Source of the DNA: Novakomyces olei
Taxonomy: Eukaryota
Direction: 5' to 3'
Assembly: GCA_016906335.1 (NCBI GenBank)
Contig: JADEYG010000001.1
Coordinates: 558,001-622,000, forward strand
Length of the DNA: 64,000 nt
Positions within the stretch are counted from its first letter, which is position 1; every line of letters starts with the position of its first letter. Below the pieces are notes generated by a model. It was not told where the DNA came from. It saw only the letters and a list, made by a program, of their open reading frames with translations, and made no database searches. A program made the position numbers and the translations under genes. Positions 1 through 64,000 of the stretch are shown here, in pieces.

Positions 1-297
1 ACTTGACCCTGGAACGGGCCCAGACTCAGCCGTTTTGCGTCGCGCAATGGCAAGTAATAAAATCCGGCCCAATTGATTTTACGTCCACTCGCGCGGAGCC
101 CGTTGAACACTAGAGCAGAAGCATTTGCACTCAAACTGACCTTAAATACACGCCTCAGTATTTGTTCTCAAGATTATATCTGAATTGTGTACCCAATCAC
201 GATTGTCTTGCAATAAAGCTTCCAGACTTTCGAGCATTTGCTTGTAAATTGCTTCTATCGAACAAGGCCAATTACTCGACGCATCAGCGTGTACCAT
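1..297 (-). CDS. Free methionine-R-sulfoxide reductase (fRMsr, YKL069W-like GAF protein), 5' part; runs off the window start
   Basis: Not in the ORF track. ATG at 297 gives MVHADASSNW...LQDNRDW; intron 141-192 (GTACAC..ACTGAG..TTAAG); then VSLSANASALVFNG...INWAGFYYLP...LSLGPFQGQ. The INWAGFY and LGPFQG motifs are typical of fRMsr. Confidence 0.9.
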
Positions 298-425
298 TGT
301 GGAGGCAATGACGCACAAAAGAACGATTGCCGTCCGCTAAATATACAAGGCGATACAATTATATAAATTATAAATTATAAATTATAATTTATAATTTATA
401 ATTTATTATGAATATATGCGATCCC

Positions 426-436
426 ACGCGTAAACA
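426..436. promoter_or_regulatory. MCB-like element (ACGCGT) overlapping a forkhead-like site (GTAAACA)
   Basis: ACGCGTAAACA lies about 50 nt upstream of the DUF2439 gene ATG. Function is inferred from motif only. Confidence 0.35.
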
Positions 437-484
437 TGTCACTCTGTCTTAAACTGCACTTTTGATCTGCCGAGTTTCTGATCA

Positions 485-2164
485 ATGAATCCAACTTCCA
501 TGTCGCAAGACTCGTCCGAGTACCGCGTACTATGGACACCCGACCGTGTCAAAAAACAAAAGCACTGGAACGATGGTAGGAGCCTTATTAGTTCTGATTT
601 ATTTTATTTTCTGATTTATTTATATATATTTTTATTTATTTTTGCAGAGGCAGTTGAGCTAATTGCAGGAACTCTGGTGCATAATCCAAACAGTTCGCGA
701 TATTCACTATACGACGCACATAACCACCGTGTTTGCAGTGTTTTAGCCACGCACGAACAGCCAATCGTTGTCGGAGAGGAAAGGCCGCTGAGCCGTCATT
801 TGGTTGTTATAGAAGAGTATGTCGGTACGCGTCCCGCTGTCACGCCCGCCGCGCCTTTAACTCCAACGCCGACGCCGGCGCCGACGGCAATGACTCCGCG
901 TAAACGGCTGTTTACGCCAGAGGTGTCTCCGTTGGCGACTCTGCTCCCGGCAAAGCGGAGAACTTTGCGTGTTGGATTAATGGCGACAAGTCCACGGGCC
1001 AATCTTGTTGGCTCTATTGCCACGGGACCCGTGGATAGAGGCACGAATACGGCCGTGAGAACGAGCTACAGCGATGGGAGCGATACAGGGCAAATATCAG
1101 AAAAGGCTCGAGAGTGTATGTCCACGAATGCCACACAGCAAACAGAGGGGGGAGCTGACAAGCCACATTTATTAAAAACGACAGTATTGGGGACGGGTGA
1201 AAGAGGGTCGATTGGCGGAAAGGCGCAACAGAACGAGTACTTTCAGAAGGCTCTGGTAACTGAGCCTGAAGCGAATGGACCCGGAGCGTCTTTACAGAAC
1301 GTTTCTGAACCCCAATCCCAAACAAATTTGCAAAGAGATTTAGAGCACGATTCTAGACAGCCTTCGGCAAATGCTTCAGATCATTATGAGCAAAGAGCAT
1401 CAACTCTGACTGATCCCTCAGTTTCACTTCTGGCAGGGGTTAAACAAGAAGTTGATTTGGAATTGAGGCCAATTAAATCTGAACCGAGCGACGAGCGGCA
1501 AGTGGTCGGATCGTCTTTGTCGTCTTTGCCACCATTGTGCGGGGGTCCTTCAGATAAATTCTGCTCGGCAAATAGATCTGAAAATTGCTCACGTGGACAA
1601 AAATCTAAATCGTCAGAGACTGCAGTTTTAGCAACTTGCAAAGAACCTATAACGATGACAAAGCAGAGAGACAGTGGACGGCATCAAGGCTTGGAATCTA
1701 TCGACTCTCAAAAGCCACAGACTGTTGCAATATCAGAATCTATTTCAAATCGGCCAAGAACTACATCTACCGTCGGGGTCGATCACGAGATTGATACGAG
1801 TCAACTAAACACTGCAAACTCCTGGCTGACTGCTGAATCGCGCAAGTAAGTGAAATAAATAAAACAGTTTCAACTACCATAAATTTCGAATATAATTATT
1901 TTTTAAATATAGTCAATTTTTGAACATCGATCTAACCGTACAAGAGTCCGATCGAAAACGTTGATGGCGAGCCTTTCGTCTTCCAAGCCTACCGCGCCAG
2001 ACCGCTCTCGTCAGATAAGAGCATCAACTCCTAATCAGCCAACAAGTTCATTGATCGGGAAAGACGCGATAGTAAAACAAGAGCCGCCAAGTCCACGACA
2101 CCTCGACTGCTCTAATTTGGGAATTCAGTTTGTTTCGGATATTTACGTTGATGTGGATAATTAG
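485..2164 (+). CDS. DUF2439 (Mte1/ZGRF1 N-terminal-like) domain protein with a long disordered C-terminus
   Basis: N-terminal YRVLWTPDRVKKQKHWNDG|GTLVH..YSLYD matches the DUF2439 pattern. Introns 576-668 and 1846-1944 join ORFs 485 and 1961 in frame. Confidence 0.7.
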
Positions 2165-2344
2165 ATACCCCTAGGAATGATGTTTAACGGCATAAATGAA
2201 ATGCTGGGAGCTGTACGACTGCTTTATTTTATTATACTTCTTTTCATGTTTGAGGAATGCACCATTGTTATACGCGTACGCATTTGAGTATGGCTTGAAT
2301 GAGCATTAAATTGCCCTAGATTCCAATGTATTCTTTCCCCTGTC

Positions 2345-4223
2345 TCAAGTCTTGTCTGTCTCGGACTCGAGCTGTTTAAAGGGCAGCGATTCACGAGCAG
2401 CATCGTCCTGGCCGTCGGTGATACCTTGGTCGCTGAGATATTGCAACGGCTCAGCCAGTTCGTTGTCTATAAAAGCACAAAAGCTGTGGAACCTTTTTAG
2501 GGTTAGCAATGGAATAGATAAATAAAAGAACATAAACAATACTTACGTATTCTCGCTAGCACCTTCTTCAAAAATGCGTTGGTAAATATGTTGCTGTTTA
2601 AAATCCTCGAGTAAAGGCTCAAAAGCAGGGTCGTTCATATCAATCGGATCCCGTCCAAAACTTGCTGCTCTCTTAGCGTACCCATCAAAGAAAGGTCTTT
2701 CCAACAACAGCCCCAGTCCAGGCGCCTTTGGAATATTGACCTTAGTGGCTCCAAATGCCTCGTCAATCCGTGTGAGAGGTGTCGCTGATCTGACACAGAG
2801 CATAGCCATTGCTACCATTTTACGGATCTGGTGAATCATGAAGGATTGGCCGTGTAATTTAATACTAATCCATTCAGTGCCGTTTATTATCGTTGGCTTT
2901 TCCGCTACCCAAAGCCTCATCATGTACCGTTGTGCCGATGACTCCTTGAAGTTTTTTCCCACTGTAAAGTTGTGGAAATTATGTGTGCCCTCGTATTCAC
3001 GAAAAGCCCGTCGTACAAGATCTAACCGTTCTGCACTTATCCTATAGTCTGCTTTAGCTCCGACTTCGGCCGCTGTACGAGCCAGGCGTTTACGCGTTTG
3101 CCGCTCTTCTTCCAGAATAAACGCGTCCTTTGCATTTGTTTCTTCTTTTTCTTTTTCTTTTTCTGCCTCTGCCTCCGCCTCTTCATACAGGGCCTTCTCC
3201 TTGGCTGCTACTGGACCCCAAAACTCTTGTTGTTCCCGGGCGTATAAAAGTCGAGCCGCTTTAGCAGTATTTTCAGCAGAGTAAACACCACTGTCTTGAG
3301 TATTTTCAGCACTTTTCTGTTCATTAACAGTATCCACATTATTTCGCTTTAGCATTTGTGCCAGAGCAGAATCTGGCCTAGGGGGAATAAAGCAGTGTGT
3401 GGGTATTAAATACTCGTATATCCGACTATCACAAAACTCCCGTGGATCAAAGCCGCCGAGTACTTTAATCAGCCGCCAAACTCTCAATGATTCTGGTAAA
3501 TGAGCATTTATCAGCGTAGGAGCGTTTCCACCTAGATCAATAAGCTTGAGAGAGATCACGTTCATTGCCGCATGCACTCCCTTATCAGTCCGAGCTGCTC
3601 TTGCTAATGATACTTTTTTCGCATTGTCTGCATTGTACTCTGCAATTGCACCTGCTTTAACCAGCGCCTGGAAAAATTCGCCTTCAATAGTGCTCACACC
3701 CGGGTTTCTAATGATTAGAATCGAAAATAGAATAAAAGTAAGAAAACTTAGACGAAAAAAATAAATTAATCAAAAACAAACAAAATATAAAATATAAATT
3801 AATCTCAGAAAAACGATGTCGAGCGAGAATTTCATCCAAAAATTATCAAATATAGCGTTCGAAATTGACTTACAGCTGCATGCCAGAGTAACCTGTGCCA
3901 CAGTATCCAATAATACAGGCAAACTTTCGTTTTGGTTTTTTATCCAGGATCCTGGATTCTTCAATTTTGCCACCGTCACTTTGCTTCGTATTTGTCCCTG
4001 GACTCTTGTTTTCAGTATCCTTTTCAGCAGGCTCATTTGTTCCATTAACAACCTCGGCTTCTTTTGTTTCCGTTACGTCTTGTTTCTGCTGACTGATTTC
4101 TTTTTGACTCGGCGCCAATCCGTTCTCATACGATTCTCCTCCAGGTTTATCGCTTTTTTGCCGTTTATTATTACGCTGAAAGGTCATGCCTCGTCTCCGT
4201 GACGGCGGTCTTCGTTTACCCAT
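2345..4223 (-). CDS. PUS1: tRNA pseudouridine synthase 1 (TruA family)
   Basis: Motifs IGYCGTGYSGMQ, RAARTDKGVHA, HGQSFMIHQIRKMV and IPKAPGLGLLL. Two GT-AG introns (about 3708-3872 and 2493-2545). Confidence 0.93.
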
Positions 4224-4498
4224 TGTGTTAAAGGGGCTTTTAATCCAATTAAATGGCTTTGGCCTTAAAGGCAGCGATAGCCGCGAGAGATTTCTACACG
4301 AAAACAATTTGGGCGCACTCTTTAAAGGCAAATTGTCGTATGTAATTAATTCAAATAATAACCTGGAACAAATGAATATACAATCACATTTATAAAAAAT
4401 GAGAACAATAAAAGCGACCACGGCAATAAACCATATTATAATTTGCTAGCGATAACGAGCAGAAATTTTCTAGTGTTATCGGTATTGGCACGGTTGGC

Positions 4499-4624
<126 letters not shown>

Positions 4625-4713
4625 GTACTTTATATCACTCCTCGACGAGGACTAATAAAAAAAAAAAAAATTATTATTATTATAAAAATCAAGATAATAC
4701 CCAAACTGCCACC

Positions 4714-5484
4714 ATGCGGCCGCTGACGGAGACAGAGACTCGTACTCTGTTTGAAAAACTCGCCAACTAGTAAGCTTTTCATTTGTCAAGTTTTTCAAAA
4801 AAATATATTTTAACTTAAAGTATCGGCCGTAATATTCAATACCTGATCGATCGGCCAGAGGATCCACATTGCTTTCGAGTCCAAAGAGATCGTGTATATT
4901 ATGTTGCAGAACGCATTGCGAACTTGGCGACTTCAGTATCACGCGACCGGTTACTTGCTCTAGGAACGTGTCTGGGCAAATTCACAAAGACTGGGAAATT
5001 TCGATTGCATGTGACCGCGCTCGAGGTCGTAGCTCCACATGCTCAGTTTAAATTATGGATTAAACCTAATGGCGAAATGCCCTTTTTATATGGGAATCAT
5101 GTTGCAAAAGCTCACGTTGGTCGGATTACGGAAGATACACCTGAGCATCAGGGTGTTGTAATATTTTCGATGAACGATCGGCCTCTTGTATGGAAATGAT
5201 TTTTAAAAGTTTTTAGTATTTTATCTTGTTTATGCTTTTACGAATCCGTCGTTTGCTTTTTCTAGAAGTTTGCTTTATTTATCAATTTATCAATTTGTCT
5301 ATGAGGTTTCTTGTTTCTTTTTTAATTCGCTTTTTGTTACGTTTCAATTTTATTAATTCCTTAGGGTTTTGGAGTCACTGCACGCTCAACGGCAGATACT
5401 CGCAAACTTGAGCCTACTGCGATTGTTGCGTACCATCAGGCAGACGTGGGCGAATACCTGCGCGATGAAGATACCATGTTTTAG
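4714..5484 (+). CDS. NIP7: 60S ribosome biogenesis protein Nip7
   Basis: [23 protein letters not shown]...[18 protein letters not shown]...[16 protein letters not shown]...|GFGVTARS...[16 protein letters not shown]. Two introns. Confidence 0.95.
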
Positions 5485-5898
5485 TAATGCTTTAGAGTGT
5501 GCTGGCAATATATTATTTCACATATATTTATATAGTCCGAAAAGCCTGGTGACCCTTGTATGAATTTTTCAGGCACTGATAGTCTTCCAATGTGGCAAAT
5601 GTTATGACGAGCGTAGAGCAATAATTATTTCAAAAAATACAATAATAAGTTAAAGTCCTGCTTAAATCATATATTCTGACGTATCGCTGTATGCTCAAGT
5701 CGTTCTTACGAAACATGAAACAAGGTAAGAACCTCCGTGAGCTAGCAAAAGCCAACTCCTACAACAATAGCCGATTGCTTTCCAAATTATAGTCTAAATC
5801 TCTAATAAAAACTTAATCATTAAACTAGTAATTAGCTAATTAATTTAACTGATTGTTATTCTATTTGTTAATTTAACTACATATTCACCATTTGATAA

Positions 5899-7689
5899 TC
5901 AAGCTTTTGCCTTCTTTTTGTTCTTTGATTTTTTCCCCTTCGCACCAGCACTCGGCCGGTAATGGCTGCGATCACGTAATTTCATCCACCGCTCAGGATC
6001 CGGTGTCGAATTTTCATCGTAATTTTTAGGCAATCTAACCTTCTTGCGTCTCCTTTTCAAGTCTTCTGCGCCTGTTTGTCTCCGTTTATTCCGTTCATTT
6101 ATCGGCGCATTTGGTCTCTTAACCCCTTGCCTTTCCAATTTGTCAACATCCGCTCCGGAAACGAGTTCGTGTATGGGAACACATATATCTGTATTCTGGA
6201 CCGATTGCAAATTAAGCTTTTTCTCTGGGGAGTTCAATGCTGCCAAAACGCTGCTAAACAATGATAATTCCGGATCAGTTTCACTGTTCCCCAGGGACTC
6301 AATGACCTGCAAAGCCTCCGAAACTCCAGTGTTGTATTTCGTACAAAAATAAGCTAACCCTTTAGCCACTGCACGTAAGGCTTTGCCATCAGAATCGCGC
6401 TGTTCCCGCCAGTATCGGCAAGATTGGAGCAGCGTGGCATGTGCTTGAGGTATACGGGCCGCGTGTGTGTATATGGCAACAGCGCAGGCAACAACATGAG
6501 GCGAGTGTAAGGTTTTTTCCTTCTCAGAGCCGGCTAAAGCCGTTTGTAACTGTTGAACAATTAGAGATAAAGCATTGGGGTCAGTCCCGGGTTCAGTAGC
6601 GAGTCTCTGGATTGCCAGGAAAGCAGCTGGAACAGCATTTGACCCTTGATGAGAGCGCAAAAACTTCTGTACTCTGGCAATTAGAGGCTGTGGCTTTGTT
6701 GTGCTAGAAGCATCAAGCTCTTGAGCCAGCTGTGAGGCCACAACGTTACCAAAACCTGCGTCTGCAGCATTGCGAGGCAAAATGCCAAGTTGCAGCTGCA
6801 GTTGGGCCAAATTTTCATGGATACGAAACTTTTGTAGACGGTAGAGTTTAGCCGCAGAATGCTGCGGCAGCAGTTCGCAAAACTGTCTGTACTTCAAATA
6901 AGGGTTTTCTCCAACATCCTTTTGAGATTTTTCGTTGCTAGTGCGGTGGTCAGAGGTTGCTAATTCAGATTCTGATGGAGTTTGAGGGACAATGTGTTGG
7001 GCCACTGCCAGATTATGTGCAACAGTAACGTGTGAAGTAGCGTCCGAGCATAAAAGTAGAGCCCTTTGCAGCTCGTCAGTAACAGAGGCGTCTCTTTGTT
7101 GCAAATGAATAAAAGCTAGTTGGGAAACAATTGGTAACAGCTCAGCGTCACGATCTTCCGCGGACAGAGAGGCACCGTGGACACCCTCCTGGGCCTTTTC
7201 CAGCAAAGAAGCAGCGGCAGTCAAATTCCCAAGGGCAATTAGGCCACAAGCTTTGTTGTAGAGCAGATTATAATCACGCGATTCGCTCACCACAGCTGGA
7301 TCGGCAGCGCAGAGGTTTACCAGTGTTTCTTCCTGTTCGTTTTCCACTATAGGATCCTTTGCGAGAATAGATTTCAATACACGAGCGGCCTCACTGAAAT
7401 CTTCGTTTCGCAGCAATTGCAAAGCATAAAGGTGCTGAAGGCCACGAGCAGCCGGGCCGTTTGCTGGCACAGCCTTTAGCAGATCAGGATCGATGGGTTT
7501 GCTCTGACGAAATTGGCAGTAGGCCGTTTCCAGTGGTAGCACAGCTTTTATTGCGGGCGGAGCGGTCAGACAAATTTTCAAGGCCTGATCGTAATCCTCC
7601 GTGTGAATAAGATCGGCCACTGCAGATTTGACGGCATTTGTATCGTCGAGTTTAAGGTTTTGAAGGCTCAATGCCACGTCTGAAGCCAT
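5899..7689 (-). CDS. SRP72: Signal recognition particle subunit Srp72
   Basis: TPR-like helical body (YNKACGLI) and the C-terminal RNA-binding motif LPKNYD..PDPERWMKLRDRSHYRP. Confidence 0.92.
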   Translation of the reverse strand: MASDVALSLQNLKLDDTNAVKSAVADLIHTEDYDQALKICLTAPPAIKAVLPLETAYCQFRQSKPIDPDLLKAVPANGPAARGLQHLYALQLLRNEDFSEAARVLKSILAKDPIVENEQEETLVNLCAADPAVVSESRDYNLLYNKACGLIALGNLTAAASLLEKAQEGVHGASLSAEDRDAELLPIVSQLAFIHLQQRDASVTDELQRALLLCSDATSHVTVAHNLAVAQHIVPQTPSESELATSDHRTSNEKSQKDVGENPYLKYRQFCELLPQHSAAKLYRLQKFRIHENLAQLQLQLGILPRNAADAGFGNVVASQLAQELDASSTTKPQPLIARVQKFLRSHQGSNAVPAAFLAIQRLATEPGTDPNALSLIVQQLQTALAGSEKEKTLHSPHVVACAVAIYTHAARIPQAHATLLQSCRYWREQRDSDGKALRAVAKGLAYFCTKYNTGVSEALQVIESLGNSETDPELSLFSSVLAALNSPEKKLNLQSVQNTDICVPIHELVSGADVDKLERQGVKRPNAPINERNKRRQTGAEDLKRRRKKVRLPKNYDENSTPDPERWMKLRDRSHYRPSAGAKGKKSKNKKKAKA

Positions 7690-7957
7690 TTCGACGACTG
7701 TATAATTCTACTATTCATCGATAATTTTATTTATTTTTATTCCTTTATAAACTTGCATTACTGTGTTTATTCTACTATTTATTAATAGCAATAAAACAGT
7801 AATAATTAATTACATTGGCATACTATGGCAATAGGAAAGCAATAATTAAATAAAATGGCACTGATTATGCACTAATTATTACATCAAGCGTTTTAGGAAA
7901 ATAAAATTTATTCCATGTCGACTATCTGCCGATCAGGCTTTTGACTCCTTTGACGCG

Positions 7958-9973
7958 ATGCTTCGCTGCCTTTGCGGTCGCGCTTTTCGCGCTCGACCGT
8001 TTACGGCGCCAATTAGCTGCAAAGCTCAATTCCGCAAAAATACCAGTTCAGCAAAGGAATTGCTGAAACCTGATTTAGTTGGAAGCAAACGCGACACTGC
8101 AGCAGAGGATGCTTTTTTTATTGGAAAAGCGAATGCTCGACCGGCCACTGTGCGTAAGTGATCATTTACCTGTCGCTAAAATTTAAACCTTTTTATTTTT
8201 TTTATTTTTTCTATTTTTCTTTTCGCCTAGATTGGCCGCTCCGACTTAATGTTTTATTTTTCTTTTACTATACAATATGTCATCATTTTGTCGTGTCGGC
8301 ACTTTCATCCGCTTTGCGTCTGGTCATTGGCCGCACACTACCGTCTTTTCACCACATTTCTGACCTTCTTTTGATATTCCCTCTCAATTTGCTAATCTTT
8401 TGTTTTAATTTAACTATGAATCTAACTAATCCTGCTAGGCGTTGAACGCAAACCAAAGCGGACAATGAGCGTGGGCAAGTGGCTCCGTAAGCGTAATACG
8501 CAAAAGAGCTCTGAGGATACTCCGGAGAATAATATTTTTATTGGATCAAAGGCATATGATGTGCGGGTCACGTCGCTGTTGAAGCCTGAAAGTATTGATG
8601 AGTATAGTCAGCAAACTAGAGCCCGTATTAAGCGTAATGCAGACGAGATAACAAGCTTTGATCAGCTCGGGCTCTCTCAGCCTCTAATCGATGCTGCTTT
8701 TAAAGGACCGCTAAAGCATGTTTCCTCTCCAGAGCCCTCGGAGGTACAAAAACTGGCCTGTGTCTCTGTTCTCTACGGCCGACCACCAAAGGGAGAGCAT
8801 TGCCATACTGTTGTCTTTGCCGCACAAACAGGCACAGGCAAGACACTGGCTTACCTTTTACCCCTTATCGAGCTGTTTAAAAGACGCGAAGCACTAAATC
8901 GGCAAACTGCAGCTGGATCGGAGCAAGAAGGAGAAGGGTCTAGTACTGTTACCTCAACAGCATCTTTTCAAGATTCAAACGGAAAAACGCATTCTTCTTT
9001 TAAGCCAAATAGATCCGGACGGGGCCCGTCTATCGTCGTTCTCGCCCCTACACACCTGCTTGTCCAGCAGATTTACCAGGTGGCCAAAGATCTGGCTTAC
9101 TATGTACATTTACGGGTAGCAGCAATCTCTGGTAATGCTTCGCTTGACGAAGCAGTGCGCATCTACAAAGCGAGCCCGGATCTTTTGGTGGCAACGCCCG
9201 CGCTCTTGGCAAAACTGGTATCGTCACGTGCAGTAGATACTGCTTCAATCAGATCAATGGCTGTCGATGAAGCGGATAGTATCGTGTTTGATGGGTTTGA
9301 TGAGCCATTGGAGACGATTCTCCGCTCTGCGCAAACAAAGAAATCCTTGGAAAATTTGGTACTTTGCAGTGCAATTGTCCCCAGGGCATTGGAGTCGTAT
9401 GTGAAAAGCAAAATGCCCGGTGCAGACATTGTTCTCTCGTCAAAGTTGCATGTTGTCCCACGGAAACTGGACGTGATCCTTGTCGATTCACGAAAGGGTC
9501 ATAATAGCAACAAGCAAACGTCGATTAGACGATTGCTAAACAAGATTGGCGATGGGTTAAAGGACCATAGACAAAAGCATAACGTACTAGTTTTTGTGGA
9601 GAAAAAGCGGTTTGCCACTTATCTGACGCATTTCTTAAAGTATCATGGGTATGATGCTGTTGATATGTTTGATCGCAACCAGGACCAGCAGGCGATACTA
9701 AACGAGTTTTGTGTGAAACCCCAGCCGGGGCCAGGAGTTAGGGTTTTAGTGACCACGGACTTGGTGGCACGAGGTGTTGATACACGCGCAGTAAAGGATA
9801 TTGTCCTGTACGATGTCCCACACGGTCACAAGGACGTTATTCACCGTCTGGGAAGAAGTGGCCGATTCAAGCAACGTGGTCGTGCCTGGATTATTGTGAA
9901 GAAGGAACGTAATGTACGCAGTTGGTTCAGGCGACTCAAAATTGCAGTCTCAAAGGGACATCCTTTGACTTGA
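7958..9973 (+). CDS. MRH4: Mitochondrial DEAD-box RNA helicase (Mrh4-like)
   Basis: Arg-rich presequence exon; intron 8154-8438 joins in frame. Motifs AQTGTGKTLAYLLP, DEAD, TDLVARGVD and HRLGRSGR. Confidence 0.75.
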
Positions 9974-10576
9974 ATAGGCGCTTTGGATTTGGATGGGTGG
10001 TGCATTTCTTTTACACTTATTCTTCATTCATTTGGTTTTGATAATATATTTTCAATTTTCAATTTTCATCTTTTAGATTTTAATTTTTTTAGCATTTTTT
10101 CTTGGTTGATTAGACGATAAAAAAAACGCTTGGCTGGCGAGATTAATGATACTTGTTTTGGGTTGGCGATGCTACATTAGCTTCACATTGAAATTTTTGT
10201 TTTTATAGGCTGCTCTATTCGCCGACGCGGCGCAAGTCGATTGTCGACGCTTTTCACGCCGTTGCCGGTTGCTATGAGTCAGCAAGAATAATCGTATCGA
10301 GCTTTGTCGAAGTATGGCTTCATGATTCACATGCGGCTCCGACTTGGCTCGTACATTAGTAATGAACGCTGGAGGATTGTGAAATTTGTACTATAACCAA
10401 CCTAACTTTGCATCCTTTTCATCTTTGTTTATCTTGTTTTTTTATTTATATTTGAATAGAAGAGTATTTCTGACTCTGCTGTTCAAAAGTTTATTGAAGC
10501 CCTTCAGATGTGTAATCGCGATTGCAATTGCAAGCGTTCCAATCAAAGCATTGACCATCTCATCTTGGCAGATCTA

Positions 10577-10598
10577 TTAGGGTTAGGATTAGGGTTAA
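10577..10598. repeat. Interstitial telomere-like (TTAGGG) repeats; possible Tbf1-type site
   Basis: TTAGGG TTAGGA TTAGGG TTAA lies about 145 nt upstream of ATP23. Confidence 0.6.
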
Positions 10599-10741
10599 TA
10601 AAATAGTTTTACACTTAAAATATTTTACGGTGTCAGACAGGTTTCGTATGTAATATTATTATTTGATATCACAAAATTACAAATAATTTTAAATAAAAAT
10701 AATTAGTTTAAAATCATCACCGCCAATCAAACGTCTTTTGC

Positions 10742-11747
10742 ATGAACGAGCAAACGCCTCCGCCATCGGCGAACGAAAGTGCCGGCGACGCTCCTCAGCC
10801 TCAATTGAACGGCCGAAGCGAAGCAACAACAGCTCTTCTGTACATTTCAAAGACGGGCTTAAGTGATGAAGAACGGCGCAATTATGAAGAGTATCGCGAT
10901 AAAAAGTATGCTCGCGATAATATAGATCGGTGCGAACGGATTCGCGATTCACTTGTTTCAGATAGTAAGTTCGAGACGTTGCTTTTGTATTGTCTGTTTT
11001 TCGTATATTTGTTTGTTATTAAATGGAGAGCGTAGAGACTCTGGATGACGGAAAAATATGGTGAAGTCTTTTGATGAATCATTTTCCAAAGTCTAGAATA
11101 TAAAGCAAAAGGCACCTGAATTTAGGAGGAAAGAAAGAAAGAAAAGAGTAGTTATGCGGCTGATTCAGACTGGTCCTGCTCATTGTTCTCTGGGCTGATT
11201 TTCTACGTTATTTATCAGTCATTTTAATCATGCCCATTTCTTCAGCAGGCAAATCTAATCGCCAGGCCCGACTGTGGTTTTCATGCTGAAAGCTCTTAAA
11301 CGACTCAATTGCGGCCTTGAACCAAAGGACATAAAATGCCTTGATTGCTCTGCAGAACAATCTGGAGGCTTCAACCCTAATGAAGGAATAATGCTATGTG
11401 CAAACAAGCACTTGTCTAAAACAACGATGGACAACACATTATCACACGAACTGGTTCATGCTTGGGATCATTGCCGGTTCAATGTAGACTGGCGGAATCT
11501 CCGGCACCATGCTTGTAGTGAGATCAGAGCCAGTTCATTGAGTGGAGAATGCCGATGGACAAAGGAACTGAGGGCTGGAAATATCAGTACTTTTGCTAAG
11601 CACCACCAAGAGTGTGTAAAGCGTCGAGCGACTCTTTCTGTAGCTGCTAATCCTCATTGCCGGGATCGTGAGCAGGCAGCGCTTGTGGTAAATCAGGTTT
11701 TTGACTCTTGTTTTCGCGATACCCGGCCGTACGAGCAGATTTATTAA
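10742..11747 (+). CDS. ATP23: Mitochondrial inner membrane metalloprotease Atp23
   Basis: TLSHELVHAWDHCRF (HEXXH) and HHACSEIRASSLSGEC. Intron 10965-11265. Confidence 0.95.
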
Positions 11748-12454
11748 GGAGGCCCATCAAAAGTATTCTGGTTCATGACTCTAAAAGAATACTCATGGTG
11801 ATCCTTTTTTTGTCTTTTATTCTAGAAAGAATTTAAAGCTCAGAGCCAGTTGAGCATTTCCGACTGGGAGCATAGAATTGAGAGTTTGACTGAGCCTTTC
11901 CTCTTGATTGTAAATTACGTCTTATTTAGTGGTATGAATTAATGTACAAACTTTTATGCAGGCACCACTGATGGATGCTGTGTATAAATTCTAGACACAG
12001 AAGTTTGAATAGGTTTTAAAAAAGAATCACTGGCAATTGTATTACAGAAATTTAGAAATACAATTTATTTCTTAGCTCCAATGCAGTCCCGCCTCGTAAA
12101 AAGGCCCAATAACATAACCTGCTGTTTTGCTACTGCAAGAAAATTGGCATGTCAGCACGCCGTATTTAGTGAAGGCCAGTTTCTTTTTCAAATTAAGTTT
12201 TATGAAAATGATGGCTTTAATAAAGTAGAGCCTTTAATCAAGAATTGTATAAAAATGTGCTGGAGGCAAAGGCAAATTCCATAAAAAATTTCAAACCACT
12301 TTGAAGGGATTTCGTGCGGTATAAAATTCTTGTCATCAATTTCAACGCCTCGGCCACAGGACCGTGTGTGGCTCTAGTACGATTATGACTCGAAAATGTT
12401 GTATTTTAAAACAATTAAAGTTATATACAATCAGTCCTTTTGTACGCGCCTTAA

Positions 12455-13901
12455 CTACCGTCCAAGCGACTCGCGGTGCCGAATAATCCATGGATGACTC
12501 ATTACTTGGTCTAATGGAAGCCGTTTCTCGGGACTGTGTTGAAGCAGGCGCTGAATAAGATCACGAGCATCAGAACTTACAAAATCCGGAACGTGTAAAT
12601 CGACTCGCGCAATTTTTTTATAAGTAGCAGCGTGTCCACTCAAGTCCTCAAAAGGAGGACTGCCGACAAGGAATTCATAGCACAATACTCCAAGCGACCA
12701 TAAGTCTACTTTTTCATTATGGTCTTTATTTTCGACCATTTCAGGAGGCAAATAGTCCAGAGTTCCACAAAGTGTAGTGCGTCGAGTTGATGGTGCATGA
12801 ACGCTCCATCCGAAATCTGAGAGTTTTATTTCGTCATCCAAGCCGAGCAAGATGTTCTCTGGTTTAATGTCTCGATGTATAACATGCTTTTTGTGAAGGT
12901 ATAGAAGAGCAGACGCCATTTGACGTATGTACTGTTTGATTAGATAATGTGATATACGAATTTGTAGCGAGTGAAGGCAAGTTTGAAATCAGAAACCAAA
13001 ACAAAACAAAAAAGCGGAAGCGAAAAAAGAAAAGAATAAATATACAAGGGCAGCACGGGCGCATTAGATATAGCAGACAAATAAGACAGTAGATACAAAG
13101 CTCTGAAAATGCCATACAGACTATTGACAAAAAATGAAAAAATAATATGGTTTGTCGTTTATTCATTCCTTCCCTTTCAATCTGAATAACGGAACCTACC
13201 TTAGCAGCACGAGGCTCTGAAAAACGTCCGGCACGTCGCAGATGACGGTACAATTCGCCCTGGCCAGCGAATTCGAGTATGAGAAAAACCCGTGAATCAT
13301 CGTGAAAATGGCCAAAAAGACGAAGAATATTAGGATGTCGTAAATTCGATTGGATTTCTATTTCTCTTCGTAATTGTTTTTCCACTCTGGATTTCACCAA
13401 ATCTGCCTTTTGCTGCACTTTGAGTGCCACAACAAACCCCGATTGCCTTACTCGCGCCAAGTAAACAGAGCCAAATTTTCCTTTACCAAGTCCACGGCCA
13501 ATTTCAAAATCGCTGTAGCTCCATGATCGATACTCTGATTTTCTGGAGCCAGGCGCGTTTACGATTTCGCCAGGTTCAGCCTCAACTTCTTGCTGTTGTT
13601 GCGGCTGCTGTTGCTGGCGCGAACTGCTCAAAGTACGCGTGACTGCTGTCGGTTTCCGAGGCGACAATTGAGCTTTACGCGTCGGTCTGGCTGTTGTAGA
13701 AGAGGAGGTTGAGCCAGTACTTGGCTGTTGCTGTTTCCTCTCTTGATGATTACGTTCCTGCTGCTGATTGTGAATGGCCAATTTAAGCAGCGGCCGACGC
13801 GAGGTGTTATTTCCAGCCGGCTTTTTCGCCGTGGGTTTGCCGCTATCAGCGTTCTCGTTCACGGAAAGCCTGGAAAGACGAGACTCCAGCTGCGAGGCCA
13901 T
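12455..13901 (-). CDS. IPL1: Aurora kinase (Ipl1/Ark1)
   Basis: [39 protein letters not shown] and [27 protein letters not shown]. Intron 12932-13199. Confidence 0.96.
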
Positions 13902-14595
13902 TGCTGCTTGGTGGTTTTGTTTACGGGTAAATATTCGTTGCTACGTAGTAGTTGTGTTGTCACTACAGTGTTGTACTTGAATTATATTCAAGTATAATCA
14001 AGTCGCTTGCTTGTGCGCCGAGTGCATAATATTACTTGAATTGTTTGGTGATCTTACTTGACACTCATTTAAAGTAGTATAACTGTCATTTTGTCTGTGT
14101 TCATTTCATTCGAGTACACTTTGACGGGCGTGCAAGGTTTTGCACGTATATTAATTATCCTCTCCACTTATTCTTTTGTTCTTTTTCCATATATTCACAA
14201 TTAGAAGAGTACTGCCTTCTGTTGCCATCGTTATTTGTCCTTTTTAATATACAAACGTTGACATTGTTCAGCAGTCGCTGCCATAAAAACGGTAGGCAAG
14301 CATTAGTTTCAAAGGTTTAGATTGTCGAATTATGAGCGCAGAATGCATGGATTTGAAAGAGACAGCGCTGTTGTCTCTGTCTAGAATGCTCAAGCCTATT
14401 GTAATGTCAAGTCTTTAAATGCCCTTTTCTGTACGAATTAGTATACACCACTTTAACTAGATTCAGCCGTTATCGTGGCTGTATTTGGCGGCATGATGCA
14501 AAGGCATCCACAATTCTAAGCTACATTTCCATGTAATAGTGAAACTATCATCATTTAAACTACAATGTAATATATGCGATACAAAATGCCCCTAG

Positions 14596-15718
14596 TCACT
14601 TCCACTGATGCTGATTCTCGTCCGGCCCCACGACCTTGAAGGGTATTACCCGGCCCATTATCCCACCTACCTGCTGCATTGCATTGTTGGGCCGAATTAA
14701 AGCTCCGGCAAGCATTTCTCGGATACGGAAAAAGCTGTGCTTCCGTCGGACAGGGACCATACTTCGCCGTTCTAACGGCCTTGCTGCTGTGCGTCCGACC
14801 GCATCCATAACAAGAGAGACTTCTTCGTCCGAGTCTACTGGCCCTGCTGCCATTGGTTCTTCCATCTCTGATAAGGCAACCGCCTTGAGCGCTTGTTCTG
14901 TGTACGTATAAGTAATGGGAATTGCCAGCATTTAATGCACGAAGGGCACGCTTACTCTGCAATCTTGCTTGATTTTTCCGTTGGTAAGACGCTAGCAAAA
15001 CGTCAAACGGTTGGCTCCGATTAGGCACTGCCCTTTTTGCACCCATTGCATGCGTCTTGCATGTAAGGCTGCGTGCACACTGTTGGCCATTCGGCAATTG
15101 CACTCCGCACTGTTTATCCAAATCAATGGGGCCTGCTCAGGTCAGATAAATGCGTAGAATAATCATCCCAAATTTACCCTTTGTCTTTACCGGAGGAGTG
15201 CGCTTTTTAGCGCTCGAAGGCGTATTACTGGGACCAGAAGTACTGGGACCAGAAGTATTGCTGAGACCACTGTTGCCCGAGACTGGAGTCGCGTGGTTTG
15301 CTGCTTTACGCGTCAGACTGTTCGACTCGGCTTTCCGCTTTCTCGGGTTCGGGCCCGGAGAAGAAGCTGCCGTAGTAGGCGCAATAGGAGTGGCAGCACG
15401 AGAAACTGTCTCCGAGTCGCTATTGACACTACTGCCCCGCACCTTTGTGCGCTTCCTTCGCGCTTTATCTTCAAGCTCACGCGCACAGACAGCCTCGTGA
15501 TCTGCCATAAACTGTTCCATTATAGGCCGCTCACAGTGTGAGCAATGGCTCACACTGTACACGGCGTCCAGGGGTCGTGACGTAAATAGCCTTCGCTCCG
15601 AGTCTGTATTTAACACTGTACCCTGCGCAGTCGGTTCATTTTCTACCGCTTTTGCTTCCGAATAAGACGGACTCGCCAGCTGAACCGGTTCGCTCTGCTC
15701 TCGAGACGAAAAGAGCAT
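14596..15718 (-). CDS. SGF73: SAGA deubiquitinase module subunit Sgf73 / ataxin-7
   Basis: N-terminal CxxC..HxxxC zinc finger and SCA7 domain ([33 protein letters not shown]). Introns about 15134-15178 and 14898-14955. Start codon uncertain. Confidence 0.9.
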
Positions 15719-15914
15719 TATCCACGATTCGGTCTCGTGATGATGCTTCGAAAAATGTATGCAATTAAGATCTGTTGCATATGCTGGCGTTTTGCACGTA
15801 ATTAATTTGTTAGGATTTTGGTATATATCATGATAATATAGCTGCGCTAGTATAAGTATTGTTTTATTATTTTAATTCATTTTGTTTAATTTGTATATAT
15901 ATGTTTCTATGTCT

Positions 15915-15948
<34 letters not shown>
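15915..15948. repeat. (AT)n microsatellite
   Basis: Dinucleotide run visible directly. Confidence 0.9.
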
Positions 15949-15954
<6 letters not shown>

Positions 15955-16539
15955 TTTTTTAATTTTTTTCTTTTTAAAATTATTTTCGTAATTTTATCTC
16001 TAGTTTACGACTGTATATCTCGTTTCTTAAATTAGACAGAGCGAGCATCTTGATTGCTCAGCCCTTCAACTTTTTCGACTTTAAACATATTATTAGCAGT
16101 TGATCAGGCGGTGGATTGAAAATATTTGATATAAAGCACGTAGCCAATGAGACAAAAACCGGATCTGAAACGAAGCGGAGTAAGCTTGGGTGCAGTAGAC
16201 ACAAGCAATGTACAGTCAACAGCAAATTTGTATTGCGATATATATACATCCACGGACGAGATAATACGTTACTGCCCCCATAGTTGTACTGGAAATTGTT
16301 ACTAAACACTTTTGATTTGATTGCTGAATTGACTGAATGTCAAATGGTCATTATGTACAAGCGCTCACTATATACCAAGCTGCCTTAGCCAGCGACGTTC
16401 ATCTGAAATAACATGTAAATTTAAAGCCAAAATTAAAGATAAATAGCAGCCTGCGGAGCCTTCATACGCCCAAAATATCACTGTAACAAACCAAAAATTC
16501 CTCTCCCTAATCCGTTTCGCAAAACCAAACTCAAGAGCA

Positions 16540-17668
16540 CTAGATACCACTAGCGGCCCTCTTCAATGTATCGAGCACTGCTGCAGCCAAATTTCCAGCA
16601 AACTGTGTGACACGTACGCGCAGTCCATGCCTACGGCGTCGCACGTACGCTAAAAGCACAGCCGCCAGTACTGTCAAAAACTGAAGTAAACGCGATTTAA
16701 CCATTGAACCCGATCTCGAGCTTAAAACAGTCTTGATTGAAGACAGGGCATTTCGTGAGGGCGGCCCTTCTAATCGCTTTCCAGCCGGAATTTTGTCAAC
16801 ATTACGTTCTGCTGCTCTCGCAACTTCCTGGCCGGTAGGAGGCTTTTCATTCCGTTTCTCCTTTATTGATACCCGGGCCCTTTTCTGCTGTAACTGCTCC
16901 CTCTGCTCCCGCTCCTTTTTCTGCTTTTTCTGTTCCTGTAAGCGCAAAGCCAATGACGCCTTTTCTTCGTCGCTCAATAAAACAGAAAGCTCAATAAAAC
17001 TGTGAGCATCGTCCCATTTGTCTAGGCAGGGAAGGTAAGCAGTAAGGTACATTTCCAGCAAGCGCTTCTGTTGCACCAGGGTCGAGTGTGCCGGCGGCGT
17101 GACCAATCGTGTTTCTATTTCCTCACGAAGCGACTCGACTTGGGGCAGTCTTCGAATGTGCAAGAGCATTCTGCCCGGTTAGCATGCTTTCCAAAGCAAA
17201 GGCACTTACAGGGCGATAAACACGTCTGTATCCAAATCGCCAGCAAAAGCACGAGCAGCCTCTTGCCAGACACCCGTGGAAGAATTTCGAATAACTATAC
17301 GCGGCCGGCGTCCGTAGACTGATCCGTCGAAGCGGAAGATAGAGTCCCGAGCAGAGTCGATCGGCTCAGTGCCAAGCAAAGCGAAATCTAGTATCACGAT
17401 ATAGAGCACCCAGACTGCGGCCCGCCAGGATCGCGGTACAACTGCCTCGTCTTGGATATCTAAATAAGGTTCAATCAGGACCAGTGCTTCTTTGATCCGG
17501 CGATGGAGGAAAAGCCGCGTTGCTTCCTCATAGTCTGAAGCGATGTTGTGCTTTGGAGCTGGAAACCGTGCCACCCACGATAAATTGCTGTGGCCTGAAT
17601 ACTGGAGCGGACTGGCATTGCTGCGTGAAGAATCGCTCACCATTGCGGGCGGTGCTATAAACATATCA
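16540..17668 (-). CDS. Probable peroxin Pex26/Pex15-like tail-anchored protein
   Basis: YEEATRLFLHRRIKEAL..IEP and VWVLYIVIL resemble fungal Pex26. C-terminal transmembrane segment followed by a basic RRRRH run. 39-nt intron 17171-17209. Start codon uncertain. Confidence 0.6.
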
Positions 17669-18187
17669 TGACGCGTATCCAAAGTTCTACTTGCTCCGTA
17701 CCGACATTTGATCCAGACGTGTGATGCAGGGTACGGCAAAACGGTCTAGTTTATTTATATAAAAGTGCCTTTACAAAAGTGTATTTATTAAAGGGTTTTT
17801 ATAAAAGCGATTTTTATAATAGAATCTGATTTGATTTTTCTATTTATTGTGCTTGTGCAACACGAATAGACTTTATTTGAACTGCCTTTTTATTTTGCTT
17901 TGCTTTTTGCCAGTAGGCGCTGAAAAAGCTCGTATTATTGTAATTACGCTCTAGCGCTATTTTCTTGTCTTGTTGATAAAGTTTATATGGCTCGCGCGCG
18001 CCATTAGTGTATACATTCTAGTGTGTGAATTGTTTTCTAATAATAAAAAAGTCGCCCGTACAAAAAAGTACGCAGCCACAGAAAAATAAGCAAATACGTG
18101 CGCTCGACCAGACAAGCCGGTAAAAGAATAATGCGACTATGACTGGTATATTTTTCTTATAATTAATTACTCTAATAACCATTGCAA

Positions 18188-18235
18188 TGGCTCTATTAAT
18201 GGCTCTTATAATGGCTCTTATAATTGCTCTTATAA
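18188..18235. repeat. 12-nt tandem repeat (ATGGCTCTTATA) x4, imperfect
   Basis: Visible directly in the PEX26/DRS2 divergent intergenic region. Confidence 0.85.
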
Positions 18236-18648
18236 ATTTCACTGCTAGGGTTTGCCCCGCAGAGGTGTTTGCAATATATAGTATTCGTCCATAGTATAGG
18301 CTATTATTATACCTATTATTTTTAATCTCTACATGAGAAGTATAATATATTTGTGAAATACCAGTATTGAAAGTATAAGCAAGGCAGAATCCACGGCACC
18401 TCGAGACCTCCTCAACGTACGGCGGCCCACTGCCGCGTGTTAAATACTTATGCGTGCGTTTAATGCAAATTTTAGATCTGTGTTGCGAGGAAGCTTTTCG
18501 TCGTGAAAAGCTGTTTGCTCTGTACATTGATTCGTGGCGCAAAGGAACAGTCAAACGGAGAAACGGCAGGGAAAGAGAGTGGATCTATTTCCATTGGACT
18601 GCAGCCAGAGCCTGAAACGTGTCGATAAACGCGTAAATTAACGTGTCA

Positions 18649-21600
18649 ATGGCGTCTGACCGTGAAGGCAGTTCGCGTAATCCTTTCGAGTCGGTACTCG
18701 ATCACGAAGATGCCAACAGTCTGGTTTCCTTTGGGACTGCTTCTCGTACAACTAGCCATACAGGCCTTGGGCGTATAGAAAGCGAAGGCAGTACTGTTCC
18801 ACGAGGCTCAACCAGCCACGCACCTTGGTCGCAGCTGGATGATGCCTTTGATGACGGAGAAAACGCTTCTTTTCTTTTCGAGCACGAAGATCCTGATCTC
18901 CAAAGCGTATATTCCAACGAGACTCCCATTGTAAATCAGGATACGCAGTCTGGAAGCAACCGATGGTCAAAGCAGTCCTCGTTTACGGGCAAGCACTCTT
19001 CGTTAAACGACTTTTATAACAAAATGAAACACAAATCTGGAGGAAATATATCGGAAGAAGAGGGCGATGGTATGGAAATACCCTTACGTACACTGGACAC
19101 TTCGCAATTGAATGGCAACAATGCCGAGGGCGACGACGAGGATTCTTCACAGTGGGACCAAAGGCGGCATAGACGGCGGCGGCGGAATAAAGGTAGCGAT
19201 AAGAATGGGCCTGGAAAGGGGTCTAATAGTACCTTTGACGATGACGACGACGACAATACTGGTGAAACCAATTTTAGAAAACGGAATTCTTTTAAATCGT
19301 TGCTGGAGGCAGCTGTGAGACTAGTGCGGAAACCCGAAATTGATCCTGCTCTGCTGGGACCGCGGATTGTCCTCCTGAACGATGCTGCCGCCAATGCTGC
19401 CAGTGGGTTCTATGACAATAGTGTATCTACAGCAAAGTACAACGTCTTCACCTTCTTCCCCAAGTTTTTGTATGAGCAGTTTTCAAAGTACTCAAACTTG
19501 TTCTTCCTGTTCACGTCCTGCCTGCAACAGATCCCCAATGTTTCGCCCACTAATCGCTACACTACTATTGGCCCTTTGGTGGTAGTCTTACTGGTTTCTG
19601 CTTTTAAAGAGCTGGCTGAAGACTTTAAGCGTCACCAGTCGGACAAGGAGCTGAACAGATCTAAAACGCAGGTGCTGGAGGGCGGCGTATTTGTGGAAAA
19701 GAAGTGGATTGACGTCCATGTGGGCGATATAGTACGGGTGCAAAGCGAGCAGGCTCTACCTGCTGATTTAGTGCTTATAACTAGCTCCGAACCAGAGGGT
19801 CTTTGCTACATTGAAACGTCCAATTTGGACGGTGAAACTAACCTCAAGATCAAACAGGCTCTGCCAGAGACTGTACACTTTGTGAACCCGAGTGCTTTAG
19901 CCGCTTTGAAGGGCCGTTTGTTGAGTGAGCAGCCTAACAATAATCTATACAACTACGATGCCTCTCTAGAATTGGAGACTACTGATCAAAATGTCGCTCA
20001 GCAATCCTCATTGCAGACACTGGCACTGACTCCCGATCAGCTGCTTTTACGAGGCGCTCAGCTGAGAAACACCCCGTGGATCTATGGCATTGCTGTTTTC
20101 ACTGGCCATGAAACAAAATTAATGCGTAACGCTACAGCTGCCCCGATTAAGCGTACAGCGGTTGAGCGCATGGTCAATTTACAGATTATTTTCCTTTTTT
20201 CTCTGCTCATTACGCTCGCTATTTTGTCGTCAGTGGGCTCTATCGTTACGAATCGTACAAAGCACCGAATCTTGCGCTTACTGCTTATAAACTCCCACAC
20301 TGGTGGAGTGGGCACTTTTTTCCTCGATATTCTAACCTTCTGGGTGCTCTACTCCAACCTGGTGCCCATCTCCCTGTTTGTTACGATTGAACTCGTAAAG
20401 TTTGCTCAAGCGCAGCTGATCAGCAACGATTTGGATATGTACTACGCTACCTCTGATGCTCCAGCGGTTTGCAGGACTTCTAGTCTCGTTGAAGAATTGG
20501 GCCAGATTGAGATTATTTTTTCCGACAAGACGGGTACACTTACATGCAATCAGATGGAGTTCAAGCAGTGCTCGATTGCCGGTGTTGGTTACATTGAAAA
20601 TGTTCCGGATGACAGAAGACCAGGGCCGAATGATACCCAGGGCGACAGCAGTGATGGCCTCTATGACTTTAAGCAACTACAAGCCAATCTGGCCTCACAT
20701 TCAGCGTCTTCGGAAATGATCCACGAGTTCCTGACTCTGCTGGCCACCTGCCACACCGTTATCCCCGAGAAGAGTGGAGACGACGAAGGCATAAAGTACC
20801 AGGCAGCTTCTCCCGACGAAGGAGCACTCGTTGAAGGAGCTGCCCGGCTCGGGTACAAGTTCACTACTCGCCGACCAAAGTCTGTAACTTTTCAAGTAGC
20901 CGGCGAGTCCTTTGAGTATGAGCTGCTGAACATTTGCGAGTTTAATTCCACACGCAAACGCATGTCGACGGTGCTCAGATGCCCGGATGGAAAAGTACGG
21001 CTTTATTGCAAGGGAGCAGATACTGTAATCCTTGAAAGACTGGCCAAGAGCGATGCACGCAATGCCCATGTCTCCCAAACTCTGCATCATTTAGAGGACT
21101 ATGCAACTGAAGGCCTAAGAACACTCTGCCTTGCGATGAGGGTAGTGGACGAGCACGAGTACCGGCAGTGGGCAAGCATCTACCACGCGGCCTCTACGAC
21201 TTTGACAAACAGGGCAGAAGAGCTGGACAAGGCAGCAGAGATTATTGAGCGTGATCTGATACTGCTGGGGGCAACTGCAATAGAGGACAGGCTGCAAGAC
21301 GGGGTCCCTGATACTATTCATACGCTGCAAAGCGCCGGTATCAAAGTATGGGTGCTTACTGGCGACCGTCAGGAGACGGCGATCAATATAGGGATGAGCT
21401 GCAAGCTCATCTCTGAGGACATGAGCCTTATTATTGTTAATGAGGAGACAGCAGAGGCGGCAGGTGCGTACATTGCCCGTAAACTGGAAGCGGTAAAGAC
21501 ACAGTTGGGTGTGGGCGTGGAAGTAGAGCTTCTTGCACTCGTTATCGACGGACGATCGTTAGAGTTTGCCTTACAGAGAGAGCACTCGCGTGCTTTTCTG

Positions 21601-23017
21601 GAGCTGGCGCTCATGTGCCGAGCAGTGATTTGCTGTCGAGTCTCTCCTTTGCAGAAGGCTCTTGTAGTCAAACTAGTCAAAAAGAACACCAAGTCCCTTT
21701 TGCTAGCTATCGGAGACGGTGCCAATGATGTAGGAATGATACAGGCTGCTCATGTTGGTGTCGGCATTAATGGGATGGAAGGTGTTCAAGCAGCCAGAAG
21801 TGCCGATGTGGCAATTGCACAGTTTAGATTTCTCAGAAAGTTGTTGCTTGTTCATGGAGCCTGGAGCTATCAGCGATTGAGTAAACTGATCTTGTACTCT
21901 TTTTACAAGAACGTTGCTCTGTACATGACGCAGTTTTGGTACGCTTTTTCCAACACATTTTCGGGCGAAGTTATCTTCGAATCATGGACCATTTCGTTTT
22001 ATAATGTTCTTTTCACTGTAATGCCGCCATTTGTCATTGGCGTTTTCGACCAGTTTATCAGTGCACGACTACTCGACCGGTACCCGCAGTTGTACATGTT
22101 GGGACAGCGAGGGACTTTTGTAAGAAACAGACTAAGAATAAGAAAATCAAAAGAACTGAATTCAATTGAGAAGAATAGGAGATGCAAACAAAAACCTATT
22201 ATTCTCTTTTTGTAATTATGAACTTGTTGTCATAATTATCACAATGATCAATACTAATATTAGTTTAACGTGAAAAGCTTTTGGGCTTGGGTTATCAATG
22301 GATTCTATCATTCCCTACTGCTTTATATCTGCTGTAGCGCTGCTCATCGGATCAGTGGAGTTGATGGTAGTGGGAAGGTCGCGGGCCACTGGGTGTGGGG
22401 CACGACTTTGTACACTTCGGTTTTGGCGACAGTACTCGGCAAAGCAGCCCTCGTGACAAAGTATGCTATTATAATTTATTCATTTATTTGTTTGTTTATT
22501 TATTTGTTTGTTTGTTTATATTATTATTTATACTAATTGCAGTGTATGGACAAAGTATACGTATATTGCAATTCCTGGATCATTTGCGTTTTGGCTCATA
22601 TTCCTGCCAATTTATGCTACAGCTGCGCCAGCTATAGGCTTTTCCACAGAGTACCGCGGAACTCTACCCTTTCTATATGGCACCCTGCGCTTTTGGGCAA
22701 TTGTACTAGTTTTACCGGTGCTCTGTCTGCTTCGAGATTTGGCGTGGAAGTATACTCGGCGCATGTACTACCCTGCATCCTACCACCATGTTCAAGAGAT
22801 ACAAAAGTTTAATGTAGCCGATTACCGGCCACGTATGGAACAGTTTCAAAAAGCAATTCGTAAAGTACGGCAGGTGCAGAGGATGCGTAAACAGCGTGGC
22901 TTCGCTTTCTCACAAGCTGATGAAGGTCAAGCAAGGATGGTCCGAGCGTATGATACAACACAGAGGCGTGGAAAGTTTGGAGAGCTAAATGCGGGCACAG
23001 ATGGACTCGTGTCTTGA
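18649..23017 (+). CDS. DRS2: P4-ATPase aminophospholipid flippase Drs2
   Basis: DGETNLK, PISLFVTIE, SDKTGTLT, GDGANDV and the C-terminal RKQRGFAFSQ motif. Introns about 22120-22263 and 22461-22542. Confidence 0.96.
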
Positions 23018-23348
23018 TGACTGACTTTGCAAGGGACAAAGTGGAAAAAAAAACGGAAAAAAAGAAAGAAAGCTGCAAGACAGGCATACGTATGACTTGA
23101 TTTATCTGTTCCTTTTAATAGAACATGCTTCCTGTTCGCTACGTTATAATTGCAGGCATGCTAGTATGATATTGATTAGATAGCGTTTCACAATATCAGC
23201 AGTAAGCTAAACTTGAGTGCGCCTAATGCGACTACGTTGGACTCCAGATCAATACTCGAGCCTTGAAATAGATCAGTATCCGCATAAACCCTGTCTACAC
23301 ATTAAAGCGGGCGCAGCATCATGGTCTGCGACTAGTCCCTAACTAACC

Positions 23349-23693
23349 CTAACCACGATCTTCTGCCGTCTTTAGCTGAAGTCCGTGCATGTTCCGAATT
23401 TCATCTTTAAGAGCATCGTTAACGAGCCGATGCTGAGCGATTAACGGTTTGCCGTTAAACGCACTCGACGCAATATCGATAGCAAACATTGACCCACACC
23501 CACCCGAAACGTCTCGCACGTGAAGCCGAGCCGGTGTGAATCGAGTCTGTAGTTTTTGGAACAGCTCTCGTTCTCCGTCCGTATTGAATTCTTGTTGCAG
23601 AGAAGAAACAAAACGAGACTGTCCAAATTTTAAAATGCGCGGAAATACGCGAGGTCGTAACTGCGCCCGCGGCAAAAGCCTTGTTGAGATCAT
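23349..23693 (-). CDS. AIM1: Mitochondrial BolA family protein (Bol3/Aim1)
   Basis: Presequence plus DVSGGCGSMF..QHRLVN..LK.EI..MHGLQL. Confidence 0.88.
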   Translation of the reverse strand: MISTRLLPRAQLRPRVFPRILKFGQSRFVSSLQQEFNTDGERELFQKLQTRFTPARLHVRDVSGGCGSMFAIDIASSAFNGKPLIAQHRLVNDALKDEIRNMHGLQLKTAEDRG

Positions 23694-24039
23694 TTTGACG
23701 CGAATGACGACGAATCAGGTCGACGTTGATTCATATATATTACGAGCAACTATATCAGCATATTAATAATACATATGTATAATAATAGAAATAATAGAAA
23801 TATAGAAATATAGAAATAACAGAAGCATTTTTCAATTATGTTCTATATATTATTTTGGAATATACGTAATAAAAGATTAGAGCCATACACATTATTATAT
23901 CATGGATTTGATAAAAAATAAATTTATTGCAAACTAAATTGACAAAAAATCGGTAAACCGAGCATCAGTCCGGTTTCACGCTTGAGCAATGGTACTAAAG
24001 TTCCGCTATTTTAAAGCACTTGATTTGTTCTGACTTTAA

Positions 24040-25233
24040 ATGCAGCCACGACGGAAACGGTTTGATAAGCACAATGCGCAAACATTTAACCTAGTCCATC
24101 GTTCCCAGCGGGATCCGTTGTACCATGACGCTGAAGCTGGAGAAAGAGTTCTTGTAGCAAAGAACGAGAGGTCAAACGATGGCGCAGAAGGGGGCCAATT
24201 AGAGCGTGAATATATGGACAGCGATAATTATGAAAATGAAGGTGAAGACAAGGCCCTGGAGGCCAGCAATTATGGGCTCTTTTTCAGCGATGATTACGAT
24301 TATATGCAGCATTTGCGTAAAGTCGGAAACGAAAATGCTGTAATGTTAGAGGCAGCTAAACCCAAAAGCAAAGAGCCCTCGTTTGCCTTGCGCGAGGACG
24401 AAAAATCAGGATTACATGAAAAAGCAGGAATACCTGCTGAAGCGTTTGCCAGTGATCAGCTGCGGGCTTACGACTACCAGAGCCAGCAAGCTGTTCCCGA
24501 TGCGATTGCCCGGTTTCAGCCTGATATGGATCCGCGATTGAGAGAAGTCTTGGAGGCTTTAGAGCGGGACGATGAAGAAGAGGAAGAAGCTGGTGGAACA
24601 GAAGACGAGTTTGGTGATCTCTTACGCAGCGGAGAGTTGGATGACGGTGTGGATTTTGGTGATGACGGTTCAAGTAACGATTTGAGCGATGATAGTGAAG
24701 AGCAAGAAGCGGGTGCCATTTCGGGTGCTAAATTAATGCGGGAATTAAATCAAGATCATGTCAATGACGTAGATTCAGAGGCGAGCGACGATACTGTCCA
24801 AGACCAGGGCTGGGAAAAGGAGTTTGCAAAGTTTAAAAAGGCACAAAAGTCACAGAAAGCATCCGAAATAGGTGAGGAGGATGATGATCTGGCGTCACTT
24901 GATTCTCGAGTCTATGGAACTGCCAAGACTGGAGCAAGTATGTCGAGCTCTGCTTTATTTCGCAACGAGCATCTTACCCAACTGGACGCCCGTTTTGACC
25001 GGATTGAAAGGCAGTATATGCCAGAGTATGAGGGCGATCATGATGAGGAAAATACAGAGTTTATTGGGCGAAGCGATCTGGATGGGATAATGGATGATTT
25101 TTTGCAGAATTATACGATCAAGGGGCGGCGGTCTGTAAAGATGGCGAATGGACGTACGGGGAAAGGTGCAATGGGACTCGCACAGTTGGAGGAGTTATCG
25201 GCCGAGCTGCGACAGGCTCGGCTCGGCAAATAG
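24040..25233 (+). CDS. LTV1: 40S biogenesis factor Ltv1
   Basis: FDKHNAQTFNLVHRSQRDP, DDYDYMQHLR, FQPDMDPRLREVLEAL and SMSSSALFRNE. Confidence 0.95.
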   Translation: MQPRRKRFDKHNAQTFNLVHRSQRDPLYHDAEAGERVLVAKNERSNDGAEGGQLEREYMDSDNYENEGEDKALEASNYGLFFSDDYDYMQHLRKVGNENAVMLEAAKPKSKEPSFALREDEKSGLHEKAGIPAEAFASDQLRAYDYQSQQAVPDAIARFQPDMDPRLREVLEALERDDEEEEEAGGTEDEFGDLLRSGELDDGVDFGDDGSSNDLSDDSEEQEAGAISGAKLMRELNQDHVNDVDSEASDDTVQDQGWEKEFAKFKKAQKSQKASEIGEEDDDLASLDSRVYGTAKTGASMSSSALFRNEHLTQLDARFDRIERQYMPEYEGDHDEENTEFIGRSDLDGIMDDFLQNYTIKGRRSVKMANGRTGKGAMGLAQLEELSAELRQARLGK

Positions 25234-25954
25234 GTTTTAGGAACTGCAGCCATAATTATAGCCATCATTTGTCTATGAACTATAGTCAACCCTTTCTCTA
25301 TTGAATGTAGTTTATCTCTGTAGCTTTTTATTGTACTAGTCCAAGTTTTGTTTAGTTTGCTGGTTCATTCGTCTTTCCCTTAAAACGTTATTTTTGGAAA
25401 TTAAAATGTATTATGTGAGTCTATATGATTACAATATGCAACATATTTGTTTTGGAACAAGACCCTTTGACAGGTAGTACAGCAACCCGCAAAAAATGAG
25501 CACTATCCCTATTCGCGATTCAAGTAAAAATATTAAAATAAATAAAGTACACAAAATCAAGAGGCAAGTGAACGAGACAGCTCCTTGTACTCGATATATA
25601 CAAAGTGTGAGATATTACTACTATAAAATCAATTACAATATCAATCTACCGCAACGGTCTAAGCTTTCAATGCAAGTCAAGTTCAAGAGCAATTCATTAA
25701 TAATGCTTGGTAGGAGGTTGAATGATGACCGGACAAATACTTTGTGCACTTGACTGCTTTCGTCTTTAGCAGACTCGTTGGTGCGTAACAGTAAGGTTAA
25801 TAAATTTGATCGTTTGTTCGGCCACGCAATAAAATCGTGTGCCAACTTTGCATTTCAAGAGTGAGCCATGCACGCATTCACGCGATGGTACCTTTATGAT
25901 GCAGCGTATCTTTAGGGAATGGCACTGTCATTCATTGCAGGTTTGTTTGCTCAT

Positions 25955-26071
25955 TTACTTGCTGTTGTGGTTAGACAAGCATAGTGCAAAAGTAACTTAC
26001 GATCTGGCTCTGACCTTTCTGCGCTTTCTCTTAAGGCGTCGCACGCGCTTCTTCCTCCACTTGGCTCGCAT
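25955..26071 (-). CDS. RPL41: Ribosomal protein eL41 (25 aa)
   Basis: Not in the ORF track. Exon 26071-26001 (MRAKWRKKRVRRLKRKRRKVRARS), 39-nt intron 25962-26000 (GTAAGT..CTAAC..CAG), exon 25961-25955 completing S-K-stop. Confidence 0.97.
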
Positions 26072-26140
26072 GGTTGATGCGTGTAAGGAGTTGTGTATAC
26101 ACAACTTCGTTTATGAGTTGGATGATGCCCGTCACGCATC

Positions 26141-26289
26141 AAACCCTAATAGGGTTTTAGAGGTTTATGACTACGTGTAGTAAGTAATGTGCAGGCTACT
26201 TGGCTTATCGGCACACCATTCAACCCTAAGTTATACATTGAATTCTAATTAATACACTAATTTATACTACCCAAGAAGGCTTACACGTG
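26141..26289. promoter_or_regulatory. RPL41 upstream elements: palindromic telobox pair, a second telobox and a CACGTG E-box
   Basis: AAACCCTAATAGGGTTTT (26141-26158), AACCCTAA (26222-26229) and CACGTG (26284-26289). Confidence 0.55.
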
Positions 26290-26621
26290 GGCACACTTCA
26301 AAAAGTACGACAGATAATTACTTGGCTCTGGAAACAAGACTAGTTTATTACAATAAAATTTTAACTTTAAAGTATCGATACGTTTCTGGAGACAACAGCA
26401 AAAAGAAAGTATGGCGATTACCGTACTTTACGACTATTCAGTAGTAGAAAACCATACATTACTGTGACTCTAAACTAAAGCAATAAATTTAAATTAAATA
26501 ATGTATGGCAAATAATTTACAAATAATGTAAAAATAATGTATTGACAATATTTATTTTTATTTCGCTATCGCTGATATCATTGTAAAGGCGGTCGCGTCC
26601 ACTGGCGGAGAACACAGCAAA

Positions 26622-27081
26622 ATGCCGTGCGCCGACTGTGAGCGTACGGCGACCACTAAACTAGCAACGCCAACGTAAGATTGACAAGTTTGGCGGTAAA
26701 GTATCAACTAACGTACATGCAGCGTTAAAAGGCCAGATGCCCGGTTTATCGGCGGCACTGGGCCAAAAGAGCGGAAAGTGGGAGAGAGTATGATCGCCAA
26801 GGGCAGTGGCGGACTCGCAGCGTCTGCACAGCGGTACAACCCATACTCCTCCTCGTGCAAGGGCTGGTACGGTTACTCAGTTTCTGTACTTTTTTTTTCT
26901 TTTCTGTGCTTTTCTGTTCTATTCTGTACGGTTTTTTTTTCTTTTTCTAACCAGCAGTGGCCAGCGCACGAACCATGCCGGTGCCAAATACTGCGCTTCG
27001 TGCGCCTTCACTAAAGGCAGGTGCTCTATTTGCGGCAAAAAGCAGATGGATTTGAAGGGCCATAAAGTCAGTAATAAGTGA
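26622..27081 (+). CDS. CRIPT family cysteine-rich protein
   Basis: MPCADCE..KLATP|..RKVGES...RYNPYSSSCKGC|..KYCASCAFTKGRCSICGKKQMDLKGHK. Two GT-AG introns; four CxxC pairs. Confidence 0.88.
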
Positions 27082-27421
27082 AGGCCGCTTACACGGGATC
27101 TACACCGACTGGACATTAAGGATGCTTTTACGAAGGCAATATTATAAATTACACACATTAGGGACACGTGTGTTTGAGACTGGGCTGATCACGCAATGAA
27201 TGCGCATACTGCTGCAGTGCGAGAGCCAGGATGAGCTTCCAAACGGACCCAGCTTCATGCTCCGTTGGCAGTTTGGTGCGATTCTGATACAAATTAAACT
27301 CAAAATATTTAGAATACACAAACGCGTACAGCACAGGCTTGCAGTGAATAGCAAGCAGTATTTATAAGGACACACTGCGCGAGCAGCATAATGATACAAT
27401 GTTATACTAGACTAGACTAGA

Positions 27422-28338
27422 CTACCGCCGAGCCAAAACATGCTGTACCTGACGGAAGTATGGGTCGGGCAAAGATTTTTCCAGTTCTTTTCGAGTGAGC
27501 CAGGCATACTCTGTGCCCGTCTCGTCTGGTCGTATGTTACCATAAAGTATTTTCGCGCGTAGCAAGAAAGTATTGCTCCCTTCTTCTTTTACAACGCAAG
27601 CTGGAGTAGGACTCACGACCCAGTACTTGAAGCTTTGGCCATCCCCGAAAGCGTCCAGGGCTTTTGGTACCAAACTGTGCAGACTCGTCACCGCTTCCAT
27701 CTGCACTGAAGGCAAACGCCACTCCTGCCCAGCCTTTACCACCAAATAAAGTGACGAGTCGAGGGCCCGGTCCAGTGACCGCAGGTTTTGAGCGTTGTCT
27801 GCGGCAGTCTCGCGTGGACGAAACGACTTTGCTTGCTGCTCTACTTCAAGCAATTCCTTTTCCATTGCCGTGAGCACAATACCGGCAGGTGATGTGCCGG
27901 TTATAGCCTCGCCTTCTGTACTGCCATTGCTGCCCTCTCCATCTCCCTCTATTTTTGTGCTTTTCTGTTTAAATTGCTCTTTTACCGACATCCATCGCTT
28001 CTCTGCTAACGAATCGCGTTTGAAAAATAAATGGCCCGCGAAATGAGCAGCCTGGCGATCGGCGATGGACCGTTGATACGCATAAAACTCTTTTTCAAAC
28101 TCTGACGGCTGCTGCGTCAGCACGGGTGGCCTTTGTAGAATCACTCCTGCAAAAATTGGAGGCGCAGAGCTGATAGAAAAAGCAGGAGAGGAATCGGCTG
28201 CCTCTGCCTCAGTGGTCAGCCTCGCTTTTAATAAGCCGCCTGATTTGTTAGTGCAATTATTAAATGGGTCTTACCTCGTAACCCGCACACGCACGAGCGG
28301 TACGCTTGCCGCCGGGACAAAGTGAATGCCGGCCTCAT
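27422..28338 (-). CDS. MRPL17: Mitochondrial ribosomal protein mL46 (Mrpl17)
   Basis: GVILQRPPVLT..FEKEFYAYQ, PRETAAD..LRSLDRALD..LYLVVK and YAWLTRKEL. 35-nt intron 28240-28274 follows the presequence. Confidence 0.85.
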
Positions 28339-28569
28339 TGATCTTCACAGTTTTTGCTGAAGCAGTTTTTAATTTATATATTTATAAAATACGAGAGAAT
28401 CGTATTGTTTAGAGTGTATGTATAATGATGCTCTTTATTTAAGTGCAGAAAAACAATTATTAAATTATTTTTTTTATTTATATCTTTGGTATGCGAAATC
28501 TATACAACAGAAAATCTAGTGCTATTTTCGTTGACGATCTGGTGTATGTGAATATGAAATATTAAAAAC

Positions 28570-28632
28570 TAAATAAATAATAAATAATAAATAAATAAAT
28601 AATAAATAAATAAATAAATAAAAATAAAAATA
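28570..28632. repeat. (TAAA/TAA)n low-complexity tract
   Basis: Visible directly upstream of TWF1. Confidence 0.8.
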
Positions 28633-28689
28633 ACGGCACGCTATTTACACGTCATTATTATACAACACAGTCTGTTGCACTCGTCCACG

Positions 28690-29650
28690 ATGAGCTCACA
28701 GTCCGGCATTAGTGGTAAGTCGCTGCAAAAAACGACGCTGACAAAAAGTTTCGCCCGGTCTGTCGTCGCAATTGGCGCAATTAGTGGAAGACAATGGTCA
28801 GCGAGCGATAATTTTGGTTATTGAGCAAGAGCAAGTGCGGTTGGCTAAAGCGGTGCCACGGCAACCCGGTCAAAGCGAGTCCGAAGCCTTTGCGGCGCTC
28901 GACGAGGATCTGAGCAGCAGTCCGTGCTATCTGTTTTTCCGGCGCGACGATGACGGCTCATTCACCTTTGTTGACTATGTGCCGGAGACGGCTCGTGTAC
29001 GCGACAAGATGGTGTACGCGTCCACGCGTAACACTGTGCAACGCGGCTTTCCCGGCCAAGTCTCGTCCTCCGTATACATTACGTCAAAGCAGGAGTTGAA
29101 GTCCGCCTTTGAAGGCGAAAAATCTGCCCCTGAAGAGCCGCCGGCCAAAGTCACTTTGGACTATAATCAGACAGTCGTTGCTCCCAAGGCCAATGCTAGT
29201 GGCATTGCGTTTCCCTTTACACAAGAAGCAGCGAGTGCTCTACACGAATTTCCTACCGCAGCAAACTATGTAATTCTAGAGATAAATACGGGCGAGGAAA
29301 TTATTGCATTATCGGCCCAGGGAACTGCATCTCCCAACGACTTGCGATCAAAGCTAGCGGGCAAGTCTCCACGGTACGTCGTCTATCAGTACGCGGAAAA
29401 GAGCAATATCTTTTTGTACATTTGCCCTTTAGCCTCCTCCGTGAAGGAGCGAATGCTCTATTCTGCTAATCGTAATTCCGTGTTGGAGCGCGTAACGAAG
29501 GAGTTTGGGATTGAATTAGCCGGCCGCTGTGAGACGAGCGATGCTGATGAAATTAATGAGGAAATGATACGTTCAGAGGTTCAGCATGAAGGTCGAACAG
29601 CCACGGCAGCACCAAAATTTTCACGGCCACGGGGGCCGCGTCGGCACTGA
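28690..29650 (+). CDS. TWF1: Twinfilin (two ADF-H domains)
   Basis: MSSQSGIS, then a 34-nt intron 28715-28748. YVPETARVRDKMVYASTR, SVKERMLYS and the C-terminal KFSRPRGP. Confidence 0.93.
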
Positions 29651-30288
29651 GCCTGGCCAACGGCATGCAGATTAGACTTTAGGGTTTATAAAATCTATAA
29701 TATCCAATTATTAGGGTTTAGTGGTTTAGACGATAAAAGTATATTGGCGCCGCATGGCTCTAGCCTAATAAATGACGTGCAATTTGGCGTTTGCCGTAGA
29801 CTTTGTATGGGCAATTGCGATTTGTAATGCCGCTATACTATTTCAGTACTGACTCGTAGCCCGCAAAGTTTCATGTATAATATGTCTTGATCGTAAATTT
29901 TGTTTGCCAATACTCGGGCCACTGGATATAAATGAATACTTATATTGAAATTCTTATTTATTTGCAGCGGCCCTTATATGCGTGTAAATACGGGGCGCAT
30001 ACTCGAACCCGATTATACTCGAACCCGATTATGCTCGTAGCCCAGTAATCCCCATAAAATACGTTGAAAACCATCATGACATAATCAAGTAACCTTCCTC
30101 TGCAGACCAACTCTCGAGGCCATACACGTGTATCATTATTGTTATTCTTTTGTTCTTTGTTCATCCGTCTGCAAAACAAAACCATTCATCTTCTACCGCA
30201 GCTATTTCGTTTCATGCTAAATTTCTGACTGAACATGGCTCATATACCTCGAACTTTTTTTTTGGCCAATATTGGCAAATTCATAATT

Positions 30289-30346
30289 AAATATTAATTA
30301 AATATATATCAAATATTAATCAAATATTAATCAAATATTAATCAAA
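30289..30346. repeat. 11-nt tandem repeat (AATATTAATCA), imperfect
   Basis: Visible directly in the SFC1 upstream region. Confidence 0.75.
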
Positions 30347-30552
30347 TAAATAAAATGGTCCATCACATGTCAACTCTATCCGGCCGGACATATCCCGAAC
30401 AGGGTGTTCTCGCTCTAGCGGAGAGAGTAAACGAAAATGGAAATCTTACCCCACAAAATTATAGGCACACACCTCTCCATATATATATATATAAAGGCGA
30501 CGTGTCTTTCTTTGTGTCTTGATCGCAGGAATAATTGGGCGAAATTGACGCC

Positions 30553-31755
30553 ATGAAGGGGGCACAGACAAAAGCAGACACGAAGGTTACGAGCCATGGA
30601 ATGGCTACACACCTTATCGCCGGTGGCTCGGCCGGGCTCATGGAGGTATATTATTTTTAATATTTCAATTTTAATATTTCAGTTTTGATATTTTCAATTT
30701 TGATTTTTCAATTTTGTATCTCAATTTAATTCTATCCCCAATCTAAATAGTTTCCTAACGACAACAATCGAATTCCTATTGATCATCTTTGCGATTACGC
30801 TGGCTTCCATTAACACGCTCTGCTACTATGAATATTTTATGTTTTTCTCTGACTCTAGGCCCTCGTATGCCACCCCTTGGATACCATTAAAGTTCGAATG
30901 CAATTATCACGGCGAGCACGAATGCCCGGCGCCCCTCGGCGAGGCTTCCTTCGCACGGGGCGGGAAATAGTCGCCCGGGAATCACCGCTCGGCCTTTACA
31001 AAGGCCTCGGGGCCGTAGTCACCGGGATCGTACCCAAAATGGCTATCCGCTTCTCGTCGTTTGAAATGTACAAGACTCTGCTGGCCGATGCAGTGGGCAA
31101 TGTATCAACAAGGGCGACTTTTCTTGCCGGTCTTATGGCCGGAGTGACAGAGGCAGTCGCGGTAGTAACGCCAATGGAAGTAGTAAAGATCAGGTTACAA
31201 GCGCAGCACCATTCAATGTCAGACCCGCTTGATGTTCCGCGGTACCGTAATGCTGCTCACTGTGCCTACACTGTAGTCCGAGAAGAAGGCGTTGGTGCTT
31301 TATATAAGGGCGTCGCTCTCACGGCGATTAGACAGGCTACAAATCAAGCGGTAAACTTTACTGCCTATCAAGAGTTTAGGAAGCGGTTGCAGGATTTACA
31401 GCCTGACTTGCAGGGCCAATTGCCCAGCTGGCAATCGTTCCTGATTGGTGGAGTATCCGGGGCAATGGGCCCGCTTTCTAACGCGCCTATTGATACAATA
31501 AAGACGCGTATTCAACGTGGCGGCGATTCTATTCCACAGATGAGCAGTGCCCTTCAACGGTTCTCTTTTGTTTCGCGTGAGCTTATCAAGCAGGAGGGTG
31601 TTCGTGCCCTGTACAAGGGCATCGGGCCCAGAATTTTGCGAGTAGCACCCGGCCAAGCTGTGACTTTTGCCGTGTATGAAAAGGTAAAGTCCTGGATTGA
31701 TCGGTTCCAATCCTCTGCTTCACTCTCCAGCATTGCCCGGGGTGCAGATGATTGA
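30553..31755 (+). CDS. SFC1: Mitochondrial succinate-fumarate carrier
   Basis: HLIAGGSAGLME|ALVCHPLDTIKVRMQL, GIVPKMAIRFSSFE, IRLQAQHHSMSDPLDVPRYRNA and RVAPGQAVTF. Intron 30646-30858. Confidence 0.92.
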
Positions 31756-32345
31756 GTTTGTTTTATTTAGAATACCGCCAGGTGTTTAATCAACAAAAAA
31801 ACAGATATTCAAGGGCAGTATGAAGAGGCCGTTCAAGGGGAGAGGATGAATGAAAAGTTAATCTCGATTTATGATGACCATATAAATAAAAGAAATGGAT
31901 CAAATAATTATTTGTTTCTGCTGCCGTTATAGTACATGTGTAGTAATACCCATAAACTCCCTAGTGTGTATTTTCTCATCAACCGACACTGCCAAACTGC
32001 CGTACAGCAAGCACCCATTGAGGGCGGCATTGACGTGAAAATATCGTACCAAATAATCTCGTCCTTAAAACGCAGTCCAGTCATAGGCATATTTCGCTCG
32101 ATAACATGGCGATAATTAAGCGTCACAAACAAGCCATTTTATCAAGTCATATCGCGTCATACGTGAATCACAAGTACATCGTATAGTACGCTGCAGTATT
32201 CGTCGTGATACGTTGCGTATGAGGCAGGTCTCTGTCAAACCTTTTGTGATACGCTTGGCCGTGCTATATGCAAGAAGACAATTGCACAACAACAGCAGAG
32301 TGATGACGCTAGTCGTCAAAAAAAGTAGCATTTATATATTTAATG

Positions 32346-34667
32346 TTATTCACCATTTTTCTGTCCCATTTTACACGTCAAGGCAACCGTCTGCTTTACA
32401 GTCTGCTCAATAGCGCTTTGCAACTGGGCAACAGGCACCGCGTCCAGTTTTTCTAACCGTTCTGGCGAGCTGGCTCTTGCCAATGACGGATCGGCCCGAC
32501 CGTAAAACCGCCGGGAGACAGTTTTATTAATCTCTGTAAACTGCTCCTTTGTAATCTTGCCAGTTCGATAGAAAGGCTTCAGTGAAGCATTGACTGTCAT
32601 CTCCACCTCGGCTTTGATTCGCCGTGAGAGCATTAATGGCTGTTCTTTAAGACCTTTGTCTTGCACAGTATGGGAGGGTTTCACTTGGCTGGCCCCCACT
32701 TGTTCTCCCTGGCTGACCCCCACTTGTTCTCCCTGGCTGACCCCCACCTGCTCTCCCTGGCTGACCCCCACTTTCTGAATATAATTATCTCCCGATGACG
32801 GACTTGAAAAACAAGTAGGCGATAAATGGGAAAACGTCGGGGTCGAGCTGCAGCTGGCTGGCGATGACGCTCGGCTTTGCGAAAGCAAAGATGTAATGTT
32901 GGAAGGCTTAGAGGGCAAAGTAGAGCTTCCAGTTGCTGGAGAGCCACAAGCAGTAGCGTTAAGTGTCCTTCTCACGGGAGTAGCCAGTTCCGGCATCCCC
33001 GTCGCGCTCTGTGGCCTCTTCATTTCCTCTAATAAGTCGCCAAGTAAGCTCGGGCCGGCCGGCAATGGTGACTGGCTCTCACCGCTATTTGCCGGTGTGG
33101 CTGCCTCTCTCCGCCGAGGCCGTTTCAGCTTGCGCTCTTCTTCCACAGGTTTGTCTCCTGTGGAGGCTGAAGCAGTATTGCTAGCATTGCCATTGGCACT
33201 AGAGACACCACTGGCTTCCCCAGTACGCCGCCGTTTCCTGCCCCTGCTGGAACCCTCTGTCACCATATTCCGAGCATGATCAAATAGCCGCCAAGTACGT
33301 GCGTCGCCGGTGACCACACGTTTACCTGAAGGCAATTCTATCCGAATCCCAGAGTCGGCTGATAAAAGGTTTGCCGTTTCAGACTTGGCAAATCCGTTAT
33401 CGTAACCGTCGGTGGTGTTTTCAATATTATTATCAATATTATTGTCAATATTATTGTCAATATTATCATCAATATTATCGACAATATTATCAACATCAGT
33501 ATTATTTTCATTGTGGATGATTCGAGTCTGGATAGCGGCTCGACGCAAGGGCACACGGACCCGCTCTGCCCATAATTGCCGCTCTCTCCTTTCCCGCTGC
33601 CGTCTACGCTGAGCTTCAGCTGCACTCGTCTCATTCACACTGTCTTCCTGATCAAAGTGGCCAAAATCTCTATCAAGCGCCTCCCACGCCCTCTCACGTA
33701 ATCTATCCCAGGCTAAATCCCACTGAGATCTGAGGGCCGATGTTTCTGCGGGCCCGGTTCGACGGGTCAATCGGCCATGTAATCGTCCAGTAGCAGCAGC
33801 ATTTCTTGCTGCTGCTCTTGCAGCTGCTCTCCGTCGGCCAGCAGTTCTAGTAGAGCCCTGACGGCCAATCTGCCTCTCATAAACAAAGAGACAAGTCGGA
33901 CAGAAAAACGCTCCACTGCCACGTGGCAGCAAAGCACCAGAGCCTAGAGCCTGAGCCGGCAAGCAATGCAAATGGTAGACGTCATCGCACTGATCGCACA
34001 TGAGCATCGTAGCGCTATGGTTATTATCGCCGTCTTGGTTATCCGCAGTGTTTGGGCCGAGTCCGCAGACTGTACATCGCCTATTTGTTTCCAGCCAAAC
34101 ATCGTAGTCCCCGTCTTCCTCCGGGACAGCTTGTACCCGGTCAGGCACTTCGTATTCCCGGACAAGCGTTGCATCAGGCAACCGTACTTGAACTGCATTG
34201 AATTTGGCTCGGCAAGTCGGACAAGTATTGCTCACCTGGCACCAGACGAGTAAGCACGCGTCGTGGAACACGTGCCCGCAAGCGATATGAGCAATCTCCA
34301 CTTCAGCCTCAGCTTTGATCTTGTTATTGTCACTGCCGGAATTAGTGGTAGAGCTTGACTGAGAAAGTAAAGTGTCTCTGTACTCTGACTTGACTCGTGG
34401 CTCTTGCGACTCTTGTTTGATTGAAGGTTCGGATGATTCTGGTTTTACAAGTGTTCCAGTCGACGATTGAGGCTCTGGTTCAAGGTTCGCTTCACTGCCA
34501 GCAGCTTCTGTAGATCTTAAAGCAGAACTCTCAGTCAAAGCTGATAGGCAAATAATACACAGCTCAAGCTCCGAATCAGAATCATCTTCTGCCGCCAAAG
34601 AGTCCGCCTGATCAATACCTTCTTCCACGATACTGCTCAAGGCAGCTTCTGGCTCCTCTGTCTTCAT
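32346..34667 (-). CDS. RING + PHD finger protein with a C-terminal SRI-like domain (Asr1/PHRF1-like)
   Basis: Split RING (CIIC ... CGHVFHDACL..W..VSNTCPTCR), PHD (CTVC..CDQCDDVYHLHCL..FCPTC) and C-terminal LKPFYRTGKITKEQFTEINKTVSR. Confidence 0.8.
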   Translation of the reverse strand: MKTEEPEAALSSIVEEGIDQADSLAAEDDSDSELELCIICLSALTESSALRSTEAAGSEANLEPEPQSSTGTLVKPESSEPSIKQESQEPRVKSEYRDTLLSQSSSTTNSGSDNNKIKAEAEVEIAHIACGHVFHDACLLVWCQVSNTCPTCRAKFNAVQVRLPDATLVREYEVPDRVQAVPEEDGDYDVWLETNRRCTVCGLGPNTADNQDGDNNHSATMLMCDQCDDVYHLHCLPAQALGSGALLPRGSGAFFCPTCLFVYERQIGRQGSTRTAGRRRAAARAAARNAAATGRLHGRLTRRTGPAETSALRSQWDLAWDRLRERAWEALDRDFGHFDQEDSVNETSAAEAQRRRQRERRERQLWAERVRVPLRRAAIQTRIIHNENNTDVDNIVDNIDDNIDNNIDNNIDNNIENTTDGYDNGFAKSETANLLSADSGIRIELPSGKRVVTGDARTWRLFDHARNMVTEGSSRGRKRRRTGEASGVSSANGNASNTASASTGDKPVEEERKLKRPRRREAATPANSGESQSPLPAGPSLLGDLLEEMKRPQSATGMPELATPVRRTLNATACGSPATGSSTLPSKPSNITSLLSQSRASSPASCSSTPTFSHLSPTCFSSPSSGDNYIQKVGVSQGEQVGVSQGEQVGVSQGEQVGASQVKPSHTVQDKGLKEQPLMLSRRIKAEVEMTVNASLKPFYRTGKITKEQFTEINKTVSRRFYGRADPSLARASSPERLEKLDAVPVAQLQSAIEQTVKQTVALTCKMGQKNGE
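32686..32772. repeat. 24-nt coding minisatellite, about 3.5 units (VGVSQGEQ)
   Basis: TGTTCTCCCTGGCTGACCCCCACT units visible directly. Confidence 0.92.
33421..33495. repeat. 12-nt coding repeat (NNID)n
   Basis: TCAATATTATTG-like units, about six copies. Confidence 0.88.
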
Positions 34668-35502
34668 GCGCAGAAAAATCGAGAGCCAGCACAGTAATGA
34701 GCGGGCTAATGTAGATAAAGTATTCCCGCACAGTATCCTGATACTCAGTACCCCGGTACTCTTACAGTACCGCACAGACGCCGCGCCGGTAATCAAACGG
34801 CCCGAGATGTAAAAAACTGACGTCTAAACCTGACAGAGTCCGCCAACAGTCCGTTTCATGCGTTCGCTAACGGCGTCTTTAAGCAGCAAGAAATAAAAGG
34901 CTTTGCGATATTGCTTCCAATAATAATGCACCCCTTCCTACCACCAATATCTGCACCACACTATCCTCTATGAGCGTGCTGGCTTTACGTGACAACGGAC
35001 TTGCTCAAACTCCGACCGACACTGAATAAAAGCAGGACAGTTTCCAGTTCAAAGTGCAACGGACCAAACAGCTCTTTCGATAATCTGACACTCCAACAGA
35101 ACGGTAAAAGACCACAGTGGAAAAATGTCCAAAAGTCAAAGTCTAAAATGCCCAAAGGTCACAGTCTAAAGCTGGCGTGATTTGACAGTGTACTCTGCCC
35201 ACGAGGCGGTTCGCCTTGCGGCCGTTGTGCGCGTTACCAAAGATTGCAAGATTATCCACCGAGATATTTATTATGGGACGTAGTTATCGGTGAAGATTAC
35301 ATGGTTATTATCATGACTATTATCTTATTCACCAGAATTAATTAAATTAATAAATAAATAAATAAATTAATTAATTATTAGACAACTGGATCACAATACA
35401 TTTTGCTTTATTATAGAGTATAAATGTCGAGCCTCATGTAATATATAGAAATCGTAGCTCGTGTTACGTAGTGTCATGCATCGCTAGGCTCTACTACGCT
35501 CA

Positions 35503-36387
35503 ATGGCACTGCCAGCACGCTTTTTACTGCCGCGTGTAAAGTGCGCCGGCGTGTTACACTCGACTCTGGTAAGACATTTGCATTGAGCTTTACTGATCTC
35601 AAAGAGCATCGCAGTAAAGAATGGCCAGAGAGTACATAGGTCGTTTGTCGCCAAGGGCACAATTGGGCCAATTGCTATTGGGAAAACTGGATTGAAGACT
35701 GAGGCCAGCCCCTGGCGTATTCACATTGCTCTACATGGCAATAATGTGAGTCGACGGCACGCGAGCACAGGGCCCCTACCGCTCCACGAGAATATATATA
35801 CACTCCCCAATCTTTTAACTTTGTCCCGACTGTTGGCTACGCCGGTAATTGCGTACGCCTACTTGCATGAAGCACACGTCGCTGCTCTTGGCCTTTTCGT
35901 GTATGCGGGTATATCGGACATGCTCGACGGCTGGCTGGCCCGCAAATATAACGCGGGCAGTGTCGTGGGCACTGTTCTTGATCCAATGGCAGATAAGGCT
36001 TTGATGACAACCCTAACCCTAACCCTAGCGGCAAAAGGTGTTTTGCCGGGCTGGCTGGCTACGGTTATCGTGGGACGCGATGTTTGTTTAGGACTGGCGG
36101 CTTTTTACTACCGGTACACGAGCCTACCGCCGCCACGAACGCTGAAAAGGTACTGGGACTTTTCTCTGCCGAGTGCAGAAGTGCACCCTACTTTTATCAG
36201 TAAGGTCAACACTTTGCTGCAGCTCTTGCTTATCGGAGTAAATGTGGCGCAGCCTGTGCTTTTAATACCTTTTGTGGACGAGTACCAGACTATTTTCCAG
36301 TGGATGGTTGCTACTACTACCGTTTGGAGCGGCCTTTCGTACGTGTACAGCAAGGACGCTGTCCGTATATTGAACAAACCAAGGTAG
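35503..36387 (+). CDS. CRD1: Cardiolipin synthase (CDP-alcohol phosphatidyltransferase)
   Basis: ENIYTLPNLLTLSRL and SDMLDGWLARKY..VGTVLDPMADK. Presequence exon joined in frame by a 36-nt intron 35569-35604. Confidence 0.93.
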
Positions 36388-36601
36388 TACTTAAAATTAA
36401 ATATAAAAAGTAGCAAACTATGACCATTAAAGAAGTGTAGCCGTAGATAAAGCGCACGTGTAATTTGCAGATAATCAGATTCTGTAGTGTAATACGACTA
36501 GACATTCTTCTGTAATGCCCGCCCAGCCCTTTGTCAACGACAAGCAAACAAAGCAGCACGTAGTCAATGTAGTTCTTACTATCTGGCCCGACTAGAGCAG
36601 C

Positions 36602-37321
36602 CTACTCTTTAAGCGCTTTAACATTTTTTTGTAAAAACTCGGACCATTGCTCTAGGGTCCAGCTCGAGCTAATAGAATTCTCTACAATACCATTTAGCAG
36701 TACTGTTGGCGAAACATGGATGCTGTTCTGACGTCCAAATTTGATCTGCAGCTTGAGGTCGTTTGTAATGGCATTTCCTGCGTTTTTAGGTGCGCCTTCT
36801 TTAATCTGAAGAAGACTAAACACTTTATCCTCATCGACACCTACAGCCTGGTGCGCAAGTTTTGCCAGACGACGATAAGTTTGCGCCCGTGTTTCCTCAT
36901 AAACAGGCTCCTTTTAAAATTAGAAGTAATCATAACGGAGCTCTGCGAAAAACTTACGTCATAGAACTCGGAGGATGCGTGAAACAAGTCCTGACTAAAC
37001 TTCCAAAATTGATTTGGGGACAGTCGCGCTACAGCCAATCCGGCCTCGTGCACTAAAGTACTCGACGGGTGCCAGGGCTGGACTTGATGACGGAAAATAA
37101 ACGCAACGTCATTCTCATACTTGCTTTCCTTCACAAAAGGGAAAACCTGTTCGTACAATGTCTTAAAGATCTTTGCCGAAAAGGGGCAGACATAATCAAC
37201 TGCCATTCCGTGTTAGCAACCGCACTTTATACAGGATTGGCTAATTACGAAATAATTCCACTTTAATCGGTGCAGACTGCGAGCCGTAAAACTGTGCTTT
37301 AAACTGAGGTGCAAAAGCCAT
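36602..37321 (-). CDS. Thioredoxin-like fold (DsbA/AAED1-like) protein with a CPFS motif
   Basis: MAFAPQF..VELF|LDYVCPFSAK, FRHQVQPWHPSSTLVHEA and GRQNSIHVSPTV..NG. Two introns. Confidence 0.85.
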
Positions 37322-37393
37322 TGCGGTTAATATGGCAGTAAACAATTTAATGGAATTGGAGGCCGCTTGCTTTGCCGTCGGTTATGTAAATTA

Positions 37394-37536
37394 TAGTGAA
37401 GGATTCCTCGCCTGGCGTGGACGCAATATGACACAATTATTCGCGTCTCCGCCTCCGTGGGGATGGCATTGCCGAGATTAAGTAATTTGTTCCACCGTAC
37501 TGTTACTTGTGTTTCGGAGGTTATTCTTTAACATTG
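37394..37536 (+). ncRNA. Candidate box H/ACA snoRNA
   Basis: Hairpin, H-box AGATTA (37475-37480), hairpin, then ACA (37531-37533). Stems contain G-U pairs. No target identified. Confidence 0.4.
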
Positions 37537-37959
37537 CACGCGCGATACTACGTTATACTACTCGAAAATAAGGGCGTCGTGGCTACTTTTAAGAACTCGA
37601 ATATTAGATACAACTGCAGCGGTGAGAAGCTGGTATTTATGAAAAATCAAAAATAAATATAATAAAATTACATGAAATTAATAATTAATTAATAGAGGGT
37701 AAAAGACGGACTGGGCAAAAGTAACGATGATTAGCCACAAAGAAATCTATACAGGAGCCTTTGAAAATGAAATCCGAATTTATTCATGCGATGCCAAACC
37801 TCTGGCCAAAATTCAGTGTCGTTGAAGGCGCCTCTTCCGACTCCAAAAGTATTAAGAATTATCCAATAGTACAGACGAGAAACGTGCCCTTCCCACGTCT
37901 TCAAAGCTTGAAGAAGTCCTGTGCCGATTCTATATCTTATTCACAACTTCAATGCCATC

Positions 37960-38528
37960 TTAGCGCTCTTTGAGCGCTTTGTTACGCTTTTCTCGGCGTT
38001 TTCTTCGCTCGATGGTCTTGGCGTGAAACTAAAAGATTTAGCGCTTGTTATCTTGCAAAAGAAAAGAGTCGTAGCTTGAAGAGATAAATAAATATATGAT
38101 TATTAAAAACAAGAACCAAACCTTTTCTGACATCTTTTCTAATCGTTCCTTCTCTTGTTTGCGTTCCCTTCTGTCTTTAATCTTGGCCACCATTGCCTAT
38201 GATCTATTAGCAATTCGTAGTAAAAGTTAACTAATACATCTTTGGCCCGTTGCCGCTCGTCACGTAAACTCTGTTCTAATTCCTTGACTTCCTTCTGCTG
38301 CCTCTCTTTTTCCTTGCGCAATTCAAACGGAGTGCGCTGCGATTCGCTCATGTACGCCCTTTGCTTTGGCATTTTATCTTTTTTCCTTCAAAACGTCAGT
38401 GAAATTTCTCGAACGTTTTTACCATTGTTTGCCTAGACAGTTAGCGACAAATAGGCGTGAAAACACATACCAGATTTACGTATTCCCGTAACAACAGGCG
38501 CCGTTGTTTCTGATTCTTCGGCTGCCAT
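37960..38528 (-). CDS. CGR1: rRNA-processing protein Cgr1
   Basis: Spliced product MAAEE..GIRKS|GKQW|KKDKMPK...VKELEQSLRDE..RRERKQEKERLEKMSEK|FHAKTIERRKRREKRNKALKER. Four introns. Confidence 0.9.
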
Positions 38529-38758
38529 CAGCGGCCGACAAAAGCAGTTAATATCTTTGTCTAATGAATTTTTAATACACGTGCTATTTTATTCGATTTA
38601 TTCGCAAAAGAATACTACAATAAAATATGTAAATGATAAAAATAAGGGATAAAGATACTGATAACAACTCGAAAGGAATCACTGTGAATATTATGAATAT
38701 TGTTGGATCGCACAAAGGAATAAGAAAACAGGCAGACGCTAGCTAACAGCGCTATGTA

Positions 38759-39269
38759 ATGACGGATCAAAAATCGCTGCAAACGAGCAGCTCTGAAGAA
38801 GACATCGATATCGAAGCATTTGTGCGGAAACAAGAGGCCTTTGTCGCTCGTTTACGCCTCGACTATGACGCTTTATCTGTTGCCAAAGCACGACTGGAGC
38901 ACGATATTCAAGAATAGTAAATTAAATGTCTAGATTATGGGAAACTGACAAACCAGCTCAGAATTAAAAGACGCTAAAAAGCCTTCACAATATCCTCTCT
39001 TGGCAGAAAATTTATTGCTTCAAGCAGCACCATTACCTGCATGGCATACGGACGCAAATTTGACAGTGGTTGATACCAATGTGGCCGGCATACATTCGGC
39101 CTTGACCCCGTCTGAATTAGAAACATTTTTGCCCAAGCGAATAGAGCTCTGTCGACGCCGAATTGAAGGCGTTTTGGCTCAGCAGGAAGCTGTTGAGGCT
39201 CACATCGATGCGGCTAATGAGACTCTATCGCAGATTTTGGCGCTACATAATGGAGAAATGAATCGATAA
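38759..39269 (+). CDS. Small coiled-coil protein, prefoldin-alpha/UXT-like
   Basis: ATG 38759; 40-nt intron 38917-38956 joins the 39000 ORF in frame. Helix (LRLDYDAL..LEHDIQEYSEL), beta segment, then helix (FLPKRIE..IDA). Confidence 0.5.
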
Positions 39270-39821
39270 ATTTAGAAATTTGCTCTAAAAAGGTAGAAAA
39301 TTAAAAAAAATAAATAAATAAATAAAAATAAATAAATAAAAAAAACTAAAAAACTAAAAAAGGGCTAAGGATGCCATTTTGTTAAAATTAGACAGTTCAA
39401 TTTAGTCGACAAGGACGATTCGTCGTATATGTCTTGGCCTAACTCTAGATTTAGTTGTAGGCTTTTGGCACATCTGCTTTGTATCAAGCCTGAATAATTG
39501 CATGATCATTTCAGATTGACAGGTAAATCGGTAAATTCTCTGCCGATATTTTGACAGTAGTATGGAAGCATACGGCAACATAATCTGATTGAGTCTCTTG
39601 CTCGAGACCTATACATACTGTACTGTCTCTATTAAATTATGCCAATGATCCATATCTTGTGGAGTCTGTATATCATAATGTAGGGAGATCGCCTATAAAT
39701 AATTTATAATATGGTGTTTATATTTAATAGCATTATTCTATATTTTTTTTTTAATTATTGTCCTTAATTATTGTCCTAGTTCTTGTCTTTAATTTGCAAC
39801 TAGGTTAAACGCTTTGCTGCC

Positions 39822-40813
39822 ATGGCCGACCAATTGACGCCGACAGCACGAAAAGTGCATGAAGGCTGCTTAGAAAAGCACCCTGGACTCGTGAGCCAAG
39901 ATGAGCTAATGAAGTTTATGGCCGGCTCGAAAGAACAGCTCAAGGATGTACTGAACTCGTTATTGCGAGCACGCTTATTGGAAACTTTTCAACAGGGGTC
40001 TAATGTCTTGTTTCGAGGCATAACTACTGCAGAAGCCGCTCAGTGAGTTTTTCAATTCTTCTACTTGAAACTGAATTAGTTATATGAGCTTGATCTGACC
40101 TTCACAGAATGACCGAATTACAGGGTGACGATCAAATCATATACGCAACAATCAAGGCCGCTGGCAACGAGGGTATATGGACAAAGACTCTAAAAGCCAA
40201 AACAAACCTTCATCAGAATGTCGTTAGCCGCTGCTTAAAATCCCTTGAATCGAGACAGCTGGTCAAATCTGTGAAATCTGTAAAGCAGCCCGGACGAAAG
40301 ATTTACATGCTCTACGGTATCACCCCGGCTAGTGAAATTACTGGAGGTGTGTGGTTCACAGATCAGGAACTGGATACGGAGTTTATAAACACTCTTACTA
40401 CCGGAGTATATCGGTACATTAAATCGCGCTCATTCCCACGTGGCTCCCAGCAGGCTTACCATCCATCGTACGATGGGTACCCTACTATTGCCGACATTAC
40501 GGAGTGGCTGCAAAAGTCTGGCCTGACTGAAGTGCAACTCGACGAGAGCCATATCACTAGCTTAGTAAATGTTCTCACATTTGACGGAAAGGTTGAACGA
40601 GCCGTCCACCAGGCTGGGTTTCGTGCTGTTAAAGACAATGAATCGTACTCCCAGCGTTGCCCGTGGTTTTATACCGCTGGCCGCGAAACAGAGACTGATC
40701 CGCAAAATTGCGAGTAAGTGGACCGCGCTTTATTTCTATCCATTTACGCGCTTTGTTTTCATATTGGATGATTCTCTAATCAAAGGTACTTGAACGTCTG
40801 GCTGGGGTCATGA
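39822..40813 (+). CDS. RPC34: RNA polymerase III subunit C34
   Basis: AGNEGIWTKTLKAKTNLHQ, KIYMLYGITP..ITGGVWFTDQELD. Introns 40043-40108 and 40714-40785; ends CE|YLNVWLGS. Confidence 0.95.
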
Positions 40814-41140
40814 GCATTAAAATGACATTCAGCATTTAGCTATTTATTAGTCCTGGAGTTTTACCGAGCTTCGCGTTTGTTCAATACGAGTTTGGAGGAT
40901 TCAATTGTCACGTTGAATTTCGCACCCAACCTACGTGGTAAACGATGTCGAAGCCCGCAAGTACAATGATTGCTTTTACTGCTCGAGTACCTGTACAGGA
41001 TTGCGAAAATACAGAAAAACTTGATTCTTATATAATAGAATTGCGTATATGATCCGTAAGCGTGATTGTGTATTATCAAACTCGGTCTTTAATCTTTCGT
41101 CCCAAATACGACTCGGCGAATATTGTGGGGGCCTTGACGG

Positions 41141-42200
41141 TTAAAACGAGTTTACGATCAAGTCATAATGCCCCGGCCGGTAAAGCAGTGCCACAGGCGG
41201 CAAAGGTACCGCAGACTGAACGTCTGAAACGATTTCGTGTTTGTTCAAAGGTCCCGGCCTTGAGTCAAGGTAGTATACTATGAGACGAGAATGCATTGCA
41301 GAGACACAGGCGTGGATAATAGGCTCATCTGCCTCACGGCCCATTGCCTCTACTTGTGAACGAACATAAGCATCTAAATCATCAGCACCGACATACGCGG
41401 CATAGAGCTCAGCGTTTGCTCTCATTTGGCAAGCCGTCACAAAGCGCAGATAAACCACAAACGAGTTTGATCCTTGGGGTTCTTGAAACCGAGAAAGAAT
41501 CTCGTCATGGGCACCGACCAGATCAGATTCTCCAGAAGCAGCCACCTCTAGAATACCTAAAGCAGCATCTAGAAAGTCTTCGTATGCTAGTTTTTCGTAG
41601 CCATTAGCTTCTAGTAAATTCTGTGTGCTGTTGAAGCCCTCGATTGCTTTTCGTCTATCTGCCGGTGGAATAAATAAAAGATTTAGTGTCCATCCACAAG
41701 CGAATGCTGCGTTTTGTCAGCAGGTCTCCCTGTAATCGAAAAGGTGTAAAATTTTATGAATTAAATAATCATTGAAAACGATTTGATGTTCAAAAGAGTG
41801 ATAGAATTGCAGTATAATTAGCGGCCGAAACAAAAAATACATTAAAAAGCATGATAAAAGATAATAAATGTATGGAGGCGTGAATAGTAAGAGATAACAA
41901 TTGAGCCAGGCTAGCAAAGTCAAAAGAAATGGCAATTTTACCTCTGAAAAAGCAGTTGCCGTCGCCGAGCGATCGATGTAACAATTTATCGCTCAAAGTC
42001 TGGGGTAAGTATTCGTGTAGAAGGAATATACGAAAGCGTACTTCTATTTTGGCTCTAACGACTGGTGAGCCATTGGCATATTCGTCACGCAGATCGCTTA
42101 TGGGCAAAGGTGCCGATACAAGCGGACGCTCGCCATACTCGTCCTGCTTGAGTTTTTCTGTCAGATCGAGGATCTGTTCATCACTCAGCTCGTCAGTCAT
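41141..42200 (-). CDS. Otubain-like deubiquitinase (peptidase C65)
   Basis: GDGNCFFR|AFA with the catalytic Cys and LLYRPGHYDL with the catalytic His. Two introns. Confidence 0.9.
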
Positions 42201-42421
42201 ATTAATTTTTTGGAATTGGTTTTGTGGTAGCATGCAGTAAATGACGTATTAGCGCATTAATATGTAGCCAATAGATGAACGGGTACCCGTCCGCGTATTG
42301 ACCAGTATTTATTTATTTATTTATTTATTTATTTATCATTATATCAAGTAGCGAAATATTACCACATTATTATTTTTTGTTTGTGGCATAAACTCGTCAT
42401 TGATCTGCGTGAATCGGATAC

Positions 42422-43335
42422 ATGATCACCATCGATGCGTCAAAGTATACGCCATCGCAACTTGCGCTTATGTACCTTCAAGCGGTAATACGTGCGCAGA
42501 ATACACGTGATGCTCTGTATCGCGAATTTGAAGAGTACGGATTTCTTGAAACTATCTAACCCTCAGCTCTTTTCAATCCTTTCTGCATAAAGATGTCGAT
42601 GACGATGGTGAGTAGGCCAATTGTTTTCTCGGTTCTCAATTCGGTACTGTGGTTTGCTTTAATTTGTTCAAGGTCTATTTAAAATGTTTTATCGACTTTT
42701 TTGTGTCTACACTTTTTGTTTTCCCGTATTTTTGCCTTTTCCCCAAAATTATTATATTTCCACGCCCTTTTTGTATCATTGCACTCTTTAACTTGTAATG
42801 CATACTATTGTCCCCTTTTGCCTTTAATTAAACGGCCATTTCATGACTCACGCTTTATCTTTCAACTGCTAATTATCAGAGTACAAGTCTGTTGTACGAT
42901 TAGTCACACAAGGCTTCCAAGATGTATCGGCCGAAATTCGTGACTTGCAATCGCGACTGCATGACTGCGGCTACGGCGATTACGCAGATGCCGTACAGAA
43001 ATTGCAGAATGCTGAGCAGGATCGCCTAAAACAAGTACGTTTCTATTGGCTGTATTATCTGTCTTTAATACAATTCAGCTCTATTATCTTATTTATTTAT
43101 TTATTATGTCTTTATGTTACTAATCTGCAGACGGTTAGGTACCAACAAGAAGAGCTACAGTCGCGTGATGATATTCACGATAATTTATCATCAGCAGAAG
43201 CATACGCAGAAAAGTAAGTTCTTTTCATATGTTTATGCTCATGCCAGGCGTGTATCTAATCGAGCTTTAATCGATGAGCAAATGGAAGAAATACGATGTA
43301 CTGTTGCAGATTTAGCCGAACAGCAGCAGCAGTAG
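42422..43335 (+). CDS. REX1-B (C19orf60/REX1BD)-like helical protein
   Basis: Spliced: ..AQNTRDALYREFE|DSFQSFL..|EYKSVVRLVTQGFQDVSAEIRDLQ..VQKLQNAEQDRLKQ|..IDEQMEEIR. Four introns, all restoring frame. Confidence 0.65.
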
Positions 43336-43759
43336 CGATTTAGCAATTGCATCTTTATGATTTTGTATCCGTCGTTTGAATGTGTTATTTTCCTTTGACA
43401 ATTATAGTCTCTGCATAACAAAATTCTGGCCGATCATGTTGCTCAGCGCAGTTTGATCGTTTCATAAACGCGTTGTATCCCGCTAAAATCTAATATAATC
43501 TAAGCAATGCAGTGTTGCTAGATTAAAGATGCAGTTATAAATAGATTACTTTGAAAGAATTATTCTATTTAATATAATTAGTTTTACTAATTCATTAAAC
43601 AATTTATTAATTGTTTATTTATTTAGTTTTTAGCCGAAGAATTAACTATCTGATCAAATTATTAAATTCGATCATAAATGGTATTGAGTATTGAAGTGTA
43701 CAACATGATTAATGAGGTTGCAAAGGCACGTCTATAATACAGCGGTCGTGTATATAAAA

Positions 43760-45534
43760 TCAACGCCCTAATCCAAACGAGTCACAAACGGAAAACACGT
43801 CGCCGGCTCTCTTTATGTCTCCCTGCACGACAACGGTAGGCCTTCCAGACCCTTTACCAGCGTTGCGAACTTGGCCCTTGAGGATCTTGTTGGCAACACG
43901 GTACAAATCGTCTACAGTTATGGCATCAATATGGTCACAGATCTCCTTGGCCGTAGTTCGCACACCACTTTGAACTTGCCGGGCTAAATCTTCCAGCATA
44001 ATTGATCGTGATTCCAAGTTATACATTAGCGAAGCCTTGAGCAAGTTTTTAGCTCTATTAGCCTCAGTCTGGCTGATGGGCGAACGAAACGCGGGGTCAA
44101 GTAGCCTTACAAATTCTTGGCAAATAACAAAGGCCAAATGCTCAGCCGAAGAGCTGTCGCAACTTGCAGATATACCAAAGATTCCACTATCGCTGTACGA
44201 ATTATTAAACGCAACGCAGCTTTCCATAAACCCGTACTGGTTTAGCACGTGAGTAAATAGTCGGGAGTACATGCCTTTCCCGGGTCCGCCAGCACTAAAA
44301 CTGCCTCCTCCGCCCAACAAAAATTGCAGTGTAGCCGCCGCATAAATATCTGGATCATTAATCGGCACAGTTTCAAAGGCTATTATCATATGCGTTAGAG
44401 GAACACTCGTTCCCGGGGCAATAGCCGCCTCACTCTCTGGTATTTCTACCAGTCCACCCGTGTACTTTGCCACCGGCTGAGCGGGAAAAGGCACACTCGC
44501 CGGAGGCATATCTCCATAATACTTTTCTGCTAATTGCAGGGCCTGCTGGGCTGAAATACCGGCAAAGGCTACAATCACCCGGTCCGGGCGGTAAAACATT
44601 TGTCTATACTGGAGCACAAGATCCCGATTGATAAAAGGCAATGCCTCTTCGGGGCAGATGAGAGGATTGCCCAGAGTATTATCTCGAAAGGCAGCATAGT
44701 GAGCCAGCTCAGGGAGCACTTGATCCGGTTTGTTCCATAGCTCTTGAATCTCGTAGGCAGCAGTAGCCTTGGCCATTTCCACTTCTTCGTCTTGCAGTAA
44801 TGGGAACCTTACAGTATCGGCAATTATACGTGTTATTTCCTCGACATCGCTGTTGAACACAGCTGCCTGGTACAGCATGGTCTCGCGCGAACTTGAACAT
44901 AAATAGTTGCCACCCATTTTTTCCAATGCAATAAGAATATCGTCAGAAGATCGGGTCCGTGTTGATTTGAAACCAAGGCGGTCCATTATATGAGAGACAC
45001 CTCGGAAATGGGCAGACTCGTACCGTGAGCCGGCATCAACGTACGTACCCGCTGCACAAAAATGGCCGGGTACGGGTTCCGTTACTACGCGAATCCCGTT
45101 CGGCAGAGTTGTGAGAACGTCTAATTTTCCAGCGTCCTGATGTTAGTGATATGGCTTTGTACGAGAGGGAGAGAATTGATACAGATGATGTATAAACGTA
45201 AAGATCCTATCAAAAATTGCAATGAAACTGATAGATTGTGAAATAGATCTGATAGAGGTTTGGTAAGTATCTAACAGAAATCTGACAGAAATCTGACTTG
45301 TATCTGACAGATTTCCGAAAGATACTTCATAGAAATCAAACGGACGCATGTGAAATGCAAGGCAGACGTAATATATCCAAAGGCAAACAGCAAGCAAAAA
45401 CAAAAATTTAATCCTTTGTCCTTACGTACCTTTGCGGGACGAATGTTCACGTTAGTTTGAAGTAACCGGCAGGCAGCCGGCAATTTGCGAGCACACGCGG
45501 CGAAATGCCGTCCGGGCGCACAGGCCCGGTTCAT
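43760..45534 (-). CDS. MAS2: Mitochondrial processing peptidase alpha subunit
   Basis: TLPNGIRVVT, degenerate SHIMDRLGF and the glycine loop LGGGGSFSAGGPGKGMYSRL. Intron 45137-45429. Confidence 0.95.
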
Positions 45535-45949
45535 TTTCGGCTAGACGAGACGAAGAATTGGTGCAGGAAACAGATGAAGATTTGGGATATACGTAATTCT
45601 TAAAGAAAAATAGAAGTATTGGCTAAATGGAAGTTAAAATATTTTAACAAATGCAGAAACAAAAAGGAAAAAAGCCAACGATAGGAAATTGTAAAGTCCG
45701 CGCACAATCTGCGATGTCGACAAACACTGCCGGTGCGAATGTTGCAGATTGTAATTTTAAGAAAAGATATTTGAATTTGATAAATTATTTTTAATGCGCT
45801 ACGTGCTACTGAGTGTATAGAATGTTTTATGTAATGCAGTTCTCTCGTATCTGTATAATAGTATATATATATATTTAAAAGGCCATTTTAATATATAAGC
45901 TGCCTCGGGCGATATACATTAATAAAATATATTATTATTTTTCTAATAA

Positions 45950-46036
45950 TATTTTTATTATAGTTATTTTTATTATAGTTATTTTTATTATAATTATTTT
46001 TATTATAATTATTTTTATTATAATTATTTTTATAAT
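45950..46036. repeat. About 15-nt AT-rich tandem repeat (TATTTTTATTATAAT/AGT)
   Basis: About five units visible in the MAS2/ORT1 divergent intergenic region. Confidence 0.8.
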
Positions 46037-46454
46037 GATATATGTAAATTATATAGTCATATCATACGCTCTCGGTTTATACTAATATGGCAATCAAACG
46101 TTGAACAATAAGTATGAGGATTTATCTTTCAATTGCATGATACTAATGAAATCTTCATAGGCCTGTTTATGTATATCATTCAGGACCAGAATAATGGTTG
46201 AATATCGCATTCATTTTCATGGTTTCATTAGTGGGCGCAGTCCTATGATTAATTTCCGTGCAAGTAAAATGACGTTATGTCGTTGTGTATATGGAACCAC
46301 ATTATCATTGCGCGGTCCGACTCATGTATATATAATTGAACGCGCATGATCTGATTAGATCTGATAAAATGGGTCAAAGGAAACCAGTAATACAGAGAGC
46401 CAACCAATATATAGGACACGAGATCAGATAAGATCTTTTAATGCTCTTATCATC

Positions 46455-47776
46455 ATGAACGATAGCATCAAGGACATTGCCGTCGGCAGCGTAAGACCAG
46501 CTCACCCTATTAATTCCCTTTGTATCATGCTTACAACAGACGGCTGGAGCACTCAGCAAGATCGTAGAGTAAGTGGGGGTTATCGGTATCTATATTAAGA
46601 CTAGATATCCGTTTGACACTGTCAAAGTCCGACTGCAAACACAGACTTTTGCACGCCCACAGTATGCAGGTCCAGTAGATTGTGCAAAGCAAATCGTCCA
46701 CAATGAAGGGACAGTCTCGTTATTCCGGGTATGATGCTGATTGCCGACCTTTTTATTTTTTTTAATTTTGTTTTAATTTTTTTTTATTTTTGGTAATTTG
46801 ATCTTTCCAACTTTACTTTTCGATCAAGGTCTAACAATACTCAAGGGCGTTTCTGCACCGCTGGCAGGCGCAATGGCGGAAAACGCTTCTTTGTTCTTTG
46901 CTTACGGAGAGATAAGTTGCCATTTTATGTATTCAATTATCTCTATTCGATTTTTCTTTCCTTAATGTACTTATCCTTGTTTAAGCCAAAAAATGGGCCA
47001 CGGCCACTTACGGTGCACCGTTAAGCTATACCTCGCTACTTTGCTGCGGAGCTTTTTCAGGGCTTTGTACCTCATTTGTACTTACGCCCTTTGAGTTGGT
47101 AAAATGCCAGGCACAAGTTCAGGCTCGGAAGCCGCTCGTAATACTGCGCGATACATTAGCCAGCAATGGGCTAGCCTCGCTTTGGCGAGGTCAAACGGGT
47201 ACAATGATACGGGAAGTTGGAGGCACAACATCTTGGTTTGGCGCTTATGAAGCGGTTTTGCATTTTTTATCAGCATCTACCCCGCCTCCTATTGACCCAG
47301 AGCTTGGAGCTGAACCGGAGGTAGAAACTTGGAAATTGGCAGTAGCAGGAAGTGCTGCAGGTGTTGCGTACCATATTATATTTTTCCCGGCCGACAGTGT
47401 AAAATCTAGAGTGCAGGCTCTTCATGGAGCTCTTGATTTTCGAGGAACAGCAAGTGAGATGCTTCAACATGGAGGGATAGCCAGCTTTTATCGTGGACTC
47501 GGCATTACATTAGCAAGGGTAGGTTCATGTGCACATATTCCTATTTGCATCTTTAGTTTTAGTTTATTTGACTTTGCTTTGTTTTGCTTCTTCTTCTCCT
47601 TTTTCTTTTTTTTTTTTTTTTTTTTTTTTTTTTGGGTGTGTGTGTATGTTTGTTTGTTTGTTAGAAGTATCTAAATAATTTCGGGGCTATTTGCTAAACA
47701 TTAGGCTGCACCGTCGAGCGCGGTTATTTTTATCGTGTACGAACGGCTCAGAAGATGGGTGGATGGTGTATTTTAG
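46455..47776 (+). CDS. Mitochondrial carrier, ornithine transporter Ort1-like
   Basis: MNDSIKDIAVGS|TAGALSKIVE|YPFDTVKVRLQTQ..|GVSAPLAGAMAENASLF..|..TPFELVKCQAQV..WRGQTGTMIREVGG..|AAPSSAVIF. Five introns; intron 4 is atypical. Confidence 0.8.
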
Positions 47777-48163
47777 ACAGACACGATATATATACAAGCA
47801 TCACGCGACATATTTTTTGATACTGCCAATGTGTTCAATCTGGCGATCTAAAATATGACTTAGAATTGAATTAGTTAGACATGAGAGAATAAAAAGCTTT
47901 GTTTTGAGACCAACGGAGATGAGAAAATAATGCTTGATCGATGTGCATCCAAGTAGCAAAAAGAAACATTAAATAAGGTGAAACTAGTTAGATTCCGTTG
48001 AGCATAAGCAAACTATAATGTTTACACTCATAAACATTTTACAAATTGAGAGCGCAAAAAGTCATCGAAAGACAAGACAATTAACACACGCCAAAGGCTA
48101 GAATACTTTTATTTCAAAAGGATATCAAAGACTGCATATCATCAATTAAATAGATACATCAAA

Positions 48164-48999
48164 CTAAGTCTGTTTTTTCTTCGGTTTATCCTCGGCTATC
48201 TCGACATTATCTAGACTGTTAGACACAAAACTGAAGAAGAAAAAACAAAATGTATAGCCTGAGCCACAAAGCTAATACGGCTGATTAAAGGCAATTAATT
48301 CATAAATAAAAACAAATACATGACGCAGTAAAAACGGCCAAATACATAGCGACAGCCATCTCAGAATAGCCAAACTTACCCTCAGGTATTTCCTTAAACT
48401 TTTCCACAATAAAGTCGTAAACGTCATCACTAACGTCGCCCTGAATTACAATTTCATCCTGGTTTGCTGCGTTTTTTGAAACACTTGCTCCAGTCGCAAA
48501 CTTTTGAGCCAACATTTTCGCAGCCTTTTTCAAATCCACATCAAAGGCTTCTAATCCAATGATCGCAGTAACATGTTTACGCTTTGTACGTTCAATGCGA
48601 CGAATAGTTACTTTACTAGCCAAACGCTTCTTACGCTCACGATCTGCCCGGGCCTCCTGCTTTGCTTGTCGCTTTTCCGCGTCCTTTTGAGCTTTTTCCT
48701 TTTCTTCAACGGATAGTTTTGCAGTTTTTTCCGTCAGTGCCGAAGTCGAGTATAGCTGTTCAAACAAATCTGCGTGTGTTGTACTCAACCATTCTTTGCA
48801 TCGGGTTATTGTACTCCCAAATTCACAATACTGTCACGGGTTAGACCTTTATAAAATCGCCAATCTAATAAGCATACCTCGGGCGGCAAAGAGCAGACTT
48901 CAGTATTAGTGTAAGGTTTAAAAAAGATCAAATACCTTCGCAATAAACGACTGTGCGTGGAAGCACAGCTGGAGAAGACTCCTCGCCTACTTCAGCCAT
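48164..48999 (-). CDS. TMA22: Translation machinery-associated protein 22 (DENR)
   Basis: VVYCE|VCSLPPE|YCEFG..CKEWL and SUI1 domain KFATGASVSK..EIVIQGDV. Three introns with a 20-nt exon. Confidence 0.94.
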
Positions 49000-49153
49000 T
49001 GCCTTCAATATTAATTTAATATTTTTAATATTATATGGCTATCAGCACAAATAAATAACTTCTACTTTATTTGAATTTTCAAGATTACAAAATATATTTG
49101 GTAAATATCAGGGTTACTTATGTCAGTTGTAGATATTTGTATATTATTCTTGT

Positions 49154-49304
<151 letters not shown>

Positions 49305-49496
49305 TTATATTTGCAGTTGATTTGTAACAATTCATTAAGCTAGATTGATTTGATCCAAAAGCTATGTACAATAAGATTTGCCTCCCAACGCCGATTCTCT
49401 TAACAAAAACAAAGATATTGAGACCTCTTTGAAAAATTATACAAGTAGCTGTCTGGCATGATTCTCGCACTGATACAAAGTGTTCCTTTTCACCGC

Positions 49497-51137
49497 TCAC
49501 ATTATTGCTGTGCGCGAGCCCGCTGTAAATATCCAGTAATAGAGAATAGCAAACTGAACCGCCGCGAGTAAAACCAAAACCCCCAGAATCTGAGGCGCCT
49601 TCTGTAGCGCAAACTTCAAGACCAGTGGAACCGGAGTATAAGTCGTCTGGACTTTGTCTGCAACAGCTTCGATGATAGCCTTTCGCTCGTTTGCCAATCG
49701 AATCTGTATTTCTCGCTCAAGCCCACTTTCAAACAGATTGAAGTTATCGGAAAGCCCTGACTCGTGGATAATGCGCTCCATAAGCTCCTTAAAAGACGAA
49801 TATTGACGATAAATTTGCTCCTGGTACTTATCATCAAAGGTAGAAAGTAATGCCTGATTATTTGCTTTACTGTCTGTCTCTTGCAAAGGCAAAGTTCCCC
49901 TTGCACCTTTTTCTCCAGATGCCTTATGGGTATTCAGTGATTGAGACTTAGTGTCAAGAGTTTGCATTTCAATGCGCGTGGGTGTCTGCGATACCCAGGC
50001 GCCTGGAACCGACGCGACAAATGTTCGCTCCGTACTTTCTGTGCGGCTTGGCTTTTTGTCTGAGTTCAATACTTTATTCTTGGAGCCCTTTTCTTTCTCT
50101 GTACTGTTTATCTGTGTGCGCTCCGTATTTGCCGCATTGCCTGTTGTCCCTTTATTTTCAATCAAAGTCTTGGCAGCTCCAGAGTCTGTCTCAAATTTTG
50201 TCTTGTCTGGGCTCTTTCGTGGTTTCACAGGACTCCTTTTGGTTCGGTCAGGGCTCGCCCGCAGATCTGTAACATTTTCGAAATTTGCGACTCTTTCAAC
50301 CGCCTTTCCCATTTCCATAAACTGACCCGTTCTTGCTGACTGTGTGCCTCTGCTATTCTCAATTGACGGTGCCCAACTGCCGACTGGTGGGTGACAGTTC
50401 TCCTGTTTCGCAGTGTACTGCTTCTTTGCTCCGTTTTCTGATCGCTGGTCCATTGCCAAATAGCTCAAGTTGTTCCCAGACTTAAAAGAGCCTGCTTTAT
50501 CACTGCCAGCCGGTCTGCTTTTAGCCCGTTCCAATGTCTGATCAAGCCTTCTTACTGGATCACCTGAAATATTGCCATTAGTTTCACCCCTTTCTGCCGC
50601 ATTATTCCCCCTCTCAAACCTCAGCTCATATTCGCTGTTCAAGGGCGAGGAAGCGTTACTAGTAAACGATATATTGCGACTAAGACGTTGCAGCATTCGG
50701 TGAGGACTATCCCCCCGGCTATAATCGTGCAAGCTTCGACGTGAGCTCGATTTCCTCTGCAATGGAGAGGTATTGTCCGACATATCCGAATCAGTTTCTT
50801 CGCCTTCTTCTCCTTCTTCTCCTTCTTCTTCTTCTTCATTTCCATTTTCTCCGTCTTCTCCATTTCTGTCTTTTTTTGCCTGCTCCAGCCGTGAATTTTG
50901 AGCTGACGATGCGAGGATCGGTGAGACTGCAGCATCAAACGGCACTCTGCCCTCGATTCCTGTCTCGAGCCCACTTGACTCAAACCTGTCTTCAATGGAT
51001 TGATCATTAATTGTATCGCGTTCGTGATCTAATGCTCTCTCAGGCGACGCCATTTCACGTTCAGCCGGGGCGCGCGCCCGCTGAAAGCGACCGTATGGTC
51101 GAGTAGTAAATCCGGGACTTGTTGTCGGCTCAAACAT
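49497..51137 (-). CDS. Uncharacterised, largely disordered protein with a C-terminal transmembrane anchor
   Basis: 546-aa ORF, S/E/K-rich, ending ILGVLVLLAAVQFAILYYWIF. No family recognised. Confidence 0.7.
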   Translation of the reverse strand: MFEPTTSPGFTTRPYGRFQRARAPAEREMASPERALDHERDTINDQSIEDRFESSGLETGIEGRVPFDAAVSPILASSAQNSRLEQAKKDRNGEDGENGNEEEEEGEEGEEGEETDSDMSDNTSPLQRKSSSRRSLHDYSRGDSPHRMLQRLSRNISFTSNASSPLNSEYELRFERGNNAAERGETNGNISGDPVRRLDQTLERAKSRPAGSDKAGSFKSGNNLSYLAMDQRSENGAKKQYTAKQENCHPPVGSWAPSIENSRGTQSARTGQFMEMGKAVERVANFENVTDLRASPDRTKRSPVKPRKSPDKTKFETDSGAAKTLIENKGTTGNAANTERTQINSTEKEKGSKNKVLNSDKKPSRTESTERTFVASVPGAWVSQTPTRIEMQTLDTKSQSLNTHKASGEKGARGTLPLQETDSKANNQALLSTFDDKYQEQIYRQYSSFKELMERIIHESGLSDNFNLFESGLEREIQIRLANERKAIIEAVADKVQTTYTPVPLVLKFALQKAPQILGVLVLLAAVQFAILYYWIFTAGSRTAIM

Positions 51138-51590
51138 TTGCAGGAATTAATATGTACGATTATTCAAAGCTCACTGTGCATCGAATTGGCGAAAATTTTA
51201 GGTCTGGTATTCATCATTTAGACCTTTGTGGACAGAAAAGCATTCGTTTGAGCGCCAATACGCGTCGAGTCAACAGGCAAGCGATCGAATCTTGCCAATT
51301 AATTAATAAACAAATAAATTAGTAAATAAACTAATTAATTAATTAATAAATTATATACATTGATTTCCCACTGGACAAAAGATCCAATAAATCATGAAAT
51401 ACACAACTATAATATTATTACCAATGAAAAGTAGAAGTCGCCATAATTTTCTTACGTGCCACATTACATAGAGGCGCAATATAATAGCTTGCTCAAGCTT
51501 ACCTCATACATAATATTCGCGAGACAAATTTAGCATAATAATACAATCTTGCAGAGTCTGAAAAAAAGACTCTGCCATCAAGCTTACGCG

Positions 51591-52364
51591 ATGGCTTCAA
51601 CTGCAAATGGGAAAAGCGGCGGTGTCGGCGCAGCGTCGTTTAATGACAAAGAAAAGCCGCAAGAAGTTCGATTCAGTAATATTACGGCAGCCCGCAGGTA
51701 GATTGTTATTGGTTTAATATCCTTGTATCCTTTGCTAATGAGAAAGCGTGGCCGATGCTATTCGGACTTCTCTTGGGCCTAAGGGAATGGACAAGATGAT
51801 CCAGACTGGCAAGGGCGAAGTCATTCTCACAAATGACGGTGCCACTATTCTAAAGCATCTCTCAGTGATGCATCCTGCCGCAAAAATGGTGAGTTTCTGC
51901 TTTCAATAGAGCCGTATAACTATCCTCAGGTTCTATCCCTTCAGTTTTTATCCTTCAATTTTTATTTCTTCAATTCTTATCCCCAATTTTCGCCTATATC
52001 TAACTTTACAGCTGGTAGATTTGTCTGCGGCTCAGGATGTGGAGGCGGGAGACGGCACTACTTCGGTCGTAGTTCTGGCCGGAAGTTTGCTGGCTGCGTC
52101 TGAAAAGCTGCTGGAGATGGGTATTCATCCTACTGTGATTGCAGAGGCTTTCCAGCGTGCGGCCGACGTGGGAGTCAAGGCACTAAAGGCCAACGCGACT
52201 CCTGTTGAACTTACAGATCGCAAAGCATTACTCCGTGCAGCTAGCACTTCTCTTAGCTCAAAGGTGCGTTTCAAAATTATGTTTTAATATAGATGTTAAA
52301 AGCTTTATGTTTGCCATTTCTTGTCAAGAACTAACATTGTTTTCCTTTCTATTTGTTTGTTTTT

Positions 52365-52395
<31 letters not shown>

Positions 52396-53735
52396 TTGTG
52401 AAATTCCATCTTGCTAAAATATGTAATTACAGATCGTTTCGCAATACTCTTCGCTATTGGCTCCGATCGCAGTGGACGCGGTGCTTAATATAATTAAGCC
52501 CGATAGTGATAACGTTGATTTGAAAGACATTCGCATTGTGAAGAAAGTCGGAGGTACTATTGACGATACGGAGCTCTCAGATGGTGTCATTCTGACACAG
52601 AATGCAATCAAATCGGCCGGTGGACCAACGCGGGTGGAAAAAGCTAAAATTGCTCTATTGCAATTCCAACTGTCCCCCCCAAAGCCTGATGTAAGTCGTG
52701 AAATAATTATGATTATAATATAGCAAGACATCAAATTTGAATACGAAATTTGTCGTCTCGAAATTCGGTCCTTTTTATTGAAAAATTAAATCTTTTTAAT
52801 TTTATTTTTTTTTTTTAGCTTAATTTTATTCAATTCTAATTTCATTTTTATCTTTCTTTAGCTGTATCTTTTCAAAACTTGCTTACCACAATTAGATGGA
52901 AAATCAAATCGTGGTCAACGACTACCAACAAATGGACAAGATTCTGAAAGAAGAGCGGCAATATCTGCTCAATATGGTCAAGAAGATCAAGAAAGCTGGA
53001 GCTAATGTGCTTCTTATCCAAAAATCTATACTTCGTGACGCTGTTAATGAACTTTCACTCCACTTTTTAGCTAAACTCAAAATCTTGGCAATCAAAGACA
53101 TTGAACGTGATGAAGTTGAGTTTATATGCAAATCTGTGGGTTGCAAACCGATCGCTGACATTGAATCCTTTACAGAGGATAAGCTTGGATATGCCGATGT
53201 GGTTGAGGAAGTTGGTTCCGCAGGAGCTCACTATGTAAAAATCAGTGGTATAAAATCCGAAGCAAAGACTGTTTCCATCCTCTGCCGAGGTGCAAACAAT
53301 TTGGTTCTGGAGGAAAGTGAAAGATCCCTGCATGACGCGCTCTGTGTAATTCGCTGCCTTGTAAAAGAGCGAGCAATGATTGTTGGAGGAGGAGCTCCAG
53401 AGATTTCTGCTTCTCAGGCACTAGCCCGCCATGCACGTACTTTATCGGGGACGGAAAGTATCTGCTTTCAGGCTTTTGCCGAGGCACTGGAGGTCATTCC
53501 GTCGACTCTGGCAGAAAATGCCGGTTTAAATAGTATTAAAGTAGTTACAGAATTACGCAGTCGGCACGAACGGGGGGAAAAAACGTGTGGTATAAATGTT
53601 CGCAAGGGAACAGTGAGCAACATACTCGATGAGAACGTTATTCAGCCTTTGCTTGTGAGTGTTTCTGCTATGCAGCTCGCAGCAGAGACGGTCAAGATGA
53701 TTCTTAAAGTTGACGATATTACATTTAGTCGATAG
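51591..53735 (+). CDS. CCT4: Chaperonin CCT subunit delta
   Basis: [34 protein letters not shown] and [12 protein letters not shown]. Four introns. Confidence 0.97.
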
Positions 53736-54032
53736 ATTAATCTATTTTTTGCCTACAGCAGTTTGTATTAGATTTCACTCTAAACACCAAGTTTGCCGTG
53801 TGTGGTAGGGTAGAATGTCTTGGTGCCGTAGTACTTTATTATTATTTATTTATCATTACTTATTGGCTATTGATTATTCGATTCCCTATTCTTTTGAACA
53901 CTGACGTGTAGACCATCAATTAAGCAGGCTAGCAATGCAAATGCATAATAACAAAGACATCTTTATAAAGAAAAAAAAAGAAAGGCATTAAACCCTCTAG
54001 AATACAGAGACTTGGAGGCACAGCCCAGAGCT

Positions 54033-57000
54033 TTATGCTCCCCTGGCAAACCGATTCTGCCAGACTTCGCCGATTGCGCCCATAACCGCATCAGCAGCTT
54101 TACCAAGAAGCATCGAGGACGAAGAAGGACTCGACTGTGCATCGGCAGCTGGTGCTTTATTTTCATGAGGCAAAGAGCCGTGTCCCGGCCTGTCGAATCG
54201 TACTTCAGTGTCGCCTCCATCATCATCAGAATAATAAGCATGGCTGATGGGCAGTTTAGGCGCAGATTGCGAGTGCCTGCTCTGTGCAGCCTGACCCACA
54301 GAGGCAGACGAGGCAGCAGCAGCAAACAAGTTGTTTGTAGAGGGCCTTCTTACACTCTCTGCCGATCTCAAATAGTCCATATCAATATGAGAATGGGCTT
54401 CGTGAGCATTCGCTCGTGGATTTTGGCCTGCAAGCGAACGCTGATTGGCACTGTATCCTCCTCCGTCTCCGTCTCCGTCATAATCCTCTTCGTCGTCATC
54501 GTCGTTGGGGTAAAAGTAGCTCTTGTCGCCAGATCCTTCGTCATACTGCCGATCAGAATCGTTGTCGGAATCAAGAAAGTGTGAAGCCGTCTCTGTTGCC
54601 TGATCGTCTAGCGAAGAGCTCGGCCCTCGGCCATAAACTGCTCTCTCGTTCTTTGAATGATCATAGTACTTTATAGACCGGCTGGGCGAGTAGGCTGTAC
54701 TACCTGCTCCGCTTTGTCTCGCGTTTCTTTCGTCTTCCTCTTCCTCGTCCTCGTCCTCATCCTCGTCCTCGTCTCCTTCTTCTTCTTCCTCTGGCTCTTC
54801 TTCCGCAGGGTAGCCTCCACTGAACTCATCGTACCCGCTATAGTCGTCATTGTACCCGCCACTGAAATCCACATCCTCAATCAGGGGGCCTTCTTCTTTC
54901 AACGTTGTATTTGGCAAAGCCGCCACCATTTCCAAGTGGCGTTGGGAGCCAGCGTCTGATTGATTGCTGTACGAAGGCAAATTAGAGGCTATACTACTAG
55001 TCGCTGAATCTCGGCGCAGTCTGGCCTCAAATGACAGAGAAGTATCGTCTTCCTCGTCGTCATCGTCATCGTAAAAGCCCGCTCGCGGCTCATACTCGTA
55101 CTGCGCTGAAGACGCTTCGTCAGACTGGCCTATTGCCGGAGGGGAATCAATATCGTCATTGTCGTAACCGTAATTGTCTCCAAAATAAGATGTTTCACCT
55201 ATTGTTAGAAAAATCAATCAATGAAAAACATAATAGTGAATAATAATCAACACAATAAATAATGAACAATAATTGAAAATTAATTATATCATTGAACCAT
55301 TAATCATTTCAGTCCAATTCCCATTCAGTTTTATAATTAATTACAACTGAAGAGAAACAGGAATTGTATGAAATGACAAGGGAATAGAATAAAGCACATA
55401 GCTGAAACTGATTAAACAGCTATTTAATTCCATCATTTTTATATATTCTTTCCCTTTACTTTATCAAATACTTACCCATTCGACTCTCTGCCCGGGGTGT
55501 ATCCAGAGCAATGCATTGCTGAACTGTATCGTTAAAATGTATGCGGCGACGGTTCGACGTTGTAGAGCTCTCAGTAACGTGAGAAGGATCCGATGCAATC
55601 GAGTTCAGACTCACTTCACTGAAATCTGATTGCCCTAAAGACCGATTAAGCTTTGATGCAGCCTCAGACCGACTTTTTGCACTGTTCAATCCCGAGCTAT
55701 CGCTGTCCGACTGCTCTTGGCCAAGCTTGTCTGTATCATAAGAGTCCCTTCTGGATGGAAGGTGAGATTTGGCAGCGAGCAGCATTACTTCTGATGCAGT
55801 ACGCTTCTTTAGTATGGGCTTATATGGCTGATCAGCAGTAGCTGATTGAGTGCCTTTGCCAGCGATTGAAGAGTCAGAGCTCATACGGCTCGAAGATTGT
55901 GAACTAGGTGCAATCAAGGGCTGTTCACTGGCTCTTGTAGTCGTATGTAAAGGCCCATAGAGCCAGGTAACATCACAATCCTTGAGCCAGTTTAGACTGC
56001 GAGGAGATATTGTACGTAAATTACCACGAGATTTAGCCCACGTCCGCCAACTAGCGTTCTCCAATCGATGGGAGTTATCCAGCATTTCCTGCTGGCCTGT
56101 AGCGTTTCGAAATTGAGCATTTTCATTACGGTTTTTCTCCTTTGTTACACGACTCCAACTGGCCCATATGTCTTTCTCGTCCCATCTGTGTGACAAATAG
56201 TCAACGTGCAGGTTAGCACTGGCCCGCAAATCACTGTCATCGCTGGTTGCTGGGTTCCTTGATTTAAAGAGAAGAGCCAAATCCTCCGTTGAAGCCGTCG
56301 ACAAGTCCAGCCCGGACCGTTTCGCATCCGAAATTAGTTCATCATGTGCCTTTTTGTCATTTTGCAGAGCTGATATAGCCTCGTCTTTAATAGCTGAAGC
56401 GGAGGCCTGTTGAGAAGGAGCTGAAAGTGATGCCTTGTCCCCCGCAACAGAGTGGCCCTGGCTCGTTCGTTGGGTTTGCGAGTCCCTGTGAGATACCTTT
56501 TCCGCCTGATCGTACTGCGGGAATAAAACTGTGCTCGAATCTTCGTCGTCACCGTCGTCACGTTTATATTGAACGGCTCCATTATTTTGCAATTTATCCT
56601 CCCTTTCCTCTGCTGCCCTTCCTCCTCTACTGCTTACTGCCGACGGCAAAAGACGGCGAGAATGTTCGGGAGAACCCGGAGCACTTGGCGATTCCGGGAG
56701 GCCGGCAGCGATACTCGAGGCAGGAGGCAGATTTTCGGGCGGCAGTTTCAGGTACAGAGTCTCTTCAGCTGAGGGTTGGTACCCTGTGGGCTTTACATAC
56801 GAATCAGAATCGCTCAGTCGGCGAACCAGTCTCGAAGGCCGCTGAGGTCGACGAGCTGATGTTTCCAGCAGAGCATTCTGATCAGTACTATCAGACGGAG
56901 CTGAACTGCCGCCTAAATCGCTCCGCCGCTCCGCCGCTCCTCCGCTCCCAAGTGCTATATCACTACTGCCGTCTCCACTATCGGGTTTATTATTCAAATC

Positions 57001-57150
57001 TTGCTGAGCAAGACCGGCCGCTTTCCCTTCAGACTGATCTCCCCCATCATCCTTCTCCTCATCACCAGCCTGCCAGCCGCTCGGTAAGGGGTTTCCGCTG
57101 CCGTGCAAACGGTACGCTCCTGGCGTCGTTTGCTGCTCGGCTAAAGCCAT
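54033..57150 (-). CDS. REG1: Glc7/PP1 regulatory subunit Reg1-like (DUF1752)
   Basis: HVDYLSHRW..DIWASW, RLENASWRTWAK, LNWLKDCDVTWLYGP and the PP1-binding RRIHF..VQQCIA. One intron about 55199-55476. Confidence 0.82.
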
Positions 57151-58759
57151 TTGCGCACAAGCGCCCGACAGATCAGGCGCTCAGGAAAAGAAGAAAAGAG
57201 GAAACGCAACGGGACCCGGTGTCCTTTATGGAAGCGAAAATTTATACGGACCAGCAAAAGGCAGAGTCAAGTCTCCAAGGCGGCTTTGCCAATTTAAATT
57301 GCTGCTTTGCCAACACGCGGTCGAGTTTGTATGGTCTTTCTTGAGTAAAGCAATGGAAACTTGTCCCCGTCGCGAAGCAGGCAGGTTGCTTGTCGATGGA
57401 ACGGAGATACGCGATCAAGATTGCTAGTCTGCCCACGTTCCGTGCCTGATAAAATGCAGAAACGATGCGAAAATGGTTCTGCGCGTGCTTCAGATTGGTG
57501 GTTTATACGCTGCCCATACTGCTTTCTTTTGTATCGCGCTATAACACTAATACCAAGACATTTTGCAATCGGGTTTCAATTGTTTCTTTTATCTTTTTAT
57601 ACTTCTTACATTTCTAATCTTTTTACCTTATTTTTGTTTCATCTTTTTTCTTTTACATTTTTCTTTTACCTTTATTTTTCTTTATATTCCTATTATATCG
57701 CTTAATTATTCACCAATTATTCATAATACAGTGCTAATATACTCGAGTGTAATCCTTCCGTTCATATTTCATATCTGGTTTTATACGTAGATTTATCACT
57801 GGATTAGTTTTGCCTAACTTTTATCGCAGTATAAAAGCAGTGTATAAGGCCACACAGTATGATTACGCAGGGGCTTTGTGTTACTCAAGGCCATAAAGGC
57901 GAATAAGACTGTACAATAAACGTGGCGCTCGCCATAGTTCTAGCCCAGCGGTTAAACGGTCCAGACGCGAAATTTGTGCATGTTTAGATTTAATGTTTAT
58001 TTAGTATTTAGGTACAAATTTGACACGTGATTTTTTGCGTGTAATGGCTACACAACCGTTTATTTCATGACGGCTTCGGCTTCGACCCGTGTGCGCGTGT
58101 ATTGGTTTGTCTGTGCACGTACAAGGGCGCAACTACAAGTTTACTTCTTCAACAGTTTCGGAATTTTCATTACAATTTTAATTTGGAGCGTTCGTCTGAT
58201 TGATAAATGGGCCGCTTATTTGACTTATCAATGGCAAAAATAAGCATAAACTCGCGATTAAATCTGCGAATTTGCGGGGGATCGGAATAAAAGCCAAAAG
58301 TGGTCGACTTGAGAAGCCCTCTATTTTGCCTATTCGTCTTTTTCGAGGTCGTAGCAGCTTTCTAATGTTAAAGTAATTCCCTTGTGAAAATAGCCAAGCA
58401 ATGCTCGAATCATGTAGCGACCAGCCACCGGACCGATGCAATGCAATTGTAATGGAACTAGTAGTGCTATAATTGTAGACGATCAAGTATTAGCGCCAAC
58501 GGCAAGCAAAGAGAGGGACAATAGCATAGTTGGTTTATTTGGGCATTGAACACGCGTTGTAATAAGCGCATGGGAAATCGGAAGCGTACATTTATTGAGC
58601 TTTTTTTCTAGTAATCAAGGGCTACTGTAAATGTATTAAATTTATTTCCTCTTAGATATACACCATATAATACTCCTATTTGTATAGGGCAAGAACGCTT
58701 GCTCAGCAAACCAATAAATCATTAAAAGCAAAAGGCATGCAGACTCCAGGCAAAACCAT

Positions 58760-60259
58760 CTACCACCCAAAACGTAGCGCGGAAGGATGAAACACGGGTG
58801 GCTGCCAATCCTCCAATCCGGCAGAATCAATTTGCCGCCGGCGTTTCCGTTTCATAGCCTCATACTGCCGCTCAATCGCGTCTGATACTACAATAACGTG
58901 CTGTCCCTTGTAGTACTTTAGCATGTTTAAGTTTTGCAATGTATGTAAAATATCCTGAGTGGTCATGCTCGTTTGATTGGCCAGTTCATCGATCGTCGTC
59001 TCCACAGAACGCGTCGCCAAAAGACTGATAATCTGCTCTGCCCAATAGGCACGATAAGACAGCAATCCCAAGTCTGATAAAGGTTTCTCTGGTGACCCCA
59101 ACTTGCCTTCCTTACGAGATAGTTCATATGAAAATTGAATCAAAGCTTTACCAAATCCATGGCGCTGGTATTGCGGCAGTGTAAGGATGCATGCTACATT
59201 GTAATTCTCAGCCGACTCTTTTTCCTTGGAAAAATAGCCCACCAAATGATACCCATACTCATCATGCGTACACATACAATAAAACAGGAATGGATCCACG
59301 TCGTAATACAGAGTTTTGTGGTCGAGAAACAGCTTTGATAGCAGACACAGATTTCGACACCACTCACGTTGTTTCCGGCCGTCAATTTCAAAAAAAGATA
59401 TATCGTCGTCCCTATAAATTTCGTTTCCAGGTGGATGCCGTAAAGTACATTTAGCCCGGTGTCTTTCAAAGCGTCGTTCGTCTCCAAAATATTCCAAGCA
59501 ATACTCACAAATGTAAACTACATCACAATCCGTCAACTCGACGGGGTACGGACTAAAATACCAAGGTTCGATCTCATACTGACCCATCTGGATCTTGTTT
59601 AGATTACGAATTCGGGCAACTTCATGAGGGTTTTGGGTCATAGAGCCCTGTGTTCGTAACTTTTCGATCTCAGTTTCCTTTGAAACGGGAGCAGGCTGCG
59701 TCTTTTGATCAATATCAAGAACTTCTTCCATGTTTCCGTCCTCGTTTTCATCGTCTTCTTCTTCTTCACCGTCGACCCCTCCTACTGCCTCTGTCTTGAC
59801 AAGCGCAACATCTTCTTCTTCTTCCTCATCTTCCGCACTGGCAGCTTTGCTGCGCCTGGCTTTTGTCTTTGTCGCTTTGGCCGGTGACTTTGTAGCTTTG
59901 CCGTCTTTCTTCGAGGAAGATTTACTCTTAGCTGCCGCCCCACTCGGAGGCTTACGCTTTTCCGGCTTTGGATATTCTATCTCACGCTCGTGATCTACAC
60001 GCGATATCGGTACCCATTCATCCAGACGCTAATAAGCATTCGTATTAGCAACGAGTACCATTTTGCTTGTATTTGATCTTACCTTGTTGAAATCTTGATA
60101 ATGCACGTATAATCGCGTTTCAGATCCGTTCTTGCCCAGTTTTATAGAAAGAACTTCGGCTTTACGCAGCTCGCCATCTTTAGTCAGCCAAAGTTTGCAC
60201 CCTGGAACTATAGATTCTCCGCGCGCTGGTGTCGGCGTGCGCGACGTTTCTGTGCTCAT
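58760..60259 (-). CDS. ESA1: NuA4 histone acetyltransferase Esa1 (MYST family)
   Basis: Chromo-barrel YVHYQDFNK|RLDEW; LFLDHKTLYYDVDPF and GSPEKPLSDLG. Intron about 60030-60082. Confidence 0.97.
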
Positions 60260-60279
60260 TGTGGTGGTTGGAGTTTGGT

Positions 60280-60416
60280 CATTTATATTTATATTTATAT
60301 ATATATTTATATATATATTTATATCTATATTTATATTTATATCTATATTTATATCTATATTTATATCTATATTTTTATATTATATTTTTATATATATCTC
60401 TATATTATATTTATAT
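60280..60416. repeat. (TATATT/TATATC)n AT-rich repeat
   Basis: Occupies about half of the ESA1/AAH1 divergent intergenic region. Confidence 0.85.
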
Positions 60417-60518
60417 CAATTTATTCATACTTCAACTGATAAGCCGTCCGTCAGGACCCACAAAGCAAAATTTATAATCTTTCTTTTTTTTGGTGGCTTT
60501 ATCTCATCATCGCGGCAC

Positions 60519-61742
60519 ATGTCGTCAGCTCGTGCGACACCTCAATTTCTCAAGGAATTGCCAAAGTACTACGATCGTTTTGATTTTTATATTTTCATTC
60601 AATTTATTCGGTCCATTACTCTTTCCTTTCTTTCATTAGCTAATCGCAGGTGCGAACATCATATCCATGTCGAAGGCAGTTTAAGCCCAAGTCTTCTATT
60701 CACTCTGGCCGAGCGCAATGGCATTTCTTTACCAAATGATATGCCTGGCTTTGAGTCACCCGAAGCTTTGGAAGAAAGGTATACACGATTCTCCGGGCTT
60801 GACGATTTTTTGGCCTATTACTTTGTAGGAATGTCGGTGCTATTACACACCGAAGATTTTGAGGATCTGGCCTGGCAATATTTGAAGCGCGCTCACTCGG
60901 ACGGAGTAAAACATGCAGAAATTTTTTTTGATCCTCAAGCCCATACAGATCGAGGAGTGCCTGTGCAAACTGTCATTGACGGTTTTGGCCGGGCTCTTGA
61001 TCGGGGCCGCTCAGAGTTAGGGTTAAGTTGCCATTTAATTATGTGCTTTTTAAGACATCTACCAGCATCTAACGCTGCCACTACACTGGCTTCAGCCTCA
61101 CAAGTCGAATCGTTTAAACAGCAGGTGAAGGGTGTCGGCCTTGATTCGTCAGAAGTGGACTTTCCACCAGAATTGTTCGCTCAGGTATTTGCTCAAGCAG
61201 AGGCACTGGGATTACGGAAAACTGCCCATGGCGGCGAAGAAGGCGATCATACTTTTGTAAGCGGAGCCTTGGATTATTTGGGAGTAGAAAGGGTCGACCA
61301 TGGAATACGCTCACGAGAAAACCCGGGTCTCATGTCGCGACTGGCTAAATCGCACACTCTATTAACCATCTGTCCTTTGAGTTCTGTACGATTGAGGTGC
61401 GTGAAAGCAGTCGCTGATTTGCCTATTCGCGAGTTTCTTGATGCAGGTATTCCTTTTTCAATTAACAGCGGTAAGTGTTTGTTGCATGCTATTTAAAACT
61501 GTCAATGTATTGTTTTTCTTTCTTTCATAAAATTCTTTTTTCTAATCATAGACGATCCTGCGTACTTTGGTGGCTATATTCTCGACAACTATTTGGCTGT
61601 GCAGAAAAGCTTCGGTTTGTCTATTGCCGACTGGGAACGGATCGCTCGAGGTTCAGTAGAGGGAAGTTGGATCGGTGACTCTCGCAAATCTCAGTTGAAT
61701 GAAGGTATTTCGCAAGTTATAGCCCGGTATTCGGGAGATTAG
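60519..61742 (+). CDS. AAH1: Adenine deaminase (adenosine deaminase family)
   Basis: LPK|CEHHIHVEGSL, EIFFDPQAHT, TAHGGEEG and FSINS|DDPAYFGGY. Introns 60566-60649 and about 61471-61551. Confidence 0.94.
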
Positions 61743-62116
61743 AGTATTCATGATATGTATTATAGAATATTGTGGGAAGTTTTCTGTTGTCGAGGCGACG
61801 AGCCTGTCAGAGATGTATAATTCTGAATTTACAATGTCCTCATGTGATGTCGGAAGCATTTACGTATTTTTTTAAATAATGCTTTTCTTGTAACTATTAT
61901 TAGTATAAAGACATAACTATCTTGCGACTCTTTACTGCTGCAATTGTGAGCCAATTTTTTGACCGCGGCACTCCCTGGGCTGGGAAAAAAAAGCCCTGTA
62001 TTGTTTGCAACCAATGATTTTCCCTATGCCGCAAGCTTCTGAGCTTTAAGCCTACTATGCTCTATTTCTAGATACAAAATTCTAGGATATTGAGATCCAA
62101 TAATGATAGAACGTAA

Positions 62117-62130
62117 ATTATTATTATTAC

Positions 62131-62169
<39 letters not shown>
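62117..62169. repeat. (TTA)n microsatellite
   Basis: About 17 units with one interruption. Confidence 0.92.
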
Positions 62170-62170
<1 letters not shown>

Positions 62171-62197
62171 CAGTATCTCACGCTGCTCTAGCATGTC

Positions 62198-62821
62198 ATG
62201 GACATTGATCCCAACTCCCTGATAGATCAAGCTCGCCGCGATGATTACAACACATTCGAGTTTATAAATTCTTTATTTCGTCCCGGAGACAGCTTAACTG
62301 TCTGCCATGAATCGGCCTCTAGCACCTTGACGTCGCTTGAAATTGCTAGTTCAACGGCTTTACAGCAGCTGGAAACATGTGTGGACGAACTTGCTCGAAT
62401 GAGTGGGCCTCGACTCGAGTACGAAGTCGATGTTTTGCAGGCTGAAGCCCAAAATTTATCAAGTTCAGTGGAAAAATTTTCATATGAGCAAAAGCATTCA
62501 CGTGTAGCGGAACATGAGGCTTACACTCGTTTAGCAAAATTAGAAACTCAGGCGGCTTTACTCGCACAAACGCAAAAAGTACTACGTGCTGCAAAGGAAT
62601 GGCCAACAAGCAATTTTGCTGTTGAACATGTGTCAGACCTTTTACGGGAGGGCAATGCTTCTCAGGCACAAGAGCAATTGAGCCTTTGGCAACAATTACT
62701 ACCCGTCTGGAAGGGCACTCCAGAATGGAAGGATAGAGTTCAAGCTTTAGAGGCGGCTCAGAAGAAGCTGGTAGAGCCGGTGAGTGTGAGAAGCAGTGTG
62801 GATGGACTAAGATTCAGATGA
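62198..62821 (+). CDS. Coiled-coil protein, possibly a short fungal COG7-like tethering subunit
   Basis: DYNTFEFINSLF and PRLEYEVDVLQAEA resemble N-termini of CATCHR/COG subunits. Family call is tentative. Confidence 0.5.
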   Translation: MDIDPNSLIDQARRDDYNTFEFINSLFRPGDSLTVCHESASSTLTSLEIASSTALQQLETCVDELARMSGPRLEYEVDVLQAEAQNLSSSVEKFSYEQKHSRVAEHEAYTRLAKLETQAALLAQTQKVLRAAKEWPTSNFAVEHVSDLLREGNASQAQEQLSLWQQLLPVWKGTPEWKDRVQALEAAQKKLVEPVSVRSSVDGLRFR

Positions 62822-62929
62822 GAAAGAGTATTTGCATTCATAATCTAAATCATTGCATTTTATTCTATTCATTAATGCTCGTTTTGTATTTATTATCCAG
62901 CTTCATGAGCAATTCTAGCTAAATATTTC

Positions 62930-64000
62930 TCACTTGAAGGCGGCAAGGCACTCTTCGGCTGTCTTTCCGGGATTGTCAAACTGCCATCGCAAAACAGCGT
63001 CCAGCGCTTCTTTCATGGCCGGTCCCGGCTGGGCAATTCCTTCTTTCCGAAGCGTATTACCATCTAGAAGCGGTTTTACAGCGTACGCTTCCTGCAGATT
63101 TTCGTGTTTAACCATTTCTGCAAACGCAAAGTATCGCGAAACAATCGAATCGTCTATTCTGTCAAGAGATTGTGCAGTGTGCTCGAGCAATAATTGTGAG
63201 AGTAATACCACAGGCCAGCACGGACCGCAATGCCGAATTGTGAACGCTGAATTTAGCAAAATTGCAAACAGATTATCGGTGATGCAATGACACAATCACA
63301 CAAATGTGTCATAACTTTGTGATTTAAATTTATTTTTCCGATTACATATTTATATCTATTTTGACTTACCCAGTTTTGATCTCGGTGTCGTGTCCTCCAA
63401 CAAAGACTTTGGCAGGTACGTGCATATTTTTTGCAAACTTTCCAATAAAGAGGCATTGAGTTTCAAGCCCTGGCGAACAACCACAGCGGGAAGATAATAT
63501 TCGTGCTTACCCACCCGGCCAGTCTCGCTTGCCCAGGGAAGCAATGCAACATTTAGCCAATACAAATGATCTGTATTTATAAAACTGTCTTGTAGTCGGC
63601 TAGCCAGCTGATTAGCCAATCGCAAAAGGCGAGCGTAGCCGGCCTTTTCTGTCTCTGGGGTATCAAAGATAGTGCTGATGAGGTCCAGTTCATTCAACAA
63701 GGACAGACTTGCAAAGGCAGTTTTACAGAGCATTTTATCAACCTCAATGCCAATTCGTTCCCGGCTTATTTTCGTACGCAGAGCGGCTTTTATCGTACCA
63801 TCTCGCATAGCCTCGGCCGTTGCATCGTCCAGTGCGAATCCATATCGCGTGGCAAATCTGATCAGTCGTAAAACGCGTAAAGGATCATCGCGAAATGTTT
63901 GAAGAGGCGCTAACGGTGTACGTATTATACCGCGTTCCAAGTCGGAAAGGCCTCGACCTGTAAAATCTTCAATAGAGTCTGTTGCTAGGTTGTAGAAAAG
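62930..64000 (-). CDS. CCA1: tRNA CCA nucleotidyltransferase, 3' part
   Basis: FYNL..IEDFTGRGLSDL, TFRDDPLRVLRLIRFATR, KISRERIGIEVDKM and KPLLDGN. Intron about 63248-63370. Gene starts beyond the window. Confidence 0.95.

What the first reader, a model, noticed from the sequence alone, without database searches (positions are those of the whole stretch)
46912..46985. ORT1-like intron 4 has no normal donor: candidate AT...AA intron with an ATAAGT 5' site
Seen: the exon reads TAC GGA GAG, followed by ATAAGT (GTAAGT with G1 changed to A). An in-frame TAA sits immediately before the next conserved exon (GCC AAA AAA TGG), so an intron must be removed here. ATAAGT..TTTAA|GCC (46912-46984, 73 nt) gives YGE-AKKW, the usual carrier helix spacing. 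The only nearby GT-AG solution is GTTGCC..AAG (46916-46985), giving YGEI-TKKW; no other intron I parsed here has such a weak donor. Known: AUAAGU 5' sites occur in Neurospora/Aspergillus telomerase RNA introns, where they allow the first splicing step and stall the second; altered terminal nucleotides can suppress G1A donors. Inference: a rare non-canonical U2 intron, possibly a regulatory bottleneck on this carrier. A TTTCCTTAAT resembling a U12 branch site is present, but the donor is not ATATCCTT.
Basis: partly seen in the sequence, partly recalled or inferred. Interest (0 to 1): 0.7.

Follow-up and report, generated by a model that had tools for sequence, protein, structure and literature searches.

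The report
Carrier-gene intron lacking a normal donor
One short intron in a fungal mitochondrial carrier gene starts with A where every other intron starts with G and probably ends in AA rather than AG, which would make it a rare rule-breaking intron cut out by the ordinary splicing machinery, but no RNA data were available to prove it.

Summary
Exon 4 of a six-exon mitochondrial carrier gene (46455-47776, +) ends ...TAC GGA GAG and is followed by ATAAGT. An in-frame TAA directly precedes exon 5. Only two excisions keep the protein whole: AT..AA (46912-46984, 73 nt) and GT..AG (46916-46985, 70 nt, donor GTTGCC).

Indirect evidence favours AT..AA:
- In 31 other introns of the window, base +3 is always A or G and +5 always G or A. 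GTTGCC scores below all 31 and below most random GTs.
- GAG|nnAAGTTG scores above all 31. Only 25 of 127,978 window positions score as high.
- A profile of 92 homologues prefers the AT..AA protein by 2.5 bits.
- The closest relative, a genomic ORF 61% identical, keeps Ala-Lys-Lys with a Tyr codon (TAY) before it. It therefore has no AG at the same boundary or one base later.

U12-type splicing is unlikely. The donor does not fit, the branch-like motif occurs at chance frequency, and the neighbouring gene's best matches are ascomycetes, a group reported to lack minor introns.

No RNA run, genome or orthologous DNA could be obtained, so usage is inferred:
- U2-type AT-AA intron: about 0.5
- shifted GT-AG: about 0.27
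- defective allele or other: the remainder

The parts
46455..46490 (+). exon 1 (ATG at 46455)
   Evidence: contiguous profile alignment
46491..46539 (+). intron 1, 49 nt, GTAAGA..CAG
46540..46568 (+). exon 2
46569..46604 (+). intron 2, 36 nt, GTAAGT..TAG
46605..46728 (+). exon 3 (PF00153 match)
46729..46845 (+). intron 3, 117 nt, GTATGA..CTAAC..AAG
46846..46911 (+). exon 4 (GVSAPLAGAMAENASLFFAYGE), ends at phase 0
46912..46984 (+). intron 4 in the favoured reading: 73 nt, AT..AA, phase 0
46912..46917 (+). ATAAGT: a consensus 5' splice site except for A at +1
   Evidence: flank score 7.83 bits, above all 31 census donors
46916..46985 (+). rival reading of intron 4: 70 nt, GT..AG, phase 1, donor GTTGCC
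   Evidence: flank score -11.4 bits
46968..46974 (+). TACTTAT, candidate branch site 11-12 nt before the 3' end; ACTTATC (46969-46975) is complementary to GATAAGT (46911-46917)
   Evidence: CTTAC motifs at similar distance in two other introns
46957..46966 (+). TTTCCTTAAT, a U12-branch-like motif and alternative TTAAT branch 19-20 nt before the 3' end
   Evidence: TCCTTRAY found 7 times against 8.8 expected
46982..46984 (+). in-frame TAA, the last three bases of the intron in the AT..AA reading
46985..47518 (+). exon 5 (178 aa, two PF00153 stretches)
47519..47704 (+). intron 5, 186 nt, GTAGGT..CTAAA..TAG; position shared with relative P0001
47705..47776 (+). exon 6 with TAG stop at 47774-47776

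Best explanation
Intron 4 is a phase-0 intron of the major (U2-type) spliceosome. Its 5' splice site is GAG|AUAAGU, with A instead of G at +1. Its 3' end is UAA|, with A instead of G at -1. It would then belong to the rare U2-type 'AT-AC type II' class but end in AA. Inferred mechanism: U1 and U6 recognise the otherwise perfect AUAAGU, and branching occurs at UACUUAU or CUUAAU. In exon ligation the usual G(+1)-G(-1) non-Watson-Crick pair is replaced by A(+1)-A(-1). The product reads ..FAYGE|AKKW.. (286 aa). Shown here: the sequence, the open frames, the quality of the donor context, and the better fit of the protein. Inferred: that this junction is the one used, and the A-A pairing.
For: (1) Donor census. 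In 31 introns of the window, +3 is A in 28 and G in 3, and +5 is G in 26 and A in 5. Scored without +1 and +2, GAG|nnAAGTTG reaches 7.83 bits, above all 31 (range 0.79-7.13). Only 25 of 127,978 positions reach that score.
(2) The only GT..AG option uses GTTGCC. It scores -11.4 bits, below all 31 introns and in the lowest 10.5% of the 6,577 GT dinucleotides in the window.
(3) Family fit. An HMM of 92 homologues scores the AT..AA protein 355.1 bits and the GT..AG protein 352.6 bits. The fourth residue after the conserved Tyr is Q or K in 71 of 92 homologues and T in 1. The seventh is never W. Of the 92, 90 have no indel from the EN motif to the eighth residue after the Tyr.
(4) Relative P0001, 61% identical, is an unspliced genomic ORF, because it reads R|V.. 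into intron 5 at the same position. Across the intron 4 acceptor it reads M-Y-A-K-K-I, so the codon before Ala is TAY. That leaves no AG at the phase-0 site or one base later. Met at the position it would occupy if exonic occurs in 0 of 92 homologues, which points to 'MY' being intron sequence.
(5) Literature. U2-type AT-AC introns have a strong /ATAAGT consensus (PMC5029451 passage). AU-AC termini are judged tolerable in the ligation site (bioRxiv 10.1101/212811 passage). AT-AA is the commonest non-canonical ending of minor introns (PMC10639083 passage).
Against: There is no transcript evidence of any kind. I found no documented natural U2-type AT-AA intron: the listing and the passages read describe AT-AA only among U12-type introns. 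A at +1 blocks the second step in yeast, human and Aspergillus telomerase RNA contexts unless the 3' end is AC. Rescue by A at -1 is not something I could document. A canonical GT..AG excision that keeps the frame does exist and needs no unusual chemistry. The census introns were chosen with a score that rewards consensus donors, so '31 of 31' is partly circular. The non-circular part is that a consensus donor was available in a compatible frame at each of the 31 junctions, and not at this one. Only the protein of P0001 was seen, never its DNA. Its first residue could come from an alternative start codon, its 'MY' could in principle be exonic, and its donor is unknown.
Confidence: 0.5

Rival explanations
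1. Shifted canonical intron. The spliceosome cuts at GT 46916 and AG 46985, a 70-nt GT-AG intron in phase 1. The overlapping AUAAGU would serve only as a U1 landing pad. The protein gains one residue (..YGEI-TKKW.., 287 aa).
For: The frame is open with GT-AG termini. AAG acceptors are normal here, 8 of 31. This is the only model that needs no unusual chemistry. The extra residue costs only 2.5 bits in the family profile, and the loop after helix 2 varies in length.
Against: GTTGCC has T at +3 (0 of 31 census introns) and C at +5 (0 of 31). Its flank scores -11.4 bits, worse than about 90% of random GTs. It offers essentially no match to the donor consensus, while a near-perfect site overlaps it 4 nt upstream. 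The resulting protein has T where 71 of 92 homologues have Q or K, and W where none has it. The relative cannot use the equivalent acceptor.
Confidence: 0.27
2. Splicing-defective or down-tuned allele. A recent change at a terminal base, for example AC to AA at the 3' end of an older AT-AC intron, leaves an intron that mostly stalls after the first step or gives frame-shifted AT..AG product. The gene would be poorly expressed or on its way to becoming a pseudogene.
For: A at +1 blocks the second step in several systems. Joining 46911 to 46986 would shift the frame (sequence). Loss of the yeast ornithine carrier is, from my recollection, tolerated as arginine bradytrophy; this was not checked here.
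Against: The rest of the gene is intact. All other splice sites are consensus and the full-length profile match is 355 bits with no other lesion. The relative also lacks AG at this boundary yet keeps a conserved ORF, which argues that non-AG splicing works in this lineage.
Confidence: 0.13
3. Base-call or assembly error at 46912 and/or 46984, so that the real intron is GT..AG.
For: None directly. Raw reads could not be examined.
Against: A single correction does not help. G at 46912 with the present 3' end has no in-frame AG, and G at 46984 alone leaves the AT donor (sequence logic). Two independent G-to-A errors exactly at the two intron ends are needed.
Confidence: 0.05
4. U12-type (minor spliceosome) AT-AA intron that uses TTTCCTTAAT as its branch site.
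For: TCCTTAAT matches the pattern TCCTTRAY that I used for the U12 branch site (a consensus recalled, not taken from a call). It lies 19-20 nt from the 3' end. AT-AA is the commonest non-canonical minor ending.
Against: The donor ATAAGTTG does not match /RTATCCTT. TCCTTRAY occurs 7 times against 8.8 expected, and RTATCCTT 5 times against 4.3 expected. No snRNA or other Rfam family was found in the window. The MPP-alpha neighbour's named best hits are all genera I recognise as ascomycetes, and no convincing minor introns are reported in Ascomycota (PMC10639083 passage).
Confidence: 0.03

Closest known systems
U2-type AT-AC ('type II') introns, e.g. human SCN4A/SCN5A and TAF2, and hypothesised in filamentous-fungal xylanase genes (Sheth et al. 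2006, PMC1557818; passages and section 20 read)
   Same: A at +1 with an otherwise consensus major-type donor /ATAAGT. No U12 donor. Short and in frame. Extremely rare: 24 of 608,562 U2-type introns in five species.
   Different: The 3' terminal base here is A, not C. The host is an ascomycete. No splicing evidence exists for this one.
U12-type AT-AA introns of animals and plants (PMC1557818 Table 2; PMC10639083 passage)
   Same: The same terminal dinucleotides, and a TCCTTAAT motif near the 3' end.
   Different: The donor is not /ATATCCTT, the motif is at chance frequency, and the host group is reported to lack the minor spliceosome.
AUA(A/C)GU 5' site of Aspergillus telomerase RNA (Kannan et al. 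2015, PMC4299874; passages read)
   Same: The identical AUAAGU 5' site in an ascomycete, recognised by the major spliceosome.
   Different: There the A at +1 is used to stop after step 1 and create an RNA 3' end. Here both steps are needed to make an mRNA for a conserved protein.
Yeast and human suppression of a G-to-A change at +1 by G-to-C at the last intron base (cited in PMC1557818 section 20; original papers not held)
   Same: The first and last intron bases co-vary, and an A at +1 needs a non-G partner.
   Different: The documented partner is C. An A partner in a major-type intron is not something I could document.
AT-AC junctions in S. cerevisiae RPL30 and SUT635 (PMC5029451, PMC6726248; passages read)
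   Same: AT-started introns spliced in a fungus without a minor spliceosome.
   Different: Those are minor, non-conserved isoforms with AC ends, and in RPL30 the donor is unlike /ATAAGT. This one would be the only productive route for a conserved gene.

Membership tests
U2-type AT-AC (type II) intron | AT at +1 and +2, with the rest of the 5' site matching the major-type consensus (/ATAAGT) | tested here: met
   GAG|ATAAGTTG; flank score 7.83 bits, above all 31 census donors
U2-type AT-AC (type II) intron | AC at the 3' terminus | tested here: not met
   The in-frame 3' end is TAA| at 46982-46984. It is therefore a variant, not a strict member.
U2-type AT-AC (type II) intron | No U12-type 5' site | tested here: met
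   No /RTATCCTT at 46912; that motif is at chance level in the window
U2-type AT-AC (type II) intron | Junction seen in transcripts; dependence on U1, U2 and U6 | not testable with these tools
   No RNA run was listed and no genome is held
U2-type AT-AC (type II) intron | Non-canonical borders kept in orthologues | tested here: inconclusive
   P0001 reads TAY before the Ala codon, so it has no AG. Its DNA and donor were not seen.
Canonical GT-AG U2 intron | GT..AG termini that keep the frame | tested here: met
   46916-46985 gives an open 864-nt CDS
Canonical GT-AG U2 intron | 5' site compatible with this genome's donor consensus GT[AG]N[GA] | tested here: not met
   GTTGCC has T at +3 (0 of 31) and C at +5 (0 of 31); -11.4 bits
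U12-type intron | /RTATCCTT donor | tested here: not met
   The donor is ATAAGTTG
U12-type intron | TCCTTRAY branch site roughly 10-26 nt from the 3' end (range recalled, not from a call) | tested here: met
   TCCTTAAT at 46959-46966, but the motif occurs 7 times against 8.8 expected by chance
U12-type intron | Host has minor snRNAs | not testable with these tools
   No genome is held and the window has no Rfam hit. Literature reports none in Ascomycota.
Mitochondrial carrier family (PF00153), ornithine-carrier-like | Mito_carr repeats across the protein | tested here: met
   PF00153 E 1.3e-28 for exon 5 and 1.3e-09 for exon 3; full-length profile match of 355 bits
Mitochondrial carrier family (PF00153), ornithine-carrier-like | Orthology to ORT1/ARG11 specifically | tested here: inconclusive
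   Two of ten looked-up homologues (about 40% identical) are named ornithine carrier by JGI, and the rest carry generic names. No tree was built.

The most novel reading that the evidence does not exclude
A lineage of early-diverging ascomycetes, which lack a minor spliceosome, keeps a major-type intron that starts with A. Its last base is free to vary: A here, a pyrimidine in the 61%-identical relative. The major spliceosome would then accept an A-A as well as an A-C terminal pair in a constitutive intron of a conserved gene, as the minor spliceosome does.
Probability: 0.4. Interest if true: 0.7.

Novelty: new variant of a known kind. Interest (0 to 1): 0.5.

Why it matters
Natural major-type introns that break the G-G rule are very few, and those I could find described all end in AC. 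A constitutive AT-AA intron in an organism with only the major spliceosome would show that A-A is also accepted in vivo. It would also give a natural substrate for testing how the ligation site reads the 3' end. In practical terms, gene finders restricted to GT-AG will either break this gene or insert a wrong residue at the junction.

Tried and rejected
- RNA evidence: no RNA holder was listed for 46400-47800, so read laying could not be used.
- Whole genome: none is held for this window.
- Orthologous DNA: the metagenome scan gave one locus at 24% identity, too distant to use. The prokaryote genome scan gave none.
- Reading the relative's donor through an exon-4 read-through ORF: no candidate was found (one search was the same query with an out-of-range E-value).
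- Cluster look-ups gave no names or accessions for P0001 or P0003.
- Earlier findings of this scan: nothing was returned in three look-ups.
- Rfam: no family in the window.
- RNA folding of 46905-46992: z = -1.57, with 17 of 200 shuffles folding as well. I make no structural claim. The 7-bp (46911-17 with 46969-75) and 8-bp (46908-15 with 46937-44) complementarities are noted only.
- My first single-strand gene finder chained shadow ORFs and was not used for counts. Counts come from the junction-by-junction census. I corrected two of that finder's first-pass calls: 61477 GTTTGT became 61471 GTAAGT and 60106 GTGCAT became 60082 GTAAGA. I added six introns by hand: the four other introns of this gene, 41707-41941 and 30646-30858. 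Pairs with no plausible gene link, 11 rows scoring below 6, were left out.
- Two original papers on terminal-base suppression were not held.
- Supplementary files were not consulted.

Full report
**What is there**

The window holds a six-exon gene on the + strand. The ATG is at 46455 and the TAG stop at 47774-47776. Exons 3 and 5 match Pfam PF00153, Mito_carr, with E values of 1.3e-09 and 1.3e-28. Two of ten looked-up homologues, about 40% identical, are named ornithine carrier by their source. 'ORT1-like' is therefore plausible, but orthology was not proven.

Four introns are ordinary:
- 46491-46539: GTAAGA..CAG
- 46569-46604: GTAAGT..TAG, only 36 nt
- 46729-46845: GTATGA..CTAAC..AAG
- 47519-47704: GTAGGT..CTAAA..TAG

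TAC GGA GAG is followed by ATAAGT at 46912. An in-frame TAA lies at 46982-46984, and GCC AAA AAA TGG starts at 46985.

**The two possible excisions**

Removing 46912-46984 (73 nt, AT..AA, phase 0) gives an open 861-nt CDS of 286 aa reading ..FAYGE-AKKW... Removing 46916-46985 (70 nt, GT..AG, phase 1) gives 864 nt and 287 aa reading ..FAYGEI-TKKW...

One search listed every frame-compatible GT/GC..AG pair at this junction and found five. The other four delete helix-2 residues or use a GC donor without consensus.

A single base error cannot explain the site. With G at 46912 there is still no in-frame AG. With G at 46984 the donor is still AT.

**How donors look in this genome**

I defined coding segments by codon log-odds. 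For each pair of neighbouring segments on one strand I listed the frame-compatible GT/GC..AG pairs. This gave 25 junctions with a clear solution. I added the four other introns of this gene, 41707-41941 (an OTU-like gene, read by eye) and 30646-30858, for 31 in all.

- Base +3 is A in 28 and G in 3.
- Base +5 is G in 26 and A in 5.
- Base +6 is T in 24.
- Acceptors are CAG 12, TAG 10, AAG 8 and GAG 1.

The choice among candidates used a score that rewards consensus donors and a CTRAY-type branch, so these counts are partly circular. The non-circular statement is that a consensus donor was available in a compatible frame at all 31 junctions and at intron 4 none is.

I then scored sites with the census matrix, leaving out +1 and +2.
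- GTTGCC at 46916 gets -11.4 bits. That is below all 31 introns (minimum 0.79) and in the lowest 10.5% of the window's 6,577 GT dinucleotides.
- GAG|nnAAGTTG at 46912 gets 7.83 bits, above all 31 (maximum 7.13).
- Over both strands, 25 of 127,978 positions reach 7.83 bits, and 4 of these have T at +2.

The ATAAGT at the phase-0 boundary is therefore very unlikely to be a chance look-alike. It is, or very recently was, the 5' splice site. The bare hexamer is not enriched: 22 found against 38.9 expected.

**Fit of the two proteins to the family**

A full-library HMMER search with exon 5 gave 5,836 hits at E <= 0.001 and listed the best 150. I aligned the 92 that were 260-360 aa long.

An HMM built from them, without my models and without P0001, scores the AT..AA protein at 355.1 bits and the GT..AG protein at 352.6 bits. 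That is about a five-fold likelihood difference.

Positions counted from the conserved Tyr:

| Position after Tyr | 92 homologues | AT..AA protein | GT..AG protein |
|---|---|---|---|
| 3rd | A in 26, I in 12 | A | I |
| 4th | Q or K in 71, T in 1 | K | T |
| 7th | L, I, V, M or F in 85; W in 0 | A | W |

Ninety of the 92 have no indel between the EN motif and the eighth residue after the Tyr. The loop that follows varies in length, so this evidence is modest.

**The closest relative**

P0001 is 192 aa, from a 1,109-nt Logan contig. It is 61% identical over exon 5 by the alignment and, and 55% by BLASTP.

Its C-terminus reads ..GLGITAAR-VMFWS. It therefore runs into a GTN codon exactly where intron 5 starts here. 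This means it is unspliced genomic sequence and the intron 5 position is shared.

Its N-terminus reads M-Y-A-K-K-I, against A-K-K-W here. The codon before Ala is Tyr, TAY. The relative therefore has AG neither at the phase-0 boundary nor one base later.

'MY' could be exonic only if the relative's intron has moved or been lost. Against that, Met at that position is seen in 0 of 92 homologues, although Tyr at the next position is seen in 10 of 92.

The simplest reading is that the relative's intron ends in TAC or TAT at the same boundary. This would make a non-AG ending older than the split of the two species. I saw only the protein. Its first residue may stem from an alternative start codon, and its donor is unknown.

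**Not a minor-spliceosome intron**

- The donor does not match /RTATCCTT.
- TCCTTRAY occurs 7 times against 8.8 expected, and RTATCCTT 5 times against 4.3 expected.
- Rfam finds nothing in the window.
- The neighbouring MPP-alpha gene (43763-45142, minus strand) has its 120 listed best hits at 48-58% identity, apart from one unnamed Logan hit at 73%. The named ones are all genera I recognise as ascomycetes: Pezizomycotina, Dipodascopsis and Saitoella.
- Larue et al. 2023 report no convincing minor introns in Ascomycota or Basidiomycota (PMC10639083, passage).

**What is known**

- Sheth et al. 2006 count 24 U2-type AT-AC introns among 608,562 U2-type introns in five species. They mention hypothesised cases in filamentous-fungal xylanase genes. 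They list AT-AA only among U12-type introns (PMC1557818, section 20 and tables).
- Gould et al. 2016 describe the /ATAAGT consensus of this class and an AT-AC junction in yeast RPL30 (PMC5029451, passages).
- Talkish et al. 2019 report one AT-AC junction in SUT635 (PMC6726248, passages).
- Kannan et al. 2015 show that AUAAGU in the Aspergillus niger telomerase RNA intron lets step 1 proceed and blocks step 2 (PMC4299874, passages).
- The P-complex structure paper states that AU with AC could be tolerated in the ligation site (bioRxiv 10.1101/212811, passage).
- In the searches I found no description of a natural major-type AT-AA intron. That is a statement about those searches only.

**Verdict**

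The 5' site is almost certainly AUAAGU. What remains open is how the second step is completed.

- Ligation at UAA| gives an AT-AA intron and a protein that matches the family: about 0.5.
- Use of the very poor GUUGCC with AAG| is about 0.27.
- A splicing-impaired allele is about 0.13.
- Base-call error is about 0.05.
- U12-type splicing is about 0.03.

All of this is inference from DNA. One RT-PCR would settle it.

Noticed in passing
window 46569-46604, 17171-17209 (-), 38917-38956, 15136-15177 (-): Very short spliceosomal introns of 36, 39, 40 and 42 nt. The branch motif CTRAY usually lies only 7-11 nt before the 3' AG.
   Followed up: partly
window 51717-51732 (+) and 46971-46978 (+): The U12-donor-like word [AG]TATCCTT occurs twice in tandem inside the 49-nt first intron of the CCT-like gene (51698-51746). 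TTATCCTT sits near the 3' end of intron 4. Window-wide the word is at chance level, 5 found against 4.3 expected.
   Followed up: partly
window 46911-46917 with 46969-46975; 46908-46915 with 46937-46944: The 5' splice site GATAAGT is complementary to ACTTATC at the candidate branch site (7 bp). AGAGATAA is complementary to TTATCTCT (8 bp). The fold of the whole intron is not significant, z = -1.57. Two other introns with GTAAG donors carry CTTAC near their 3' ends.
   Followed up: partly
window 48379 (-): AGG|GTAAGTTT is the only GT site in the window whose flank scores above the intron 4 AT site (9.19 bits). It lies inside the 177-aa ORF 48300-48833 (-), near its 3' end. It is probably an intron that I did not model.
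   Followed up: no
window 4500-4624, 49153-49305, 60281-60416, 45930-46033, 62117-62169: Long perfect or near-perfect AT-rich microsatellites: (ATT)x42, (TATT)x38, (ATTTAT)x22, a 15-mer x7 just upstream of the carrier gene, and (ATT)x18. There is also a T run of about 35 inside intron 5 near 47600.
   Followed up: no
window 30553-31755 (+): A second mitochondrial carrier gene with one modelled intron, 30646-30858 (GTATAT..CTGAC..TAG). A 14-nt tandem repeat lies inside that intron.
   Followed up: no
window 32686-32773 (-): A 24-nt tandem repeat, 3.7 copies at 93% match, lies inside the 825-aa ORF 32349-34823 and is in frame as 8-residue units.
   Followed up: no
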